Positions 1 to 64,000 of a stretch of DNA of 64,000 bases are shown piece after piece. How positions within the stretch are numbered: position 1 is the first letter of the stretch; the number at the start of each line of letters is the position of its first letter. The notes under the pieces were generated by a model. The model ran no database searches and was not told where the DNA came from. It saw only the letters and a program-made list of their open reading frames with translations. The DNA is from Basidiobolus meristosporus CBS 931.73 (lineage: Eukaryota > Fungi > Basidiobolomycota), in the NCBI GenBank assembly GCA_002104905.1, contig MCFE01000301.1, forward strand, positions 1 through 64,000, written 5' to 3'. The position numbers and the translations under genes were made by a program.

Positions 1-1165
1 GCATGATGTTTTCAAGCTGTTCAGTTAGTTCTTCCTGATTTCTGCAGGCCTCTTCCAACATGGAAAGATTTGGATTGCTTGCTGCTGAGGTCATATTGTA
101 AAGCGGTTGAATGTAATGGAATTCAACAAAAAAATGTTGTATCCAAGAGAAAAGTGTAATAAAACTCTTGAATGAGTTAACTGAACCTAAGTGACAACTA
201 AGTGCAGAATCTTAAAATTGTCAAGAGTGACAGAAATATCAGCAGAGAGATTCTGGTCTAATATTGGTCTTATACATAGCTGAGTTGGGCTACAAAGGCA
301 ACAGAGTAGGTTTGCTATGTAAGCTAGGCTTGGTGTTCTTGAGAGTGATAGATATGCTAAGCTTGGGTAGAAAATAGAATGGATTTGTTGCATTCTTAAT
401 TTTGATGAGACACACATTAAACCAAAAGGTTCAGTAAACTTTATTTATACTTTTCTGATTGAGTTGCATTGGTAAGTGCCAAGATACTGGACTAATTGAA
501 ATCTGTTGGGGTGTTGGTAGGTGCATAAGATAAATGAAAATTGCATCATTAATCAGCTGATGTCTTGGCAACTGCTAAGTGGTTGGATAAATCTCAGATG
601 ACTAATCACTTGGAAAGGCTTAGCAGATCAGTTGAGGATGTAATGACCACATGAAAATTGAACAAGTGTGACAGCTAAAAATAGATTCTGAGAAGCAATA
701 AAATAAACCATAACAGGGATTAGTAATGTTTGGGTTAGGGAAAATCTGTTAGCGTATTAGATTTTCTAATGGAGTGAAATTGGCCAAGTTTTAAATGTTG
801 ATGCACAACACTTGTCATAAGTTAATAAAGATCTCACCATTTGGTAGCTTTCCTCCCACCTAACCCTAAGTGGCTTTCACTAAATTATTTATTGAATGTA
901 AAAGTAGTAGTTATACCTGGACATGGTCTTTGCATAATGTACATGTAAAATAGGTTTTGGAAGGTCCCAAGAACAAGTGTGCTAAGGTTGGGGCTGTTTA
1001 GACAACTTATCTAATATTCATGCTCTTGGTACTTAAAAATATGGTGAAAACATTTCAAGTATATCCTAAGAAGGAATTTGGTCAATATTTTCTAAGATTT
1101 ATGGGTAATGATCTAAGTGACTAAACCAGGTGAAGATTTATGTGGAATTAAAAATTTTTACAACA
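1..1165 (-). mobile_element. LTR-retrotransposon fragment in reverse orientation (5' LTR ~869-1165, leader, start of gag-like ORF at 94 running off the window)
   Basis: 869-1165 is an inverted, diverged copy of the LTR at 1509-1804 and begins TGTTGTAA on the minus strand at 1165. A minus-strand ORF from ATG at 94 (MTSAASNPNLSMLEEACRNQEELTEQLENIM) is open to the window edge. The gag identity is inferred from position only. Confidence 0.6.
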
Positions 1166-1508
1166 CAGTATACACCTTTCTTTGCTATAAAGGAGCAATA
1201 CCATGATATTAAAGAATGCAACTAATCAGAGCACTTTCCACCTTGGAGGCGGAATTTATAGCAATCTTTGAGGCCACAAAAGAAGCCATTTGACTAAGAA
1301 AGCTCTTTGAAGATTATGTTAAAACTAATCGCAGCTACTACACACTATATCACACAGGAAGCTATAGGGAATAACCTAGCTAGTTTAGTTTATTCTCCTA
1401 CAGAGTAAGCAGTTGCAGACAAATTGACAAAACCATTAGCTAGAGACAAATTTGAATATCTTATGTTGCAATTGGGACTAGTTAATATGAATATTTAGCT
1501 GAGTGGGG
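1166..1508 (+). mobile_element. Ty1/copia retrotransposon RNase H C-terminal remnant (pseudogenised)
   Basis: Translates as YTFLCYKGAIP*Y*RMQLIRALSTLEAEFIAIFEATKEAI*LRKLFED ... VADKLTKPLARDKFEYLMLQLGL. This matches the copia GAISW-SKKQ-ALSTTEAEY-KEAIWL and ADILTKPL motifs, with in-frame stops. It ends in a purine-rich tract (GAGTGGGG, 1501-1508). Confidence 0.9.
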
Positions 1509-1804
1509 TGTTATAAGTTATGTAATCGCACCTGAATGTTCACCTAACTTGGTCACTTAAATCATAGTGTACAAGTCTTAGAGTATTCTGTCCAAATTGC
1601 CTGCTGGGATTCACTTGGACTATTTTCATCAAACTATCAGGTACCCAGAACATGAAATATCTTGAAGTTATCCAAACAGCCCCAAACTTTGCGCACATGC
1701 TCCCAGAACCTATCTTAGCGTATTCTTCATGTTTGTGCTGTCAAGACCATGTAAAAGTGTAAATATTACTTTTACATTCAATAGATCATTATGTGAAAAC
1801 CACA
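1509..1804 (+). repeat. 3' LTR of the copia element (~296 bp, TG...CA)
   Basis: Starts TGTTATAAG directly after the polypurine tract. Homology to the inverted copy ends at ...GAAAACCACA (1804). Confidence 0.7.
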
Positions 1805-2441
1805 TAATCTACTTGTTCCCCCAATCACTTACAATATCTCCTAATTCTTACAATACTGAGTACCTGATATTTTGGGGAAATATTTTCAAGGAAATACAGA
1901 CAAAGAATTTGGGAAAGATATTCTAAGATCAATGGAATATAATCCAAATGGCCAGGTCAGCGTTGTATATTTTGGAATTACACTTAAATATTTCATTAAG
2001 GAGTGTAAATATCAAACTAACATTAGGTTGATATGGAATATACTACAAAGTTGCCAAGCTCAAGCGGAACATGTTGTAAGTAGCTTAACAACTATATTGA
2101 GTTATAGCGCAAGGATGAACATTCAGCACAGAGTTCTGACGAATGTCAGAAAAGCGTATTATGCAAAGAATAGAGGCGTATGGTAATAATAATTAATTAT
2201 TTAATATTTATGATGTCAGCAGATATTGCTATTCATACGAGTGCTTTGGCTGGAATGAGCATTTGAAACTGATCTCTAACTGAGACATCAACAAAACTCA
2301 TGTTTCTTATTCCATACAACTACGTTCAATATTCATTTGAAATGTGCCACTACATCGCTAGCATTTCCTGCGCCGCACTTCTTGGTTGGTTATATTCCCA
2401 TTTCACGGTTGGTGGTATCCTTTAGCAGCACCCTTGGAGCA

Positions 2442-2941
2442 ATGTTCCTCCAAAGATTGATTGTTGTTGCACTGGCTGGACTCTGCTACGCACACCCAGA
2501 GCCTGACCCGAACATATTTACTGATATAGGTCGAGGCTTCACCAATATCGGAAAAGGTATCGGCCGAACGTTCCAGGTAATAGGTGGTGGGGTCGGGCAA
2601 GGCTCAAAACCGTAACGAACACTGTGGGCATGGTTATCGGGCTACCAGTTGAACCGCGGCGCCTCCCTACGAACCTGGTCACCGAAGTGCTTAACACCCC
2701 TACCTGTGTGCAATGCTTAAAAACGGTACTCCCGAGTTGCGCCGACTTGGTCAAGCATCCTAACGACGTGACTCCGGGGAAGATACGACAGTGTATATGT
2801 AGTCCAAAGATGGTTGCCATATATGACACATGTCTGCAATGTCCCGCTGTTAAGGATGTGGCTCAGAAGCAACGGATAATCCCGCCTAATGGCAAAGTAT
2901 TTAAACATATCTGTGACTTGGTGAAATCATTTGTGGGCTAG
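2442..2941 (+). CDS. small secreted protein: signal peptide, HPEPDP pro-segment, amphipathic Gly-rich helix, 8-Cys domain
   Basis: ATG at 2442 gives MFLQRLIVVALAGLCYA. A phase-1 intron 2557-2648 (GTATCG...CCAG) joins it in frame to the ORF 2624-2941, which has the pattern CxxC..C..CxC..CxxC..C. Confidence 0.7.
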
Positions 2942-3211
2942 GGGATATATTCGATTGATTGTAATAAACCTTAGTATCATGTTGACCTCCATTCCTAACC
3001 ATAGGTGAGTTTAGTTTCATAAATGGTTCTTCGGGGAGCTCCATACCATTGACAGGGATGGTGGTGGTGAGATAAGGTAAATACCAAGTGAACCATGCCC
3101 TAGTGTATGCGCAACCAAGTAGGAGTGGAAATGATGACAATCAAGGAAGGTGGCTATAACCTAACGCTTATAGTACAATAAAGATTTGAAACTTATGTAT
3201 AACTGCACTGG

Positions 3212-4272
3212 CTAATGCTTTGCTACATTATTCAAAAAGTCAGCAAGAGGCTGAGATGCAGCTCTCACTGGTCTTTGTTTGAACAAGGCATCAATGACCA
3301 CTTCAGAAGTAAGGTTTCTAAGCCTAAACCGAGGTTAGAAGTGGACTTGCTTGGATTAACACTCTCATCTCCTTACCATAGCTTATGCTCGTCATGAAGC
3401 TGAGATGTCTCGCTCTCATTGATATCGGTTTTTATCTTATCAAAGCGAGTCTCAATCTTCGATTTGAATTTTAGAAATCCGCCACCGACTTGGTTCAAGC
3501 ATTGCTAATAAAGTTGTCAGATTAATTTTGCAAAATGAGAGTGGCAAGGCTTACATATAAAAGTGCCAGCTGATGTGCGATGCACTTATGATCCTTTAGC
3601 TCTATATCTTTCTGCAGTTGTAGTGCAGTAGAGACCACTTGGTTCATTACCGACATGTGCGAAAAATGTTCTATCCTCCATTATTAGCAATGAAATCAAC
3701 TCTATTCGCCATGTATGTGCAACAACCTTGGACATCATAATCAGGCTTCTCCTGCACTGCTGTGTCATTCCCCAGACGGGAACTGACTCTCGGATAGATG
3801 GATCCCAGACCAGTGTCTTTTATATATTCCTAACGTTCAAATACAAAAGGTTTAGTACATGGTGTTTATGAGAGCCTTGAAGCACTCTACTTGGGCTGTC
3901 TGATACTTTTCACTTCTTCTGTGAATCAGTTGTTCGAGTTCTTGAAGTATACCATTTATAGTATCAGATAATTAGAACGACTCTAAGCAAAGTAAATTTA
4001 ATACCAGGGTCAATTGGAACATAAACACTCAGGCCTAACCTTTTCCTCCTTAAGCAGCACGAGCTCCAATGCCTGCACTAAGGCTAGGACTTGTTGGCCT
4101 AGCTGGCGTCGTCTGGAGCTCTGACTGATAATCAGAGGTTCGTCTAGGTATAACTCCACTAAGGAACGGTGAGTACCTTGGTTTTGCATCAGAAATGAAA
4201 AGTCATACCACGTGGTACCTCATCTAGGGGGAATACACTAACTAATGGGAAACTACAAGAAAGCTTACTCAT
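3212..4272 (-). CDS. uncharacterised ~8-exon helical protein (missed by ORF track); one apparent 1-nt frameshift near 3970
   Basis: Phase-consistent GT-AG exon chain: MNEVPRVELYLDEPLII...QQVLALVQALELVLLKEEK / ...ILQELEQLIHRRSEKYQTAQ / EYIKDTGLGSIYPRV / EHFSHMSVMNQVVSTALQLQKDIELKDHKCIAHQLALLY / QCLNQVGGGFLKFKSKIETRF / WLRNLTSEVVIDALF...AKH*. Confidence 0.7.
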
Positions 4273-4412
4273 GCCGTGGTAAAGGGTCAAAGTAACGAGG
4301 CAAAGTCAAGCCTAAGCCTAATCTAGCGACACGGCCAATTTGCTATTAGCAAATCATAATGATTTATTATCGATGATATATACATCGTGACATATTCCAA
4401 AATATATGCAGA

Positions 4413-4874
4413 TTAAATGGGAACTCGCTTGTCCCAATAATATTTCCTCTGGATCAATTCCTCGTGGAGGGATCTCTTGACCTCGTCGAAGGTTACTTTA
4501 TACTCCTCGACGTAGGCATCAAATAGATTTTCCAAGTTATCCGTGTCTTTGTCGACCATGGCCTCGTACTCCTCGGAGCCCCTCTTCAGGAGGACAGACT
4601 TGGCTTTGTTCCATTGTCGACGTAGCGTACGGTTGGTAAGGAATATATCCTTCAAACGCTGCATTGTCTTCCTGAACACCTTGTACGTCCTGATCTGGCC
4701 CTCCTCGGCATTTCCTTTGATCTGTTCTAGCTCCTTGCCACTCTCCTTGAAGAAATTGTAGTTTTGAAGAGTGATCTTTTTGTACTCTCTCACCAAGTCC
4801 TTGTGGCTGCGCGATGCAGCCTCTATGGTCAGAAGAAGCGCTGAGAGGACTAGCAAAAGCTTCAAGAATAACAT
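4413..4874 (-). CDS. secreted, Cys-free, highly charged all-helical protein of unknown function
   Basis: Single-exon ORF. ATG at 4874 gives the signal peptide MLFLKLLLVLSALLLTIEA, followed by an E/K-rich helical body. Confidence 0.75.
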   Translation of the reverse strand: MLFLKLLLVLSALLLTIEAASRSHKDLVREYKKITLQNYNFFKESGKELEQIKGNAEEGQIRTYKVFRKTMQRLKDIFLTNRTLRRQWNKAKSVLLKRGSEEYEAMVDKDTDNLENLFDAYVEEYKVTFDEVKRSLHEELIQRKYYWDKRVPI

Positions 4875-5268
4875 GATAAACGAGCGAGATGGCAACGACC
4901 GAGAGGGAAGTCAGCATGGTATTTAGCTTCTACTGTTTCATTTGCAACGTGGCCGGAATGTTTAGACCTGGAGCGGGATGTGATAGGAAGTGTTTCACCA
5001 TTCACCAAATTCTTTGGACTAATTGTAACTGGTGTTTCATGACCTTGCTAGCTCCCGATGCAACATAGTTTCAGCCACCAACGAACTTGGACAAAGCGAT
5101 AAATGAAATGCGCGAAATGCGCGAAATGCTTGATATAGCCCAAGATATGTCAAGTGATATTTACTACTCGACTGGTTTAATCATATAAACACAAAGTACA
5201 ATCGTCGAAATTTCTATTGATGATGAGGTAAGGACTGGAAAGCGATGTCTACTTAGGGATACAGTCAG

Positions 5269-8200
5269 CTACCAGCTATAGTCAAATCTCGATAGAGTCT
5301 CTGTGGTGTCTTCAACATCCTTTTGTGCTTTCTTGCGCATGTAGAAGATCGGGCAATCTTTACTTGTACAAAGGACCTCTTGATGTAAACTCCCCTGGCA
5401 TCTCTGGCATTGAGTCCACAAACGTGAAAATCTCACTTCCATCTCGTTGACTATATCCAGTTGCTTGTAGTACAGCTCCGTCTCTCTCGACTTGCAATGG
5501 ACACAAACTGCATGCTCCGTTTTCTTTAAAGGCGATTTACAGCCAAGGCAAAGGGCGGTTTTGACCGCGAATTTCATGAGGCCTCCAGTAGTTGGTGTTG
5601 AGAGCTGGATTGCTCGTGTATGGTCACCGTTGAGTAGACTATCTGCCTTCTCCCCCAGAATAGGTTCGAAGATACGAAGAAGTGGTTTCGACAGTTGGTT
5701 GTCAAGATAATATCTGGTGTCGATGGGTACGTTGTGTTCCAATACATACAGCGGATCCTCGGATTTTTCATATGCAGCAGCACCCTTTGAGCCTTTGATA
5801 ATTACGTATGCGACACGATCACCTAGCGTTGGTGCCGAACCAGCATCACGCTTCCTCATTCTCTCTGCCAACTCCACGTGAGCTTGTTTACCCGCATAAT
5901 CAGTTTTACTTAACGCCTTCGTAATAACCAACTGCGACATATCGATCTTGTTCTGTAGTAGATCAGAAATGATCTGCTTGGTGTAGTCCAAGGCCGCTTG
6001 GACGTCTCGATCAATCAGAATTTTGCGAAGACAGGTCGTAATAACACTAGACACCAGTCGACAGTTATCTCTTCGAACGGTCTAGAAATATGGGAAGTGG
6101 TCCCGTAAGGTTAGGACATCGATCCTTACGAGATATATATATATGTTGGCTTACCTCAATACCCTTGGTGTCCATCTTGTCCCACTTGTTAGGATTGGTC
6201 CAATAGAGACCAGCATATCTCTTCTTACTAATTAGGAGGTAGGGGAAATACGCCTTTTCGAATTCCAGATTGATTGGCTTGATGAATTGAGCTGTGACCA
6301 CGCCTGCAGCTTCGTTACCTGTTCGAAATAAGAGGATAAGTCACGGATGAGTAGAGAACCTTATCCGACGGTGCGTACCCAACTTCATTGCCTCTTCCAA
6401 ATCAGTTGTGCCGAATTTAATCATCACTGAATCAGTATCACCATAAATGACTTTGGCGTCGTGGGTGTATCCATTGGCAATAGTAAAGTGTTCCTCGACA
6501 ACCTAGTCGAAACCGTTAGTCTCTTCGGCAGTGATGTGGGAGCCAACACACGGTACCATACCTGTTTGGTCTTTTCGATCATCGTTCTACCATAAGCAGT
6601 CACACTTGATGAGATCTGTAGGCATGGAAGTTTACCGACGGTGGCGCCGGTGAATCCATATACGGAATTGGCACTGATCTAAATTAGGAAAATTGTAATC
6701 AGCGTGGTTTCATCACAAAAGCGAATCATTTAGGGAAGACCTTCAAAGCTAGCTGACGGCCATCCAGCACAGCTTTCTTGAATGGGTCAGTTTCCTTCTT
6801 CAAGTCAGCCTTGGCTCTTTTTCTTGCAGATAGAAGATCCTCCAGAATAGTCGGTAGCAAGCCCTTTCTTTTGCTGGTCTTTACAAACGCATCTAAAAGT
6901 AAAGCAGGGTGTTATTTGGGGTTTGTGGTCAACAGGACCAGTGCATGCTTCACGTACCATTGTTAGGGGTTACTGAGTAGTCCACATCTTTCTGGAGGTT
7001 GTATTTACTAATGGTTGAGGGATTGAGAAGGGTCGTGTAGCACAGGTTATGTGCCATCATAATTGATGGATACAAGGAGTTGAAATCGAGAGTAGCGATA
7101 GGAACATGATAATATCCTTTCACTGGCTCAATGACAGTGGCACCTTCGTAGGCCTCTTCAGAGCCTATATTTGCAAGAAGATCAGCATGTGCATCCACTG
7201 CCGCCACCCCATAGATACCCCTCTTACCTTCTGATTTCATGGCAGGCACGACCAGGTCCTGCTGAATGGCCTTTCTGTACAGCTGTGATACAACCTTGAT
7301 TTGCTGGCCTCGCGACAAGAGATAGTTGAACGGGACACCGGTCACACGAGCCATTTCGATGTAATTAATCAAACACATCAGCTTGTCCATTAGTCGCTGG
7401 GGTAGATAAGCATCCTATAGGTGATAGGACTCAGCTCAGTCATCTTGGGCAGACTTACGATTGAGCAATTAGCCAATACCTTCAAACAGTAGACAGCCAA
7501 TCTTCTACGAGTCTCATCATTTCCATTTTGCAGTTCAGTAATGATGGAATGATGTACATCCTCCTTTTGCTCACCCAAGAATTGGGCACAAACGGAGTTC
7601 AGGGTATACGAACGGAGCTTGTAGTCCCGTTGCATGACCTGCAAGAGATCCAACTGGATTCGACCTTCCATGTTGACTGCTTTGTTTTCACGCGTTCCGT
7701 AGGCACGAGACGAGAACCTGGTGTCTCTGACTTGACTCTGAATGACTAGAGAGAAAAAAGAGATGTTCGTTCACCTCGATGCTTCGCGATGCTTTCGTCG
7801 TGAACTTACATTTCATACGCCCAAGGTAAGCAAAGTTGTCCACCTTGAGGTGAGCGGCTCGGTCTAAGAGGTAGGGTAAATCGAAGTTTGCAATATTGTA
7901 ACCTATAACGACATCTGGATCGATCTGATGTGCGCACTTTTAGTTGAGATCGATTGGAAGCGGTATCGTCCACAACTCTCCTTACCTCGACTAAAAAGTC
8001 CCTCCATTTGGACAACATCTCTGCTTCGTCCTGGAAAGAGAATATCTCTGTTCCGACTATGGATGCGCATGTATCCAGGGTAAAAACATTCTTGATGAAC
8101 GGCTTGGACTGGCCTGTTGGCAATGGAGATTAGGAGAGTGGTTCTTGATGTACTTGTTGATAGCCAGTCATACCTTGCACCGTCACCATGCTGGCAATCT

Positions 8201-9519
8201 GAATCACCGGATCCATGCTTGCTTCGGGAAAAACACCTTTACGGCCTGCGCATTCAATATCGAAGCTGAGGATACGCAGAGGAGCTACGTGTGACCAGTC
8301 TCCAACAGGCTCGTGGCTTATCAATTTGTCGTATCTGACGGGCCTGTATTAGTCCTGCGCGCCGTTTGCTCAATCCAATCACGATACTTACTTGATTTCA
8401 AGCTCTAGCTGGCAATTCGTTGAGTTGTCTGATAAGACTCTGTATGATTTCGGCGGAAGCTCAATCCAGTTTATCCCGTAGATCTAATATGATATGTAAG
8501 CGAAGTACAAGCTAGAGTCAAACGGGCTGCTTACGTGACAGTCGATCATGAAACGTAGGATGTATTCAAGGTTACTTTCGTAGGTTTGGCACGCATATGA
8601 AGGGAATTGACCGAAGGTGATTCCATGCTCTAAAACGCGTGTGAAGAGTGAAGGCCAATGGTGATTTGTGGGTGTTGAGTATGAAACCCTTGATTGAAAA
8701 ATGGATATGTTTTGTGGTCGCTACAAGCTTTGGGAAAGCTAGCTCAATTCTCAAGAACGGGACCTTGGTATTTCCATGAAAGCCATATATGCTCTCCTTC
8801 ATTTGGATATATACCTCCCGCACTAAAGTATTGATCTTATCTTTTTGTTCGTTCTTTACTGCTTGCTGAACGATAATGGATAGACAGATTGTTAGTTACC
8901 ATACAGAGCGTATGGAATGCAACCAGGGGGCAATACCTCTAAGGCCATCTTGAACTCTGGAATATGCGACTCGGTAAAGCCTTGAGGCGCAGGTATATAA
9001 AAATAAGGAAAGAAGCCTCGCACATGGCAGGTGATACTATTCCCTTTCTATCGGCAACAGTAACAAGTTAGGTTACCAAACATTCCACTAGTGGGATTCT
9101 GGTTTCAGTACCTCAGTCACACCAAATAGTCGAATTGTGGGCTCGTTAGTTTGTGAATCAACATAGTCATCGGCTTCGATCTGTTGAAATACTTTGTACA
9201 GACAAAGCTAAATCAGCTATTTTTTGTCAGACCATAAGAGACGATAGACTCACTTATGCTATCGGTGGCAGGATTTATCTTGGGTAGGTTTGCTCGTTTC
9301 CATACATTTTCATTGGGATCAACTGTAAAAGTCAACCTTGTTTAGCAACCCCCAAATGAACAAGATCTTTCATAACACACCTATAGGATTTTGCGAGAGC
9401 AATTCCAAATCTTCTTCGAAGGAAGAAGGTACTCGAGTGCCTAAGGCTGGTGCTTGTTGGCCGCCAACTTTTCTTTTCTTTAGTGCTGGTGAAAGTATCT
9501 CGCCCGGCTTTACAGACAT
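5269..9519 (-). CDS. POL3: DNA polymerase delta catalytic subunit
   Basis: Multi-exon. Contains [52 protein letters not shown] and KKRYAGL motifs, plus C-terminal CysA/CysB (CLGC..CVHC, CQRC..CTSKDC). ATG at 9519. Confidence 0.98.
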
Positions 9520-9817
9520 CTTTGGAAATTGGAAAGTAATCTAGCGAATACCAAGGTGGACTACGGTCAAGCAGGCTTGATTTGTTTATGTTCAAGAGAA
9601 ATGTAAATACAAAATAATCGACGAATATTTATTTTGATTACTGATTTCAACGACACAGCCAGGCGCAATCTGCCATCAGCATCGTCGGTGAAATCAGGAA
9701 ATCCAAAAAATATCCGGAACTCCAGGAAAATCTCCAATTTTCGAAACCAATATCACCGGCCACCTTCTACGCACAAACGCTTCCCTCTCCAGATAAAATT
9801 AGAAATCACAGTTCGCT

Positions 9818-11084
9818 ATGTCTGCAGAAGCTGATGTCAAAAACCAAGCTGCGCAATTCTGGTCGGAGTTTAAACTTGCAAAAGAAGGCATTGACTTGTC
9901 AATAATATGTCCCTAATATACCAATACTTACCTTTTTACGTAGACATCGAACACAAATTAAATCAACTCGAGCTGCTTCCAAAGACCCAACTGCCTGATT
10001 CGTTTGATTCTATACTTCAAACCATCACAAATCTTGAGAAACAGGTCAATGAGGCTCTGGTCTACATTCCTGCTTATGACGAAAGAAAATATCGACAGGT
10101 ATGGATTCACTACCGAAATTGGGAGGCGGCCGATATACTTAGTTTTCCAACGAGCTAGTCGTTAAAGGAATTGAGTGCAACATACACAGTCAAGAAATCC
10201 CAGTTAACGCCCAAGAGTAAGTTTTCCTTCAAATCAAGACGGGGAAAACCAACCGAGAAGCCTAAAGCTAGTGAAGACCAGGCTAAGCCTACACAACTTG
10301 GTTAGTGCTCCGATGGACTCGTTATACTTTGATGCGTATCTAAATAGCTATCCAACCTCCTCCACACAGCCCCCGCCAATAAGGCTCAAGCGAATTATAC
10401 ATTTGCCGACCAAAACGGCTCGTACCTCAACCTCGACTCCTCGGTCAACAACGCCGATTCGCAGTCGAAAGATTGTCTATTACACAATCTACGGAACTGC
10501 ATTGTCAATCTAGTATCGGAGACACCATTGACTGCACTATTGATTGACACATTAGAGAATTGCGTGGTGCTGTGTGGCCCTCTTGCTGGGAGTCTGATCG
10601 CACACCGAGTGAAAAACTGTGTTCTGGTGATAGCATGCCATCAGGTAGACAGATAGGATTCTCTACACCCGCACCAGACTTATACTGACGCTGATAGCCA
10701 TAGTTTCGCTTGCACGAATCGACCAATCTAGAGATATATCTCCATGCAACCAGCCACCCAATCATTGAGGATTCAACGCAGCTGAGATTTGGCAGATATA
10801 ACCTGGATTGTGAACACATGGACTCTTTATACCAAGTAACATCTTCTAGATTCTAATCCACTCTCATCGTTGCTTATCTGTCGGAATCCTAGGCGTCTGG
10901 TCTTAATCGAGATGTGAACATGTTCTCCGAAGTAGAAGACTTTAATTGGCTGAAGAAAAGCGAGTCCCCCAATTGGACGTTAATCCCCGATATCTCTGTA
11001 CCAGCCTCTTGGCCACTTGAGCAACCGGCCAACATGAAAACCACTTTACTTGAACTGCTACCAGCAAAGTTCAATGATGCCTAA
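9818..11084 (+). CDS. TBCC: tubulin-specific chaperone C (tubulin folding cofactor C)
   Basis: N-terminal helical domain (QAAQFWSEFKLAKEDIEHKL), beta-helix exons with ACHQ/FRLH motifs, and the C-terminal VEDFNWLKKSESPNW motif. Head-to-head with POL3. Confidence 0.9.
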
Positions 11085-11169
11085 TAAACAAGCGACTGAA
11101 ACCAACTCCGTCGCTTAATCCTATAGTAAGGCAGCTTCACACTCATGGTCCTAGGTAAGTACTAGATTC

Positions 11170-11721
11170 CTAGCCAAATATGGAGCCTTGTACGACATTG
11201 CTTATCAACAAAGCTCTTCCATAGAATAAATCTTCGTATTGTTTCCTATAATACCACGACTGATTCCAGCTCCTTACAAGCGCCAGAACGTGCTAGGATA
11301 ATCCCCAGCAGGAAACGATTTGGGCTGGTGCTAGTGTTCGTCGGGCTATTTTCAGAAGGACAGAATTACAAAGAGCCAATGTCCAAGTGCTTGGGTAGTA
11401 CTTGAGACACCCAAGGTACATTACTTCGAGGTATTCCTGAATTAACCAGTCTTGGAAAATCATCGAATTTCGCATACTATCGTGATTGCCCTCAAAAAAT
11501 TTCAACGCTCCATTGTTCGACAATGAATCTGTTTTATGCTGAAGAATGGGGGACTTCAACGTGGTTTACTTCGCGCCCTTGACAATCAAACTTTATTTTG
11601 AATTTTCTCCCATCTTTATCTATATATTAACTTTCCAACCACAAAATATCGGTTGCTGTCGTGTCCTTGGTATTCCTTACCACCTCAATCCTACCGTTAA
11701 TTTTAACTGCACTTCTCGCAT
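11170..11721 (-). CDS. possible small multi-exon hypothetical protein with very short introns
   Basis: Phase-consistent chain DGRKFKIKFDCQGRE/HKTDSLSNNGALKFFEGNHD/RIPRSNVPWVSQ/HQPKSFPAGDYPSTFWR/LKQYEDLFYGRALL..IFG*. It requires 31-32-nt introns and the first exon junction is unresolved. Confidence 0.35.
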
Positions 11722-11817
11722 TAAATACACTTAATATTTACTATACAACAGCTAGTGCTTTTGTTGTACGAACATAATTGACTTCCCTGAGTGTTTCGTG
11801 GAAGTTTAAGCCATAGA

Positions 11818-13258
11818 ATGCGACCTAGACACCTCGTTTTAGGTGTACTGTCTTTATATAATTTTCCAGCCACGGCAAATGGTGCGAGCACTCAACACAG
11901 GTGTTGGGATAATGATTCTGTGGAGCTGAGCGAGTGTCTGGGTACACGAATAACTTCGTAAGTGAAACCCTAACTTACTACCACCTTCAAAGGAGCGGAA
12001 ACACCTGCAACCAATCCGATATTTATAACTCCTTGCTTTTTCGGCCAACCGACGGTCCTAGTCCTAGCGTTTCAAGTTTAAGGTTGATACGTAGGGATGA
12101 AGAGCAAAGCTCCACGATAGGTGAGCTAATTCCTGCTGAGACTGCGTTGAGCGCCCCGACCCCAACTGCGTCTGAAGTTACACCCACTTTTGACGAGAAT
12201 GCCTCCAGTACGTTGGACATTGCGCCAGGGGATGAAGCTCCCCATCCAACGGTGACACCAAATACAAGTACAAATTCTTCCAAATCATATTTCTCAGGAT
12301 ATAATGGGAATTCACTGATGCACCCTTATATTAACGATAGCTCAGTCCAAGAGCTCTAATCGAGAGCTTATCACGCCTGTACTTCCTAACCAAGTAGAAA
12401 ACTCTAAGCCTACTGAGGCCGAGAGAGGCGAACAGTCCGCAAGTGAGAACAAAGAGCTGATGGGCCTGCCATTGGGAGTAGGGATTGGGATCGTAGTTGG
12501 AATAATCGCGATCGTCTCTATTGTCGTAGGCATTTTAATCTATCTCTATTTCAGACGTCGTAGGGCTAGCCGGTGGCCAAAATCGAGCAAAGATCACCAA
12601 GGTAAGTCGCCAAACTAAGTCCGACATATTGAATCCTAAAGAGTCCTAACCAGCCGCAATAAAGGGTATATCGATCTACACGACGTCCCGTCTACTTCCC
12701 GAAAGGCTCATCCGCCCCCGGCGCTGTCCTCCTCCCCCGACGGGTATGATGGCGCCCTACACCCAAGCATGCATCCTGCGGTGATATCTGCACGTGCCAG
12801 AGTCAACAGTCAGCTATCGCTAGACCCACAGCCAGAAATGTCCGAAGGTAAGGATACCCATAGATCTTGGCCATAGATCTCGGTATCAGGTTTATTTAAC
12901 AATATTTCCAGGGTTGTCGAAAACCACCCGTGACGCTCGACCAGGTTACCCGAAGCCCACTATCTATCGCTTGTCTGTAGCCCCCATGTTGGCCAGCCAG
13001 CAGGAGCTTGGCTTGGCTTCTGGATCCTCCTCGGTAGAAAAACCTAATCCAGAGAGCCTGCCAGATTACTCGTTCGTAATGTCGGCTATATTATCTTACG
13101 TACCTCGACAAGAAGGTGAAATAGAAGTTAACGTTGGGGATGAACTGGCCATTACCGATGAAATGGGACCCGACTGGTTGATAGGGTTCAACCTGACTAC
13201 GCAATCGGTCACTGGTGGGTTCCCAAGAACATGCGTTACTGGAAATTCCTATCATTAA
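11818..13258 (+). CDS. single-pass membrane protein with S/T/P-rich ectodomain and C-terminal SH3 domain (Fus1-like architecture)
   Basis: Signal-like N-terminus MRPRHLVLGVLSLYNFPATANG, an S/T/P-rich stalk, a TM segment LGVGIGIVVGIIAIVSIVVGILIYLYF followed by RRRR, and an SH3 domain (AILSYVPRQEGEIEVNVGD..DWLIG..GGFPRTCV). Confidence 0.85.
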
Positions 13259-13968
13259 CTGCAAAAGCTGGCTGCTTCTGTGACATAGCCACCATGGATT
13301 CATCATATTTATTCAACCCACCATCCCCTTTACTCGCTACATACACCTTGTTTATCTCGGCTTTTTGTATAGATCTGTAATAAACATATCCTCTTTACTG
13401 ACCCAATTCGAAGTCTTTGTGGAATCAGGTTTGGTCCCAGGGGAAGCGGCTATTCAGAAAGGCAATAGGGATCACAGCCACAAGTTTTTGGCAACCTAGA
13501 CAGCGATTCACTGGGAAGGTCATCTGAGACACAATATTGCCAAACCAGTCGCGCGTTGTGACACCATTTCGTTGATAAATCACCGTCACGTGTCAGCGGC
13601 CGAACTCTGGATTGAATGCTAGCCCCATTGTTATAATCAGCAAACCTACATGCAAACAATGTACGAAGTTGGTTCTTGTTTGCACTGCTGCGTGACTGGG
13701 TCGATTTTGGGAATTCGAGAGCATTTAAGTAGCCAATAGACACGCTGCTGAGTATGTAGTAGGATCATTCATCAATGATGTGATCAATCATCTAGTGCCA
13801 ATTTGTATATATTGAGTGGACCGTCCAATTTTTTACTAATTTGATTCTGATGTATTCCTGCTAGTTTTCTATACAACATTGATGGCTTGCTAAATCATTC
13901 GACTCTCGTACACCTTTTAAAAGAGCTTCGCGCATACATCACCCATTTGTGTCTTTATAGAAAGCCTG

Positions 13969-15176
13969 ATGAGATCAACTGACCATCCATCTGCCTCGCA
14001 AGCTCCTTCGATAGAAGTAAACCCTTCTCCAACCCTGACAAGTGCCTCAACCTCGTTTGAACCTACTCTTCATTCACCTGAAGCCCCTCCACGCATTTCC
14101 AGAGAATCCACTGAAACGTCGCAAACCAATGTTTCCCCCCTCAACGAAGAGCGAAACTGGCTCGCAAATGCTCCACAACAATACCGAGCTCTACCACGAT
14201 ATTCACGAATCCTGTTTATCTTATCGCTTTTGTTGACCTTGGCACAGGTACCCTTGTCGTGGTGTTCCTTCTCGAACTCGGACTAACGTTGGTTTCTATA
14301 CGTATCTAGATCATTACCATCATCTGCGTTCTAGGAATTGCCGGGTCCCAGCCTTGCGAGTCCATGTTCCGTTTCTATCTGATAGCGAGTGTGGTTCGAC
14401 ACCTCTTAAGCATACCGTTGATGGGGGTCTATTACCTACACCCAGAGGGGCATAATACCCATTGCCCGACCACCCTATTTTTGAGTTGGGTGTGTCGCGT
14501 CCGAAGTATACTGAACTTCTTCGGAACCATGTTGTTCCTGTTTGGGAATTACATCATTTTCACGAGCCTATATTGTTCCTCTGGTTCTCCAGCCATGTAT
14601 GGATTGACTCTCGCCCTGATCATTCTTGGGTATCTGAGGTTCATCATCCCAGCAATCCTGTGTGCAGCAGTGATATGTCTACCATGTCTTATTGTTGTTC
14701 TAAGGGCACTGAATATCGCCGAGGTATTGGAGACTGGTGCCAATCTGGAGAGCATAGCGAAGTTAAATATTGTGAGATACCGCAAAGCCGAACCAGAAAC
14801 CACCACCTCGGGTAAAGATTCCACCGACGTTCTACATGTTACGACACCACTGCCTGTTGCTAATCGCCGCAATCCATTCACCCGGGTGCTGCTCAAAGTG
14901 TTCCGTCGGAACAAAAAGGAAAGTCAGCAGGTGGTGGATGTGGAGAAAGGCGAAGCGAAGGATGGCTGTAAGGTGGTCCAGTTATCTGATGAGGACGCGG
15001 TGTGTTGCATCTGCTTGGAAGAGTATGTCGACGGGGAGAAACTACGGGAGATGAGATGTGCTCACTATTTCCATGTATCATGTATCGACGAATGGTTACA
15101 GCTGAATCGGACCTGCCCATTATGTAAACGAGATATGGAGTTTGCCGAAGGCAGCAGTCCGGCGACGCACAGTTAG
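13969..15176 (+). CDS. multi-pass membrane RING-H2 E3 ubiquitin ligase
   Basis: Several hydrophobic helices followed by the RING-H2 CCICLEEYVDGEKLREMRCAHYFHVSCIDEWLQLNRTCPLC. Confidence 0.9.
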
Positions 15177-15756
15177 GACGCGTGACCATGAATTCTTAAT
15201 TGATTTAAGCGTAATATGGCGGAAGTATCTTCGAACTTCCGAATATGCCAATGTAAATACCTGCATAACTTCCTGTCTAAACTATTTGAAAACCGAATCT
15301 TAACCATACTGTATGCTTTAGTGATGTGATTCATTTTGTACCCACCCCTCACCCCCTCCTCTCCACTTTCGCAACACACATATGTTAAATATACCATGAA
15401 TGAACAATTCCTATCATATGCCACGATGCCTGTGATTTACTAAGCAAGAAAACTCAATCCAGTCGATTGCCAACCGCAGTCAAATCCCCCCGCCGACTCA
15501 AGCCTTGAAGGTTGGTCCGTTATGGACATAATCTAACCACATCAATGAGCGTGAGGAAGCCAACTCGCCGGGTAATGTATCCACCATACGAGATCGAATA
15601 CCGGTTGATCTACAATGCGTTCTATCGGGAACAGGATGGAACGATTTATTTGTCTACCAAGCGATAGGTATATATATACATCAGTCTATGTGATTCGCTA
15701 CAAACTTGCACTTCAGATGCGAAATAAGCTAATCCGTCAAGGGGAATAAACAAATG

Positions 15757-17000
15757 CTACAGACAGCTCGGTGGGCTCGCTGTGGCGTGGGTGTGTTGAG
15801 GGAGGGTTTTTGTTGCGGTCTTGTAATCGGAATAGAAGTCGAGCTGGCTCAGGTAATCAGAGGTGTCAATTTCCGGGTAGTGCTGGTTCACCATCTGTCC
15901 GGCTGTGATTAGTTTCTCCACGAGTGACTCAATTCCAGGCTGTCGAACTTACCGATAGGAACCGCGTCCTGCTGTAGGAATAGTTCAGCGCGCAGAGGAT
16001 CTCATGAATCTATCGGCAGAAGTCGAGTTAGTTGGTCCGTGGATTCTACACTCTCCGGGCACTTACCTTGCTTCTCAGCTCAGACTCTCCACACGATTGG
16101 AAGTAGTCCTTGATCACAACGAACCGTTCCCGATCGATTCTGCATTCCTCCAGCCTAGCAATGATATCCTCGGACTTCGCGGGGGCGGGCTCTTGCGCTT
16201 CGTCGTCCTCGGCGCCATCTTTCAGCGGGTATATCATTTGCTGTTCGGCAAAGGTAGGCTTGCGATCCTAAATGGTGCGGCGTGAGTCGACATCAATATC
16301 GCGATAGAGGTTGGGGCTACCTTGTATTTACGGTGGCGAATCCACCTCCTCCGCCGGACAAAGGACCTAAAGAATCGGAAATCCCCTTGAGGATGATCCG
16401 TATTAGGGATCTAGCTGAAACCCATGTGATGGACGTTTCGATTTACCGTGCCACGACTGACATTGAAAGATGAAGGCGTACTCCCAGCCGTCTTCGTCCA
16501 CATCCCCAGACATGTCGATATGCCAGTACGGGTCGGCCTGGTAGAAAGGGCAAACTTCAGCTTTAGGATTCGGTGAGAGGAGATGGTGCAGCGAGTCACT
16601 TACCCAAACCCAGCTCGGGTCTGGCAATTGGGCCGAGTGGATATCTACCGGTGAGAAGCTAGCGTAGCAAAGGGGTTTGTTAGGTGAGTCGTGGTGTCCG
16701 GTCAGGCAAGTGTGCAGCTACCGTTGATATTCGTCGGTCCAAGGCGGGTTATCAAAGGGATTCAACCTAATTGGAGAAAACAATCAGCCTCGTCAACTAT
16801 GGTCTTTGGAAGGTAGCTGACGAAAGGTACATCTTGTAGCTGAAATGAGGGGTACCACATATCCACAATCTGTAAATACGGACTCTGTGTTTAGTAACCT
16901 GGGGGAGCAGGGGGCTTCTCCAGAGAGGAACTGACCCTCGTTGGTTCTCGTAGAGTATCTCTACTTTCGTGGTGGGCTCTTCGTCTTCCGGAAGGGACAT
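15757..17000 (-). CDS. SPO73: dysferlin-domain (DysF/Pex24p-like) protein, Spo73/Mug65 type
   Basis: Exons encode EILYENQRG, WVWVSD..DPYWHIDMSGDVDEDGWEYAF..WHG, FVRRRRWIRHR, IDRER and LDFYSD. Confidence 0.8.
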
Positions 17001-17583
17001 GTCGGGCTTCCCGAACGTGTGGGACAAACTTGTTTTGAACGAACGAAGGTTGAGTGAAGGAGGCGGTTGACAGAGAGGAAAAGGGAGGACTGATGAATGA
17101 GTCAATGCAATGTTGATCGAATAATATAGGCGATGCTATTTCACATGTACACGCCTGCACCCAGACACCCATTTTATCATGATTGTAACAAATCTTCATT
17201 ATTCGATCATTCTTTTCAGAAGACACACTCGGGATGTGATCTAGCTATTTGAAGCATCCTTCGAGCTGCGATCCAGGTGATCAGTCCTCGCGTTGGCTGA
17301 TCGGCAAATGTCCCGAAATGATATGTGAAGTCATGTTATACAATCACTCTAACCAGCTCAACCTTGACCTTGACCTCAACCTCGACCTCAGCCTCATCAG
17401 TTAAATGGCGATTCGGATCACATGAGGGGATTGTTAAACCAACTTTGATCAAGAGAGTAGAAAATTTAACCGAAATCACGGGCTCATCCCTACCTCAAAC
17501 TATTTATTGATGGCGCTTGGTTAGCTGGCCATTTTTTTCGAGAGTGTATCGTTTGATTTCTGCTCTGAACCTCGCAAGGAGAA

Positions 17584-19918
17584 ATGTCGAAAGAACGCGT
17601 CTCCTACTACTACGACGGTAAGTTTGGTCGTATTTCACGCCACCCTTCCAGCCGACTGAACCTCTCCCCCTTAGCCGATGTGGGAAACTACACCTACGGC
17701 CCTGGGCATCCAATGAAGCCCCATCGCATGAGAATGACCCATAATCTGGTCGTGAACTACGGCCTGCACAAGAAGATGGAGATCTTGGTGAATACCCAGC
17801 GGAAAGCTATCTTCGACCTGAACCAGTGCTAAATTCCCTCCTTTCTCCCATACCGGACATCCCATCTACGCGATATCCTTCTCTAGAGACCACCCCGTGC
17901 CAGCAAAAGCCAAATGACCCGGTTCCACTCGGACGAATACATCGACTTCCTGCAGAAAGTCACCACGGAGAATATGGACAACCTGGTGGCTCACCAAAAT
18001 AGATGTAAGCAGCCTGCACTCTCGTCTCCATTCATAGTCGACCAGGAACTAACCAGTGTTGGTGGCCGGTGGTAGTCCTCTCGGGAGATGATTGTCCAGT
18101 CTTCGACGGTCTCTACGAGTTTTGCTCCATTTCCGCCGGTGGCTCTATCGGTAAGCAACCCCATACTAGCCACTGCGGTCGCCAGGGGTCCTCGCTGACC
18201 GCTGGCCCGCATGCAAACCGCCGTTTTGGGGGCATGTTTGGTAAACGATTGATTCTCTTTAGCCGGCGCGAACAAGCTCAACAGAGGGGAGTCCGACATC
18301 GTTATCAACTGGTCGGGTGGATTGCACCATGCCAAAAAGACGGAGGCCTCTGGCTTCTGCTACGTGAACGATATCGTATTGGCCATCTTGGAGTTACTAA
18401 GGTGAGGCACGTGATGACGGGTCGGTTCCGAACAAACGACTAACCAAGCTGGTAACTCGTCCAACTCCACCCCACCTGCAGACACCACCAAAGGGTTCTC
18501 TATATCGACATCGACTGTCATCATGGAGATGGCGTCGAAGAGGCCTTCTATACCACCGATCGAGTCATGTCAGTTTCCTTCCACAAATATGGAGAATATT
18601 TCCCAGGGACCGGTGATCTTGACGTACGTTCTGCCTCGAGAACCTACCCCGATTTCTGTTACTTACCTCCATGGGATCATGTAGGACATTGGAATCGGCA
18701 AAGGGAAGAACTACGCGGTGAACTTCCCGTTGCGCGACGGCATCGACGACGAGTCTTACAAAGTGGTCTTCGAGTCGGTAAGTGCGCAGTGAAGTGGCCC
18801 GCCCCGCTTGGCTCCCGCCGACTAAACCGGATTCATAGGTGATCAGCCATGTGATGGAGTGGTACAGGCCAGGTGCAGTGGTAATGCAATGTGGAACCGA
18901 CTCCCTTGCCGGCGACAGACTAGGCTGCTTCAACCTGTCGATGAAAGGTGAGTCAGAGCGAGATTTTTTGGGAGCCCAACCAACCGACACCTAACCTAGC
19001 AACATCCCATCGTCAGGCCACGGACACTGCGTCAAATTCATGAGGACGTTCAACGTCCCGCTCATCTTTGTAGGTGGTGGCGGATACACCATCCGAAACG
19101 TGTCTCGAACCTGGGCTTACGAAACAGGGGTCATCCTGAACGAGGAGTTGGACGAGAACCTGCCCTACAACGATTACTACGAGTACTTCGGGCCTGATTA
19201 CAAGCTCGGCGTCCCGTCGAACAACATGGAGAACCTCAACACACGTGAGTACCTGGAGAAGATCCGCACGAAGGTCATCGAGAACTTGAGACAGATCCCG
19301 TTCGCGCCATCGGTTCAGATGCAAGAGGTGCCCAGGGACTTCTCCTCTGACGAAGAGGAGGAAGCCGACCCCGACGTCCGAGTCAGTACGCAGCAGTATG
19401 ATGCTCGGGTGGTGCCGGAGACCGAATTGTCCGACTCCGATGATGACGACCATCGTCGCGACGAAACCAACCACAAAGATCAAGGCTCCCGCTCCTCCAG
19501 AAGAACCCGTAAGCGAACATCCAGGGAGCGGAGTCGCAAGACGGCCAAGCCTGCGGAGCCAAAAGACTACTCGGTCAAGTCGGAGCACTCCGGCTTCCCC
19601 CTCACGGGATCCTCCACCCGGTTCGACAAGGACAGCAGCTTCGTGGAAGAGGAGGAGGAGTCATCAGGCAAGGCTGCCCCAACCGCCGATCGTCACCCAA
19701 TCGTCCGCGATTCGAACGCCGTCACGGTCAAGTCCGAGCCGGATGATGAACACAAGATGGACGTTGACGAGGAATTGGAAACGGAAGATGACGGTGATGG
19801 TGATGGTGATGGGGAGGTTCAGAGCGGGGCCGAGCCCGCTAGGGATCCCAGCGCACAAACCCCCACGCCGATGGAGGTGGAGGTGGAGACCCCCGACCAC
19901 CAATCCGCCCAGCAATGA
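17584..19918 (+). CDS. RPD3: class I histone deacetylase (Rpd3/HDAC1)
   Basis: [34 protein letters not shown]-type exon, [40 protein letters not shown], and an acidic C-terminal tail. Confidence 0.97.
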
Positions 19919-20083
19919 AGTGATTTTGATAGACTGAAAGAGAGAAAGAGAAAGCGAGCGAGCCAAGCCCTTATACTTTGGAATAACTACCGATGCGAAT
20001 GTTATTTTGTGTACAGTGATTACAACCATGAGTTCAATAAATCTTTTATTTCCAATCGTTTCTCGCGTGGGTAACCTGTGTGT

Positions 20084-21145
20084 CTACTCCACCCGATGGT
20101 TCGCCTGTTGCTCCGCCGCCGGGGTTTTGTGGTCGGAGGGGTTGGCGGCCAACTCGTAGATAGTGATGATGGGATCTTCGTTAATCTGGTGCGGGTGCGG
20201 GTGCGGACGCGGGCGAATGGTCAGTCAAGGTTCTAGAAGGGCTACCCTTGGGTCGCTTACCTCTGTCCAATCCCCCTTGAAGCCAAGGTACGTGATGACG
20301 GTGGTGTCTTCTCCGTAGTTTTCCGGGAAATACAAAGTGATACTACGGACACTGGTGAACTTGGTGATCCTTTTGCGAAAGGAGGGGAGGGAGAACGCTC
20401 GGTCAGTCACGAACGGGCTGCATGCACGCTTTGGTTCCCTCCATACCTGGTGGCGTATTCAACCACATCCTTGTGTGCCTCCGCCTGCACAAGGTCCCAC
20501 TCCTGGGTTGGGGTCATGGAGTCGGCGTTATCGAAGTCCACATCCTCTCGGTTGATGATCCTGCGTGAATTGCCAGGGCTCGTTAGCAGCGTGGTCGAGT
20601 GAGTGGAGGGTAGGGGTAGGGGTAGAGGTAGAGGTGGGGTGGGGGCGGAAAGTGCGACTGTTCAAACGTACGCTTTCATCTTGGCCGGGCTTTTTTCCCC
20701 GGGGCCGCCTCGGATGGAGATGGACTTCAGCTTGACACTTCCGGTGAAGCTAAAACGCAGAGCAGTTCTAGTTGGGTGGCTTTCCTCAATTCTTGGTGGG
20801 TGGGCACTTACGGGATATAGATGATCAGTTGCTCGTCGCAGTCACTTTCTACAAACTAAACGCAACAAAGGTCAATGAACTTTCCTCCGGGGGGTCACGT
20901 GCACGGAGTGGGGGAAGTTGGCCTCTGATAATAACCTTGGTTGTATCGAGCCGCTCGTGCCAGGGTTTGAACACCCGACGAGCCGCGCCTGGCTCACTCT
21001 CGTTCAGGCACCGAACCCGATCGACGTCAATCTTGGAAAACAGTGTATCTTTGAGCGCGGCCTCAACATCGTCATCATGATCGTGGTCGTGGTGATGATG
21101 GTGGTGGTGGTCGTCCTCGTGTGCTTCGTCTCTACAATGCTGCAT
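20084..21145 (-). CDS. PITHD1: PITH-domain protein with His-rich N-terminus
   Basis: HHHHHHHDHDH N-terminus, LFSKIDVDRVRCLNESEPG..VFKPWHERLDTT, SITLYFPENYGEDTTVITYLGFKGDWTE, and IITIYELAANPSDHK. Confidence 0.9.
20607..20640. repeat. (GGGGTA/GAGGTA)n microsatellite in a PITHD1 intron
   Basis: ggggtaggggtaggggtagaggtagaggtgggg. Confidence 0.7.
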
Positions 21146-21317
21146 ACCTGTGTGATCAGAAAAGAATGGGTCGAAGAGGAGATTTATTGATTAGGTAATG
21201 ACGTAGCATTCGATGGTTAACATGAAAGAATCTTTATTCATTAAACACACACTATATTAACCACGAGATCGAATCGAATAGAACGGGGAGGGGGAGGAAA
21301 TGTGATTAGATTGTTGA

Positions 21318-23020
21318 TTAAATATTCACATCAAGGGCGGAAAGATACTCAGCGACGAACTGGGATGCATTCATGTATTGTGCGTGCTCGTATTTCTTGT
21401 AGATTCCGATGTGCTGCTCCGGTGTCTTGAGGCGGAGTAGCAACTCACGCACACATGGAAGCAACGCCGACTTTTCAAATCCAGAATAGTGTATGTGTGT
21501 CGTTGTCTATATGGGAGAGAGAGAGAGAGAGGAGCGGTAAATGTAAATACATAGGAATACTTGACAAACGTAACGCCGAACTTACCCATGTCGCTTTCCC
21601 CAGCATCCTCATGGCCAGATAGTATCCCGCAGCAGCAATCATGGAAGGGGAGTACTTGATGAAGGACTCGTACATGATGGTGACTTCGATAAGGTACTTG
21701 GCCAACGTTCTAGTCTGCGGATCATAATGATCTGCCTTGGAAATTCGGCGCAAAAAGCTGAGTGGGCCTGGAAACCCTAGCTCGTAATTCAATAAATTGA
21801 TCATGAACTTCTCAGCATTCTTCAACTCCTCGCAGGTGTAGGTTCCAGACACCATGTATATCATCTCGTTGATGGTTGGCGCAGAAACTTCCTCATACTT
21901 GGCTGCGATGAATAAAGCAGTGGTGCCGACTAGCTGGAACTTTTCGATGGAAACCTCCTTCAGCGAGAGAAATCTATCAATGTAGTTCACACTGAGAAAC
22001 AATGTTTCCTGAAGCATTCTGAAGCGTTCATGAACCTGAACCAGCCAGTCCAATAAGATGCCTCGCATGTGCCATTGAAGCTCTGATTGGAAGCTCATGT
22101 AATCTGGGTTGGGCTTTAGCTTCAGCTACAAAAAACACCCATTCAATCAAGTGTTGCTCGGCATATACGGATAAATGAATAAGGTTACCTCGAGCTCCTT
22201 CCAATAAGCAAATATGTCATCAGCATAATCCGACACCATGGATACATCATTTCTGTCCATCTCCTCTACCAAACTTACGGCCGGATCCAACTCATCACCA
22301 CAGGACGAATTGGTCTCCGACTCCATGTCAATAAATTCATCGAACTCGACTACTGGTCGACTGCTAGATTGAGTATCTTCTGGAATTAATAACGGTTCCT
22401 GATTATGTACGATATGAGAAGATTCATCTGAGACTGGACTGGAAGCTCGATCACTGTGGCATAATGTTTCTTCCTCATCCTGTGTTACTGATGCAGAGTC
22501 CCCATCATTGCCTCCTAAAGGGGAATTATCTACTTCGTCTATCTCGGGCTCTTCCGAGCGCATTGATGCTGTTTCTTCTTGTTGAGAAATAGATGAAAAT
22601 CCGTTGTCAACTTGGGTCTGGGAGGTCTCCCTCTCTTCGACCCCCGTTACCTCTTCTTCTGGCTCCTCGGGAGGTGCCTGCGAGCAAAGACCCCGCTTTT
22701 TTGAAGTTGTGGTACTTTTTCCTTGAGCCCTAGCTGCCTTTGAGGGAATTAGGAATTACCATTCATTAAATTTGTTTGACCATTCTTTTCGGTTCCAACA
22801 CTACCTGAGTGTTGCTAACATCTGCGAGAATACGTCTAGAGCCTGTAGCAGCGCTAGCACCTCTTGAGGTCGCTGTCAGCGTGGAGGGACCGCTATGCTC
22901 CTCCGAGACAAAAGTTCTATTCGTCAAGACCTTGACAAAGAAAATTGGTCAGCAAATTTTTCTGAGCAAAAGGCAGCCCTTACAAAAAGGGAGGATAATG
23001 CATACTTGAACTGATTCCAT
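21318..23020 (-). CDS. B-type cyclin
   Basis: Cyclin box MRGILLDWLVQVHERFRMLQETLFLSVNYIDRFLS..FQLVGTTALFIAAKYEE, PLSFLRRISKAD, and an N-terminal low-complexity region with an RRILADVSN destruction-box-like motif. Confidence 0.95.
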
Positions 23021-23772
23021 GGCAAAAGCTAACTATGTTTGCCTTGTAGTTCGATGTTAAGAGGGTGATGAAATACACCTTTTAGAGGTGAATTACCACA
23101 CTGCCTAGTTGCGATTGAAAAGCGGGTACAATGGAGGGAATTTACGAAGGGTACGAATGTGAGAGTTTAGAGTAACGGATACTATCAGTATTTGGAAGAA
23201 TCGTATATGGCCAGATAATGGCCTCAACTTGGCGAGTATACGGAGATACGTGAACACTCATAAAAATAGTTCACTAACCCCCTCCCCTGCTCATGGCAAC
23301 GTTGTTTTGATCTTGTTAAATTAACCTCTTGTTTTGCTTTCTGATCAATATCAGCCAAAATCCAATCTTCACTGGCTACTAATCATGATAAGGTTAGGTG
23401 GTATTTAATTTAATCAGTATACCGATGAACACTTCGAAGGATAAATCAATTCATTCCTCAAGAGATGTGAAGTCGCTAAAGATCATGTATGTTCTAATCG
23501 ACTCATCTACGTTTCTTAGTTGACATTGTATTGATAATTTGGCTTTACTTCGACCCATTGATTACATATGGTTTCATTTTTGATTTGAATATTGATGAAT
23601 TGTGTACTATGACATATCGCTTATTTGAAGGGAGCTCCCTCCTCTGTGACTGCTATCAATTATTATGAATTTCTTGTACTACTCTTAGCCTTCATTCATT
23701 ACGATATTACGTTCAAGACTCGGGGTAATTATTCCTAATGACCATCAACATGTCTCCTATCAATGGCCGAGC

Positions 23773-24830
23773 TTAATGCGCAAATAATGACTTCAAAATA
23801 TCCGCCTCCGCCTGTAAAGATCTAAAGAGAGATGTCAAGCGATGCACGGCGTCCATAAAAACAATCCATTCGTACCTTCTCAAGCTGAAGCATTGCAAAA
23901 CCCATTCCCCACTTGAGTTTGATTTCCACAGAGTGTTCTTTTGCAACACACCAATTATTCGGTAGGGAGGATCAGATGCTCTCGAAAGAGACAAAGTAAC
24001 ATTTCTATCCATCTCCCAAAAATAACAGTGCAATGAAGGTTGTGGCCGTTTGCCGGCGCCAGGTTTTGGTAAGGCATTACAGACATCAAACTCTCTGAGA
24101 CGAGGATTTCTATGTCGGTCCCCAGCCAACGAATAAACCATTGCTAGAATAATGGATTCCAAGACTAAGAAACCTGTCCAATTACACTTTCATATCGTCC
24201 CTACCATAGAGCTCGACAAGGATAGGCTTGGATATCATGACTGTTTCAGGATCGCGAAATCTTGTCAGCTCCTCCAGAGAATGGCAAGTTAACATTCGAT
24301 GTGGTCGCAAAGCTTTTAAACCAAGTGGCACTTGTGGGGTGAGTGACTATGCCAAAAAAGAGGTATACTACAATTAACCACTACTATCAGGAGCATGAGT
24401 ATCAGACGAGGACTCTGTGTACCTGAGTTGGGGCCACAGTTTCTGTAGGTATCTCTGCCTCTATAGAAAACATTAAATTTGCGTTGACTCGTTTATCCAC
24501 CTAACATAGTAAGGTAAGCTACATCACTCATATATCTATAAAAGATAGAGATTACTTGTCTTGCGGCGATACCGGTTTCGTTTGTTCCTACACAGTTTTA
24601 ATTTTAACTCGATATGCTCCGTTGAACCGATAGGGACTTTGGCCACTGACCGTGTTGAAGAAACATGGGTTGCACACCGGAACCATAATACTTTAAATTA
24701 CTCATCATTGACCAACTATAAAGAAGCAATAGAACAAAACACACTATTATTAAATGAATTTATTCAAGCATTGAGTCGCCTCGGTATAGCCAATCAATTT
24801 TTGAGTAAATGCAATACCGATTTCAGACAT
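23773..24830 (-). CDS. hypothetical multi-exon protein, possible PH-like C-terminal fold
   Basis: Four phase-consistent introns give MSEI/VLWFRCATHVSSTRSVAKVPIGSTEHIELKLKLCRNKRNRYRRKT/KAEIPTETVAPTQ/SLTPQVPLGLKALRPHRMLTCHSLEELTRFRDPETVMISKPILVELY/AMVYSLAG.., joining the 129-aa ORF. Head-to-head with eIF6. Confidence 0.6.
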
Positions 24831-25123
24831 CGTGATCCATGTCAGCTGCGTACTGGAATGTTCATTGTGCAAACTGCTTACAAACTTCTATTTTTGCATG
24901 TGGTGAGAGAGATTGCGGACTGGAATTTATGGAGATATGAAATACATATTCTACGGTTGTGATTGCGAACACTTCCGTAGCAAATATCCGATTTTTGATC
25001 ACTGCTTTTTTTTTCTCGCAGTTTTTTTTCTATTATAAAACTAACTCACAAATGAGTATTAAATTCCCAGTTGTATTAAGATAGCTTATCTTTTTCTGTT
25101 CCTTTACCAGTTTTCCTTACATC

Positions 25124-26043
25124 ATGGCAGTTCGTAAGTTGCTTTGCGAGACGCTCTACTGGTTGATTCCTATACTAAAGACTTTGGATTCGTTCCCTAG
25201 GTGCCCAATTTGAGAACAGTAACGAGATCGGCGTCTTCTCTCGCTTGACCAATTCCTATTGCTTGGTTGCTTTGGGTGGTTCCGAAAATTTCTACAGGTT
25301 GGTTGCATCTGCAGCATAATTCAAAGGAACTTTTTATTAACCGAGTTGTTCAATAGTGTGTTTGAGAGTGAACTCGGTGATGTTATTCCTGTAGTCCATA
25401 CTTCTATCGCTGGAACCCGTATTATCGGTCGTCTTACTGCTGGTAATTCCAAGGGTCTTCTCGTACCCAACACCACCACCGACCAAGTATGTATTTTCGA
25501 TATCAGAGAAGATCCATAACCTATACTAATGGGATGGCTTAGGAACTTCAACATTTGCGCAACAGTCTCCCCGACAAGGTTGCCATTCAACGCGTAGAGG
25601 AACGTCTCTCCGCTCTGGGTAACGTCATTGCTTGCAACGACTATGTTGCCCTCGTCCATCCCGATATTGACAGAGAAACCGAGGAAATCATTGCCGACGT
25701 CTTACAAGTCGAAGTTTTCCGTCAAACCGTTGCCGACCAAGTTTTGGTTGGCAGTTATTGTGCTTTCAGCAACCAAGGTGGATTAGTTCATCCCAGAACC
25801 AGCGTCCAAGACCAGGATGAATTGTCCTCCCTCCTTCAAGTCCCCCTCGTCGCCGGAACCGTCAACCGTGGTTCTGATGTGATTGGCGCTGGACTCGTTG
25901 TCAACGATTGGTGTGCTTTTGCTGGCTTAGATTCTACCTCTACTGAATTGTCTGTAGTTGAAAGCATCTTCAAACTCCAAGATTCTCAGCCAACTGCTAT
26001 TGTTAACGAAATGCGTGATGCTTTGATCGATACTTACAGTTAA
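25124..26043 (+). CDS. TIF6: eukaryotic translation initiation factor 6
   Basis: [70 protein letters not shown]. Confidence 0.98.
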
Positions 26044-26523
26044 ACTACATCGATGTATAGTTTCATTCAGCCCACACATAATATATATAGCCTTTAGGAA
26101 GTGACAAACAAACCCATAAATTTTAGTATAAAATGTACTTAGTTGTTCGTTTCTGTTAGACCTTGATTTACGTTTGAGCCTTCTAATAAATCTCACCAAC
26201 TCCAACTCTTCCAGAGCGATCAATGTGCTATATAGTAGACGTAGTGGGACAACAGCCTAGGGACCGTAGTTAGGATTACCCCATTTGCGAGCGAAGCCTG
26301 ATTCCGAAATAATGGGGTTCGGGGGTTGGGGAAATCCTCGTAGATCTTGGTGGTTTCGTAGCGGGGATTTCGCAGCGAATAAAGTAAATGTGATAATTTA
26401 TGAGCTCATTTCGATTATTGCCAGCGCTTGGGTGGAGTGTATAATTTTTTCTGATATTTCCCTCGCGGCGGTGGCCATTTCGAACACTTTGTACTTGAAC
26501 AGTTACCTTGGTAGTCTTAGAAT

Positions 26524-27321
26524 ATGGGTGCCCAGCAATCTAGACAGGAACCTCTTGTTTTCTACGGGGAATCAGATGTTGCCCTCAAAGTATACCCTTA
26601 TTCTGTTGGCCTCCTTGTGGATACTTTGGCTCACCTTCTCATTTTATAGTTTTCTCACGACTTCGTCAACCAACTCCAACGCAATAACCACGTTAGTTAT
26701 TTCAACCTCATGGATTCTCAAGACCAGGGCATTTCCTTACATTTTGGTTGCACATATTAGTCCAACAGCTCCAACGATCACAAGTCAGATTCTCTGAGCC
26801 CTGCTGAGATCGATCAAATTGTAGAGAAGCGTGTCTCCCAGGAATTGAAGAAGATCCGCTCTAGTTTGGCTGTTGAGCAGGAGAAAAAGCGTCCAAGCAC
26901 CAAAGTCATCGAGCAAGACTTGGAGAGATTGGCTGACAAAAACAAAATGTGAGTATGTTTCGGAAGTGTGTTGGTATCGATTTGCTATGCTCATATGTTA
27001 CTTTAGTAGGAGCGAAAAGCCCTTAGCTCCTGAAATCGAAGAGAGACAGCAGAACTTGATTTCTTGCTATAAGTAAGTGCTGTTTTTACTTCGGGAATTG
27101 CCATCAAAGTGCCGTAAATATTTTCCATCAGCGAGGCAACTTACGCCCTATCAACCATTAGGAACAATCAAGACAAGCCACTTGACTGCTGGAAGGAGGT
27201 AGAGATGTTCAAAGAAAGCGTAGAGAAAGCTCGCAAGGTATCTATCTTGTCAACTCAACTCAATTTAACCCAAAGGCTAAATATTCAAACTTTGCAGGAA
27301 TTTGTGGCCACTCACTTGTAG
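26524..27321 (+). CDS. MIC19: MICOS subunit Mic19 (DUF1690/CHCH type)
   Basis: Myristoylation-like MGAQQS start, FSHDFVNQLQ, a coiled coil, and C-terminal twin-Cys helices (LISCYK..KPLDCWKEVEMFK). Confidence 0.8.
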
Positions 27322-27641
27322 TTTCGTACACTCAAAATGATTCACCTTCGCATTTTTTCTTGACTTTCATTCAAGCCCATCCCTTCTTCACATCGTATTT
27401 GAACGTTCTTCTATCATTAAAGCAACCTAACCATGTCCATGTCCACCTCCACCTTCCACTCTTTACATCTATTTACTAGTCAGATATCAGAGACAAATGG
27501 TGACGGTGGTAAATAAATCAAGTTCAAGCACTCGTGAACCAAATTGTTGATCATCAACATAAATTTCATCATTAATCAAAGTATCTGCGATTAAGAAGGA
27601 ATAATTTAGTTTCATTGTATCCTTGGTGTATTTTAGAATAG

Positions 27642-28229
27642 ATGGGGGACGTGGAAGAACTGAAGCAAGGTATACGCTATATACAGGAGAGTGCAAACAA
27701 ACAGTACTTATTTTACCAGTGATAAAAAGGGCCTTGGAAGAGCGAGGAGCCTTATCCTCCGTTCGAGCCAAACTTCGGAGTGATATACTAACGCTGCTGG
27801 ACGATTCGTGTGAAGTTGTAAAATACTCTATTGTTACCTGAAAGCACCTCACCCTAATGATTCGGAGCGACTTTGGCTATAGGTCAAGAAAAAGGAGCAA
27901 GAGGAACTGACGCCTCTGATAGACCAAATCTTCATTGAATACTTGGCACGCCGAGATCTACCTCATACACTTTCAGTATTTTTGGCTGGTAATTTGGCAA
28001 CTACTACTACTCTTCTATATAGTTGCTAACATCGCTCTGACTTATAGAGAGTGGTAATCGCTCAGAAGTTAGTGTACGAGAACAATTATCAACCAGACTT
28101 GGCATAGCTTCCTCAAACAACCGGTAAGACCGATTCTTAGAGGAATATATACTACTGATTAATAAGCCTTGTCTTTACAGGCCCGCTATTTATTCCATAG
28201 TGGAAAAATGTCTTGAGAAACATCCATGA
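27642..28229 (+). CDS. CEP20: FOR20/CEP20 (FOPNL) family TOF+LisH centriolar protein; last exon needs a 1-nt correction (as sequenced, stop at 28216)
   Basis: MGDVEELKQVIKRALEERGALSSVRAKLRSDILTLLDD and LIDQIFIEYLARRDLPHTLSVFLAESG align with the FOR20 MATVAELKAVLKDTLEKKGVLGHLKARIRAEVFNALD and LINELIREYL..YTASVLIAESG motifs as I recall them. Confidence 0.8.
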
Positions 28230-28384
28230 GTGTTGGCAATAACCAACACGTTAAAGCGAGATAATAAATTACAATGCTCATTGTACACTTTATTGAATCG
28301 TTCATCACTCCTCAAAGGGTATTATTGAAAACATTAAACATTCATTAGTATATTGTGTAGTGGTTTGTATGTACATCCGTCAGG

Positions 28385-30037
28385 TCAATGTTTCTTTAGT
28401 GATTTTGGCTTGTGATGGACATGGCACTTGTGTGCATGTCGGAACCACAATGCCATATCCTTTTTCTTTGTATGACATACCGCTACCACTTCACGACATT
28501 GATGACAAAGCCCTCTAATCCCGTTTTCGAAGGTGCTCATTTGTAGAGGGGCTCGATAGTAGCGTCCGGATGTGGCAGATATTCCATGGTAGAATTGAAC
28601 ATGATACCTACGAAGGCTGTTAGTTGTGCTCGGTCAAGTGGCACTTACAAATTCAGTGACTTACCAATAGGCACTGTTCTTTAGTTGAAGCCACTTTCCT
28701 GGCTTGCAATGCTGGCAGAAGCCTTCTTTCGCCTGGCCATTGTACCTGACCCACTGTGGAGTGTATAGGTCGCCTTCAAAGCGAGCCTTTTGTTGGCGAG
28801 GACGAGCATCTGGATCACCCATATCCGATGGAGCTATGTCGAATAGTGGCATTGATAGAGTCTGATCCAATGCTGGTCCCCACGGAATGGGATATCTGTA
28901 TTCATCGATACTGATTCCAAGGTACGTGTCTGACTTGTTCTCTGGGGTATATCTTGTCATGTCGGAATGACTGTTATTGGCGTACATGAGGTCCATCGAT
29001 CTAAACCGCTTGTTGCGAGCATAATCCTCATACCCATTGCTGAGATAGTTGTTGTAGACTATGGTGTCACTTTGGGCTCGCTTTCTTCCGCAATGGATGG
29101 GCGGCGTATACGCTGTCATATCCAGGCTCCGGTGAATTGAGGTTGCATCGAGATTAGGGGCGCAGTAAGTTTGATAGTATGGCATAGTTAACGACACTTG
29201 GTTATAGTCTTCAGCTGGCTGTATATGAGATTCAAAGCAGTCTTCAGAGTTTGCCATTAGGTGACTATTATTCAAAGAGTAGCCGTTCACTTGGTTGGGG
29301 ATCACTTTCCGGCTGAAGAACACCGAGTCTTCATTGCCAGATTCCTCGGTGGCTCTCTCCGTGGCTTTACATTGGTAGGCCCCAGTGTGTGAGATATCAG
29401 GCACAAGAAGAGGGGTTGGAGTGGCAGTGAGTGGCTTGCCTGAACTTGTATCTCCCTCACAATTCGCCTTGGTAGTGTTTAATTTGCTGTCATCTGCACC
29501 TAAGAGGCTTTCATCGATTATTGGCAAGGTACCGATCGACCACAATCTCCAAGCATTTGTAATGGCATCTTCCATGGAGCTTCGTGAATCACGTCCGATG
29601 ACGGATGTGTGTGGGATTGAGCCATGAGAGTGTTGAGTTTGTAGCGCGCTACCGGGTTGGTATGGATGATCTATGTTCCCAGTAAGCTGAAGCCTAGATT
29701 TGTCGTCTGCCCCCTGGCCATTGTCCGATGCTGATATGCCAAGCCCTTCTTGTGTATAGTTCCCGTGGCTTCTACCGTTGGTGGACTGTTGCGGAGAACC
29801 TTGATTACATGGCATTCTTGACATCGAAAGGTCGTGAATTTTATAGGATAACGATTCTGAAATTGATGGAACACTACAAGTATCCGTATCCTGGCCACAC
29901 AAGTCGCTTATGGAGGAGGGAGCCTCTGGGCTGATGGCTTGATACTTATTGCCCAGAAGTAGGCTTTGGTCATAGTGATGAAGATTGCTGTTGGAGTCAT
30001 ACATTGCGAAATGCTCTGCGGATTTGTTGAAATCCAT
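28385..30037 (-). CDS. putative Zn-binding transcription regulator with Rua1/Mug26 (DUF4451)-type C-terminal domain
   Basis: Long low-complexity N-terminus, then RQQKARFEGDLYTPQWVRYNGQAKEGFCQHC..WLQLKNSAYW/YHVQFYHGISATSG..GLCHQC..WFRHAHKCH. Confidence 0.85.
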
Positions 30038-30398
30038 GCGATTGATCCTCGTCGAATGTCGTTGTTGAGGATGTGGAGAGATAGGTTTTTCGTAGTCGCC
30101 CCTATGCTATTTATAAGTGATATGCGAGGGTCGTGGTTTGAGAGAATCTCTAATATGCCATTACGGCTTGGTCTCCTTGATATTCTTCATTATGTTAGAA
30201 ATATAAATAACTCAGGAAGAGACATGTGTTTGAAATATGATTCGCTTCTCCAAACTTACCGGATTGAGGCTCTCTGTCTAGAATTTGAAAGCAATTGCCG
30301 GTGCTATTCACCATAATAATATGCCAATACGCATGTATAGTTCAGGATGATATTCACAATTGAGGGAATATACAGATTAGAAACACCATCATATTCCC

Positions 30399-31787
30399 AA
30401 TGGCTGTGGATGATGTCCGTAAACAAATCGTTTCGTGAAAAAATCTTTGAGGCGCGGCATTTCTATGCTCTGCGAATAGCATCCAGGATATATGAAGGGC
30501 AATTTTGTGTTAGGTGCTTGCAAACACTCTTGACTAAAACCAGCCCAATCAGTAGCTGTGTGTTACAGCAACCTTACTGTCCTGACATGTCATTCTTTGG
30601 AAGCTCCCAAGGCAGAGATGTTTGCGCAACGTGTAGTTACAAGTTACTCTTGCTATTGATGCAGACCAAAGGAGCACGAAGTTTCGTAAACACTTACAGT
30701 TAGCTACTGTCTACGTTGGAAGATATCTCGTTGTAATGGTCAAGTCGCCCAGAGCCCCTTGCATTGATCTGGCAGCAATCTGATACTCTGTTTAGTGTTA
30801 AGAATCTAACCAACTTAAAGCAGTGGCTGAAGTAACTCTATGAGGTCATGTATGGCGGTTCCTATAATAGAGATCATCTCATTCTAAACCAGCTTTGGTC
30901 AATATATATACAATAAACCGAGTGAACGATGCCATATGTATTTTACAATGAAACCGACAAATGGATATTCTTGGTGATGTTCGATTACTTCGGCCTTCCG
31001 GGCGTGACTGGCTCTATCTTTATCTGCTAATCACCAAGTCAACCATTAGAATTTTCAATCATCCCGACCCTACGGATTGGCTACCTGTTGTCTTGGAGAA
31101 GCTCCAGCAAGTAAAATCGCGTCGATCATATCATAATACTCGAGTGCGCTAACCACACATATTCGTCCTGGAACCTGAAATAAGGTAAAGCCAAGCCATA
31201 TCCGAGCTATATGACGAATATCACATGCTATCTTCTATCCAACATTAGATAACCATTCCCTAGATTTATTCCACCAGCTTATATGTACCAAATTCCATAT
31301 TGAGCTAGCACCAATGTTACTGACTACTCTTATCTGTATGGCTCTCTAATTTTAGCCCCGAGTTAACCAACACTTGATTTGTTTGGTATAACTCTTTGAT
31401 GAAGCTTGGTTATTTTGGTGATTGGATTGAGACTTGGGATTTGCAAGTAATTGTGTACAATCTACTTGGGATAGAGATAGTGAATCTAACCCACAATACA
31501 CATATAGAGAGAGCAGAAATAACCAATGCAACATGTAAAAATGCCAATAGATTACTCACAGCAACAGCAAAGAACTAATTGCCAACAGGAATCGGAGAGA
31601 AGCAGCAGTTTGGAAAACACGTGTTAATGCTCGAGGACTACGCAGAGCATTATTTAAGACTCGCGTGCATAGGATTGAAGCTCAGATGGTCAAATTGATT
31701 GGTGAATATCTTCTAGAATACTGTGACTCCTTTACCCGTGAAACCAACAATTTACGGGAATTGAAATGTGATTTCTGCTCACAATGA
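30399..31787 (+). CDS. possible fragmented multi-exon hypothetical gene
   Basis: Coding-like pieces MAVDDV/PSRIYEGQFCV/SNLTVLTCHSLE.. and ..DWIETWDLQ/ITHSNSKELIANRNRREAAVWKTRVNARGLRRALFKTRVHRIEAQMVKLIGEYLLEYCDSF..CDFCSQ*. The middle exons could not be linked. Confidence 0.35.
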
Positions 31788-32133
31788 ATCAAACGGCTAT
31801 GAAGACAAAGCTTCGACAGCCATTGGCCATTAATTGACTGTGAATTGGAAAGGTTGTCATCTAATGATCTTCATACAAGCTACCATTGGTCAATTTTCCA
31901 AATACTCTTCGATCAATGATAGGAGATTTTAAACGGCTTCGAATTGTTTGGAAATCAGAAATGCTGTGGCGAGTCATGATTGGGTAAGCCTTCATAAATT
32001 GGTAGAGTGGAGGACAAGCTAACAACAAGCATCGTGTGGGAGTATATATACTGTTTGTGATATCCGTTGCAACCACAGACACTGCTTGCCTCTCTTTATC
32101 ATTAGTATATTGTAATATTTTGTTTGCTGTACT

Positions 32134-33429
32134 ATGAAGGCTACTTTCCTCCTTGGTTCTCTCATTGCCCTTGCCACTGCTTCCGCCGAAGTTTTCTTCG
32201 AAGAAACCTTCGATGGCAACTGGGCTGACCGCTGGGTCCCCTCCAAGGTCAAGAACGACCTCGGTGTTTTTGATGTCTCTGCTGGCAAGTTCTTCGCTGA
32301 CTCCGAGGCCAGCAAGGGCCTCCAAACCACACAAGATGCCCGCTTCTACGCACTTTCTGCTCCATTGGCCAAGCCTTTCTCCAACAAAGATAAGGACTTG
32401 GTTATCCAATTTTCCGTTAAGCACGAGCAAAACATCGACTGCGGTGGTGGCTACCTCAAGGTCCTTCCCCCCGGTGTTGACCTGGAGAAGTTCGATGGTG
32501 AAACCAAGTATAATGTCATGTTCGGCCCTGATATTTGCGGTCCTGATAGAAAGGTTCATGTCATTTTGAACTACAACGGTGTCAACCACCTGATCAAGAA
32601 GCCAATCATCCCTCCTTCCGACCAAATGACCCATTTGTATACTCTTATCCTCAAGCCTAACTTGACTTACTCTGTCCTTATCGACAACAAAGAGGAAGCC
32701 ACTGGTGAGCTTTTGGAAGATTGGGATCTTTTGCCACCCAAGACCATCAAGGATCCCGAGGCCAAGAAGCCTGAGGACTGGGTTGATGATGCTACCATCC
32801 CTGATCCTGAGGACAAGAAACCCGAGGGCTATGATGATATTCCTGCTCTTATTCCTGATCCTGAGGCCAAGAAGCCCGAAGACTGGGATGATGAGGATGA
32901 TGGTGAATGGGAGTCGCCAATGATTGACAACCCTGAATACGAAGGACCTTGGGAACCCAAGACCATTCCCAACCCTAACTACAAGGGCCCTTGGATCCAC
33001 CCGGAAATTCCCAACCCTGAATACAAGGAAGACAAGGATTTGTATGTCTACGAAACCGGAAATGTTGCCTTCGATCTCTGGCAAGTCAAGTCTGGAACCA
33101 TCTTTGATAACATTTTGATCACTGATGACGTCGCCTATGCCAAGGAGTTTGCCGAGAAGACTTTCGAGAAATACCAGGAAGCCGAGAAGCAAGCCAAGGA
33201 GAAATACGACGAAGAGGAGAAGAAGAAGCAAGAGGAAGAGGAGGCTAAATTGGCTGCTGAGGCTGAGGCTGAGGCTGAAGCTGAAGAAGCTGACAAAGAT
33301 GAGCTAGAACTCGAGGACGATAAGCCCGTCGAAGCCTCGAAATCAGCCGACGATATCCAAGTGGAGACTGTTGTCCCTGTCTCTCAAGAGCCGGTCAAGG
33401 AGGAAGAGAACATCAAGGATGAGTTATAA
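32134..33429 (+). CDS. CALR: calreticulin
   Basis: Signal peptide, EVFFEETF, VKHEQNIDCGGGYLK, MFGPDICG, P-domain repeats (IKDPEAKKPEDW, IPDPEDKKPEGY, GEWESPMIDNPEYEG), DLWQVKSGTIFDNILITDD, acidic tail and a terminal KDEL. No transmembrane segment. Confidence 0.97.
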   Translation: MKATFLLGSLIALATASAEVFFEETFDGNWADRWVPSKVKNDLGVFDVSAGKFFADSEASKGLQTTQDARFYALSAPLAKPFSNKDKDLVIQFSVKHEQNIDCGGGYLKVLPPGVDLEKFDGETKYNVMFGPDICGPDRKVHVILNYNGVNHLIKKPIIPPSDQMTHLYTLILKPNLTYSVLIDNKEEATGELLEDWDLLPPKTIKDPEAKKPEDWVDDATIPDPEDKKPEGYDDIPALIPDPEAKKPEDWDDEDDGEWESPMIDNPEYEGPWEPKTIPNPNYKGPWIHPEIPNPEYKEDKDLYVYETGNVAFDLWQVKSGTIFDNILITDDVAYAKEFAEKTFEKYQEAEKQAKEKYDEEEKKKQEEEEAKLAAEAEAEAEAEEADKDELELEDDKPVEASKSADDIQVETVVPVSQEPVKEEENIKDEL

Positions 33430-34016
33430 ACTTATGTACTATTTCATATCATCCGGAATTTTTGCCTGCACTTACACGTTATAGATTTGCAATCTTTTCC
33501 AACACACTTGCTATATCATGATTGATTGCTCCTTGACTTCAGGACTTAAATGATGGACAATTTATGTAAACTAAAATCATATAAAAAGTTAATAAATATA
33601 TACTTGCACCAAGTATGAGAACTGGTATATCGCGCCCGCACAGGATCAGATAAATAACCATATTAAACTGAAGGTAAGGCCGCTAGTGTAACCTCATTGG
33701 CAATGTGGAATTTCTCTACTTGGTTGAAAAGGTTGGACTACGGCCATCATAGATAATATCATCTGGTCAAGTCCTCGCACTTCCATCCAATATTGGCCAG
33801 TCAGAATGATGGATTATGGTGTAATACTAGTTAGGTTATTGATGATTTTCAGGAAATTACTCGAAAACCACTCCAGCCAATTATGGCGAAATATGATTTG
33901 CGATAAAAAAATTCTGTGAATGGTATTCGGATTTAGAGGTATTGTGCATAGAAAAAAAAGTACAAGAGTGAAGCCCATCCTAGCACGATAGCTTATTCTT
34001 GGAACTTAATCACAGG

Positions 34017-36124
34017 ATGGTAGGTTATTGTGTCAAGACATGCTGTAAACACCGTGATTAATTGGTATATTTGCCATCAAAGACTGACACCACCGAGAAA
34101 ATTGTGAGACCTGTTGCTGATGAAAGTAACCGCAAAGTCAGAGAAGGCATTGCTTTGAATTTGAATAAAGATGTCAAGTACGTAGTATTCGTTTTGGTGC
34201 CCGCATTTTGCTCGTGATCTAACCATATCTTATTTTAGACTTCCCGTCAAGGGAGAAAGAAACATTTTGATCACTTCGGCTTTGCCTTATGTCAACAATG
34301 TTCCTCACTTGGGTAACATCATTGGTGCTGTTTTAAGTGCTGATGTTTTCGCTCGTTTCACTCGTTCTCGTGGATACAATGTTCTTTACGTATGTGGTAC
34401 CGACGAGTACGGTACCGCTACCGAGACTAAGGCTTTGGAGGAAGGTGTTTCTTGCCAAGAGCTCTGCGACAAATACAATGCTCTTCACGCTCAAGTCTAC
34501 GAATGGTTCGGTGTCGATTTCGACTACTTCGGTAGAACCACCACCAACCAACAAACTGAGTAAGTAGTCGGGCTACTCCATGCTGTTCCTAGAGCATTCC
34601 CTTACACACCGTGGTTTTTTTTGTAGAATTGGTCAAGACATCTTTTTGAAGCTTCACAAAAACGGATATCTTATTGAAGATACCATGACTCAGCTGTTCT
34701 GTGAAAAGTGCCAAAGATTCCTTGCTGATCGTTATGTTGAGGGAACTTGCCCCAAGTGCGGCTATGTTGATGCCAGAGGTGACCAGTGTGACCAATGCCA
34801 ACAATTGCTTAATGCAACCGAGCTTATCTCCCCTCGTTGTAAGCTTGACGGCAATGCTCCTATCACACGTGACTCCACTCACATGTTCTTGGACCTTCCC
34901 AAACTTCAACAGAAGTGCGAGGAGTTCGTGGAAGAATCCAGCCAAAAGGGCAGCTGGGCCAACAACGGTAAAATCATCACACAGTCCTGGTTGAAGGAGG
35001 GCTTGAAGGCTCGTTGCATTACTCGTGATCTCAAATGGGGTACTCCCGTTCCCTTGGAGCACATGAAGGATAAGGTATTCTATGTGTGGTTCGACGCACC
35101 CATTGGCTACCCATCCATCACTGCCAACTATACCTCTGAATGGGAAAAGTGGTGGAAGAACCCCGAGGATGTCAAGCTTTATCAGTTCATGGGCAAAGAC
35201 AACATTCCCTTCCACACTGTTATCTTCCCTTGCTCCTTGATTGGTACCGAGGATCCATGGACCATGTTGCACCATATCAGCACCACCGAGTATCTTAACT
35301 ATGAGAACGGCAAGTTCTCCAAGAGCAGAAACGTTGGCGTCTTCGGAAACAACGTCATGGATACCGGCATCCCAGTTGCCGTTTGGCGTTATTACCTTTT
35401 GTCCAACCGCCCTGAAACCAACGACAGTGTTTTCACCTGGAAGGATTTCATCACCAGAAACAACAGCGAGTTGTTGGCCAATGTTGGTAACTTCTGTAAC
35501 CGCGTAATCAAGTTCGTTGACTCTGCCAAGTACAATGGCACCTTGCCAGCATTCTCCCTAGAGGGAGAGAACGAGAAGCAACTTATTGAGGATGTCAACA
35601 AGCTGCTCGATGCCTACATTGACGCGTTGGAGAACGTCAAGTTGCGTAGTGGTCTTGAAATCGCCATGAAGATCTCACAACGTGGTAACCAGTATCTTCA
35701 AGAATCTAAGCTTGATAACACCCTCTACAACAACGAGCGTGCTCAGTGCGATACCGTCGTCACCGTCGCCATCAATTTGATTTACTTGCTCTCGGCCGTT
35801 TTCTACCCTTACATGCCAACCACCTCCGAGTCCATCTGCAGACAGCTCAATGCACCACTTCCTCGTATTCCTGAGACTTTCCAGATGAACATCCTCGAGG
35901 GACACGTCATTGGTAAGCCTGAATACCTCTTCAAGAGAATCGATGGAAAGATGGAGGAGGTCTATAAGCAGAAGTATGGTGGCGGTGCCAAGGAGGAGCC
36001 AGCCAAAAAGAAGAAGAGCAAGAAGAGCAAGAAGCCCGCTGAACCCAAGCCTCAAGCTGATGGCGAGAAGGCCGAGGAAGCCGCGCCACCAGCTGAGGAT
36101 GCTAAGACTGGTGAGTCAGCCTAA
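34017..36124 (+). CDS. MES1: cytoplasmic methionyl-tRNA synthetase
   Basis: [16 protein letters not shown] (HIGH), [10 protein letters not shown], Zn-knuckle [22 protein letters not shown], and KFSKS (KMSKS). Confidence 0.97.
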
Positions 36125-36565
36125 AGTCTTAATACACATTGGACACTATCCTCCGGATTAACAACCTCATTTCATTCTTTGTAAATCATACCACCAATCG
36201 ATATATGAAGAAGTATTATAAAATAAACAGCAAACGAAATCCAGGATCATGCGAGCTGATCAGACTTCATCTTCGAGAAAATCTATCGTTGCACCCAGCT
36301 CCTAATACGGCTCATTTCTGTTGCTGTGTGATGAGAATATTGCCTCAATTGGTATGAAGCCTTGACCAAGCTGCCTACACAGCTAATTCAAAGGTAACCC
36401 TAAACCGGTTTATGGTGGGATGAAATGTGTTGAAATTTAAAATTGTGTGACATCGACCCTTGGCTACGGGTGTATGGGTGGTTGATATATGCTAATATCC
36501 ATGGTGCTTGACTCTAGAACTCCTTATATGAGCTAAATTCCCTCTTTCTCGAGAGAGGATGATAG

Positions 36566-37687
<1,122 letters not shown>

Positions 37688-37720
37688 TGGCATTTTCACC
37701 TTTTCGAAACATCCAGTCTC

Positions 37721-37768
37721 CGATCTATATCCGCATTTATTGTACGATCCATATCCGCATTTATTGTA
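37721..37768. repeat. 24-bp tandem duplication downstream of the trypsin stop
   Basis: cgatctatatccgcatttattgta / cgatccatatccgcatttattgta (1 mismatch). Confidence 0.9.
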
Positions 37769-38368
37769 TTCTCCTTTAATACTTCTCCTCGCCACTTCAC
37801 ATCGAGAAGCTGGGTTACCTTGTTTATATAAAGTGCCATTTAATTCAGATGCCATCACATATCCCATAGTCCGGTAGAATATTCTTTGTATCCTTTTCAC
37901 CCAAAGCAGCTGAGTTTCCAGCCAATGGTGCCTAAATCCGATTGTTCTTTTCGATGGTTACTATTGTGGGAGTAATTAAAGTTCGCCATTTTTACATCTT
38001 TGGAGGCTTAGCACAGATCCATCTTTTAGCTGAATATTTTTGTTGCATGATTGTATAGATTGAGTTCCCTAATTCGTTCAGCCTACGTCAATCTGTACAG
38101 TGAGCGGGTTGATATAGGATTTTCTGTCAGAACATGAGTAGAAATAGTGCCATTTCCACTCCGTTTTATTTGAACATTTAAATTATCTAGTAGTATTGCA
38201 TTACCAAAAATTGCGATTCCCAGGATTACCCGGTCCCCCCTGGTCACTGTGATGCGGCGATTCCTTTTATCTTTGCCTTTACCGCTCCACTATTTACTCT
38301 CCAGCTCTGCCCCTCACTTCCTAACATTCTTACACTTTCTAAACCCTCTTTAATATCTCCTGCTATTG

Positions 38369-40144
38369 ATGGATCCCAGAATCAACGAAAGAGAGGCCGC
38401 TGCTTTACATGCTGCTGCCGTAACCAGAAACTACTCTCTACAGCCACGTTTGGGTATGTATCTTTCAGTGACTTGTTCCGACTATCTGGGGCTCGCCAGC
38501 TTATCTCTTTCTCCATATTAATAGACTACAGAACTGTTGCTGGTGTCAACGGTCCCTTGGTTATTCTTGACAACGTTAAGGTATTTTCGACATAACACTG
38601 GTTGTCTCGCCACGCCTCCTCCTCATGTCTCTTATTTTCTGTAGTTCCCAAAATTCGCTGAAATCGTTGAACTCACCCTGCCAGACGGCACTAAGCGCTC
38701 TGGACAGGTGCTTGAAGTTCAAGGAAAGAGAGCCGTTGTACAAGTAAGTGTACATGCTTCTTTTTCCTCAGTAAATATCTTTCTAACTCTTCGCTCAGGT
38801 CTTCGAAGGCACCGCTGGTGTTGATGCCCGTGCCACTCATGTTGAATTTACTGGTGATACCCTCAAGATGCCTGTCTCAGAGGACATGTTGGGTCGTATT
38901 TTCAACGGTTCCGGTAAAAGTATTGACAAGGGTCCTAAGGTCTTTGCTGAAGAGTTCTTGGACATCGAAGGTTAGCTTTACCACGTGCCAGCTTTACCTG
39001 GTTGCAGTTCTAATTCTCGAATCGTTCAATAGGATCCCCAATCAATCCCTTCTCCCGTATCTACCCTGAAGAAATGATCCAGACTGGTATCTCTGCTATC
39101 GATACCATGAACTCCATTGCTCGTGGTCAAAAGATCCCCATTTTCTCCGCTGCTGGTCTGCCTCACAACGAAGTTGCTGCCCAGATTTGTAGACAGGCTG
39201 GCTTGGTCAAGAAGCCTACCAAGGATGTCCACGACGGTCACGAAGACAACTTCGCTATCGTGTTTGCTGCTATGGGTGTCAACATGGAAACTGCTCGTTT
39301 CTTCAAACAAGATTTCGAGGAAAACGGCTCCATCGAACGAGTCACCTTGTTCCTCAATCTTGCCAATGACCCTACCATTGAGCGTATCATCACGCCTAGA
39401 TTGGCATTGACTACTGCCGAGTATTACGCTTATCAGCTCGAGAAGCACGTGCTGGTCATCCTGACCGACATGTCTTCATACGCCGACGCTCTGCGTGAGG
39501 TTTCCGCCGCTAGAGAAGAAGTGCCAGGTCGTCGTGGTTACCCAGGTTATATGTACACAGATTTGTCCACCATTTATGAACGTGCCGGTCGTGTAGAGGG
39601 GCGTAATGGCTCCATCACGCAGATCCCCATTCTGACCATGCCAAACGATGATATTACGCATCCTATTCCCGATTTGACTGGTTACATTACCGAGGGCCAG
39701 ATCTACGTCGATCGTCAACTCCACAATCGTCAAATCTACCCACCCATCAACGTTTTACCCTCTCTTTCTCGTCTGATGAAATCGGCCATTGGCGAGGGCA
39801 TGACCCGTAAGGATCATGGCGATGTGTCCAACCAGCTGTACGCCAAGTATGCCATCGGTCGTGATGCCGCCGCGATGAAGGCGGTCGTTGGTGAGGAGGC
39901 CCTTAACCAGGAAGATAAGCTCTCCCTGGAGTTCCTAGATAAATTCGAGAAGACCTTCATTGCTCAAGGCCACTACGAGTCCAGAACCATTTTCGAATCG
40001 CTCGATCACGCCTGGTCGCTCCTTCGTATCTTCCCCAAGGAGTTGCTTAACCGTATCCCCCAAAAGACCTTGGCCGAGTTTTACCAGCGTGACCGCAAGA
40101 ACAAGGGCAACAAGGGCACTGTGGATAACGAGGTGGAGGCGTAA
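38369..40144 (+). CDS. VMA2: V-type H+-ATPase V1 subunit B
   Basis: [84 protein letters not shown]. Confidence 0.99.
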
Positions 40145-40425
40145 TTTAGGTTGCGAATCGCTACTGCCACTGTGTTTGCATTGTGTATTTTTCCTGACCA
40201 GCAAATGATTTTCCCAACCTTTGCCAATAATATATCCATCTGTCCTCAATATTCACTCTAATATATATGGTTAATAAACTCATCAAGTATATGTATGCAT
40301 GTGGACATTGATTGAAGGAGTTGACCTCGAATCATCCATCACACCACTCGAGCGCTCCTTAGTTACCCAATATTTATTGCGTCCCAGTTTCTTCCTGGTA
40401 AGGAAATCTCATCTCCTCTTGGCCC

Positions 40426-41833
40426 ATGATTGGCCCGCTCTGTTATACTATGTATTCGTTATATTGTTCGAAGAGTCCATCGCAACAACCAAGTGTGCCT
40501 TTGAAACCAAACCAGGATTTGCCACAAGAATCGTACGATATTTATTACCAACCAGCGGACTTTGATATCAACCTACATGTCTTTTTCCTTCTAGCCCTTG
40601 AAACACATCCACTCCTTGCAAGATACCAGGCTGCGAGGCTAGAGCTTGCCGGTTATTCTTTCAACTCCCTCATACAATATGTTCCTAAAAGTACCAACAT
40701 GCAACCAGGTGGTTTGTGTGGGTTTAGTCATTACCTTAGTGTTGGGTCTACCCTCCTCCTCATTACTAGTTCGACGTGCGGGTAGGTGTGCCAGCTAGCA
40801 GCCCTCGGAATATCTTTTTAACCGGCTTACTGTAGACAACACTACCTGCGGCCCGAATATCTATTGTTTACCTCGAGCCAACGACACTTGGACGATGTCG
40901 GGTGTAGGCGTGATACGGTGGAATTCTGTATACCCCACCTTTTTGGTGCAGGGATACGTCGACATACGGCTCTACGATGTCACTGACTTGCGAAACCCCG
41001 TCCTGGTGCAGTTGAACACGACCAACGGGGACGGTTACAGGTCCCTCTATCTGGACCCAGATCTGCAGCCGCCCATATTCGCGCCGATGATGAACCGCGC
41101 AGCCAACGCTACGGTCATCAAGATATTCCGGCTGCTGATCACCGTTGCTGGAGACGATATCACTAACAAAGAGTACGGGCCATTGTTTTTCATTCAAGGT
41201 ATCGTTGTCTTGCCTTCCTTTCAAATGGGATCATTCTAGTGACCTTCTCCCAGAGCCACCCACCGCGGTCAAAGCAGTCACCGAGGCTTCCCCAGCCCCA
41301 AGCACTACCAGCATTACCCCGACCGTGACCCTCTCTTATCCAGTGATATCAACTCCCGTGCCTGCTCAAAATCCCATCCGCAACGGAAGTCAATCCCAAG
41401 GTATTTCGCCTGGTGCGATTGCCGGGATCTCCGTGGGATGTGTTGCCGTCCTGGTGGCGGCGGGAATATATCCTTTTTGCGCCGTAATTGTCCAGCATCT
41501 GTGAAATCTGACCCTTATCCTTAACTGCCCACTGCCTTGTTGTATCGCCGTAAACATCACAGGAGGTCTCGGGTCAAAGGCGCCAGTGCAAAAGGTACAT
41601 CGCGAGATGATTTTCTGGGCGGCACAGCACCGGCGGGAAAACCCCCTCGACGATTTAACTCGCTTCGTCTTACTGCCAACGATGCTCGCCTGATTGCTGA
41701 AACCTATCGAAGAATCCTACGTAAACCGAGCTGGGGAAACCCAGAGGATGAGGCAATCCAAATGAGGTCAGGTTACTCGCCCGCCTCCTCCCTTCACGAG
41801 GAGACACCTTCCAATAAGTCATGTGAACTGTAG
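40426..41833 (+). CDS. single-pass membrane protein with beta-rich ectodomain and S/T/P stalk (Mid2-like topology); 5' end uncertain
   Basis: Exons IRWNSVYPTFLVQGYVDIRLYD..YGPLFFIQ, an S/T/P-rich stalk, a TM segment GAIAGISVGCVAVLVAAG..LLY followed by RRKHHRR, and a cytoplasmic tail. Confidence 0.65.
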
Positions 41834-42035
41834 AAAAGACCCCAAGGCTAGTTGAGCGTTGTTAATACCACTCATGCCCGCTCAAGCAGCTTGAACCTAA
41901 CGCAATATATACCAACGCATCCATAGTCGCCTTTTCTATTCTATATAATGATGCGCATTTTATTTACAATCAAAACTGTCTAGTGTATAATTAATGCAAA
42001 CCCAAGAATCTATTCTAGAAATCAGTGATTTACTA

Positions 42036-44213
42036 CTAAAACGGCACGTAGTCTAGCGCTGGTCCAACGGATTCTTGTTTGATTAGATTCTGCTGGCGTT
42101 CCAATAGCTCGTTCTCAAGGTCCTGGATACGTCGATTAAGTGCTAGGAATAGGATTGACCTGGGCAGACTAGTTGCTGTTTGCGATAGATCGATGGCCAC
42201 TAATGATGCGAACGGTTTAGCCACATGTCGTTCCAGCTTCGTCGAATATGATGATATCAGATTCATAGTTAAAGTTACTCACCAGAATTCTCGGTCATCC
42301 CACTCAGTCTTCTATTATTGAACCAACCGCGGAGTGCATGTAACGTTAAATCCATACGGTTAGCGAGCTCGATGATCTGTTGGTGGTTGGGATACGGTGT
42401 GAGTTCATAAACTTTTTCCAGCTCCGCCACAACTTCCGGGCCGAATAGTAAGAATCCATCTCTTCGGTTCTCCAATTCGGACTTGCGGTCACGACGACGA
42501 AGCTCCTTGAACCATCGCTCGATATTCTACGGGAAAGAATGTCATTGGATGCATTAATAATAAGCACCTTCGTAGTCACCTCGACAGGACCGCATACCTT
42601 GAATGTCTCATTGTACTGGTCTGCGAGGCCTTGTATCATCTCTCGAGATGGGTATTTCACTTTTTTGTGCATTTCCTCTACAGCCATATGCAGAGGGTCA
42701 TTGTACTCGCCCACTCTGGACTGCCGTTCACGAAACCAGGCATTAATCTTAAGATAATCGATCCCAAGCTGCTCAGCCAACTCTCTACGTTGAATAGAAG
42801 TGGGGTATCCATGGCACTCTTCGTAGAGCTTGCTCATTGCTTCCACAACGTGATCTGGAAACCTGGCCAGCCTGGTAGCTTTCTTGTTTCTAGGCTTGGT
42901 ACTCTTTTCCGTAAGTTGTCTCTTTTCTGGAACAATCTTCGGATGCGGATTCGATGGGTGTTGATAAACATCAATCCCTCTATCTCGATCTTCAGCACGA
43001 CGCTTATAAAACCAGTGCAATACTGACTAATACAGAGATTAGTCCAGTGCACTCTCGTATTCACGCACATGTATGTATTCTACCTTTTCACTTCGTTTCA
43101 AGTGCTCTGCAAGCTCCTTTAACTGCTCAGGGCTAGGAAACGGCGTTTGTTCGTAATAGTCGTGCAGCGTTTGTATTGCTTCCGGAGTATATTTGACTAA
43201 TAAAGGCTTGATCTCGATGCCATTGCTTCTGTCACGATCGCGCCGCTTGGAAAACCAGCGCTTGATTCTCTGAATTCAGCAGCATAGTTAGAATCTTGAA
43301 TCGTTCGCCAACTCAATGCAAACACCAACCCGTAAAGTAACGTTGTTTTCGCTAGCAATTTGCTCCATCACCGGAACTGGTGGGTAGACAGTCTCTGCAT
43401 AGACTTTTTCACACGACTCCTCGAGTTTCTCCAAGTCGCATGCTGGAGCACTGCAAACTACTGGAGAAATGATTTCCGCACCTTTCTGACGTAACTGGTT
43501 TCGTCTATTCGTAAACCACAAGATGATTTTCTGAACACATTCGAGTAGGTTTAGACAGGTGTGTCGGTTTGTAAAACAGATGGGTTGAAGAAATCACATC
43601 CTACCTTTCTATCCACCCCCAGCTTGTGAGCAAGCCGTGTATAGTCTTGTGTTGAATGGTATTTACTCTGTTGGAAGATGGGTTCGAGGTAAAAGGCAAG
43701 AGAGGATTTTTTGCTGGTATCAATGGGTTCGTGATAGGAGGGAGTCAAGTAATCGACGCGTTGTTTGGTTTTTGAGTAATACAGTTTCCAAAAATCTCGC
43801 ACTACTTTCGGGTCTATGTCTATCTCTTTGGCAACCGCCGTCAGTTGCTCGTCAGTGGGGGAAGCGGTGGCCAAAATGAAGGCTCGAATTTTTTCCACCG
43901 CACCAGAACTCAGGTATTTTTCATCGTTCCTAGCGGCCTTCCTTCGTCGGTTTCTGAACCAGCTTCTTGTGGGCTTAAGGAAAAGTCAGTAAGTGACGGT
44001 ACTGTAAACGCAGTGTCGGCCGACTGGTGCATATACCTCCTGTTCTATGGAGCAATCCTCGCAGACCACACTGTATTCATATTGACTGGGGTATGGGTTG
44101 CAACTGTAGTACTCTTCTAGACGTTCCCGTAAATCTCGGTCCAAGTGACGCGTGATGGAGTTTTTGGCAGTTTTTTTTTGTGCTTCGGGGCTGACTTCTG
44201 CTTCAGAAGGCAT
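42036..44213 (-). CDS. multi-homeodomain protein (8 tandem homeodomains + C-terminal coiled coil, ~570 aa)
   Basis: Introns at 43974-44036, 43531-43604, 43270-43329, 43027-43083, 42527-42597 and 42143-42282 give a continuous frame. Helix-3 signatures are WFRNRR, FWKLYY (degenerate), WFTNRR, WFSKRR, WFYKRR, WFRERQ, WFKELR and WFNNRR, most preceded by an (Y/F/S)P-type loop (YH in HD3) and L-x(3)-Y/F helix-1 patterns. Confidence 0.9.
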
Positions 44214-44875
44214 TCTATAATTTGGTTAAAAGAGATATACTCGATCCATTTAATCTATTCCGATTCCTGGAGCACACGTTCCTTTTTTTTCTTTTTTCTA
44301 CCGATTTTTCTGAACATATTTGATGACTGTGATTTGGAACGGGGCGGTCCTAAGCCTCAGGTGTGAATGTGTGCCATGGCAATTCTGTGGAATCGAACAT
44401 AATGCCATCTTACAGGTTCACTTGAGATAAGCTGATGTAGTGGGTGGTTACATGTGTGGAAGATTTAAGTGATTGTTTAGCTGATGCGTTTGATTTCCTT
44501 TGTACTTCATATTACAACTGCTATGCGTTCCAACATTCTGTGGTGGCACGTGGTGATATAATCCAGTACTATTCTAATTATATGCTAGACCGAGCTGGGG
44601 AATCATGTCCCCCCTGCTCTCTCCTTTCATTCTCCCCCTTGTTTGATCCCGGCAAAGCAATCAATATGCCAATTCTACAGCTTCATTGCTGCGCTTTCTG
44701 GTTCCTTTCTATTGCTGGGTTATCCTCCTTCCACGTTCCTAAAACATCCACCTCGTCACCGCATTTTTTGCTTTTGGTTTCCCGCTAAGCATTCTACCCT
44801 CGACTTGTTCAGACTCCACGAAAGCAACGCTTCAGTAATATTCACTGCTTGGTCAGCTGTTCGACATTTATTATC

Positions 44876-45632
44876 ATGCGTGAATATAAATTGGTGGTTC
44901 TTGGCTCTGGTGGTGTTGGTAAATCCGCATTGGTAAGCGTCGGGACCAACTTTTCCTCCGTTGAATACCATGCGGGCCCTGCTGAAGATGGTTTACTTAC
45001 GGCTTATCGTTTGTCAAACACTTATCTAGACCGTCCAATTTGTACAATCAATATTCGTTGAGAAATACGACCCGACTATCGAGGATTCTTACCGAAAGCA
45101 GGTAGAAGTGGACGGACAGCAATGCATGTTGGAGATTTTGGATACTGCTGGTACAGAGCAGTTTACCGCCATGCGAGATCTTTACATGAAGAACGGGCAA
45201 GGCTTTGTGCTGGTTTATTCCATCACCTCTATGGCCACTTTCAATGACTTGGCCGAGCTACGGGAGCAAATTGTTCGAGTAAAAGACACTGAGCAGGTAA
45301 GCCGAATGAGCTACTCTTATCCCAACCACCGTAGCTACCATATTTGGAAGCCACTCGCCACCTATAGTATATCCAATTAATGTAGCTTTTGTGGTTGGAT
45401 CTAGGTTCCTACAGTGCTGGTTGGAAATAAATCCGACCTGGAGGATGATAGATGTGTTTCTCGCGAGGTTGGCGCCGAGTTGACACAACACTGGCCAGGG
45501 GCCACTTTCTTCGAGACATCCGCCCGTAAAAGAATCAATGTTGATGAGGCGATTTTTGACCTGGTGCGACAAATTAACCGCCAAAATCCTGGGCGCTCGG
45601 ATAAGCGTAAAAAGAAGTGCATTATTCTTTAG
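44876..45632 (+). CDS. RAP1: Ras-family GTPase Rap1 (Rsr1/Bud1 orthology group)
   Basis: [73 protein letters not shown], and the CAAX box CIIL. Confidence 0.97.
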
Positions 45633-46050
45633 AGCTCCCCTGGTCCTTGCATCCCCACTTTACCTACCCTCACACCCAGTCATTGGCTTTAGTTTCCATC
45701 CAACTCTTGCCTCATTCCATTCAGTTATATATGCAAAAGAGATCGCACACGTGTCATCAGCCTGTGTGTGAGCCATTAGCCCATTTTGTTTCAGTAGTAT
45801 CAATCTACACTCCACCTCCTATTACTAGCATTTAATGTTTCTTTATATCCGTGTTTCCGGTCTTTAAGATGGGAGGTCGCACAACCATTAATATATGGGT
45901 GAACCATTCTAATAATTCCTTATTTTGCTGTATCATGAGGTTATTTACAATATAACAGTGAGGCCACAAAGCAGCTTACAATATTCCGCGATGATTATCT
46001 AGGATGTATGTTATGAGTCCAAGTAGCGTACCTGACAAGATGGACTCCTG

Positions 46051-48227
46051 CTAATGATAGGCCAAGGTGTCGATCAATTTGTAGTTGCTGATACTGTCAA
46101 GAACCCAATTGGCGAAAACTACTTCGCAAGAGTACTGCTCTCTGTATTTGTTTTTTGTTCGCATCGATGTTTTGTTGTCACATATCACCCGGACCTGTTG
46201 GTTATTCGCAGGAGGCCACCTGTCCAGTACGGTGGCTCCACCCGCATTCAACAGCATTATCAGATCGTCCCGAGCCGGCTGTTTGAACTCACCAGCCAAG
46301 AAATATTGTTGCCCTTGAAACAAGCGAGGTTCCTGCAGCGAAACAGAGCTGTCAATATCGGATCACAGAAGCTAGCCATCTCCATAAGTTACCTGCTTCT
46401 TGATGCTCTGACGAGCACGTCTAGGCCCATAGTTTGAAAAATGTTCATCCCCAATAATCTCGTAGGCATCCTCTTCAAGCCATTCGTTACGCTTGAGCGA
46501 ATCCTCAACCCCTGCTCAAATTAACCTTCATTAGATGCTTATCAAAGAAACACAGACTCGCACGATCGTTACATTGGTAGCTTACAAGCCAGCGTCCATG
46601 CAATATGGCCAAGAAATATTTCATGGTACGCCTGGAGGTCCCTTTGACTAACAAAAAACTCAGTCCCGTCAAGCAAGGAACCCAAATGGATATAGAAATA
46701 CCTGCTTCGGTGACCAAGTGGGTGACATCTTTCTTAAACTCCGCGACGACGGAGGCATGCAACTTCTTCGCGGTGGAGTTCAGCTTTTTCTTGAAAATTA
46801 CACAATGTTAATCCACATCGGTGATGCTTGGCTGACGTTGAGAATAGATTGACATACAGTTTGTGAGGCTTTAAGCATTGTTCCCAAGATGACGGGCATT
46901 TCTGGGGGATCTTGATTTTGGGAGGTTACTTCGGAAGAATCGAATAGGTCTGGTGACGAGCATCTGGTGTCTGAAGGTGATCCTGCCATTGTATCCTGCG
47001 TGTCGTTCTGAAGTATGCTCTTTGGTGATGCTTCATCTATTATTGTTGACTTATCGGTGAGTAAACATATAGAGTAGAAGAAGTTGTCAGAACCTACTAT
47101 TAAGCTCAGCTAGAACAACATCGACATCCGATACTAGCTGCTGCAACAACATAAGATTCTAAACAGATGGTGAATTCAGTAAAGTACAATGCCAATACTC
47201 AATAGCTGTGTATCTGCTCACCTGTGTGGAGGGCTCTACTTGCGATGCATCGATGTCTACTGATAGGCTTGGCTCATATTGCATATGTGCTGCATGATTA
47301 AGATTCTTAGTAAAGCGTGCGATGAGCGCTAGCTACCAAACTTACGAGAGTTGCTGTTTTTTTCTGCAAACAACGATTTATTGGTAAGACGAGGCTGAAT
47401 TTCAGGTGTCAGATTGAAGGACATACCTGATGAGGACATCAAAGCCTTTCTTTTGGAGTTTTCAGCCTTGACCACAACTTTGCTCTTCTTACGTTCTCCC
47501 GATGTAGGCTGGTATATTGACAGTAAGTCAAGTTGAAAAGAAACATATATCTTGAGACACCATCGCTTTGGTACCTGCTCACTGTCTGTCGCATCCAATT
47601 TTGCTTTTCCTTTGTTTTTACCACGCCTCCTTTTTTTGACCGGGCTACATACGCCCCCGTTATCATTCGTATCCTCTTCCTCTTTTGACGGATACGGGTA
47701 TGCTTGAGAAAGGTTGGGGATCGGATCACAATGCCACTCGCTGTGTTGCTTTTCTTGAGAGAGTGCTACATAACATGTTACCTTATTGAAAGCCTCATTG
47801 AAACGGTAAGGTTGACTGCTTACCAGCACCGGTCAGCTCTTCATACGAGTCCAATAATTCTTGGTAGGCTTCGGCCAGTTCCCCGGTATCCTCCATCTTA
47901 TTTAAACCTCTCTTGGTGATCGGGGTCTTGCAAAGTGGACAAGTAGCGAGATTCATTTGAAGTGAATGGTGTATGCACTCTTCGCAAAATAAGTGATTGC
48001 ATTGTGTCGAATAAGGATTACGTAGAATCCCCAAACTAACGCAAAATAAGTGGCCCTGAGTTAACATGCAGCACGTAAACACTATTTTCATTTGGTTCTT
48101 ATGAACACTACCATATAGGACAATTAAGCTCTGCTGCCATTCGGCGCAATATGCCGCTTATTGTTTTTGGGATTTCTTCAGTAAAGATACCCGACTGTGA
48201 GGGCAGGACATCTTGGTCAAGAGACAT
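46051..48227 (-). CDS. BRCA1/BARD1-family protein: N-terminal RING + tandem C-terminal BRCT
   Basis: ILRRMAAELNCPIC/LGILRNPYSTQCNHLFCEECI..CPLCKTPITKRGL. BRCT1 is PVILGTML..AEFKKDVTHLV..RTMKYFLAILHGRWLVSYQW and BRCT2 is FQGQQYFLAGEF..DLIMLLNAGGATV..WVLDSISNY. Confidence 0.88.
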
Positions 48228-48590
48228 TGCATTAACTCTCGAATTGTTTTGGTCTTTCCAGCGTAAATACAAAAACACAATGAACCACGGTTCTTTGACA
48301 AGTGATTCCAACCAATGTAATTATATAACCAAATATTTGGTAAAATCGGTAGCAACAGTCAATGCTCAATACTGTATTCCTGAACTGTGAAGTGCTGCGT
48401 ATTTGAATCAGCCATGTCATGCTAGTAGTAATAAAATGAATGAAAATTCTAGGAAACATCCTCGAATCACGGTTTCATAAAAAAATCCTCTGATTTTTTG
48501 TAATCTCGCGATGCTAATATCACATCAAGTCATAGTAATAGCGTTCACGCTTAATATTTCCCTTGTCTATCAAGAGTATTTCTTGTTGAG

Positions 48591-51164
48591 ATGCCGGGGC
48601 AAAACCTCAGAAGTGCCGACGATAATGTAGAGGGATCCTCTCTGTTCATGATCGTATCCTTTTTTGTTTCGCGTGAACTAATTAGCGTATCGCAACTGCC
48701 TGTTTATATGTTTGTCCCTTAACCGTGTTTTACAGAGCGAGGAGGATATTGCCTATGAGGAAGATCTTCTACGGAACCCCTATACCCTTAAGGGCTGGCA
48801 AAGATATTTGGAGCATAAAAGTAATTCCTCTCTCCAGCATAAGATTTTCATCTACGAAAGAGCGGTCAAAGAGCTTCCTGGCTCCTATAAGCTATGGAAG
48901 GCATATCTAGATCTGAGGCGCTCAATCCTCAAGGGTAAGAATCCAGTGAGCTTTGCTCCCGCGTATGAGAAGGTGAACAATTGTTTTGAGAGAGCTTTGG
49001 TCCTTTTGCACAAGGTACGTCATTATGATGAATCTGCCAACCGATTCGAGTCCTAATGTTCGCTTTGATAACATAGATGCCCCGCATCTGGTTAGATTAT
49101 TGCCATTTCTTGATCAACCAAGGCTATGTCACAAAAACGCGTAGAGTGTTCGATCGTGCCCTTCGTGCCCTCCCAATAACTCAACACGCAAGAGTATGGG
49201 AGCTGTACTTGAGATTTGCCCGTCTGGTTGGTGGTGAAACTGCTTTACGTGTTTACAAGCGCTATCTTCAACTGGAACCCGATCATATCGAAGAATACAT
49301 CGACCTACTCATTTCCATGAAACGCTATGACGAGGCCACCTCTAGGCTTGCTGTGATAGCTAATGACGATAAATTCCAGTCATTGCAAGGAAAGTCGAAG
49401 TACCAACTGTGGATGGAGCTTTGCGACATCGCCTGTAAATACCCAACCGAAATCAAGACACTAAACATCGAGCCTATCATTCGGGACGGAATCAAACGCT
49501 TTACTGATCAGACAGGCAAGCTGTGGAATTCGTTGGCCAGATACTGGATAATGCAGAACCAATTTGAGAAGGCCAGGGACGTTTATGAAGAGGGTATCAA
49601 TGTGGTCATGACTGTCCGTGACTTCACTCAGATCTTTGACGCGTACGCCGAGTTTGAGGAGTCGGTGATTACTTCGAAGATGGAGTTGGTTGCCGAGCGA
49701 GCGGAGGATGGTGAGCAGGATCCAGAGGAGGATTTGGATCTTGATCTAAGACTGATGAGGTTTGAAAAATTGATGGACAGACGGCCATTCCTTGTGAATG
49801 ACGTTCTCCTTCGACAAAACCCCAACAACGTCAACGAATGGGAAAAGCGGGTTGCTTTGTGGAAGGATAACGCTGAGAAGGTGGTTGAGACGTATACAAC
49901 AGCGATCGCTACCATTAATCCAAAGAAGGCTGTCGGCAAGCTTAATCAGCTGTGGGTCAACTTCGCCAAGTTTTACGAGAAGGGTGGCAACTTGGAAACT
50001 GCGCGAGCCGTGTTCGAGAAGGGTGTGCTGGTGAACTTCAAGTCTGTGAATGACCTGGCCGACCTCTGGTGTGAGTATGCCGAGATGGAGCTCCAGCATG
50101 AAAACTTCGACAGAGCAGTTGATATCATGGGCCGAGCCACTGCTCCACCAAAAAACACCAGAGTCAGTTTCCACGACGAGTCAATACCTGTCCAGTCGCG
50201 TGTTTTCAAGGCGCTGAAGCTTTGGTCATTCTATGTCGATCTTGAAGAGAGCATCGGCTCGATTGAATCCACTCGAGCCGTTTACGATCGTATTTTGGAC
50301 TTGAAAATCGCAACGCCACAAATCATCATCAATTATGCCGCCTTCCTGGAAGAAAACAAATACTTTGAAGAGAGCTTCAAGGTGTATGAGCGCGGAGTCG
50401 AGTTGTTCAACTATCCGGTGGCATTTGAAATCTGGAACATCTATCTTTCCAAGTTTCTTTCCCGCTTTGGCGGCTCTAAGCTCGAGCGCGCTAGAGATCT
50501 GTTCGAACAGGCTTTGGAGAAATGCCCGGCCAAATTTGCCAAGCCGCTTTATTTGATGTATGGCAAGCTTGAGGAGGAGCATGGCTTAGCCAAACATGCC
50601 ATGAAGGTCTATGATCGTGCCACCAGAGCGGTCTCTGATGAAGACAGATTCGAGATGTTCAACTTTTACATTGCCAAGGCTAGCGCATCCTTTGGAATCG
50701 CATCCACCAGAGAGATCTACGAACGCTCCATCGAGGTTTTACCAGACCATCACGCCAGAGATATGTGCATGAGATATGCCGAGCTGGAAGTCAAGCTTGG
50801 AGAAATCGACCGTGCCAGGGCCTTGTATGCGTATGGCTCCCAATTCTGCGATCCTCGTGTAAGTGTTTGTGATTTGGGCTTTTTCCCGCGACGTACTGAC
50901 GTTTTTGCACTATAGATCGTACCTACATTCTGGAAGACCTGGGAGACGTTCGAGGTTAATCATGGTAATGAGGATACCTATAAGGAGATGCTCCGCATCA
51001 AGAGAAGTGTCCAAGCACAATACAACACAGAGGTCAACTTTATCTCCGCTCAAATGATTGCCTCTCGCCAACAGCAAAAGCAAGAATCGGCGTCACAAAC
51101 ACCAGCAAACCCTGAAGAGGCAGCTGGGTCTGGTGAGATCGCCATTGATGATATGGATCTTTAG
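48591..51164 (+). CDS. SYF1: pre-mRNA splicing factor Syf1 (XAB2, HAT repeats)
   Basis: [89 protein letters not shown]. Confidence 0.97.
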
Positions 51165-51357
51165 CATCGTCTCTCCCCATCTAGTTATGTTTGTTACATC
51201 TATTTAGTTTAAGTCCCCTCTAAATGCAAACGCAAATTCAATTACATAAAATCCGCTGTAAAATAGAATATTCAAAACCTCCCCAACAAGGATAGCGCGA
51301 CACCAGCGATATCTAATTCCAATGAACGGTCTATATTTTGGGTTGGAATGCTTTCCA

Positions 51358-52585
51358 TTAAAGGGTTGAGCTTTGCTCTTTGTGGAGGGTGATAAGCTGG
51401 GCAAGCCGTGTGACTGCTTTTGCACTGGGGATGTTCCATTCATTACAAAATTGCTTCGCAACTTCAAGGGGAATGTCGTGCTCATGCAATGGAATGCTTT
51501 TCACTGCACCATCGTGAATCTCTATTTCTAATATCATGAGGATTTCCCCTTGGCATTGTGATTTGGCTGTGCCGTCAACTTCTATAGATTCAGAATTGCT
51601 GGCTTCAATTTGCTCAGGTTGTGAAGAAGGCCACGCTGCATCTGGCTCAATGAAGTTCATCTGCTCAGTGGACGACTCATTCACGTCTTCATGTTCCGCT
51701 GGCATGCTCCAAAATTCAATTCCCTTCACGTCCTCATCGTGGTTAAATAGCGTACATTCTCGCTCCGGCTCATCTAGCGTCAATTCTGAAAGTTCATCGA
51801 TGATTGCTTCGGGGTCCCTACAGCTCTTTTGCTTTACTAAGACTTTATGGGAACTAGTCGTGATTTCAGTGGGCTCTGTGGCTTTGTCGAATTTGGAAGC
51901 TTGTTGATTCTTGGTTTCCCAAAGGCGTTTAGCATATTCCTGAGGACGAGGCTTGAAGTTTTTACCCTGTCTATGCCACTGACCAGACCCCATCTGGGAA
52001 TCGTTCACTGTGTCTTCTGTCCCGAGTTGGTGCCAGTTAGAGATTCCGGTTGTGGGAGACCCATCCACGGGTAATCGATTTTTCAGAGGTTTATTCTTGC
52101 TCTTGGATTGCGTTTTCTCTTCAATTTGTGGTTTATAGTTTCTTCCAACACGATGGAGCCCACCAGGCTCTACTCCATTTGGGGAATATCTCGATTGTCC
52201 AGAACCCAGATTATGCCAAGCTGAAATTTGGGTAGAGGTGGTTGTATTTTGGGCAATATGGTTGTCATTCACTGCTATCAAATGTGTTATTCAAAAAATC
52301 TGTACAAGAGTTCGTGGGATTTCGCTTACGTTGCTGGTACCCCTGTTGGTAATAATTTGAGATGTATCTTGACGAGTTGCTGCCTGGTAGAGTGTGCGTA
52401 AGAAATTTCTGCTGCTTAATGTTGTTCTTGCGCTGCTTCGGGGCAACCTCCTCAACTGGTTTGTAATTTTTTCCGATTCTATGTAGGCCACCTAACTCAA
52501 CCGGTCGTCCTGAATTGTTTTCGTTTGAGTAGTGTAAATGCCAGGCTGATATCTTTTGGGTATTGGTTAGGTTTCCTTTCTGCAT
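51358..52585 (-). CDS. hypothetical protein with three novel Trp/His repeats and a C-terminal small alpha/beta domain
   Basis: A phase-1 intron 52275-52329 (GTAAGC..ATAG) joins the two ORFs. It has ISxWH..HRxGxN[YF]KP repeats and a C-terminal ILEIEIHDGAVKSIPLHEHDIPLEVAKQFCNEWNI. Confidence 0.8.
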
Positions 52586-52826
52586 TGTGTGTTGAGTGAT
52601 AAAATAAGTATGTTAGAGAAACTCAACACGTACCCAGGGCCCAATGGTACTCTAATGTGGATAATTGATTTTTGATGTTTCCCTTCGTTACACCACTTCT
52701 TGATGCTGAACAATCAATAGAAACCCTACTCTCTATTGTTTATTTACCCGTTGTATACGCTAATTTTACATAAATTAAGCAAGTTATCTACGCCAGTCTC
52801 AGGTATGCAAATCGAATACAAGCAGC

Positions 52827-53496
52827 CTAAACAGCATCAGTCAACCCTTTTGCCTTTCGCTTAGTAACGGTATGTTCTGCTCCAACTGATTTTAAATTGG
52901 TAATCTGTTTGATGTCGGGGTTAAGAAAGCGACATATTTGGATAGAAGATCAAAATTCTTATTACCAGAGTGTAGTTACTCATCTCTCCCTCATAGCGGG
53001 CTTTATCCTGAGCTGCCATTTCAACATATGGCTGACCAACAACATGAGATAATGCATTCAAAAGGAGCCAAACAAGAACTACCTTTTTTTCATTTTCGCC
53101 CATATTCTTCCATCTGGCTGCCAAAATCTTTACCAAATCAGAGGGAGTTGCATTAGGATTGTTTTCTTTCTCAGAAGCCCTAATTTTGCATCTTAGTTCA
53201 TGTATAGGCCTGAAATCCCGGCGACTAAAAAATTACCTTTGTTCCGACGCGAATATTATATAGGAAGTTCTTGGTCGCTTTGGACGATCTTTTTGATTGT
53301 CTTCACCTTTGGTGTTCTTGGACTTTTTCCCTTTCTTGACACCTTTCTCGGTAGAGGCATTTTGCGCCTGTTGTCTCTTTGGCTTTGAGACTACGTTACA
53401 TATCACTTTCTGCATTTTGAATGATTTTTGTGTGCCTGTATTGATACCTCTGTTGGTTAATTCTTTGGGGATTTTCTCAACACTTGAACATTCCAT
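52827..53496 (-). CDS. HMG-box protein, HMGB/Nhp6-type; start codon uncertain
   Basis: PKRPRTSYIIFASEQ/RASEKENNPNATPSDLVKILAARWKNMGENEKK/PYVEMAAQDKARYEGEMSNY, preceded by a basic N-terminal region. Confidence 0.9.
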
Positions 53497-53794
53497 ACTT
53501 CCTTTTCCACTCGGCGAGGAATTGGGTCAACTTGAGAGCAGGTATACATCTGTTGGCATTTTTATGTCCATCCTAGCCTATCATAGTGCCAAACATTGCG
53601 CCACTCAAGTAAATCACAGTCTTGGATATATGCTTTCGGGCTAGCTATGTGTCATTGAGATTGTAAGTAGTGTAGCATTCAATCAGATGATATTAATCAT
53701 ATGAGTAGAATTGACCTAATGCTCCCATAAATCGAGTCAAGTTTATTGATTGATTTCCAATCAGCCTGCATTGCTTGAATGCAAAGCATTCAAA

Positions 53795-54523
53795 CTAGTG
53801 CTTTTGATTATAATTTTGCGTCGCGGGGGCTACACCAAATTCCTCTGGGACCTCTATCTTATGCTCAATACATATCACTTTGATAAGTGCGTGATGATGC
53901 ACTAGGAAGAACTTTAGACAGAGGTTACGAAAAACATTGAGCATATCAACATACCGGCATGATGTATACAGAACCATAGCTCCCGGCCGTAGTTCGATGG
54001 AAACTCAGACCTACTATCATCCGTGCTGTTAACAATGGCTAACAAATGGACTGGTGTTTCCAACGATATGTCGCTGTTTAGGAGCTTCGATTGAAGTTTT
54101 TCAATTTCTTTGATGGCCACCTCCACGTCAGTCTCCATAGGCACCTAGAAGGAGATACACAGTGTGAAGATATGGACTTTTGAGACTCAAGAGAACTGGT
54201 GTGAAGGGGTATTCATGCTTATCAACATAAATTCATACATTGCGATCGCGAGCGTCATAATCAACTGTCCAGGCTGCGTGACCATTAGAGACACAGGAAG
54301 TACCTTCAGGTTTGTTTGCCAGTAATAGCCTAAAGTGATCAGCCAAGTGCCGTACGTGCTTTGCAACGTTACTTTTTGGAACGAAAGTGGACTCTTTTGT
54401 GAAACTGTCTTTAGGGAGTGAGTTCAGCAGAGCTTTGCTTTGTTCCAATATCTCAACTGCTATGGCGCGAAGCTCGTTTTGCCTCTCCATCTTCTCCGCC
54501 GCAAGGATTGTATTTTTTACCAT
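53795..54523 (-). CDS. DinB-superfamily protein
   Basis: KHVRHLADHF..VDYDARDRN/VPMETD..YGRELWFCIHHA/VHHHALIKVI..FGVAPAT, a His-rich DinB four-helix signature. Confidence 0.85.
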
Positions 54524-55232
54524 TTCAAAGTCACCACTTTATCAAGTTTGAGTCTAGTTGTTGGTGTGTATGTATAAAGGATTGGTATATATGTGACGTG
54601 CAACCCGCTACAAACATCTTAAAGTAAGGCTTTACACTGTGGTGACACGCACGTGACGCACTTTAACTAATATCAGTGACAAATCAAATTCCCATACTTG
54701 AATGACCTCAACTTACGCAAGTCACATTCCTAAATTTGGTTGGATCAGCCAAACACTATGATCTTGGGAGTGAAATTTCTTGCTACTAGAAAAGCAATGA
54801 GCTCATTGAGAATCACTTCACATGAGACCAGTTTTTCCAATACCCCAAGATATTTGCCATTTGGTGAAATAATAACGACATTGGCACCTCTTTGTTATTT
54901 CGAGGGCACCGGTATTGGGATTTAAGCAGATATAACCCTATATACTTAATGATCAATATCAAGAGAATATTTAAACAATCTTAAAGAAAAGTAGATTAAA
55001 GCATATGGGAAGTTATGAACCAAATTAATCGAACAATTTTGGGGATACATAAGGGAGTCCTACAATGAAAATCAGAATAGAATTCATCAGCTTACGTAGG
55101 CGTCATCATCAAGGAGAGCACCACGCAACACCTAATTTTTCTTGTTTTCCCTAGTCATTAAAATTCCGTATATTGACGAAGTAGAAGTAGCATTATTCAA
55201 GCAAAGCGTATCCTAAAGCATACATATACAAG

Positions 55233-56606
55233 ATGGTCCTCGAAGCTACTATGCTCATGTAAAGTTCCCCTTCCCTAAATTATGTACTGATCGAGATCTA
55301 GACCGTATTGACCCGTATCTTATGGATGTAGTTTAGATAACTCCGAATGGATGAGAAACGGAGATTACACGCCTACCAGACTAGAAGCTCAAGGCGACGC
55401 TGTCAACCTGATTTTCAACTCCAAGTTTCAGTCCAATCCAGAGAATACCGTTGGTTTAATGACCATGGCTAACAAAGGGTTGGTACTTTGAAAAACGACA
55501 TCCAGACCTCATTTGATTTATCTTCTCATTTTTCCCTTCACAGACCTGAAGTGTTGGTCACTTTGACTCGTGATGTTGGCAAAATCCTAAACGCCCTTCA
55601 TAATATCAAATCGGAAGGAAACTCCAGTCTTACTACCGGAATCCAGATTGCACAGGTTAGCGAGGATTGTGATATGGACAACAAAACCCGCTTTCTTACC
55701 TCTGTGTACAGCTTGCCTTGAAACATAGACAGAACAAGAACCAGCAACAGCGTATCATCGTTTTCGTCGGCAGTCCAGTGACCACCGATGAAAAGTCTTT
55801 GGTGAAATTGGCCAAGAAAATGAAGAAAAATAATATTGCTATTGATGTGATCAACTTTGGTGAAGAGGGTGAGAACACCAGCAAGCTCGAAGCATTCATA
55901 ACCGCCGTAAACAGCAATGACAACAGGTATGCATTCAGCACTTACAATTGCTACTCGTGCAACTTGCTAACCCGGTCTGTTGTCAAATAGTCATCTGGTC
56001 ACTATTCCTCCAGGCCCTCACATTCTTAGCGATATCCTCATTTCCTCACCCATCTTCGCCGGTGAAGGTAGCTCCGTGCCAGGTTATAGTGGCTCTGGTG
56101 GCTCCTATGAGCTGGGTGTTGATCCCAACCTTGATCCAGAGCTCGCTCTTGCTCTTCGTATCTCTCTCGAAGAGGAAAAGGCACGACAGGAGCAAGAAGC
56201 AGCCAAGGCCAACCAAAACAAAGAAGGTAGTTCTGCAACTCCTCAAGCAGCGGCACCATCAGGGGAGGCTGGAAATACTGAAGAAGATATGCTAGCTCAA
56301 GCCTTAGCCATGTCAATGGACAATTCTGAGGGCAAAGATGTTCAAATGGAGGATGTACCAAGTGAAGCATTGACTGAGGAAGAGCAAATTGCTCGCGCCA
56401 TTTCACTATCCATGCAATCGGATTCCAACGATAACAAAGCCGAAGGAGCCCCATCCTCAGACCCCGCTTTCATGAATTCAGTTTTAGAGTCTCTCCCAGG
56501 AGTTGATCCCAACGATCCACGCGTCAAGAACGCCTTGCAGGGACTTTCGAGCAACACCGAGTCTGACAAGAATGAGAAGGAGAACGACGATGCCAAGAAA
56601 GAGTAA
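55233..56606 (+). CDS. RPN10: 26S proteasome ubiquitin receptor Rpn10 (vWA + 3 UIM + C-terminal RAZUL-like region)
   Basis: [18 protein letters not shown](T)[24 protein letters not shown], UIMs ([41 protein letters not shown]), and [13 protein letters not shown]. Confidence 0.97.
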
Positions 56607-57176
56607 ATGATTCCTGTAATCTCGGAAATTAATTTGATTATTTATACTTCTTGATATTTACCCTACATAAAATATGACTGAACTCGTTGTATCCTCAGCA
56701 TCGAGTTTAATTGTGACATATAGTAAAGTGTGAAAGGAATCACTAAATTTCTCACCAACATTTAACAATGCTGTCCTGTATCTCGACTAAGATTGGTTTG
56801 AAATCAGTCCTACATGTAGATCGTATTTGTGCTGGCTATCTTTAGGTGAGCATATGGCAGTCGTGGTAGGTGCCACATGAAGATTACTGAGGACACTGGA
56901 CGCCATTATGTATTACCGCCCGAAATTCTCCCCAGGTGCACAGCTGATGCTAGCATCGGTAACAGCGCACTAGAAGGGGCGTTTGACCTCACATTAGCAC
57001 AGGCCTGTGGTATTTTGCCACCAACTATTATCATATGTTGAATGTCTAAAGGGTTTGTTTATTCTAAGAGATTAATACAATTATAAGGCTATGTTACAAG
57101 TACTTCGAAAAGCGCGACCCGTTTTTCAAAAACAGCTCCAGATTATAGTAATATTACGAAAGAGTAGAGTGCTCCT

Positions 57177-58406
57177 CTAGGCGGAGCCAAGTGCGGCAAC
57201 CTGCATTGGCTCTTCGGGCTCGAACAGGATCTCGGTATCTTCATATTCTGGTACGTTCTCCAGACATGATTGCTGACGGAAGATATGCAAGTAAGCATCG
57301 GTTCCGTAGCCATCCATGGAGACCACATTAAGGTCCCCGCCAAAGTATCTGGAGATAAGTCTGGCTACCGACAAACCTGGCCCAAATCCAGCCAACGGGA
57401 TGTCCATACCATAGTTGGTGTTCTTGCCTGCCAAAAAGGAGCCATTCTCAGATGGCTCCGAATAGGTGTATCCCCACAAATTGTCAATCTTGGACATGGG
57501 GATGCCTCCACCGACATCGGATACTTTGATAGTGACATCCTCACCACCAGCGACGATGACTATCTTGACCGGGGGCAAGCGGGTGGAATTTCTGTGGGTT
57601 TCGGCAGTTGCCTTGAAGGAGTTCTTCAAGATCTCGAACAAACTGCGGTGAAGGTATTCCTCGATGTAAAGAGGAGATACGCTGGTGTTCTTTGAGATGA
57701 TCTCGACCTCGGGCGCTTTGAGGCCATAGTGGGTGGCGCAAACTCTACGTGCGTCGAAAGCGGCCTTCTTAGCAACATCGAGGGGAGAAACCTTTTCAAC
57801 AGTGCTGCGTTCATGCTCATGGAGAGACAGATGCTCGCTCAAGATGGTTCTGGTTCCCAGAGCCATGGTGTAGTATTTGTCAAAGAACAGCTTCAAGCGT
57901 TTATCATTGAGATCGATGCTCTTCTTGGAGATGTCTAACAACTCCTGAAGCCCGTGGCCGATGGACTGGTTGTTGATCTCTTGTCGATGCTGCAACTCCT
58001 GGAGTTGCTCGGTGAATGAGACCTCCTGTACCTGGCACATGGGCCTTGGTGTTCTGGAGAGCCTAGCGATATCATCCAGCAGGTTCTCGGAAATTCTTCT
58101 AAATGTGGGGAGATTGGACATGCCAAAGGGAACGTCACTAGCATTGACGATCTTTAGTGTTTGGGTGAGTCTGACTGGCAATTCTTGATGAAGGAATTGT
58201 GCGGTCAACAGGGGTTGTGGGTTTTTGCGACATGGTTGCCAAAGGAGAACAGATGTTGCAGCTACAGCAAAGGAGATGGTAAATATCAATGGAATCCGGG
58301 TAGAGAATTGGGCTCAAAAGCTTACCGAGACCCGGGTGATCTTTGCATTGGCCAGTCTAACAATATGACCTCTGGGGAGAGCCTGAAGTGCAGATGTAGG
58401 AATCAT
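57177..58406 (-). CDS. mitochondrial pyruvate/branched-chain alpha-ketoacid dehydrogenase kinase family protein, with apparent frameshift near 58211-58226
   Basis: Exon 1 ..IVRLANAKITRVS / LQHLFSFG (frame A), then FLHQELPVRL (frame C), FEILKNSFKAT, IKVSDVGGGIP, and PLAGFGPGL..RYFGGDL..SMDGYGTDAY. Confidence 0.88.
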
Positions 58407-59264
58407 AGAATTATTAACTACCAGATAGCAGGTGGGAGTATCAAGTTGTGTGAAAATGATTGCTATGACCGTGCCGTCACTGACTGGAATTTATAACAAA
58501 TCGAGTATGGCAACCGAATTACCGGGTGAATGTTCAACTTGTTGGGGAATCGCAATTGCTCACGTTTCATTGATTCTATAGGAAAACTCGAACGTGGTTC
58601 GGGACAAATCAAGTGAGTCAAGATTAGAAACGTATGATCGCGACCATCCTGATCGATGGATGGATAGTAGGCTGGATGACGTTGGGGTAGAGTGCCGTGT
58701 GGGTCCTCATACGACCGTATTGGGTTGAGAGGTGTGATCTTATCGTTCTAATGATCTACGCTCATTTGGGTAAATTTTCATCACTCAGCTGTTCCCCAGA
58801 ATCTAGTCTACTTTACACAACAAACTAATCCAATTAACGAGAGTGAGCAGCATGGATTTTGGAATTAGTTGCCTTTTCTAGGCCTGCCAATACCTGGAGA
58901 ATATCGATATCACCACATCTGATTAATGCAAAAATAGAGTTGAAAGGATTGTCATGGAGTATTCTTCAATAGACTCATCTGGATTGTCTTATCAATGACG
59001 CGAGGAATGCTCTAGATTCGACTAGTTCTGGCCTTACACGATCTGGCTCGTCAGCAAAAGATGTCTATTCTTAGGCGTAATTAATCGACCACGGGTATCT
59101 ATTTGATTGTTTCCGTGGATTGTTTACACAAGTTGTTTACAAATCGCCATTATGGATTTTGTGATTAGACCAGTAACTATGTAACACTCCGACTTGAGTT
59201 TGAGTGACCAGCTTGGCTCTCACCGCTAGATCTTCGAAAGTGACCACAGTCTCCCAGCAGTAGA

Positions 59265-62200
59265 ATGAGTGGTTCCATCAAGGTAAGCATGGATTTAACG
59301 AGTAGTAAGTTTTATGAGACTGTTGCGAATCCTCTGACAAAACAATAGTTTGAACTTAATTGGAGTGCCTTAGAGCTGGGGGTTCCAACGAAACCCTACC
59401 GTGGCCCACTCACTTTCAGTTGTATAAGTACGTATGGCCTTCACGAGATCGGGATTGTTGCTCGGGGTCTACCCGCTTCCATGGAGCTCGCCGATATAAA
59501 GAAATACTTCTCTGCCTGGGGTGACGTTGGAACATGCAGCGTGCTGAAAAGCAATGGTGCGAGTAAAACCGGGTTTATCAATTTCCGACCACCACCGCTT
59601 ACTCTAGAATTTATGGACCACGACCAGCAACCCGTTCACCAGGGTGTGAGAGGTAGAACCCTCGAGATAGACTTCACTTCTCAAACCGCCAAAGACCTGC
59701 AGCTGCGAGAAAAAGGGGAGCTGAAGAAGAGAGTCATTTACACCTCGGCAAATTGCTTCGACATGGGGGCGTTTTTGCGTAGCGGTAGGTTTCTACGGCA
59801 ATGGAGGGCTACTAACCAATGTCTAGTTGAGATCAACCTGAACAGGCGGATCATATTTCTGAGGTTTCATCACGAAAATGATGATTACCAAATCGGGATT
59901 AGGTTTGGTGATGTCCACCGGCAGATTGTGTTAGATAGCAGCGAAGAAGACGTGTATGTAATGTACATTCAGACCACACATCCCCCTTTTATGTGGCGCC
60001 GACAAGAAGAGCCGGCAAGAAGTACCCCGCGTTCAGACAATTGGTGCGAGGAGAATTCTTGGGTCCGTGTCCCGTATATTGTTGATCAACGTGATGATAA
60101 CGATGCAAGAATCAGCATTGGGGATTTTGGTGCGTATCGTGTCTGTGTTCCTTCCATCAACTCTTATGGCGAGCTGTTCAAGGATTGCATCAACGATCTA
60201 ATGCGCTTTAATCTTACTTCAAACAAGACCAATGCCTCGATTCCCTCGGTGGTGGATACGTCGACGCTGCCCGTTATAGATATCCATTCGTCGTTCCCGT
60301 TCGAGTTGGCCTACTTGACCGAATGTTTGATCAGAGCGCAAAAGCTTAGCTTATACAACATATCTGAGGAGTGGGTGGCATTCATAAATGGTCTGGATAT
60401 AGCGGTTGCTAAGAATGTCCTGATGCGTATGACGGAGGCTCGGGATGTAATTGAGGATCCTATGGTGTATTCTCAAAGAGTGTTGCCAGAGCTTTCAAGT
60501 ATCATGGTCAACCTGAAGGATATCTCTGCGCACAACATATGGGTCCGTAGAGCTGTTGTCACTCCAAGCAAGATCCATCTTCTGCCACCCACTCTGGAAC
60601 TATCGAACCGTGTATTGAGGCACTTTCACCAATATCAAGAATCCTTCATCCGGGTGACCTTTTCTGACGAGCATTTCGAGAAGCTAGGGAGTAGCCGGGA
60701 GTTGTATCAAACCCTATTGGATCGTTTCGAGGAGGTTTTGACTGAAGGTTTTGATGTCGCCAATCGTCATTACCGGTTCCTAGCCTTCTCCTCCTCACAA
60801 CTCCGCGAGCACAGCTGTTGGTTTTTTGCTGATACGCCGGATGGCATGGACGTCAACGTTATTCGTGGGTGGATGGGGGATTTCAGCGAAATCAAGAACG
60901 TGGCTAAACAGGCTGCGCGCATGGGGCAGTGTTTCTCTAGCACCCGCGCGGTGAAGATTCTAACCAAAAAGCAGATCAAGGAGATACCGGATATAACTCG
61001 CAACCGCTACATCTTCTCCGATGGCATAGGCAAGATCGCCATGTCGTTGGCTACTGAGATTGCTAGCATATACAATCGTGACATCATCCCCGGCGCGTTT
61101 CAGATTCGCCTTGGTGGCTATAAGGGGGTTCTCGCAGTTGCACCCGACGACGAAATGGACGGCTACTTAGTCCACCTGCGTCCAAGCCAATTGAAATTCA
61201 AATCTGACCATACTGCACTGGAAATCATCAGGACTGCTGAATATATACCAGCTTATCTCAACCGACAAATCATTGTGCTGTTGACCACCCTGGGGGTCCC
61301 TGACCAGGTGTTCGTGGACATGCATGAGAAGTTCCTGCAAGAAGTGGATGGGATCCTCAGCAACGAGGGATTGTCCTTGAAATTGCTGGCTCTTCACTAC
61401 AGTTCAAGCTGGGTGAGTGACGTTTTAAGGAAGATGGTGCTTTCCGGATTTCTGAGGCTAGGAGACACCTTTACCAAGAATTTATTGAGCTTACTTAAGG
61501 TCCAGGTTCTGAAAGACATCAAGGAGCGCGCTAGGATACCGATCGAGCAGGGTGCTCATCTGACAGGTGTTCTAGATGAGACAAACACCTTACGAGAAAA
61601 TCAAGTGGCTGTTCGTTTCACCGACCCTCACGATCCCAGTACTATTAGAAGCTATGTGGGGCCAGTGTTGGTGCTCCGAAGTCCATGTTTGCATCCAGGA
61701 GATGTACATATGGCCGAAGCCGTAGATTGCCCCCAGTTGCATTCTCTTGTCAATTGTATTGCTTTTTCTACGCAAGGCAGAAGGGATCTTCCTAGTCAAT
61801 GCAGTGGAGGTGATCTTGACGGTGACACGTACATGGCTATATGGGACGAACGTCTGTTTCCACTACAAGAGAAGCACCCGTCGAGTAACGCTAGTCAGGA
61901 GGAGATATCCGATCAAGAGATAACAATCAGAGATACCGTGGATTTCTTCCTCAATTACATTATCACCGACAACCTGGGTGAGATTGCCAATTCCCACCTA
62001 GCCTGGGCCGACCAGACACCGGAATCTGCATTATCGGTTCAGTGCGTTCTACTGTCACAACTGCATGACCAAGCAGTGGATTTCATCAAAACCGGAGTTC
62101 CTGCGGAGATGGTCTCCTCACTACGCCCGAGTGTCTGGCCGGATTTCATGAACAAGCTGCCTAGAAAATCATACGAGTCCACGAAAGCTCTGGGCGTAAT

Positions 62201-62765
62201 GTACAGAAGTGGTGCCAAGAGGCTAAGCCGCAATTTCAAGCACACCGGCGACCTAGCGGTTTGTTTCGACGAGAAGCTGGTTGTGCCTGGGTACGAAGCG
62301 TACATAGTGGAGGCCAGACGGTTGAAGCATGAATACGATATAATCCTCAGAGATCTGATGAACCAGTATGAAATCAAGACCGAGGGTGAGGTGATCTCGG
62401 GGTATATCCAGACCTTCCCATCGATGGCGAGCCGTAAAAAAGATAAGTTCGTCCTTAGAGAAACCCTCGGGAACGTGGTCAACGCTATATGGAAAGCCTT
62501 TCGGGAGAAATTCGACGACTTTTCAGCCGCTGCTGCCGATGACCAATGGCGCAGGAGAAAAGCCAGTGCCTGGTACTATGTGACATGTCATCCAGACGAA
62601 ATCGAGCTACAGAAGAATAGGGAATATTGGGGAGTTGATGATACAGACACCCCGGTGGCCTGTGCGACAATCATGCACAGGCAGGACGAAAAGCCGACAT
62701 TCCTCTCGTTTCCCTGGATTGTTCACGATATATTGCGGCTGATCTTGGAGTCAGAGAATCTTTAA
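59265..62765 (+). CDS. eukaryotic RNAi RNA-dependent RNA polymerase (DLDGD clade) with N-terminal RRM-like region
   Basis: ATG at 59265, intron 59283-59348, then a ~1140-aa frame with SNRVLR, FLAFSSSQLREHSCWF, KQAARMGQCFSST, FSDGIGKI, AFQIRLGGYKGVL, LRSPCLHPGDV and CSGGDLDGDTY. Confidence 0.97.
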
Positions 62766-62841
62766 TCATCCATTAAACAAGGTGTATGATATATGTACAG
62801 AGATATAAATCGTGAATACAAGGAGTCTATCAATGCGTGTG

Positions 62842-64000
62842 TTATGCGCCCTCTTCTGATGGCCCAATATGGAGCAAAGAATGGAATGCTATAGGAAGAT
62901 GGGTGTCAACGTGGGTGAATGAAATGGGCATCGGGGTAGTACTTACGTTGTCGACAAATTGGGCATTTGCTGCTCTGACATCTCAAAACCTCCGCGCATT
63001 CCTTGCACAAGCACATGTGTCGACATGGCAGGACCGTAGTGTCGCGGGGGTCCGACATACAGATGACACATTCGCGGGCGGAGTTGCTTTCGTTTGTATC
63101 CGAAGTGTCTGGATGCGGTGAAGATTCTGAATACCCGTATATTTCTTGTAGGATAAAGGAGGCACCGTTCATCTAGTGCATTCAAGGGTAGTTAGTTTCA
63201 AGAAGAAAAGGGTTCAGTTTATGGAGTACCTTGATCTTCTGTTTGAGTGGCTGGGTATCGTATACTCCACTGCTATTTACTGTCAACGTTGCAAATGTCG
63301 ACAGTACATCAGGGACTGTGTCTGGATAAGGTGGGTTGGTTGGATTGTTTGATACCACAGCGTTGGCTAGAGATACGTACCATCGGAAGTAACCGCTTCT
63401 AAAACAATTATCAGGGGATAGTACTCGCTACTCTGGCTGGCGGAACTAGCCCCGTCTTCAATGACGATGCTATCCAGGACTGGCTCTTTGATTTCCACTT
63501 CGACGTCGCTCTCACTGCCTTGGTGGCTCTCTGGTTTCGGTGAATCCATATTTTTTGGTGTATTCATAACCAGATCATCCGGTTGAAACTTGGTAACATT
63601 CAGCAATTGATCACTAGGCAAAGAGAAGTTTTGATTCAATCCTTTGGGGAACTCGTATGTCTGAAGGGTTTGTGACGGGTATTTGAGATGATAGCTATGG
63701 TGCAAGATGTGAGTGAACAGTCGACCTCCTGAACTTCCAAGAGTGACTATTTACCGAACACTGGCTTCCCCGTCCTCCCAAATTTCTTTAGCGCACCAAT
63801 AGAGCTTAATTCTGCAAGGATACAAAGAATCAAACTTGAATTGAAGACTATATCTAATTCCAGTTACTCCATTCTCGTCTTGGAGATCTGTTTGAATAAG
63901 CTTCATGCTAGAGAGAAGGAGATTCACGCTTGCGTGAAATACTGTGCAGGAGGTCTTGATATGGTGAGTTTAGTACGAGTAATTCAGTATAGCACCTATG
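62842..64000 (-). CDS. MGRN1: MGRN1/RNF157/LOG2-family RING E3 ligase (5' part outside window)
   Basis: YSLQFKFDSLYPCRIKLYW, YPLIIVLE, YILQEIYG-type motif (FILQEIYG), and ECVICMSDPRDTTVLPCRHMCLCKECAEVLRCQSSKCPICRQ/PFHSLLHI. Confidence 0.92.

Follow-up and report, generated by a model that had tools for sequence, protein, structure and literature searches.

Homeodomains nearly always work singly, and a locus on the minus strand of the window, the 64,000 nucleotides at the start of contig MCFE01000301.1 of Basidiobolus meristosporus CBS 931.73, raises the question whether eight of them can belong to one fungal protein and what such a protein would do. Splicing gives a single open reading frame of 589 residues, from the ATG at 44213 to the stop at 42036, slightly longer than the frame of ~570 residues proposed earlier from the DNA letters alone (the sequence-only reading). 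The ATG is the earliest in-frame start downstream of a stop, and all six introns of the spliced model are of the GT-AG type (63, 74, 60, 57, 71, and 83 nt). The gene is K493DRAFT_303721 (P0121), which public annotation describes only as hypothetical or homeobox-containing. The spliced model and the public protein are identical except for five residues at intron 4, where the public donor sits 15 nt further in and adds VEYIH. A diverging Ras-family GTPase gene lies on one side and a converging gene on the other, which leaves no room for separate genes. The features of the coding region are collected in Table 1.

Table 1. Coordinates in the window of the coding region, exons, introns, and protein segments of the eight-homeodomain (HD) gene
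Feature	Coordinates	Strand	Residues (aa)	Remarks
Whole coding region	42036..44213	-	589 in total	7 exons, 6 introns; stop at 42036-42038
Exon 1	44037..44213	-		N-terminus and helices 1-2 of HD1; exon 1/2 junction seen in X3 contig
Exon 2	43605..43973	-		HD1 helix 3, whole HD2, HD3 helices 1-2
Exon 3	43330..43530	-		HD3 helix 3, HD4 helices 1-2
Exon 4	43084..43269	-		HD4 helix 3, HD5 helices 1-2
Exon 5	42598..43026	-		HD5 helix 3, basic linker, whole HD6, HD7 helices 1-2
Exon 6	42283..42526	-		HD7 helix 3, whole HD8
Exon 7	42036..42199	-		C-terminal tail: amphipathic helix and stop; conserved in B. ranarum
Intron 1	43974..44036	-		63 nt, phase 0, HD1 positions 43/44; precisely skipped in X3 record 6; same position and phase in B. 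ranarum
Intron 2	43531..43604	-		74 nt, phase 0, HD3 positions 43/44; precisely skipped in X3; kept in B. ranarum
Intron 3	43270..43329	-		60 nt, phase 0, HD4 positions 43/44; precisely skipped in X3; kept in B. ranarum
Intron 4 (predicted)	43027..43083	-		57 nt, phase 0, HD5 positions 43/44; retained in X3 contig
Intron 5	42527..42597	-		71 nt, phase 0, HD7 positions 43/44; precisely skipped in X3; kept in B. ranarum
Intron 6	42200..42282	-		83 nt, phase 1; spliced and unspliced forms in X3; position and phase kept in B. ranarum
HD1	43923..44165	-	17-76	WFRNRR, Asn51 kept; Pfam 32.8 bits
HD2	43755..43934	-	73-132	FWKLYY; intronless, divergent; Pfam: none
HD3	43480..43733	-	140-199	WFTNRR, Asn51 kept; Pfam 39.0 bits
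HD4	43219..43458	-	207-266	WFSKRR, Lys51; Pfam 29.8 bits
HD5	42976..43212	-	269-328	WFYKRR, Lys51; Pfam 40.2 bits on the ortholog's unit
Linker	42883..42975	-	329-359	31 residues, sole true linker; basic (KSTKPRNKK...)
HD6	42700..42882	-	360-420	WFRERQ, Glu51; one additional loop-1 residue; intronless; Pfam 32.7 bits
HD7	42476..42726	-	412-471	WFKELR, Glu51; Pfam 24.3 bits
HD8	42287..42466	-	475-534	WFNNRR, Asn51 kept; intronless; Pfam 44.7 bits
C-terminal amphipathic helix	42072..42161	-	~549-578	From AlphaFold and heptad count

The splicing pattern was examined in run X3, which carries a guessed 'DNA?' label and was taken as a transcriptome because it is small and contains a spliced contig. 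A contig of 1771 nt begins 108 nt upstream of the ATG and reaches the end of exon 6, joining HD1 to HD8 in one transcript. The possibility that the segments belong to separate genes, raised with the sequence-only reading, was not seen in this contig, which spans exons 1-6. Of the six introns proposed there, 1, 2, 3, and 5 are removed exactly and intron 6 occurs both spliced and retained, whereas intron 4 is retained. The predicted intron 4 contains an in-frame TAA, and an intron stands at the same position in Basidiobolus ranarum. The stretch also evolves as an intron, since the copy in X4 carries four indels within it (net +5 nt); the same copy has a 4-nt deletion within intron 2. If intron 4 were never spliced the protein would end after HD4, and the conservation of HD5-HD8 argues against this, short of proof. 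An unspliced intron 6 gives a predicted protein end of ...ENSGE* without the C-terminal helix.

The B. ranarum ortholog (P0001) is syntenic, 588 residues long, and 73% identical, and it retains the gene neighbourhood and the position and phase of every one of the six introns; its matching seven-exon structure comes from an independent annotation. Between the two species dN is 0.17 and dS is saturated overall. With this saturation dN/dS is numeric for few units only, and selection was judged by dN, the placement of indels, and the closer X4 copy. The latter is ~88% identical, with all eight indels inside introns (19% of the length) and with 26 of the 29 listed exonic substitutions synonymous (16 of 18 listed in exon 6 and 8 of 9 listed in exon 7). 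Both species share the same helix-3 hexamers save for K/Q in HD2, the least conserved unit with 54% identity to its ortholog. Identity between the species is higher for HD4-7 (84%) than for HD1/3/8 (74%; Fisher p = 0.013). These patterns of substitution indicate that the gene is under purifying selection. We conclude that the gene is real and that it is a single gene encoding a single protein made almost wholly of homeodomain folds.

The units were scored one by one against the Pfam Homeodomain profile (PF00046, gathering cut-off 22.9 bits), using as queries the exon pieces, the public model P0121, and the B. ranarum ortholog P0001. Seven of the eight units lie above the cut-off singly, HD2 being the exception. 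The N-terminal part of HD5 alone, from this sequence, yielded 26.7 bits, and HD6 scored within the exon 5 piece reached 44.7 bits. The ortholog contains seven Pfam homeodomain stretches with a total of 193.9 bits. P0001 and all pieces of P0121 contained only homeodomain-type Pfam families, with zf-C2H2 absent. The WF-to-WF spacings are 56, 67, 67, 62, 92, 51, and 63 residues, and the N-terminal arm of HD7 overlaps the end of HD6. In the AlphaFold model of the full length, eight three-helix units stand out with a pLDDT of 85-95, at a pTM of 0.27. In the model of the ortholog the basic linker has a pLDDT <50; its composition makes it a candidate nuclear localisation signal.

HD2 of either species gave no Pfam Homeodomain match at E <= 1, and against a profile of the other units it aligned in register with a weak score (hhalign P = 7.9e-4, probability 25%). 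With only the two orthologous rows as input, AlphaFold gave a model with a core pLDDT of 79-87 and helices at 13-25, 31-40, and 45-56. The best 50 Foldseek matches of this model in the PDB are all homeodomains, with TM scores of 0.56-0.70 by query and 0.31-0.81 by target, and for most an rmsd of ~2 Å over 50-55 residues. Their E-values are weak (best 0.065), as is usual for domains this small. Among them are ZHX1 HD4, ATBF1 homeodomains, and the HD-ZIP structure 9lpe. Thus, HD2 is predicted to fold as a homeodomain despite the Pfam failure, and the count is eight homeodomain folds, seven by sequence and one by predicted structure, in agreement with the eight back-to-back homeodomains first proposed.

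The heptad segment LNRRIQDLENELLERQQNL, which had been noticed after the homeodomains, is encoded in the last exon, the exon of the C-terminal amphipathic helix. The heptad core of this helix reads F-L-I-L-L-R-L, ~3.5 heptads, and AlphaFold places the helix of the ortholog at residues 551-580 with a moderate pLDDT of 63-78.

Asn51 is the base-reading residue of homeodomains, and by this textbook criterion the array would divide into three readers and five non-readers. The set of Trp48, Phe49, Asn51, and Arg53 is complete only in HD1, HD3, and HD8, and the pattern is the same in B. ranarum. In the other units residue 51 is Leu (HD2), Lys (HD4 and HD5), or Glu (HD6 and HD7); HD2 additionally has WF swapped to FW and has lost Arg53, and HD6 carries Gln53. 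The sequence-only reading had listed all eight hexamers of positions 48-53 exactly, had restricted Asn51 to the same three units, and had given position 50 of the seven WF units as R, T, S, Y, R, K, and N, all of which the spliced protein bears out. The N-terminal arms contain at most two basic residues among the first nine in all eight units, and none in HD4. Judged from sequence, none of the units thus appears to have the basic arm (Arg3/Arg5) of minor-groove contacts, making strong binding to DNA less likely, even for HD1, HD3, and HD8. Helix 3 of HD4, HD5, and HD7 is still very basic, and the Lys51 units might contact DNA in an unusual manner.

The best explanation, which we regard as probable, is a genuine, transcribed, Basidiobolus-only gene under purifying selection that encodes a nuclear multi-homeodomain protein, formed by old internal duplication, with HD1, HD3, and HD8 reading DNA and the other units not. 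Repeated duplication of a homeobox unit within the gene is the probable source of the array; a phase-0 intron interrupts five of the eight units at one shared site, homeodomain positions 43/44. The duplications would be old, because identity between units has fallen to 8-27%. The eight three-helix domains would act as beads on a string, end to end and almost free of linkers. HD1, HD3, and HD8 probably contact DNA via helix 3 and probably prefer different sites, since position 50 differs between them (Arg, Thr, and Asn). HD2 and HD4-HD7 probably act as spacers, as surfaces for protein contacts, or in non-specific backbone binding, and not as base readers. Two chains may pair through the C-terminal helix, which a form with intron 6 retained would lack, and retention of intron 4 would lead to a truncation with four homeodomains.

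Alternatively, the protein could be mainly a protein-protein scaffold or cofactor in which homeodomain folds have come to serve for interaction, a role reported of certain ZHX and Homez homeodomains. Such a role would suit the poorly basic N-terminal arms, the better conservation of the units without Asn51, and the presence of ZHX1 HD4 and ATBF1 homeodomains among the structural matches of HD2. However, HD1, HD3, and HD8 keep Trp48, Phe49, Asn51, and Arg53 in both species, which would be needless if nothing read DNA, and we consider the scaffold unlikely.

The sequence-only reading had suggested a modular long-site reader, in which all eight homeodomains recognise one composite site module by module in the manner of a zinc-finger array, and this proved its weakest part. 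The units are packed head to tail (WF-to-WF 51-67 residues apart from the one linker), position 50, different in every unit, is conserved across both species, the helices 3 of HD4, HD5, and HD7 are very basic, and the best structural matches, DUX4 and engineered tandem engrailed homeodomains, bind adjacent sites. Nevertheless, a DNA reader of eight modules is quite unlikely because five of the eight units are without Asn51. Two of these have Glu, expected to repel DNA, and HD2 lacks Arg53 besides its inverted WF; moreover, no unit has an arm with more than two basic residues in the first nine, and the pTM of 0.27 gives no fixed geometry between the domains.

A decidedly speculative reading is a molecular ruler, in which HD1, HD3, and HD8 would be spaced at fixed distances by the five conserved Asn51-less folds and doubled by the helix, so as to read dispersed half-sites or bridge DNA segments, with regulated retention of intron 4 or intron 6 switching its reach. 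If true, homeodomain folds would serve as structural spacers, a use so far undescribed. Finally, an artefact, whether from an incorrect gene model, from fused neighbouring genes, or from a decaying repeat without full translation, is largely refuted and highly improbable: the retained intron 4 with its stop in the sole transcript contig, the disagreement of the public and present models on its donor, and a search for RNA-labelled public runs that listed none would fit it, but five of the six introns lie inside homeodomains so that the exons cannot be stand-alone genes, exons 1-6 are joined in one contig, the exons past intron 4 are free of indels, show mostly synonymous change, and are the most conserved against B. 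ranarum, and the seven-exon structure of that species was annotated independently.

The preferred reading of a Basidiobolus-only gene draws on database searches. Single-protein and two-row profile searches of 5.8 billion proteins, in which only the 8000 candidates sharing most words were scored and distant ones may be missed, found no full-length relative outside Basidiobolus, and the gene is seemingly confined to this genus. The nearest match outside it is P0002, a protein of 317 residues with 4-5 homeodomains (E 4.6e-20) on a 3.2-kb metagenome contig. The literature searched contained no fungal or Basidiobolus protein of comparable multi-homeodomain build, in line with the sequence-only reading, which knew of no described fungal example. 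Its statement that fungal homeobox proteins carry one homeodomain needs correction. A local model detected eight proteins with three, seven of them named Agaricomycete proteins (from Paxillus, Serpula, Wolfiporia, Suillus, Dentipellis, and Coprinopsis) and one unnamed, and Pfam confirmed three homeodomain stretches in the Paxillus protein P0014. The Agaricomycete units are separated by linkers of ~50-170 residues, in contrast to the eight packed units of Basidiobolus, and these proteins have no detectable full-length relationship to it.

The notion that known arrays end near five homeodomains, accompanied by zinc fingers, likewise does not hold, as 12 homeodomains lie tightly packed in Caenorhabditis elegans CEH-100 (PMC4448998, PMC4901127). 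By Pfam, proteins of Caenorhabditis nigoni and unnamed metagenome proteins contain 8-16 homeodomains, and C. nigoni P0017 contains 10. By the local model only, proteins of the nematode Heterodera and the insects Timema and Phymastichus have 7-9, and C. nigoni P0011 and Heterodera trifolii P0054 have 7 each. In build, though not as a clade, the Basidiobolus protein is of the CEH-100 type, a pure array of packed homeodomains with little or no linker and no other domain, the C-terminal helix being its sole element of another kind. Many divergent units are a further trait in common with CEH-100, its relative CEH-99, and the similar multi-homeodomain proteins of C. nigoni and H. trifolii. Some units of the CEH-100 type are shorter than 60 residues (PMC4448998), for which the Basidiobolus counterpart is HD7 starting inside the end of HD6. 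The origin of the Basidiobolus array is independent and fungal, without orthology to the nematode genes, and the likeness is confined to single homeodomains; nematode matches to a 143-residue piece have E 1e-8 or weaker at 27-28% identity. Whereas the nematode arrays evolve fast, the Basidiobolus protein has persisted in two species whose synonymous sites are saturated, with introns and neighbours unchanged, and it adds a conserved C-terminal amphipathic helix. As far as the searches reached, the architecture is new for a fungus, and packed homeodomain-only arrays as such have already been described in CEH-100.

Several homeodomains in one chain are likewise found in ZHX1-3, Homez, and ZFHX3/ATBF1, and some of these serve dimerisation and not DNA reading. 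These vertebrate proteins have long linkers and, Homez excepted, C2H2 zinc fingers, in contrast to the Basidiobolus protein with no zinc finger and almost no linkers. The number of homeodomains per chain is 4-5 in Zhx proteins (PMC7144352). The best solved-structure match to the HD3-HD4 pair is human DUX4 (phmmer E 1.4e-5, residues 157-266; Foldseek ranks 1-6), in which two tandem homeodomains, both with canonical DNA-reading residues, occupy adjacent DNA sites. With a TM of 0.36-0.39 by target this is a weak match, one that stems from two homeodomain folds standing side by side and not from shared geometry. In plant HD-ZIP proteins a homeodomain is followed by a leucine-rich amphipathic helix able to dimerise, an order similar to that of the Basidiobolus protein. 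The HD-ZIP zipper, however, abuts a single homeodomain, whereas the Basidiobolus helix of ~3.5 heptads begins ~15 residues past HD8, and no sequence relationship to HD-ZIP proteins was seen.

Even for ZHX and CEH-100, little is understood of what the additional units of a multi-homeodomain protein do. The Basidiobolus protein offers a useful natural case, being compact (589 residues), conserved between species, and fixed in its three canonical and five Asn51-less units, and the purpose of degenerate homeodomains becomes testable in it by unit-by-unit mutation. With eight homeodomains it exceeds the previous maximum found in fungal proteins, which was three. No new principle is implied, as arrays of 8-16 homeodomains are already present in public protein collections and one, CEH-100, is described in the literature.

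Two further readings of the locus were rejected. A mating-type locus does not agree with the neighbours, which are a RING-BRCT gene, a Ras GTPase, a Psg1-like gene, and an ATPase subunit, presumably none of them among the flankers of zygomycete sex loci. An animal origin by horizontal transfer was discarded in view of the short introns, with CTRAY-like branch motifs like those elsewhere in the gene, and the conserved synteny; the high rank of animal matches comes solely from the summing of several homeodomains in one score.

From 44213 down to 42036, each open-frame fragment of the minus strand stops within a homeodomain, and splicing of six short GT-AG introns joins the fragments into a single frame of 1770 nt encoding 589 aa, much as a sequence-only reading had proposed with an estimate of ~570 aa. 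The ATG at 44213 is the earliest in-frame start following a stop. Introns 1-5 are in phase 0 and occupy a common position between homeodomain positions 43 and 44 (numbered with Trp as 48) in HD1, HD3, HD4, HD5 and HD7, the eight homeodomains being numbered from the N terminus, and intron 6 is in phase 1, 3' of HD8. The locus is bounded on one side by a diverging Ras-family GTPase gene and on the other by a converging gene. The GTPase (motifs DTAGTEQF and NKSDL, C-terminal CIIL) looks like Rap1/Rsr1 and is syntenic in Basidiobolus ranarum (Pfam Ras in L001). An exon-7 contig from the public sequencing run X3 extends ~1.27 kb past 42036, to ~40.8 kb, and the 3' ends of the homeobox gene and its converging neighbour may overlap.

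Features of the homeobox locus and single-unit Pfam Homeodomain scores
Feature	Position	Strand	Detail
Homeobox gene	44213-42036	minus	seven exons
Intron 1	43974-44036	minus	63 nt
Intron 2	43531-43604	minus	74 nt
Intron 3	43270-43329	minus	60 nt
Intron 4	43027-43083	minus	57 nt
Intron 5	42527-42597	minus	71 nt
Intron 6	42200-42282	minus	83 nt
Upstream neighbour	~44850-45632	plus, diverging	Ras-family small GTPase gene, several introns
Downstream neighbour	41145-41833	plus, converging	end 41833; predicted membrane segment
HD1		minus	32.8 bits
HD2		minus	no Pfam match, either Basidiobolus species
HD3		minus	39.0 bits
HD4		minus	29.8 bits
HD5		minus	40.2 bits (unit from ortholog)
HD6		minus	32.7 bits
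HD7		minus	24.3 bits
HD8		minus	44.7 bits

A search of 1.84 billion representative proteins with a 143-aa exon returned P0001 (KAK9729639.1, B. ranarum, 588 aa, E 3.8e-77), which as a query led to P0121, the public model K493DRAFT_303721 of Basidiobolus meristosporus CBS 931.73 (594 aa). Neither has a public name more specific than 'hypothetical protein' or 'Homeobox domain-containing protein'. P0121 is letter-identical to the spliced model except for five additional residues, VEYIH, which are added to HD5 by an intron 4 donor (GTGCGT) placed 15 nt deeper in the intron. The donor of the 589-aa model is the more likely one, because it leaves HD5 with the canonical 12 residues from 'LA' to 'WF' and because the B. 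ranarum model agrees, without the insertion.

A search for runs labelled RNA returned none. Run X3, which shares its study with the genome run, comprises only 27 million letters and is labelled, as a guess, 'DNA?'. One X3 contig of 1771 nt begins 108 nt upstream of the ATG, reaches the end of exon 6 and precisely omits introns 1, 2, 3 and 5, and intron 6 occurs both in a spliced piece (depth 82) and in an unspliced piece (depth 90). The run was read as a transcriptome; a processed DNA copy would leave the mixed intron 6 unexplained. The contig and the intron 6 pieces thus place HD1-HD8 on one RNA and confirm five of the six predicted introns, the exception being intron 4, which contains an in-frame TAA and is kept in this contig, the only transcript contig. 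Position 43042, within the likely intron 4 branch motif gaCTAAT, is C>T on the sense strand in the X3 allele and in a further copy from run X4, compared with the window, and this substitution may bear on the retention. If intron 6 were retained, the protein would end in ...ENSGE*, without the C-terminal helix; the mixed forms may represent an isoform switch or merely unprocessed RNA.

Scored singly, seven of the eight units lie above the 22.9-bit gathering threshold of Pfam Homeodomain, and the full ortholog P0001 yields 193.9 bits over 7 Pfam stretches. The remaining unit, HD2 (FWKLYY), aligned in register but weakly with a profile of its sister units (hhalign P = 7.9e-4). AlphaFold, run on the full-length ortholog, places HD2 among eight three-helix units with pLDDT 85-95, and a model of HD2 only, with two HD2 orthologs as the sole alignment rows, gave a core pLDDT of 79-87. 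The best 50 Foldseek matches of the latter in the PDB were all homeodomains, mostly at rmsd ~2 Å and with weak E values (E >= 0.065). The homeodomain count from the Pfam and AlphaFold checks is eight, as originally proposed, with HD2 recognisable from predicted structure only; re-examination also reproduced exactly the helix-3 motifs, the distribution of Asn51 and the position-50 residues reported earlier. The full-length model, with a pTM of 0.27, predicts no inter-domain arrangement, and among solved structures it matches best the double homeodomain of DUX4, tandem engrailed and POU proteins.

In homeodomains, Asn51 is the invariant adenine contact and position 50 tunes specificity, and Arg53, like Trp48/Phe49, has a structural or backbone-contact role. 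Position 51 is Glu in HD6 and HD7, Lys in HD4 and HD5, and Leu in HD2, which also has Tyr at position 53. The Asn51-bearing units carry Arg50 (HD1), Thr50 (HD3) and Asn50 (HD8), and the N-terminal arms of all eight units have at most two basic residues within the first nine. By the textbook Asn51/Arg53/Trp48/Phe49 criteria, only HD1, HD3 and HD8 look able to read bases. The sequence-only interpretation holds as far as the single eight-homeodomain protein is concerned, but its eight-module reader of one long DNA site is less likely and is not favoured by the residues, five of the eight units lacking Asn51. Judged from these residues, a protein with three putative reading heads (HD1, HD3 and HD8) is favoured, in which the other five homeodomain folds, conserved but probably non-reading, would serve as spacers or contact surfaces. 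The C-terminal amphipathic helix is short (heptad core F-L-I-L-L-R-L; predicted helix 551-580, pLDDT 63-78) and may pair chains.

The B. ranarum gene likewise has seven exons, with all six introns at matching codons and phases, and matching neighbours (a RING-BRCT gene, the Ras GTPase and a Psg1-like gene). The two proteins are 73% identical (dN 0.17, dS saturated overall), and their helix-3 hexamers are the same except for K/Q in HD2. Interspecies identity is higher in HD4-HD7, which lack Asn51, than in the canonical HD1, HD3 and HD8 (84% against 74%; Fisher p = 0.013), and is lowest in HD2 (54%). The third copy, on a 64.6-kb contig of X4, a public run brought in by the species label common to the genome run, has ~88% DNA identity over 42070-44213 of the window; it may stem from another strain or species, or be a diverged second copy within one genome. 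Its 8 indels all fall within introns 2, 3, 4 and 6, although only 19% of the compared stretch is intronic; the chance of this is ~1.5e-6 if indels are assumed independent. Synonymous changes account for 26 of the 29 exonic substitutions listed (215 more lie beyond the list), among them 8 of the 9 in the last exon, so this exon does code in the frame predicted.

Zhx proteins combine zinc fingers with four or five homeodomains (PMC7144352). The representative-protein search returned many matches with multiple aligned stretches, and Pfam counted 16 homeodomains in P0006 (1666 aa, ENA), 12 in P0033 (1300 aa, JGI metagenome), 10 in P0017 (Caenorhabditis nigoni), 8 each in P0007 and P0059, and 6 in P0003. 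A local homeodomain model found 7-9 in Heterodera, Timema and Phymastichus proteins, and three in seven Agaricomycete proteins of 550-680 aa (P0014, P0024, P0027, P0035, P0037, P0039 and P0043) with linkers of roughly 50-170 residues; Pfam bears out the three in P0014 from Paxillus. The architecture is thus known and arises repeatedly, and the earlier suppositions that animal arrays reach about five homeodomains, together with zinc fingers, and that fungal homeobox proteins characteristically carry one are not supported. New here is the eight-homeodomain case in a fungus; no description of a fungal or Basidiobolus example turned up in literature searches, in keeping with the initial impression. 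Among 5.8 billion proteins, of which the 8000 candidates sharing most words were scored, the full-length searches found only the B. ranarum and B. meristosporus proteins themselves, so the protein appears confined to this genus. Unlike the nematode arrays, the Basidiobolus array is stably conserved.

With its 16, P0006 surpasses CEH-100 of C. elegans, whose 12 tightly packed homeodomains are the published record (PMC4448998, PMC4901127). The 374-aa protein P0003/P0115, with six packed homeodomains, is encoded on metagenome contigs reaching 90.6 kb; one source calls it an 'XRE-family HTH transcriptional regulator'. An Atlas cluster related to the Agaricomycete family, mostly Basidiomycota, also matches the HOCHOB double-homeodomain model.

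What the first reader, a model, noticed from the sequence alone, without database searches (positions are those of the whole stretch)
46051..48227. Compact BRCA1/BARD1 homolog with a BRCA1-like RING and BARD1-like BRCTs
The RING (ILRRMAAELNCPICL..P.ST.C.H.FC..CPLCK..ITKR.L) closely follows the BRCA1 N-terminus as I recall it. The BRCT pair (PVILGTML..Q.K.L...A..L.A....EF...VTH.V; F.G..(Y/F).L.G.FK....D.LI.L..AGG..(V/I)L.R.P) reads more like BARD1. No ankyrin repeats or PHD are evident in the low-complexity linker. The phosphopeptide-pocket RTxKY motif is kept, but the S-G pair is T-M. Yeasts and other well-studied Dikarya lack BRCA1/BARD1, so this may represent a single pre-duplication progenitor that acts as a homodimer.
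Basis: partly seen in the sequence, partly recalled or inferred. Interest (0 to 1): 0.72.

Follow-up and report, generated by a model that had tools for sequence, protein, structure and literature searches.

The report
Compact fungal BRCA1-type repair gene
This is a real gene of the fungus Basidiobolus meristosporus for a roughly 500-residue miniature of the breast-cancer protein BRCA1, a type already recorded in early-diverging fungi, and its public gene model wrongly leaves out the catalytic RING finger.

Summary
Window 46051-48227 (minus strand) is one spliced gene of 11 GT-AG exons (517 aa), or 12 exons (496 aa) if a 63-nt in-frame intron is removed. It encodes an N-terminal RING with two flanking helices and a C-terminal tandem BRCT pair. 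There are no ankyrin repeats and no PHD finger.

The genome is Basidiobolus meristosporus CBS 931.73. The public protein ORX91892.1 (432 aa) is exactly the last 432 residues of my model, so it lacks the RING. The syntenic B. ranarum orthologue is already named "Breast cancer 1, early onset" and has both the RING and the BRCTs.

The RING is clearly BRCA1-type. It scores 84 bits to BRCA1, while BARD1's RING is unmatched. The Zn ligands and the equivalents of I26 and K70/R71 are kept. The BRCT pair belongs to the BRCA1/BARD1 clade but is a mosaic: BRCT1 is closer to BRCA1 and BRCT2 closer to BARD1.

Orthologues occur across Mucoromycota and Zoopagomycota. BRCA1 in such fungi is already in the literature.

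The "single pre-duplication homodimer" idea is neither supported nor excluded. This scan flagged a second RING+BRCT gene elsewhere in this genome (s1-206241), which I could not retrieve. Verdict: new member of a known kind, modest interest.

The parts
46051..48227 (-). Whole coding region of the BRCA1-type gene. Exons: 48227-48112, 48035-47824, 47765-47575, 47508-47346, 47289-47222, 47158-47098, 47036-46858, 46789-46702, 46647-46573, 46511-46393, 46332-46051.
   Evidence: model, all introns GT-AG. (public protein P0001 is exactly the last 432 aa). (the B. ranarum orthologue has the same exon sizes except exon 4).
47828..48170 (-). RING module: N-terminal helix (aa 20-34), C3HC4 RING (aa 36-75, 48122-47927, split by intron 1) and C-terminal helix (aa 88-108). 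The E2-contact Ile38 and the nucleosome-anchor Lys80/Arg81 are kept.
   Evidence: BRCA1 RING 84 bits; hhalign E 8e-21 over 125 columns. (residues). (helices 23-34 and 87-107 at pLDDT 80-92 in the orthologue model).
47683..47727 (-). Invariant fungal motif DPIPNLSQAYPYPSK (consensus EP.PNL[ST]Q.YPYP.K), about 15 residues after the RING C-terminal helix. Function unknown.
   Evidence: P, L, Y-P-Y-P and K are invariant in 8-12 fungal orthologues. Not alignable to BRCA1. Low pLDDT.
47599..47637 (-). Basic run KKRRRGKNKGKAK, a likely nuclear localisation signal.
   Evidence: Also present in B. ranarum (KRRKTKSK). The NLS reading is inference only.
47364..47426 (-). Candidate extra intron of 63 nt (GTATGT...TTTGCAG), in frame and without a stop, lying inside exon 4. 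Removing it gives a 12-exon, 496-aa protein.
   Evidence: it lies at the same place as intron 4 of B. ranarum (62 nt), and the 21 residues it would encode are absent from the orthologue. No RNA data were available to decide.
47032..47349 (-). Most conserved block of the protein (aa 227-272, exons 5-7). It holds SQ/TQ sites and a predicted 22-residue amphipathic helix, TQNLMLLQQLVSDVDVVLAELN.
   Evidence: aa 233-275: 93% identity between the two Basidiobolus species, pN 0.031, with synonymous sites saturated. (helix 229-250 in P0039). (best but non-significant alignment to the BRCA1 coiled coil). (5 S/TQ in aa 230-329).
46054..46899 (-). Tandem BRCT pair (aa 317-517, exons 7-11). Phosphate-pocket equivalents are T323, K369, R366, T367 and F371.
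   Evidence: BRCA1 and BARD1 BRCT pairs at about 120 bits against 61 bits for the next family; hhalign E 4.6e-44. (pocket residues).

Best explanation
This is the Basidiobolus orthologue of the compact BRCA1-type RING-BRCT protein found across early-diverging fungi. Shown: one spliced gene encodes a BRCA1-type RING with both flanking dimerisation helices, a conserved central helix surrounded by SQ/TQ sites, and a BRCA1/BARD1-clade tandem BRCT. Inferred: the RING recruits a UbcH5-type E2 through Ile38. It docks on the nucleosome acidic patch through Lys80/Arg81 and ubiquitylates chromatin, probably the H2A C-terminal tail. The BRCT pair reads phosphoserine or phosphothreonine motifs on repair partners through T323, K369 and R366. 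The SQ/TQ-flanked helix is a regulated partner-binding site. Together these would act in the double-strand-break and homologous-recombination response. The RING most likely dimerises through its four-helix bundle with a second, BARD1-like RING-BRCT paralogue of the same genome. That partner step is the least certain part.
For: Gene model and its agreement with the public protein and the orthologue. Synteny with B. ranarum (SYF1, this gene, a Ras-family GTPase, the homeodomain gene). Purifying selection: pN is 0.09 in the RING, 0.03 in the central block and 0.13 in the BRCTs, against 0.33 in the linker, with pS 0.7-0.87. RING profile: BRCA1 84 bits over residues 10-100. BARD1's RING is not matched at E<=0.01 even within a full-length BARD1 chain. 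hhalign to BRCA1 N-termini gives E 8e-21. All eight Zn ligands and the I26, L63, K65, K70 and R71 equivalents are kept; their roles are taken from PMC8647010. BRCT pair: BRCA1/BARD1 about 120 bits against MCPH1 61 bits; Foldseek TM 0.77-0.85; pocket residues. After the fungal orthologues, the family profile next finds animal BRCA1 isoforms at E about 1e-44. Language-model features rank BRCA1 clusters at 0.94 and 0.91 and BARD1 at 0.87. Database names: 'Breast cancer 1, early onset' for B. ranarum and for Mortierella. Second RING+BRCT gene noted in this genome.
Against: There are no RNA data for this species and no biochemistry. I obtained no BARD1 sequences, so no BRCA1/BARD1 tree was built. 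BRCT2 taken alone is closer to BARD1. G1656 is Met and M1775 is Pro, so peptide specificity may differ. The coiled-coil likeness is not significant. The presumed partner gene was not seen by me. The RING homodimer model passes its controls.
Confidence: 0.7

Rival explanations
1. Pre-duplication progenitor. This would be the only BRCA1/BARD1-type protein that matters in the fungus. It would descend from the ancestor before the BRCA1/BARD1 split and work as a RING homodimer.
For: A canonical E2-binding RING together with BRCTs equidistant from BRCA1 and BARD1, and the BRCT1/BRCT2 mosaic, are what an unsplit or slowly evolving ancestor-like protein would look like. Homodimer model of residues 15-112: the model supports binding but does not show it. 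Score 0.57, best of 3 controls 0.24. The mark was reached by 21 of 30 proteins solved as pairs of one chain and by 0 of 23 solved as single chains (microbes). On eukaryotes it was 17 of 29 and 0 of 30, but only 1 of the 7 with no older solved relative. The runs agree in at least 84% of contacts, and the partner's pLDDT is at least 82. The interface is formed by the two flanking helices. My searches found only one fungal orthogroup.
Against: The scan notes a second RING+tandem-BRCT gene in this genome. Choanoflagellate, animals and plants are each listed with both BRCA1 and BARD1 (PMC3969565 table), which puts the split before fungi unless the duplications were independent. The homodimer pass may be memory of the solved BRCA1-BARD1 and RING1B-BMI1 bundles, and it does not compare homodimer with heterodimer. 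My searches were word-limited and length-limited, so the absence of a paralogue in them means little.
Confidence: 0.15
2. It is the BARD1 orthologue, the non-catalytic partner, rather than BRCA1.
For: The BRCT2 exon scores higher to BARD1 (29.4 bits) than to BRCA1 (20.1 bits). BARD1 chains are among the top BRCT-pair hits.
Against: The BARD1-type RING model PF14835 scores below its cut-off (25.4 against 35 bits). BARD1's RING is unmatched by the family profile, while BRCA1's scores 84-86 bits. The E2-contact Ile and the Lys-Arg anchor are BRCA1 features. There are no ankyrin repeats. BRCT1 is closer to BRCA1.
Confidence: 0.05
3. It is an unrelated RING+BRCT combination from another family (Rad18-like RING, or Rtt107/Brc1, PTIP or MDC1-like BRCTs), or a decaying gene.
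For: Pfam also reports RTT107_BRCT_5 at 6e-8, overlapping BRCT1. Generic RINGs such as RNF4 and RING1B score within 10-25 bits of BRCA1.
Against: RAD18's RING scores 45.6 bits against 84 for BRCA1. MCPH1, PTIP and MDC1 BRCTs score 48-61 bits against about 120; Brc1 scores 19 bits. The reading frame is intact and under strong purifying selection.
Confidence: 0.03

Closest known systems
Human and animal BRCA1 (RING E3 ligase, 1863 aa in human)
   Same: N-terminal C3HC4 RING with both flanking helices. The Zn ligands and the I26, K65, K70 and R71 equivalents are kept. C-terminal tandem BRCT with the R-T-x-K-Y-F pocket helix. An SQ/TQ-rich region with a helix lies just before the BRCTs.
   Different: About 500 aa instead of 1863, with no large exon-11-type central region. 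S1655 is Thr, G1656 is Met and M1775 is Pro. It carries a fungus-specific invariant NLSQ.YPYP.K motif that BRCA1 lacks. Coiled-coil homology is unproven.
BARD1 (BRCA1's obligate RING partner)
   Same: The tandem BRCT is of the same clade. BRCT2, in particular the FK...D.LI.L..AGG stretch, is closer to BARD1.
   Different: BARD1's divergent RING is not matched. There are no ankyrin repeats. The E2-binding residues present here are a BRCA1 feature.
Fungal 'Brca1' of Mucorales and other early-diverging fungi (PMC12818731, PMC11061109; GenBank 'Breast cancer 1, early onset' in B. ranarum and Mortierella)
   Same: Same orthogroup by sequence: Lichtheimia, Umbelopsis, Mortierellaceae, Endogonales and Dimargaris. 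This very gene (JGI Basme2finSC 409078) appears in the homologue table of PMC12818731.
   Different: I could not confirm that the Mucor gene knocked out there (ID 113714) is the RING-BRCT orthologue. The public B. meristosporus model lacks the RING.
Compact BRCA1 homologues: C. elegans BRC-1 (612 aa) and Arabidopsis AtBRCA1/AtBARD1 (RING-PHD-BRCT)
   Same: Short RING...BRCT proteins without the vertebrate central region (lengths and domains as cited in PMC8483008 and PMC11014961).
   Different: The plant proteins carry an extended PHD finger, which is absent here. Both the worm and the plant proteins work with a BARD1 partner. No direct sequence comparison was made here.

Membership tests
BRCA1 | N-terminal C3HC4 RING flanked by two helices that form the dimerisation bundle | tested here: met
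   The profile matches BRCA1 residues 10-100 at 84 bits. hhalign E 8e-21. The model has helices 23-34 and 87-107 at pLDDT 80-92.
BRCA1 | E2-binding and nucleosome-binding RING residues (I26; K70/R71) and all eight Zn ligands | tested here: met
   All are conserved in the window protein (I38, K80, R81) and in nearly all fungal orthologues. Their roles are taken from PMC8647010.
BRCA1 | C-terminal tandem BRCT of the BRCA1/BARD1 clade | tested here: met
   About 120 bits against 61 bits for the next family. hhalign E 4.6e-44. Foldseek TM 0.81-0.85.
BRCA1 | Phosphoserine pocket S1655/G1656/K1702 and +3 pocket R1699/F1704/M1775 | tested here: inconclusive
   T, M and K at the first three positions; R, F and P at the second three. 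Phosphate contacts are plausible. Specificity is unknown.
BRCA1 | PALB2-binding coiled coil and SQ-cluster before the BRCTs | tested here: inconclusive
   A predicted helix, the most conserved block and 5 S/TQ in 100 aa. The alignment to the BRCA1 coiled coil is weak: hhalign E 0.46, shuffle p about 0.01, tested post hoc.
BRCA1 | Heterodimer with BARD1 | not tested
   The partner candidate (scan note s1-206241; possibly JGI 342577) could not be fetched. Only a homodimer model was run.
BRCA1 | Groups with BRCA1 and not BARD1 in RING and BRCT trees | not tested
BARD1 | BARD1-type RING (Pfam PF14835) | tested here: not met
   25.4 bits against a cut-off of 35. The BARD1 RING is absent from profile hits even within a full-length BARD1 chain.
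BARD1 | Ankyrin repeat domain before the BRCTs (animal BARD1) | tested here: not met
   No ankyrin hit in the exons, in P0001 or in P0039.
BARD1 | Tandem BRCT of the BRCA1/BARD1 clade | tested here: met
   117-125 bits. BRCT2 alone is best to BARD1.

The most novel reading that the evidence does not exclude
The fungal mini-BRCA1 is an ancestor-like, self-sufficient E3 ligase. It would homodimerise through its RING helices, need no BARD1, and use the fungus-specific invariant NLSQ.YPYP.K motif and the ultra-conserved SQ/TQ helix as its partner docks. This would place the BRCA1/BARD1 split after fungi diverged from the animal line.
Probability: 0.12. Interest if true: 0.7.

Novelty: new member of a known kind. 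Interest (0 to 1): 0.35.

Why it matters
Model yeasts lack BRCA1 and BARD1, and a 2021 paper (PMC8483008) still states that databases hold no fungal BRCA1. A 500-residue BRCA1 that keeps the RING, the central helix and the BRCTs could serve as a minimal model for BRCA1 ligase and reader functions, because Mucorales relatives are genetically tractable. Settling whether these fungi also have a BARD1 would help date the BRCA1/BARD1 duplication. In practical terms, the public B. meristosporus model (ORX91892.1) should be extended by 85 residues to include the RING.

Tried and rejected
RNA evidence: no sequencing run was listed for this stretch.

Word search with P0001 found only itself and the B. 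ranarum orthologue. The word search restricted to the BRCT region of P0039 found the same two. Neither search produced BARD1 or a second Basidiobolus protein. This says little, given the word and length limits of the tool.

The representative search with the BRCT2 exon gave many spurious hits to bacterial 'GDFNGDGRDD' repeat proteins, which I discarded by eye.

I first read two identifiers in the PMC3969565 orthologue table as chytrid BRCA1 and BARD1. The column header shows they belong to Monosiga, and all five fungi in the table score 0 for both proteins.

The supplement of PMC12818731 lists only BRCT rows, so it could not show whether JGI 342577 has a RING.

Trapp 2011 and Reidt 2006, on plant BRCA1/BARD1 evolution, are not held.

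Coiled-coil homology to BRCA1 was tested three ways and is not significant. The YPYP motif is not alignable to BRCA1.

The findings look-up by sequence came back blank.

The joined 517-aa model was never sent to any search tool. It was used only in local scripts. Single exons, P0001 and P0039 stood in for it.

Full report
WHAT IS THERE. On the minus strand between 48227 (ATG) and 46051 (end of the stop codon), a model of 11 exons gives an uninterrupted 517-codon frame. All ten introns are GT-AG and 54-76 nt long. Exon 1 ends inside the first RING cysteine pair (CPI|C) and exon 2 carries the rest of the RING. The two BRCT repeats are spread over exons 7-11. I searched single exons by reference and used the joined sequence only in local scripts.

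WHOSE GENE, AND IS THE MODEL RIGHT. The representative search with the BRCT2 exon returned a 432-aa protein that is 100% identical to it (P0001). P0001 is ORX91892.1 / K493DRAFT_409078 of Basidiobolus meristosporus CBS 931.73, on contig MCFE01000301.1. It is exactly the last 432 residues of my model.
- The public annotation therefore confirms introns 2-10. It starts at an internal Met86 within exon 2 and so omits the RING.
- The B. ranarum orthologue is P0039 (KAK9729645.1, 'Breast cancer 1, early onset, variant 5', 496 aa). It is 70% identical to P0001 and carries both RING and BRCTs. It matches my N-terminus across the exon 1/2 junction.
- I rebuilt the B. ranarum coding sequence exactly from its locus. 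Its exon sizes are 116, 212, 194, 79+18, 68, 61, 179, 88, 75, 119 and 282 nt. The window's are 116, 212, 191, 163, 68, 61, 179, 88, 75, 119 and 282 nt.
- The one difference is a 63-nt in-frame stretch in the window's exon 4 (47426-47364, GTATGT...TTTGCAG). It lies where B. ranarum has an intron. If it is spliced out, the protein is 496 aa.
- The neighbours are the same in both species: SYF1 (divergent), this gene, a Ras-family GTPase, and the multi-homeodomain gene.
- Between the two species, synonymous sites are saturated (pS 0.70-0.87). Non-synonymous differences are few: exon 1 pN 0.17, RING plus helices 0.094, BRCTs 0.13 and linker 0.33. The RING exons are therefore coding sequence under selection.
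- No RNA run was listed. B. ranarum has five annotated isoforms of this gene, two of which are RING-less or truncated.

WHAT THE DOMAINS ARE.
RING: exon 2 alone matches BRCA1's RING and the helix after it (5e-9).
- A profile of eight fungal N-termini matches BRCA1 residues 10-100 at 84 bits. The best single RING1B domain scores 58-74 bits, TRIM21 68, RNF4 44-45 as a single RING (76.9 summed over a tandem-RING chain), RAD18 45.6 and RNF8 44.
- BARD1's RING is not among the 60 listed hits. It gave no stretch at E<=0.01 even inside a full-length BARD1 chain.
- Pfam's BARD1-type RING model scores below its cut-off (25.4 against 35 bits).
- Profile-profile alignment to animal BRCA1 N-termini gives E 8e-21 over 125 columns.
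- All eight Zn ligands are conserved, as are the equivalents of I26, L63, K65, K70 and R71 (window I38, L73, K75, K80, R81). I26 contacts the E2, and K70/R71 contact the nucleosome acidic patch (PMC8647010).

BRCTs: the family profile scores BRCA1 pairs at 122-125 bits and BARD1 pairs at 117-125 bits. The next families are MCPH1 at 61, PTIP at 51 and MDC1 at 48 bits.
- hhalign to BRCA1 gives E 4.6e-44.
- An AlphaFold model of the orthologue (mean pLDDT 66.8, both domains at about 90) superposes on BRCA1 BRCTs at TM 0.81-0.85 and on BARD1 BRCTs at 0.77-0.80.
- Taken singly, BRCT1 is nearer BRCA1 (52.5 against 42.5-44.9 bits) and BRCT2 nearer BARD1 (29.4 against 20.1 bits). The pair is a mosaic and is not simply 'BARD1-like'.
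- Pocket residues: S1655 is Thr (as in a springtail BRCA1) and G1656 is Met. R1699, T1700, K1702, F1704 and L1839 are kept. M1775 is Pro.
- No ankyrin or PHD domain is found.

THE LINKER IS NOT FEATURELESS.
(i) About 15 residues after the RING's C-terminal helix, every fungal orthologue has EP.PNL[ST]Q.YPYP.K, and Y-P-Y-P..K is invariant. It cannot be aligned to BRCA1 and is modelled with low confidence.
(ii) There is a basic run, KKRRRGKNKGKAK.
(iii) The most conserved block of the whole protein between the two Basidiobolus species is aa 233-275 (93% identity, pN 0.031). It contains SQ and TQ sites and a predicted 22-residue helix. The protein has 9 S/TQ sites against 4.5 expected (p about 0.03), and five of them lie in aa 230-329. 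The helix's best alignment anywhere in a BRCA1 isoform falls on the PALB2-binding coiled coil (NL..LQQ.......VL). The support is weak, however: hhalign E 0.46 and shuffle p about 0.01, tested post hoc. I treat it as a lead only.

HOW WIDESPREAD, AND HOW NEW.
- Orthologues with the same RING-YPYP-BRCT layout occur in Lichtheimia, Umbelopsis, Linnemannia and Mortierella, an Endogonales genome and Dimargaris. After them, the family profile next finds animal BRCA1 isoforms at E about 1e-44.
- Language-model features rank BRCA1 clusters first (0.94 and 0.91), with BARD1 at 0.87.
- GenBank already names the B. ranarum and a Mortierella protein 'Breast cancer 1, early onset'.
- A 2024 survey lists BRCA1 among Fanconi-pathway genes predicted and expressed in early-diverging fungi (PMC11061109).
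- A 2026 paper knocked out a 'brca1' BRCT-domain gene in Mucor and Rhizopus (PMC12818731). This very gene (JGI 409078, in its truncated form) is in that paper's homologue table.
- By contrast, PMC3969565 found neither BRCA1 nor BARD1 in five fungi including a chytrid, and PMC8483008 states that no fungal BRCA1 is known.
- So the family is known but thinly described. This member is new only in having its RING restored.

BRCA1, BARD1 OR PROGENITOR. The RING argues against BARD1. It does not by itself separate 'BRCA1 orthologue' from 'unsplit ancestor', because BARD1's RING is the derived one. Three things bear on the question.
- The scan's index lists a second 'BRCA1/BARD1-type RING plus tandem BRCT' gene of 3126 letters on another contig of this genome (s1-206241). 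I could not fetch it. A 695-aa B. meristosporus protein with a C-terminal BRCT (JGI 342577) is a candidate for it.
- The PMC3969565 table lists both BRCA1 and BARD1 in Monosiga, animals and plants.
- A homodimer model of residues 15-112 passes. The model supports binding but does not show it: score 0.57, best of 3 controls 0.24. The mark was reached by 21 of 30 proteins solved as pairs of one chain and by 0 of 23 solved as single chains. On eukaryotes it was 17 of 29 and 0 of 30, with only 1 of the 7 lacking an older solved relative. The runs agree in at least 84% of contacts, and the partner's pLDDT is at least 82. The interface is the four-helix bundle of the flanking helices. This resembles solved BRCA1-BARD1, so the pass shows that the bundle is intact. 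It does not show that the partner is a second copy of the same protein.

I put the BRCA1-type reading with a separate partner at about 0.7 and the progenitor/homodimer reading at about 0.15.

MECHANISM. Shown: the domain set, the conserved catalytic and docking residues, and selection on the sequence. Inferred:
- The RING dimer recruits a UbcH5-type E2 and sits on the nucleosome acidic patch to ubiquitylate H2A.
- The BRCT pair binds phosphorylated repair factors.
- The SQ/TQ helix and the YPYP motif are further docking sites.
- The basic run directs nuclear import.

NOT DONE. No tree with BARD1 was built. No heterodimer test was run. There is no transcript evidence in this species. No search used the joined model.

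Noticed in passing
window 47970-48227 (minus strand); public protein ORX91892.1: The public B. meristosporus gene model starts at internal Met86 and omits 85 N-terminal residues, including the whole RING. UniProt therefore calls the protein only 'BRCT domain-containing protein'.
   Followed up: yes
window 47364-47426 (minus strand): A 63-nt in-frame, stop-free stretch with GTATGT...TTTGCAG ends lies where B. ranarum has an intron. It is either retained (517 aa, as in the public model) or spliced out (496 aa).
   Followed up: partly
window 47683-47727 (minus strand); alignments A2 and A3: The motif EP.PNL[ST]Q.YPYP.K after the RING is invariant across Mucoromycota and Zoopagomycota orthologues. 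It is more conserved than parts of the RING and has no counterpart in animal BRCA1.
   Followed up: partly
window 42036-50915; L004 1-10332: The gene order SYF1, BRCA1-type gene, Ras-family GTPase, multi-homeodomain gene is conserved between B. meristosporus and B. ranarum.
   Followed up: yes
window 48230-48232 (minus strand): An out-of-frame ATG lies 5 nt upstream of the start codon. It opens a 24-codon reading frame that overlaps the start of the coding sequence.
   Followed up: no
P0014, P0019 (dictyostelids), P0018, P0029: These protist proteins have a BRCA1/BARD1-like C-terminal BRCT pair but no visible RING. They share an N-terminal 'DG[WY]IEYG...LPS.HAW' domain instead. A dictyostelid protein is what PMC3969565 lists as the BRCA1 orthologue of Dictyostelium.
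   Followed up: no
P0010 (Lichtheimia, L003 5001-6588): The Lichtheimia orthologue has lost the BRCT1 phosphate-pocket residues (C, G, G, G, V and S at the S1655, G1656, R1699, T1700, K1702 and F1704 positions) and lacks part of the inter-BRCT linker. This is either a degenerate reader or a faulty gene model.
   Followed up: no
P0118 and P0115-P0117 (B. ranarum isoforms): B. ranarum is annotated with a RING-less 330-aa isoform and with intron-retaining isoforms truncated inside the BRCTs. This raises the possibility of regulated RING-less products.
   Followed up: no
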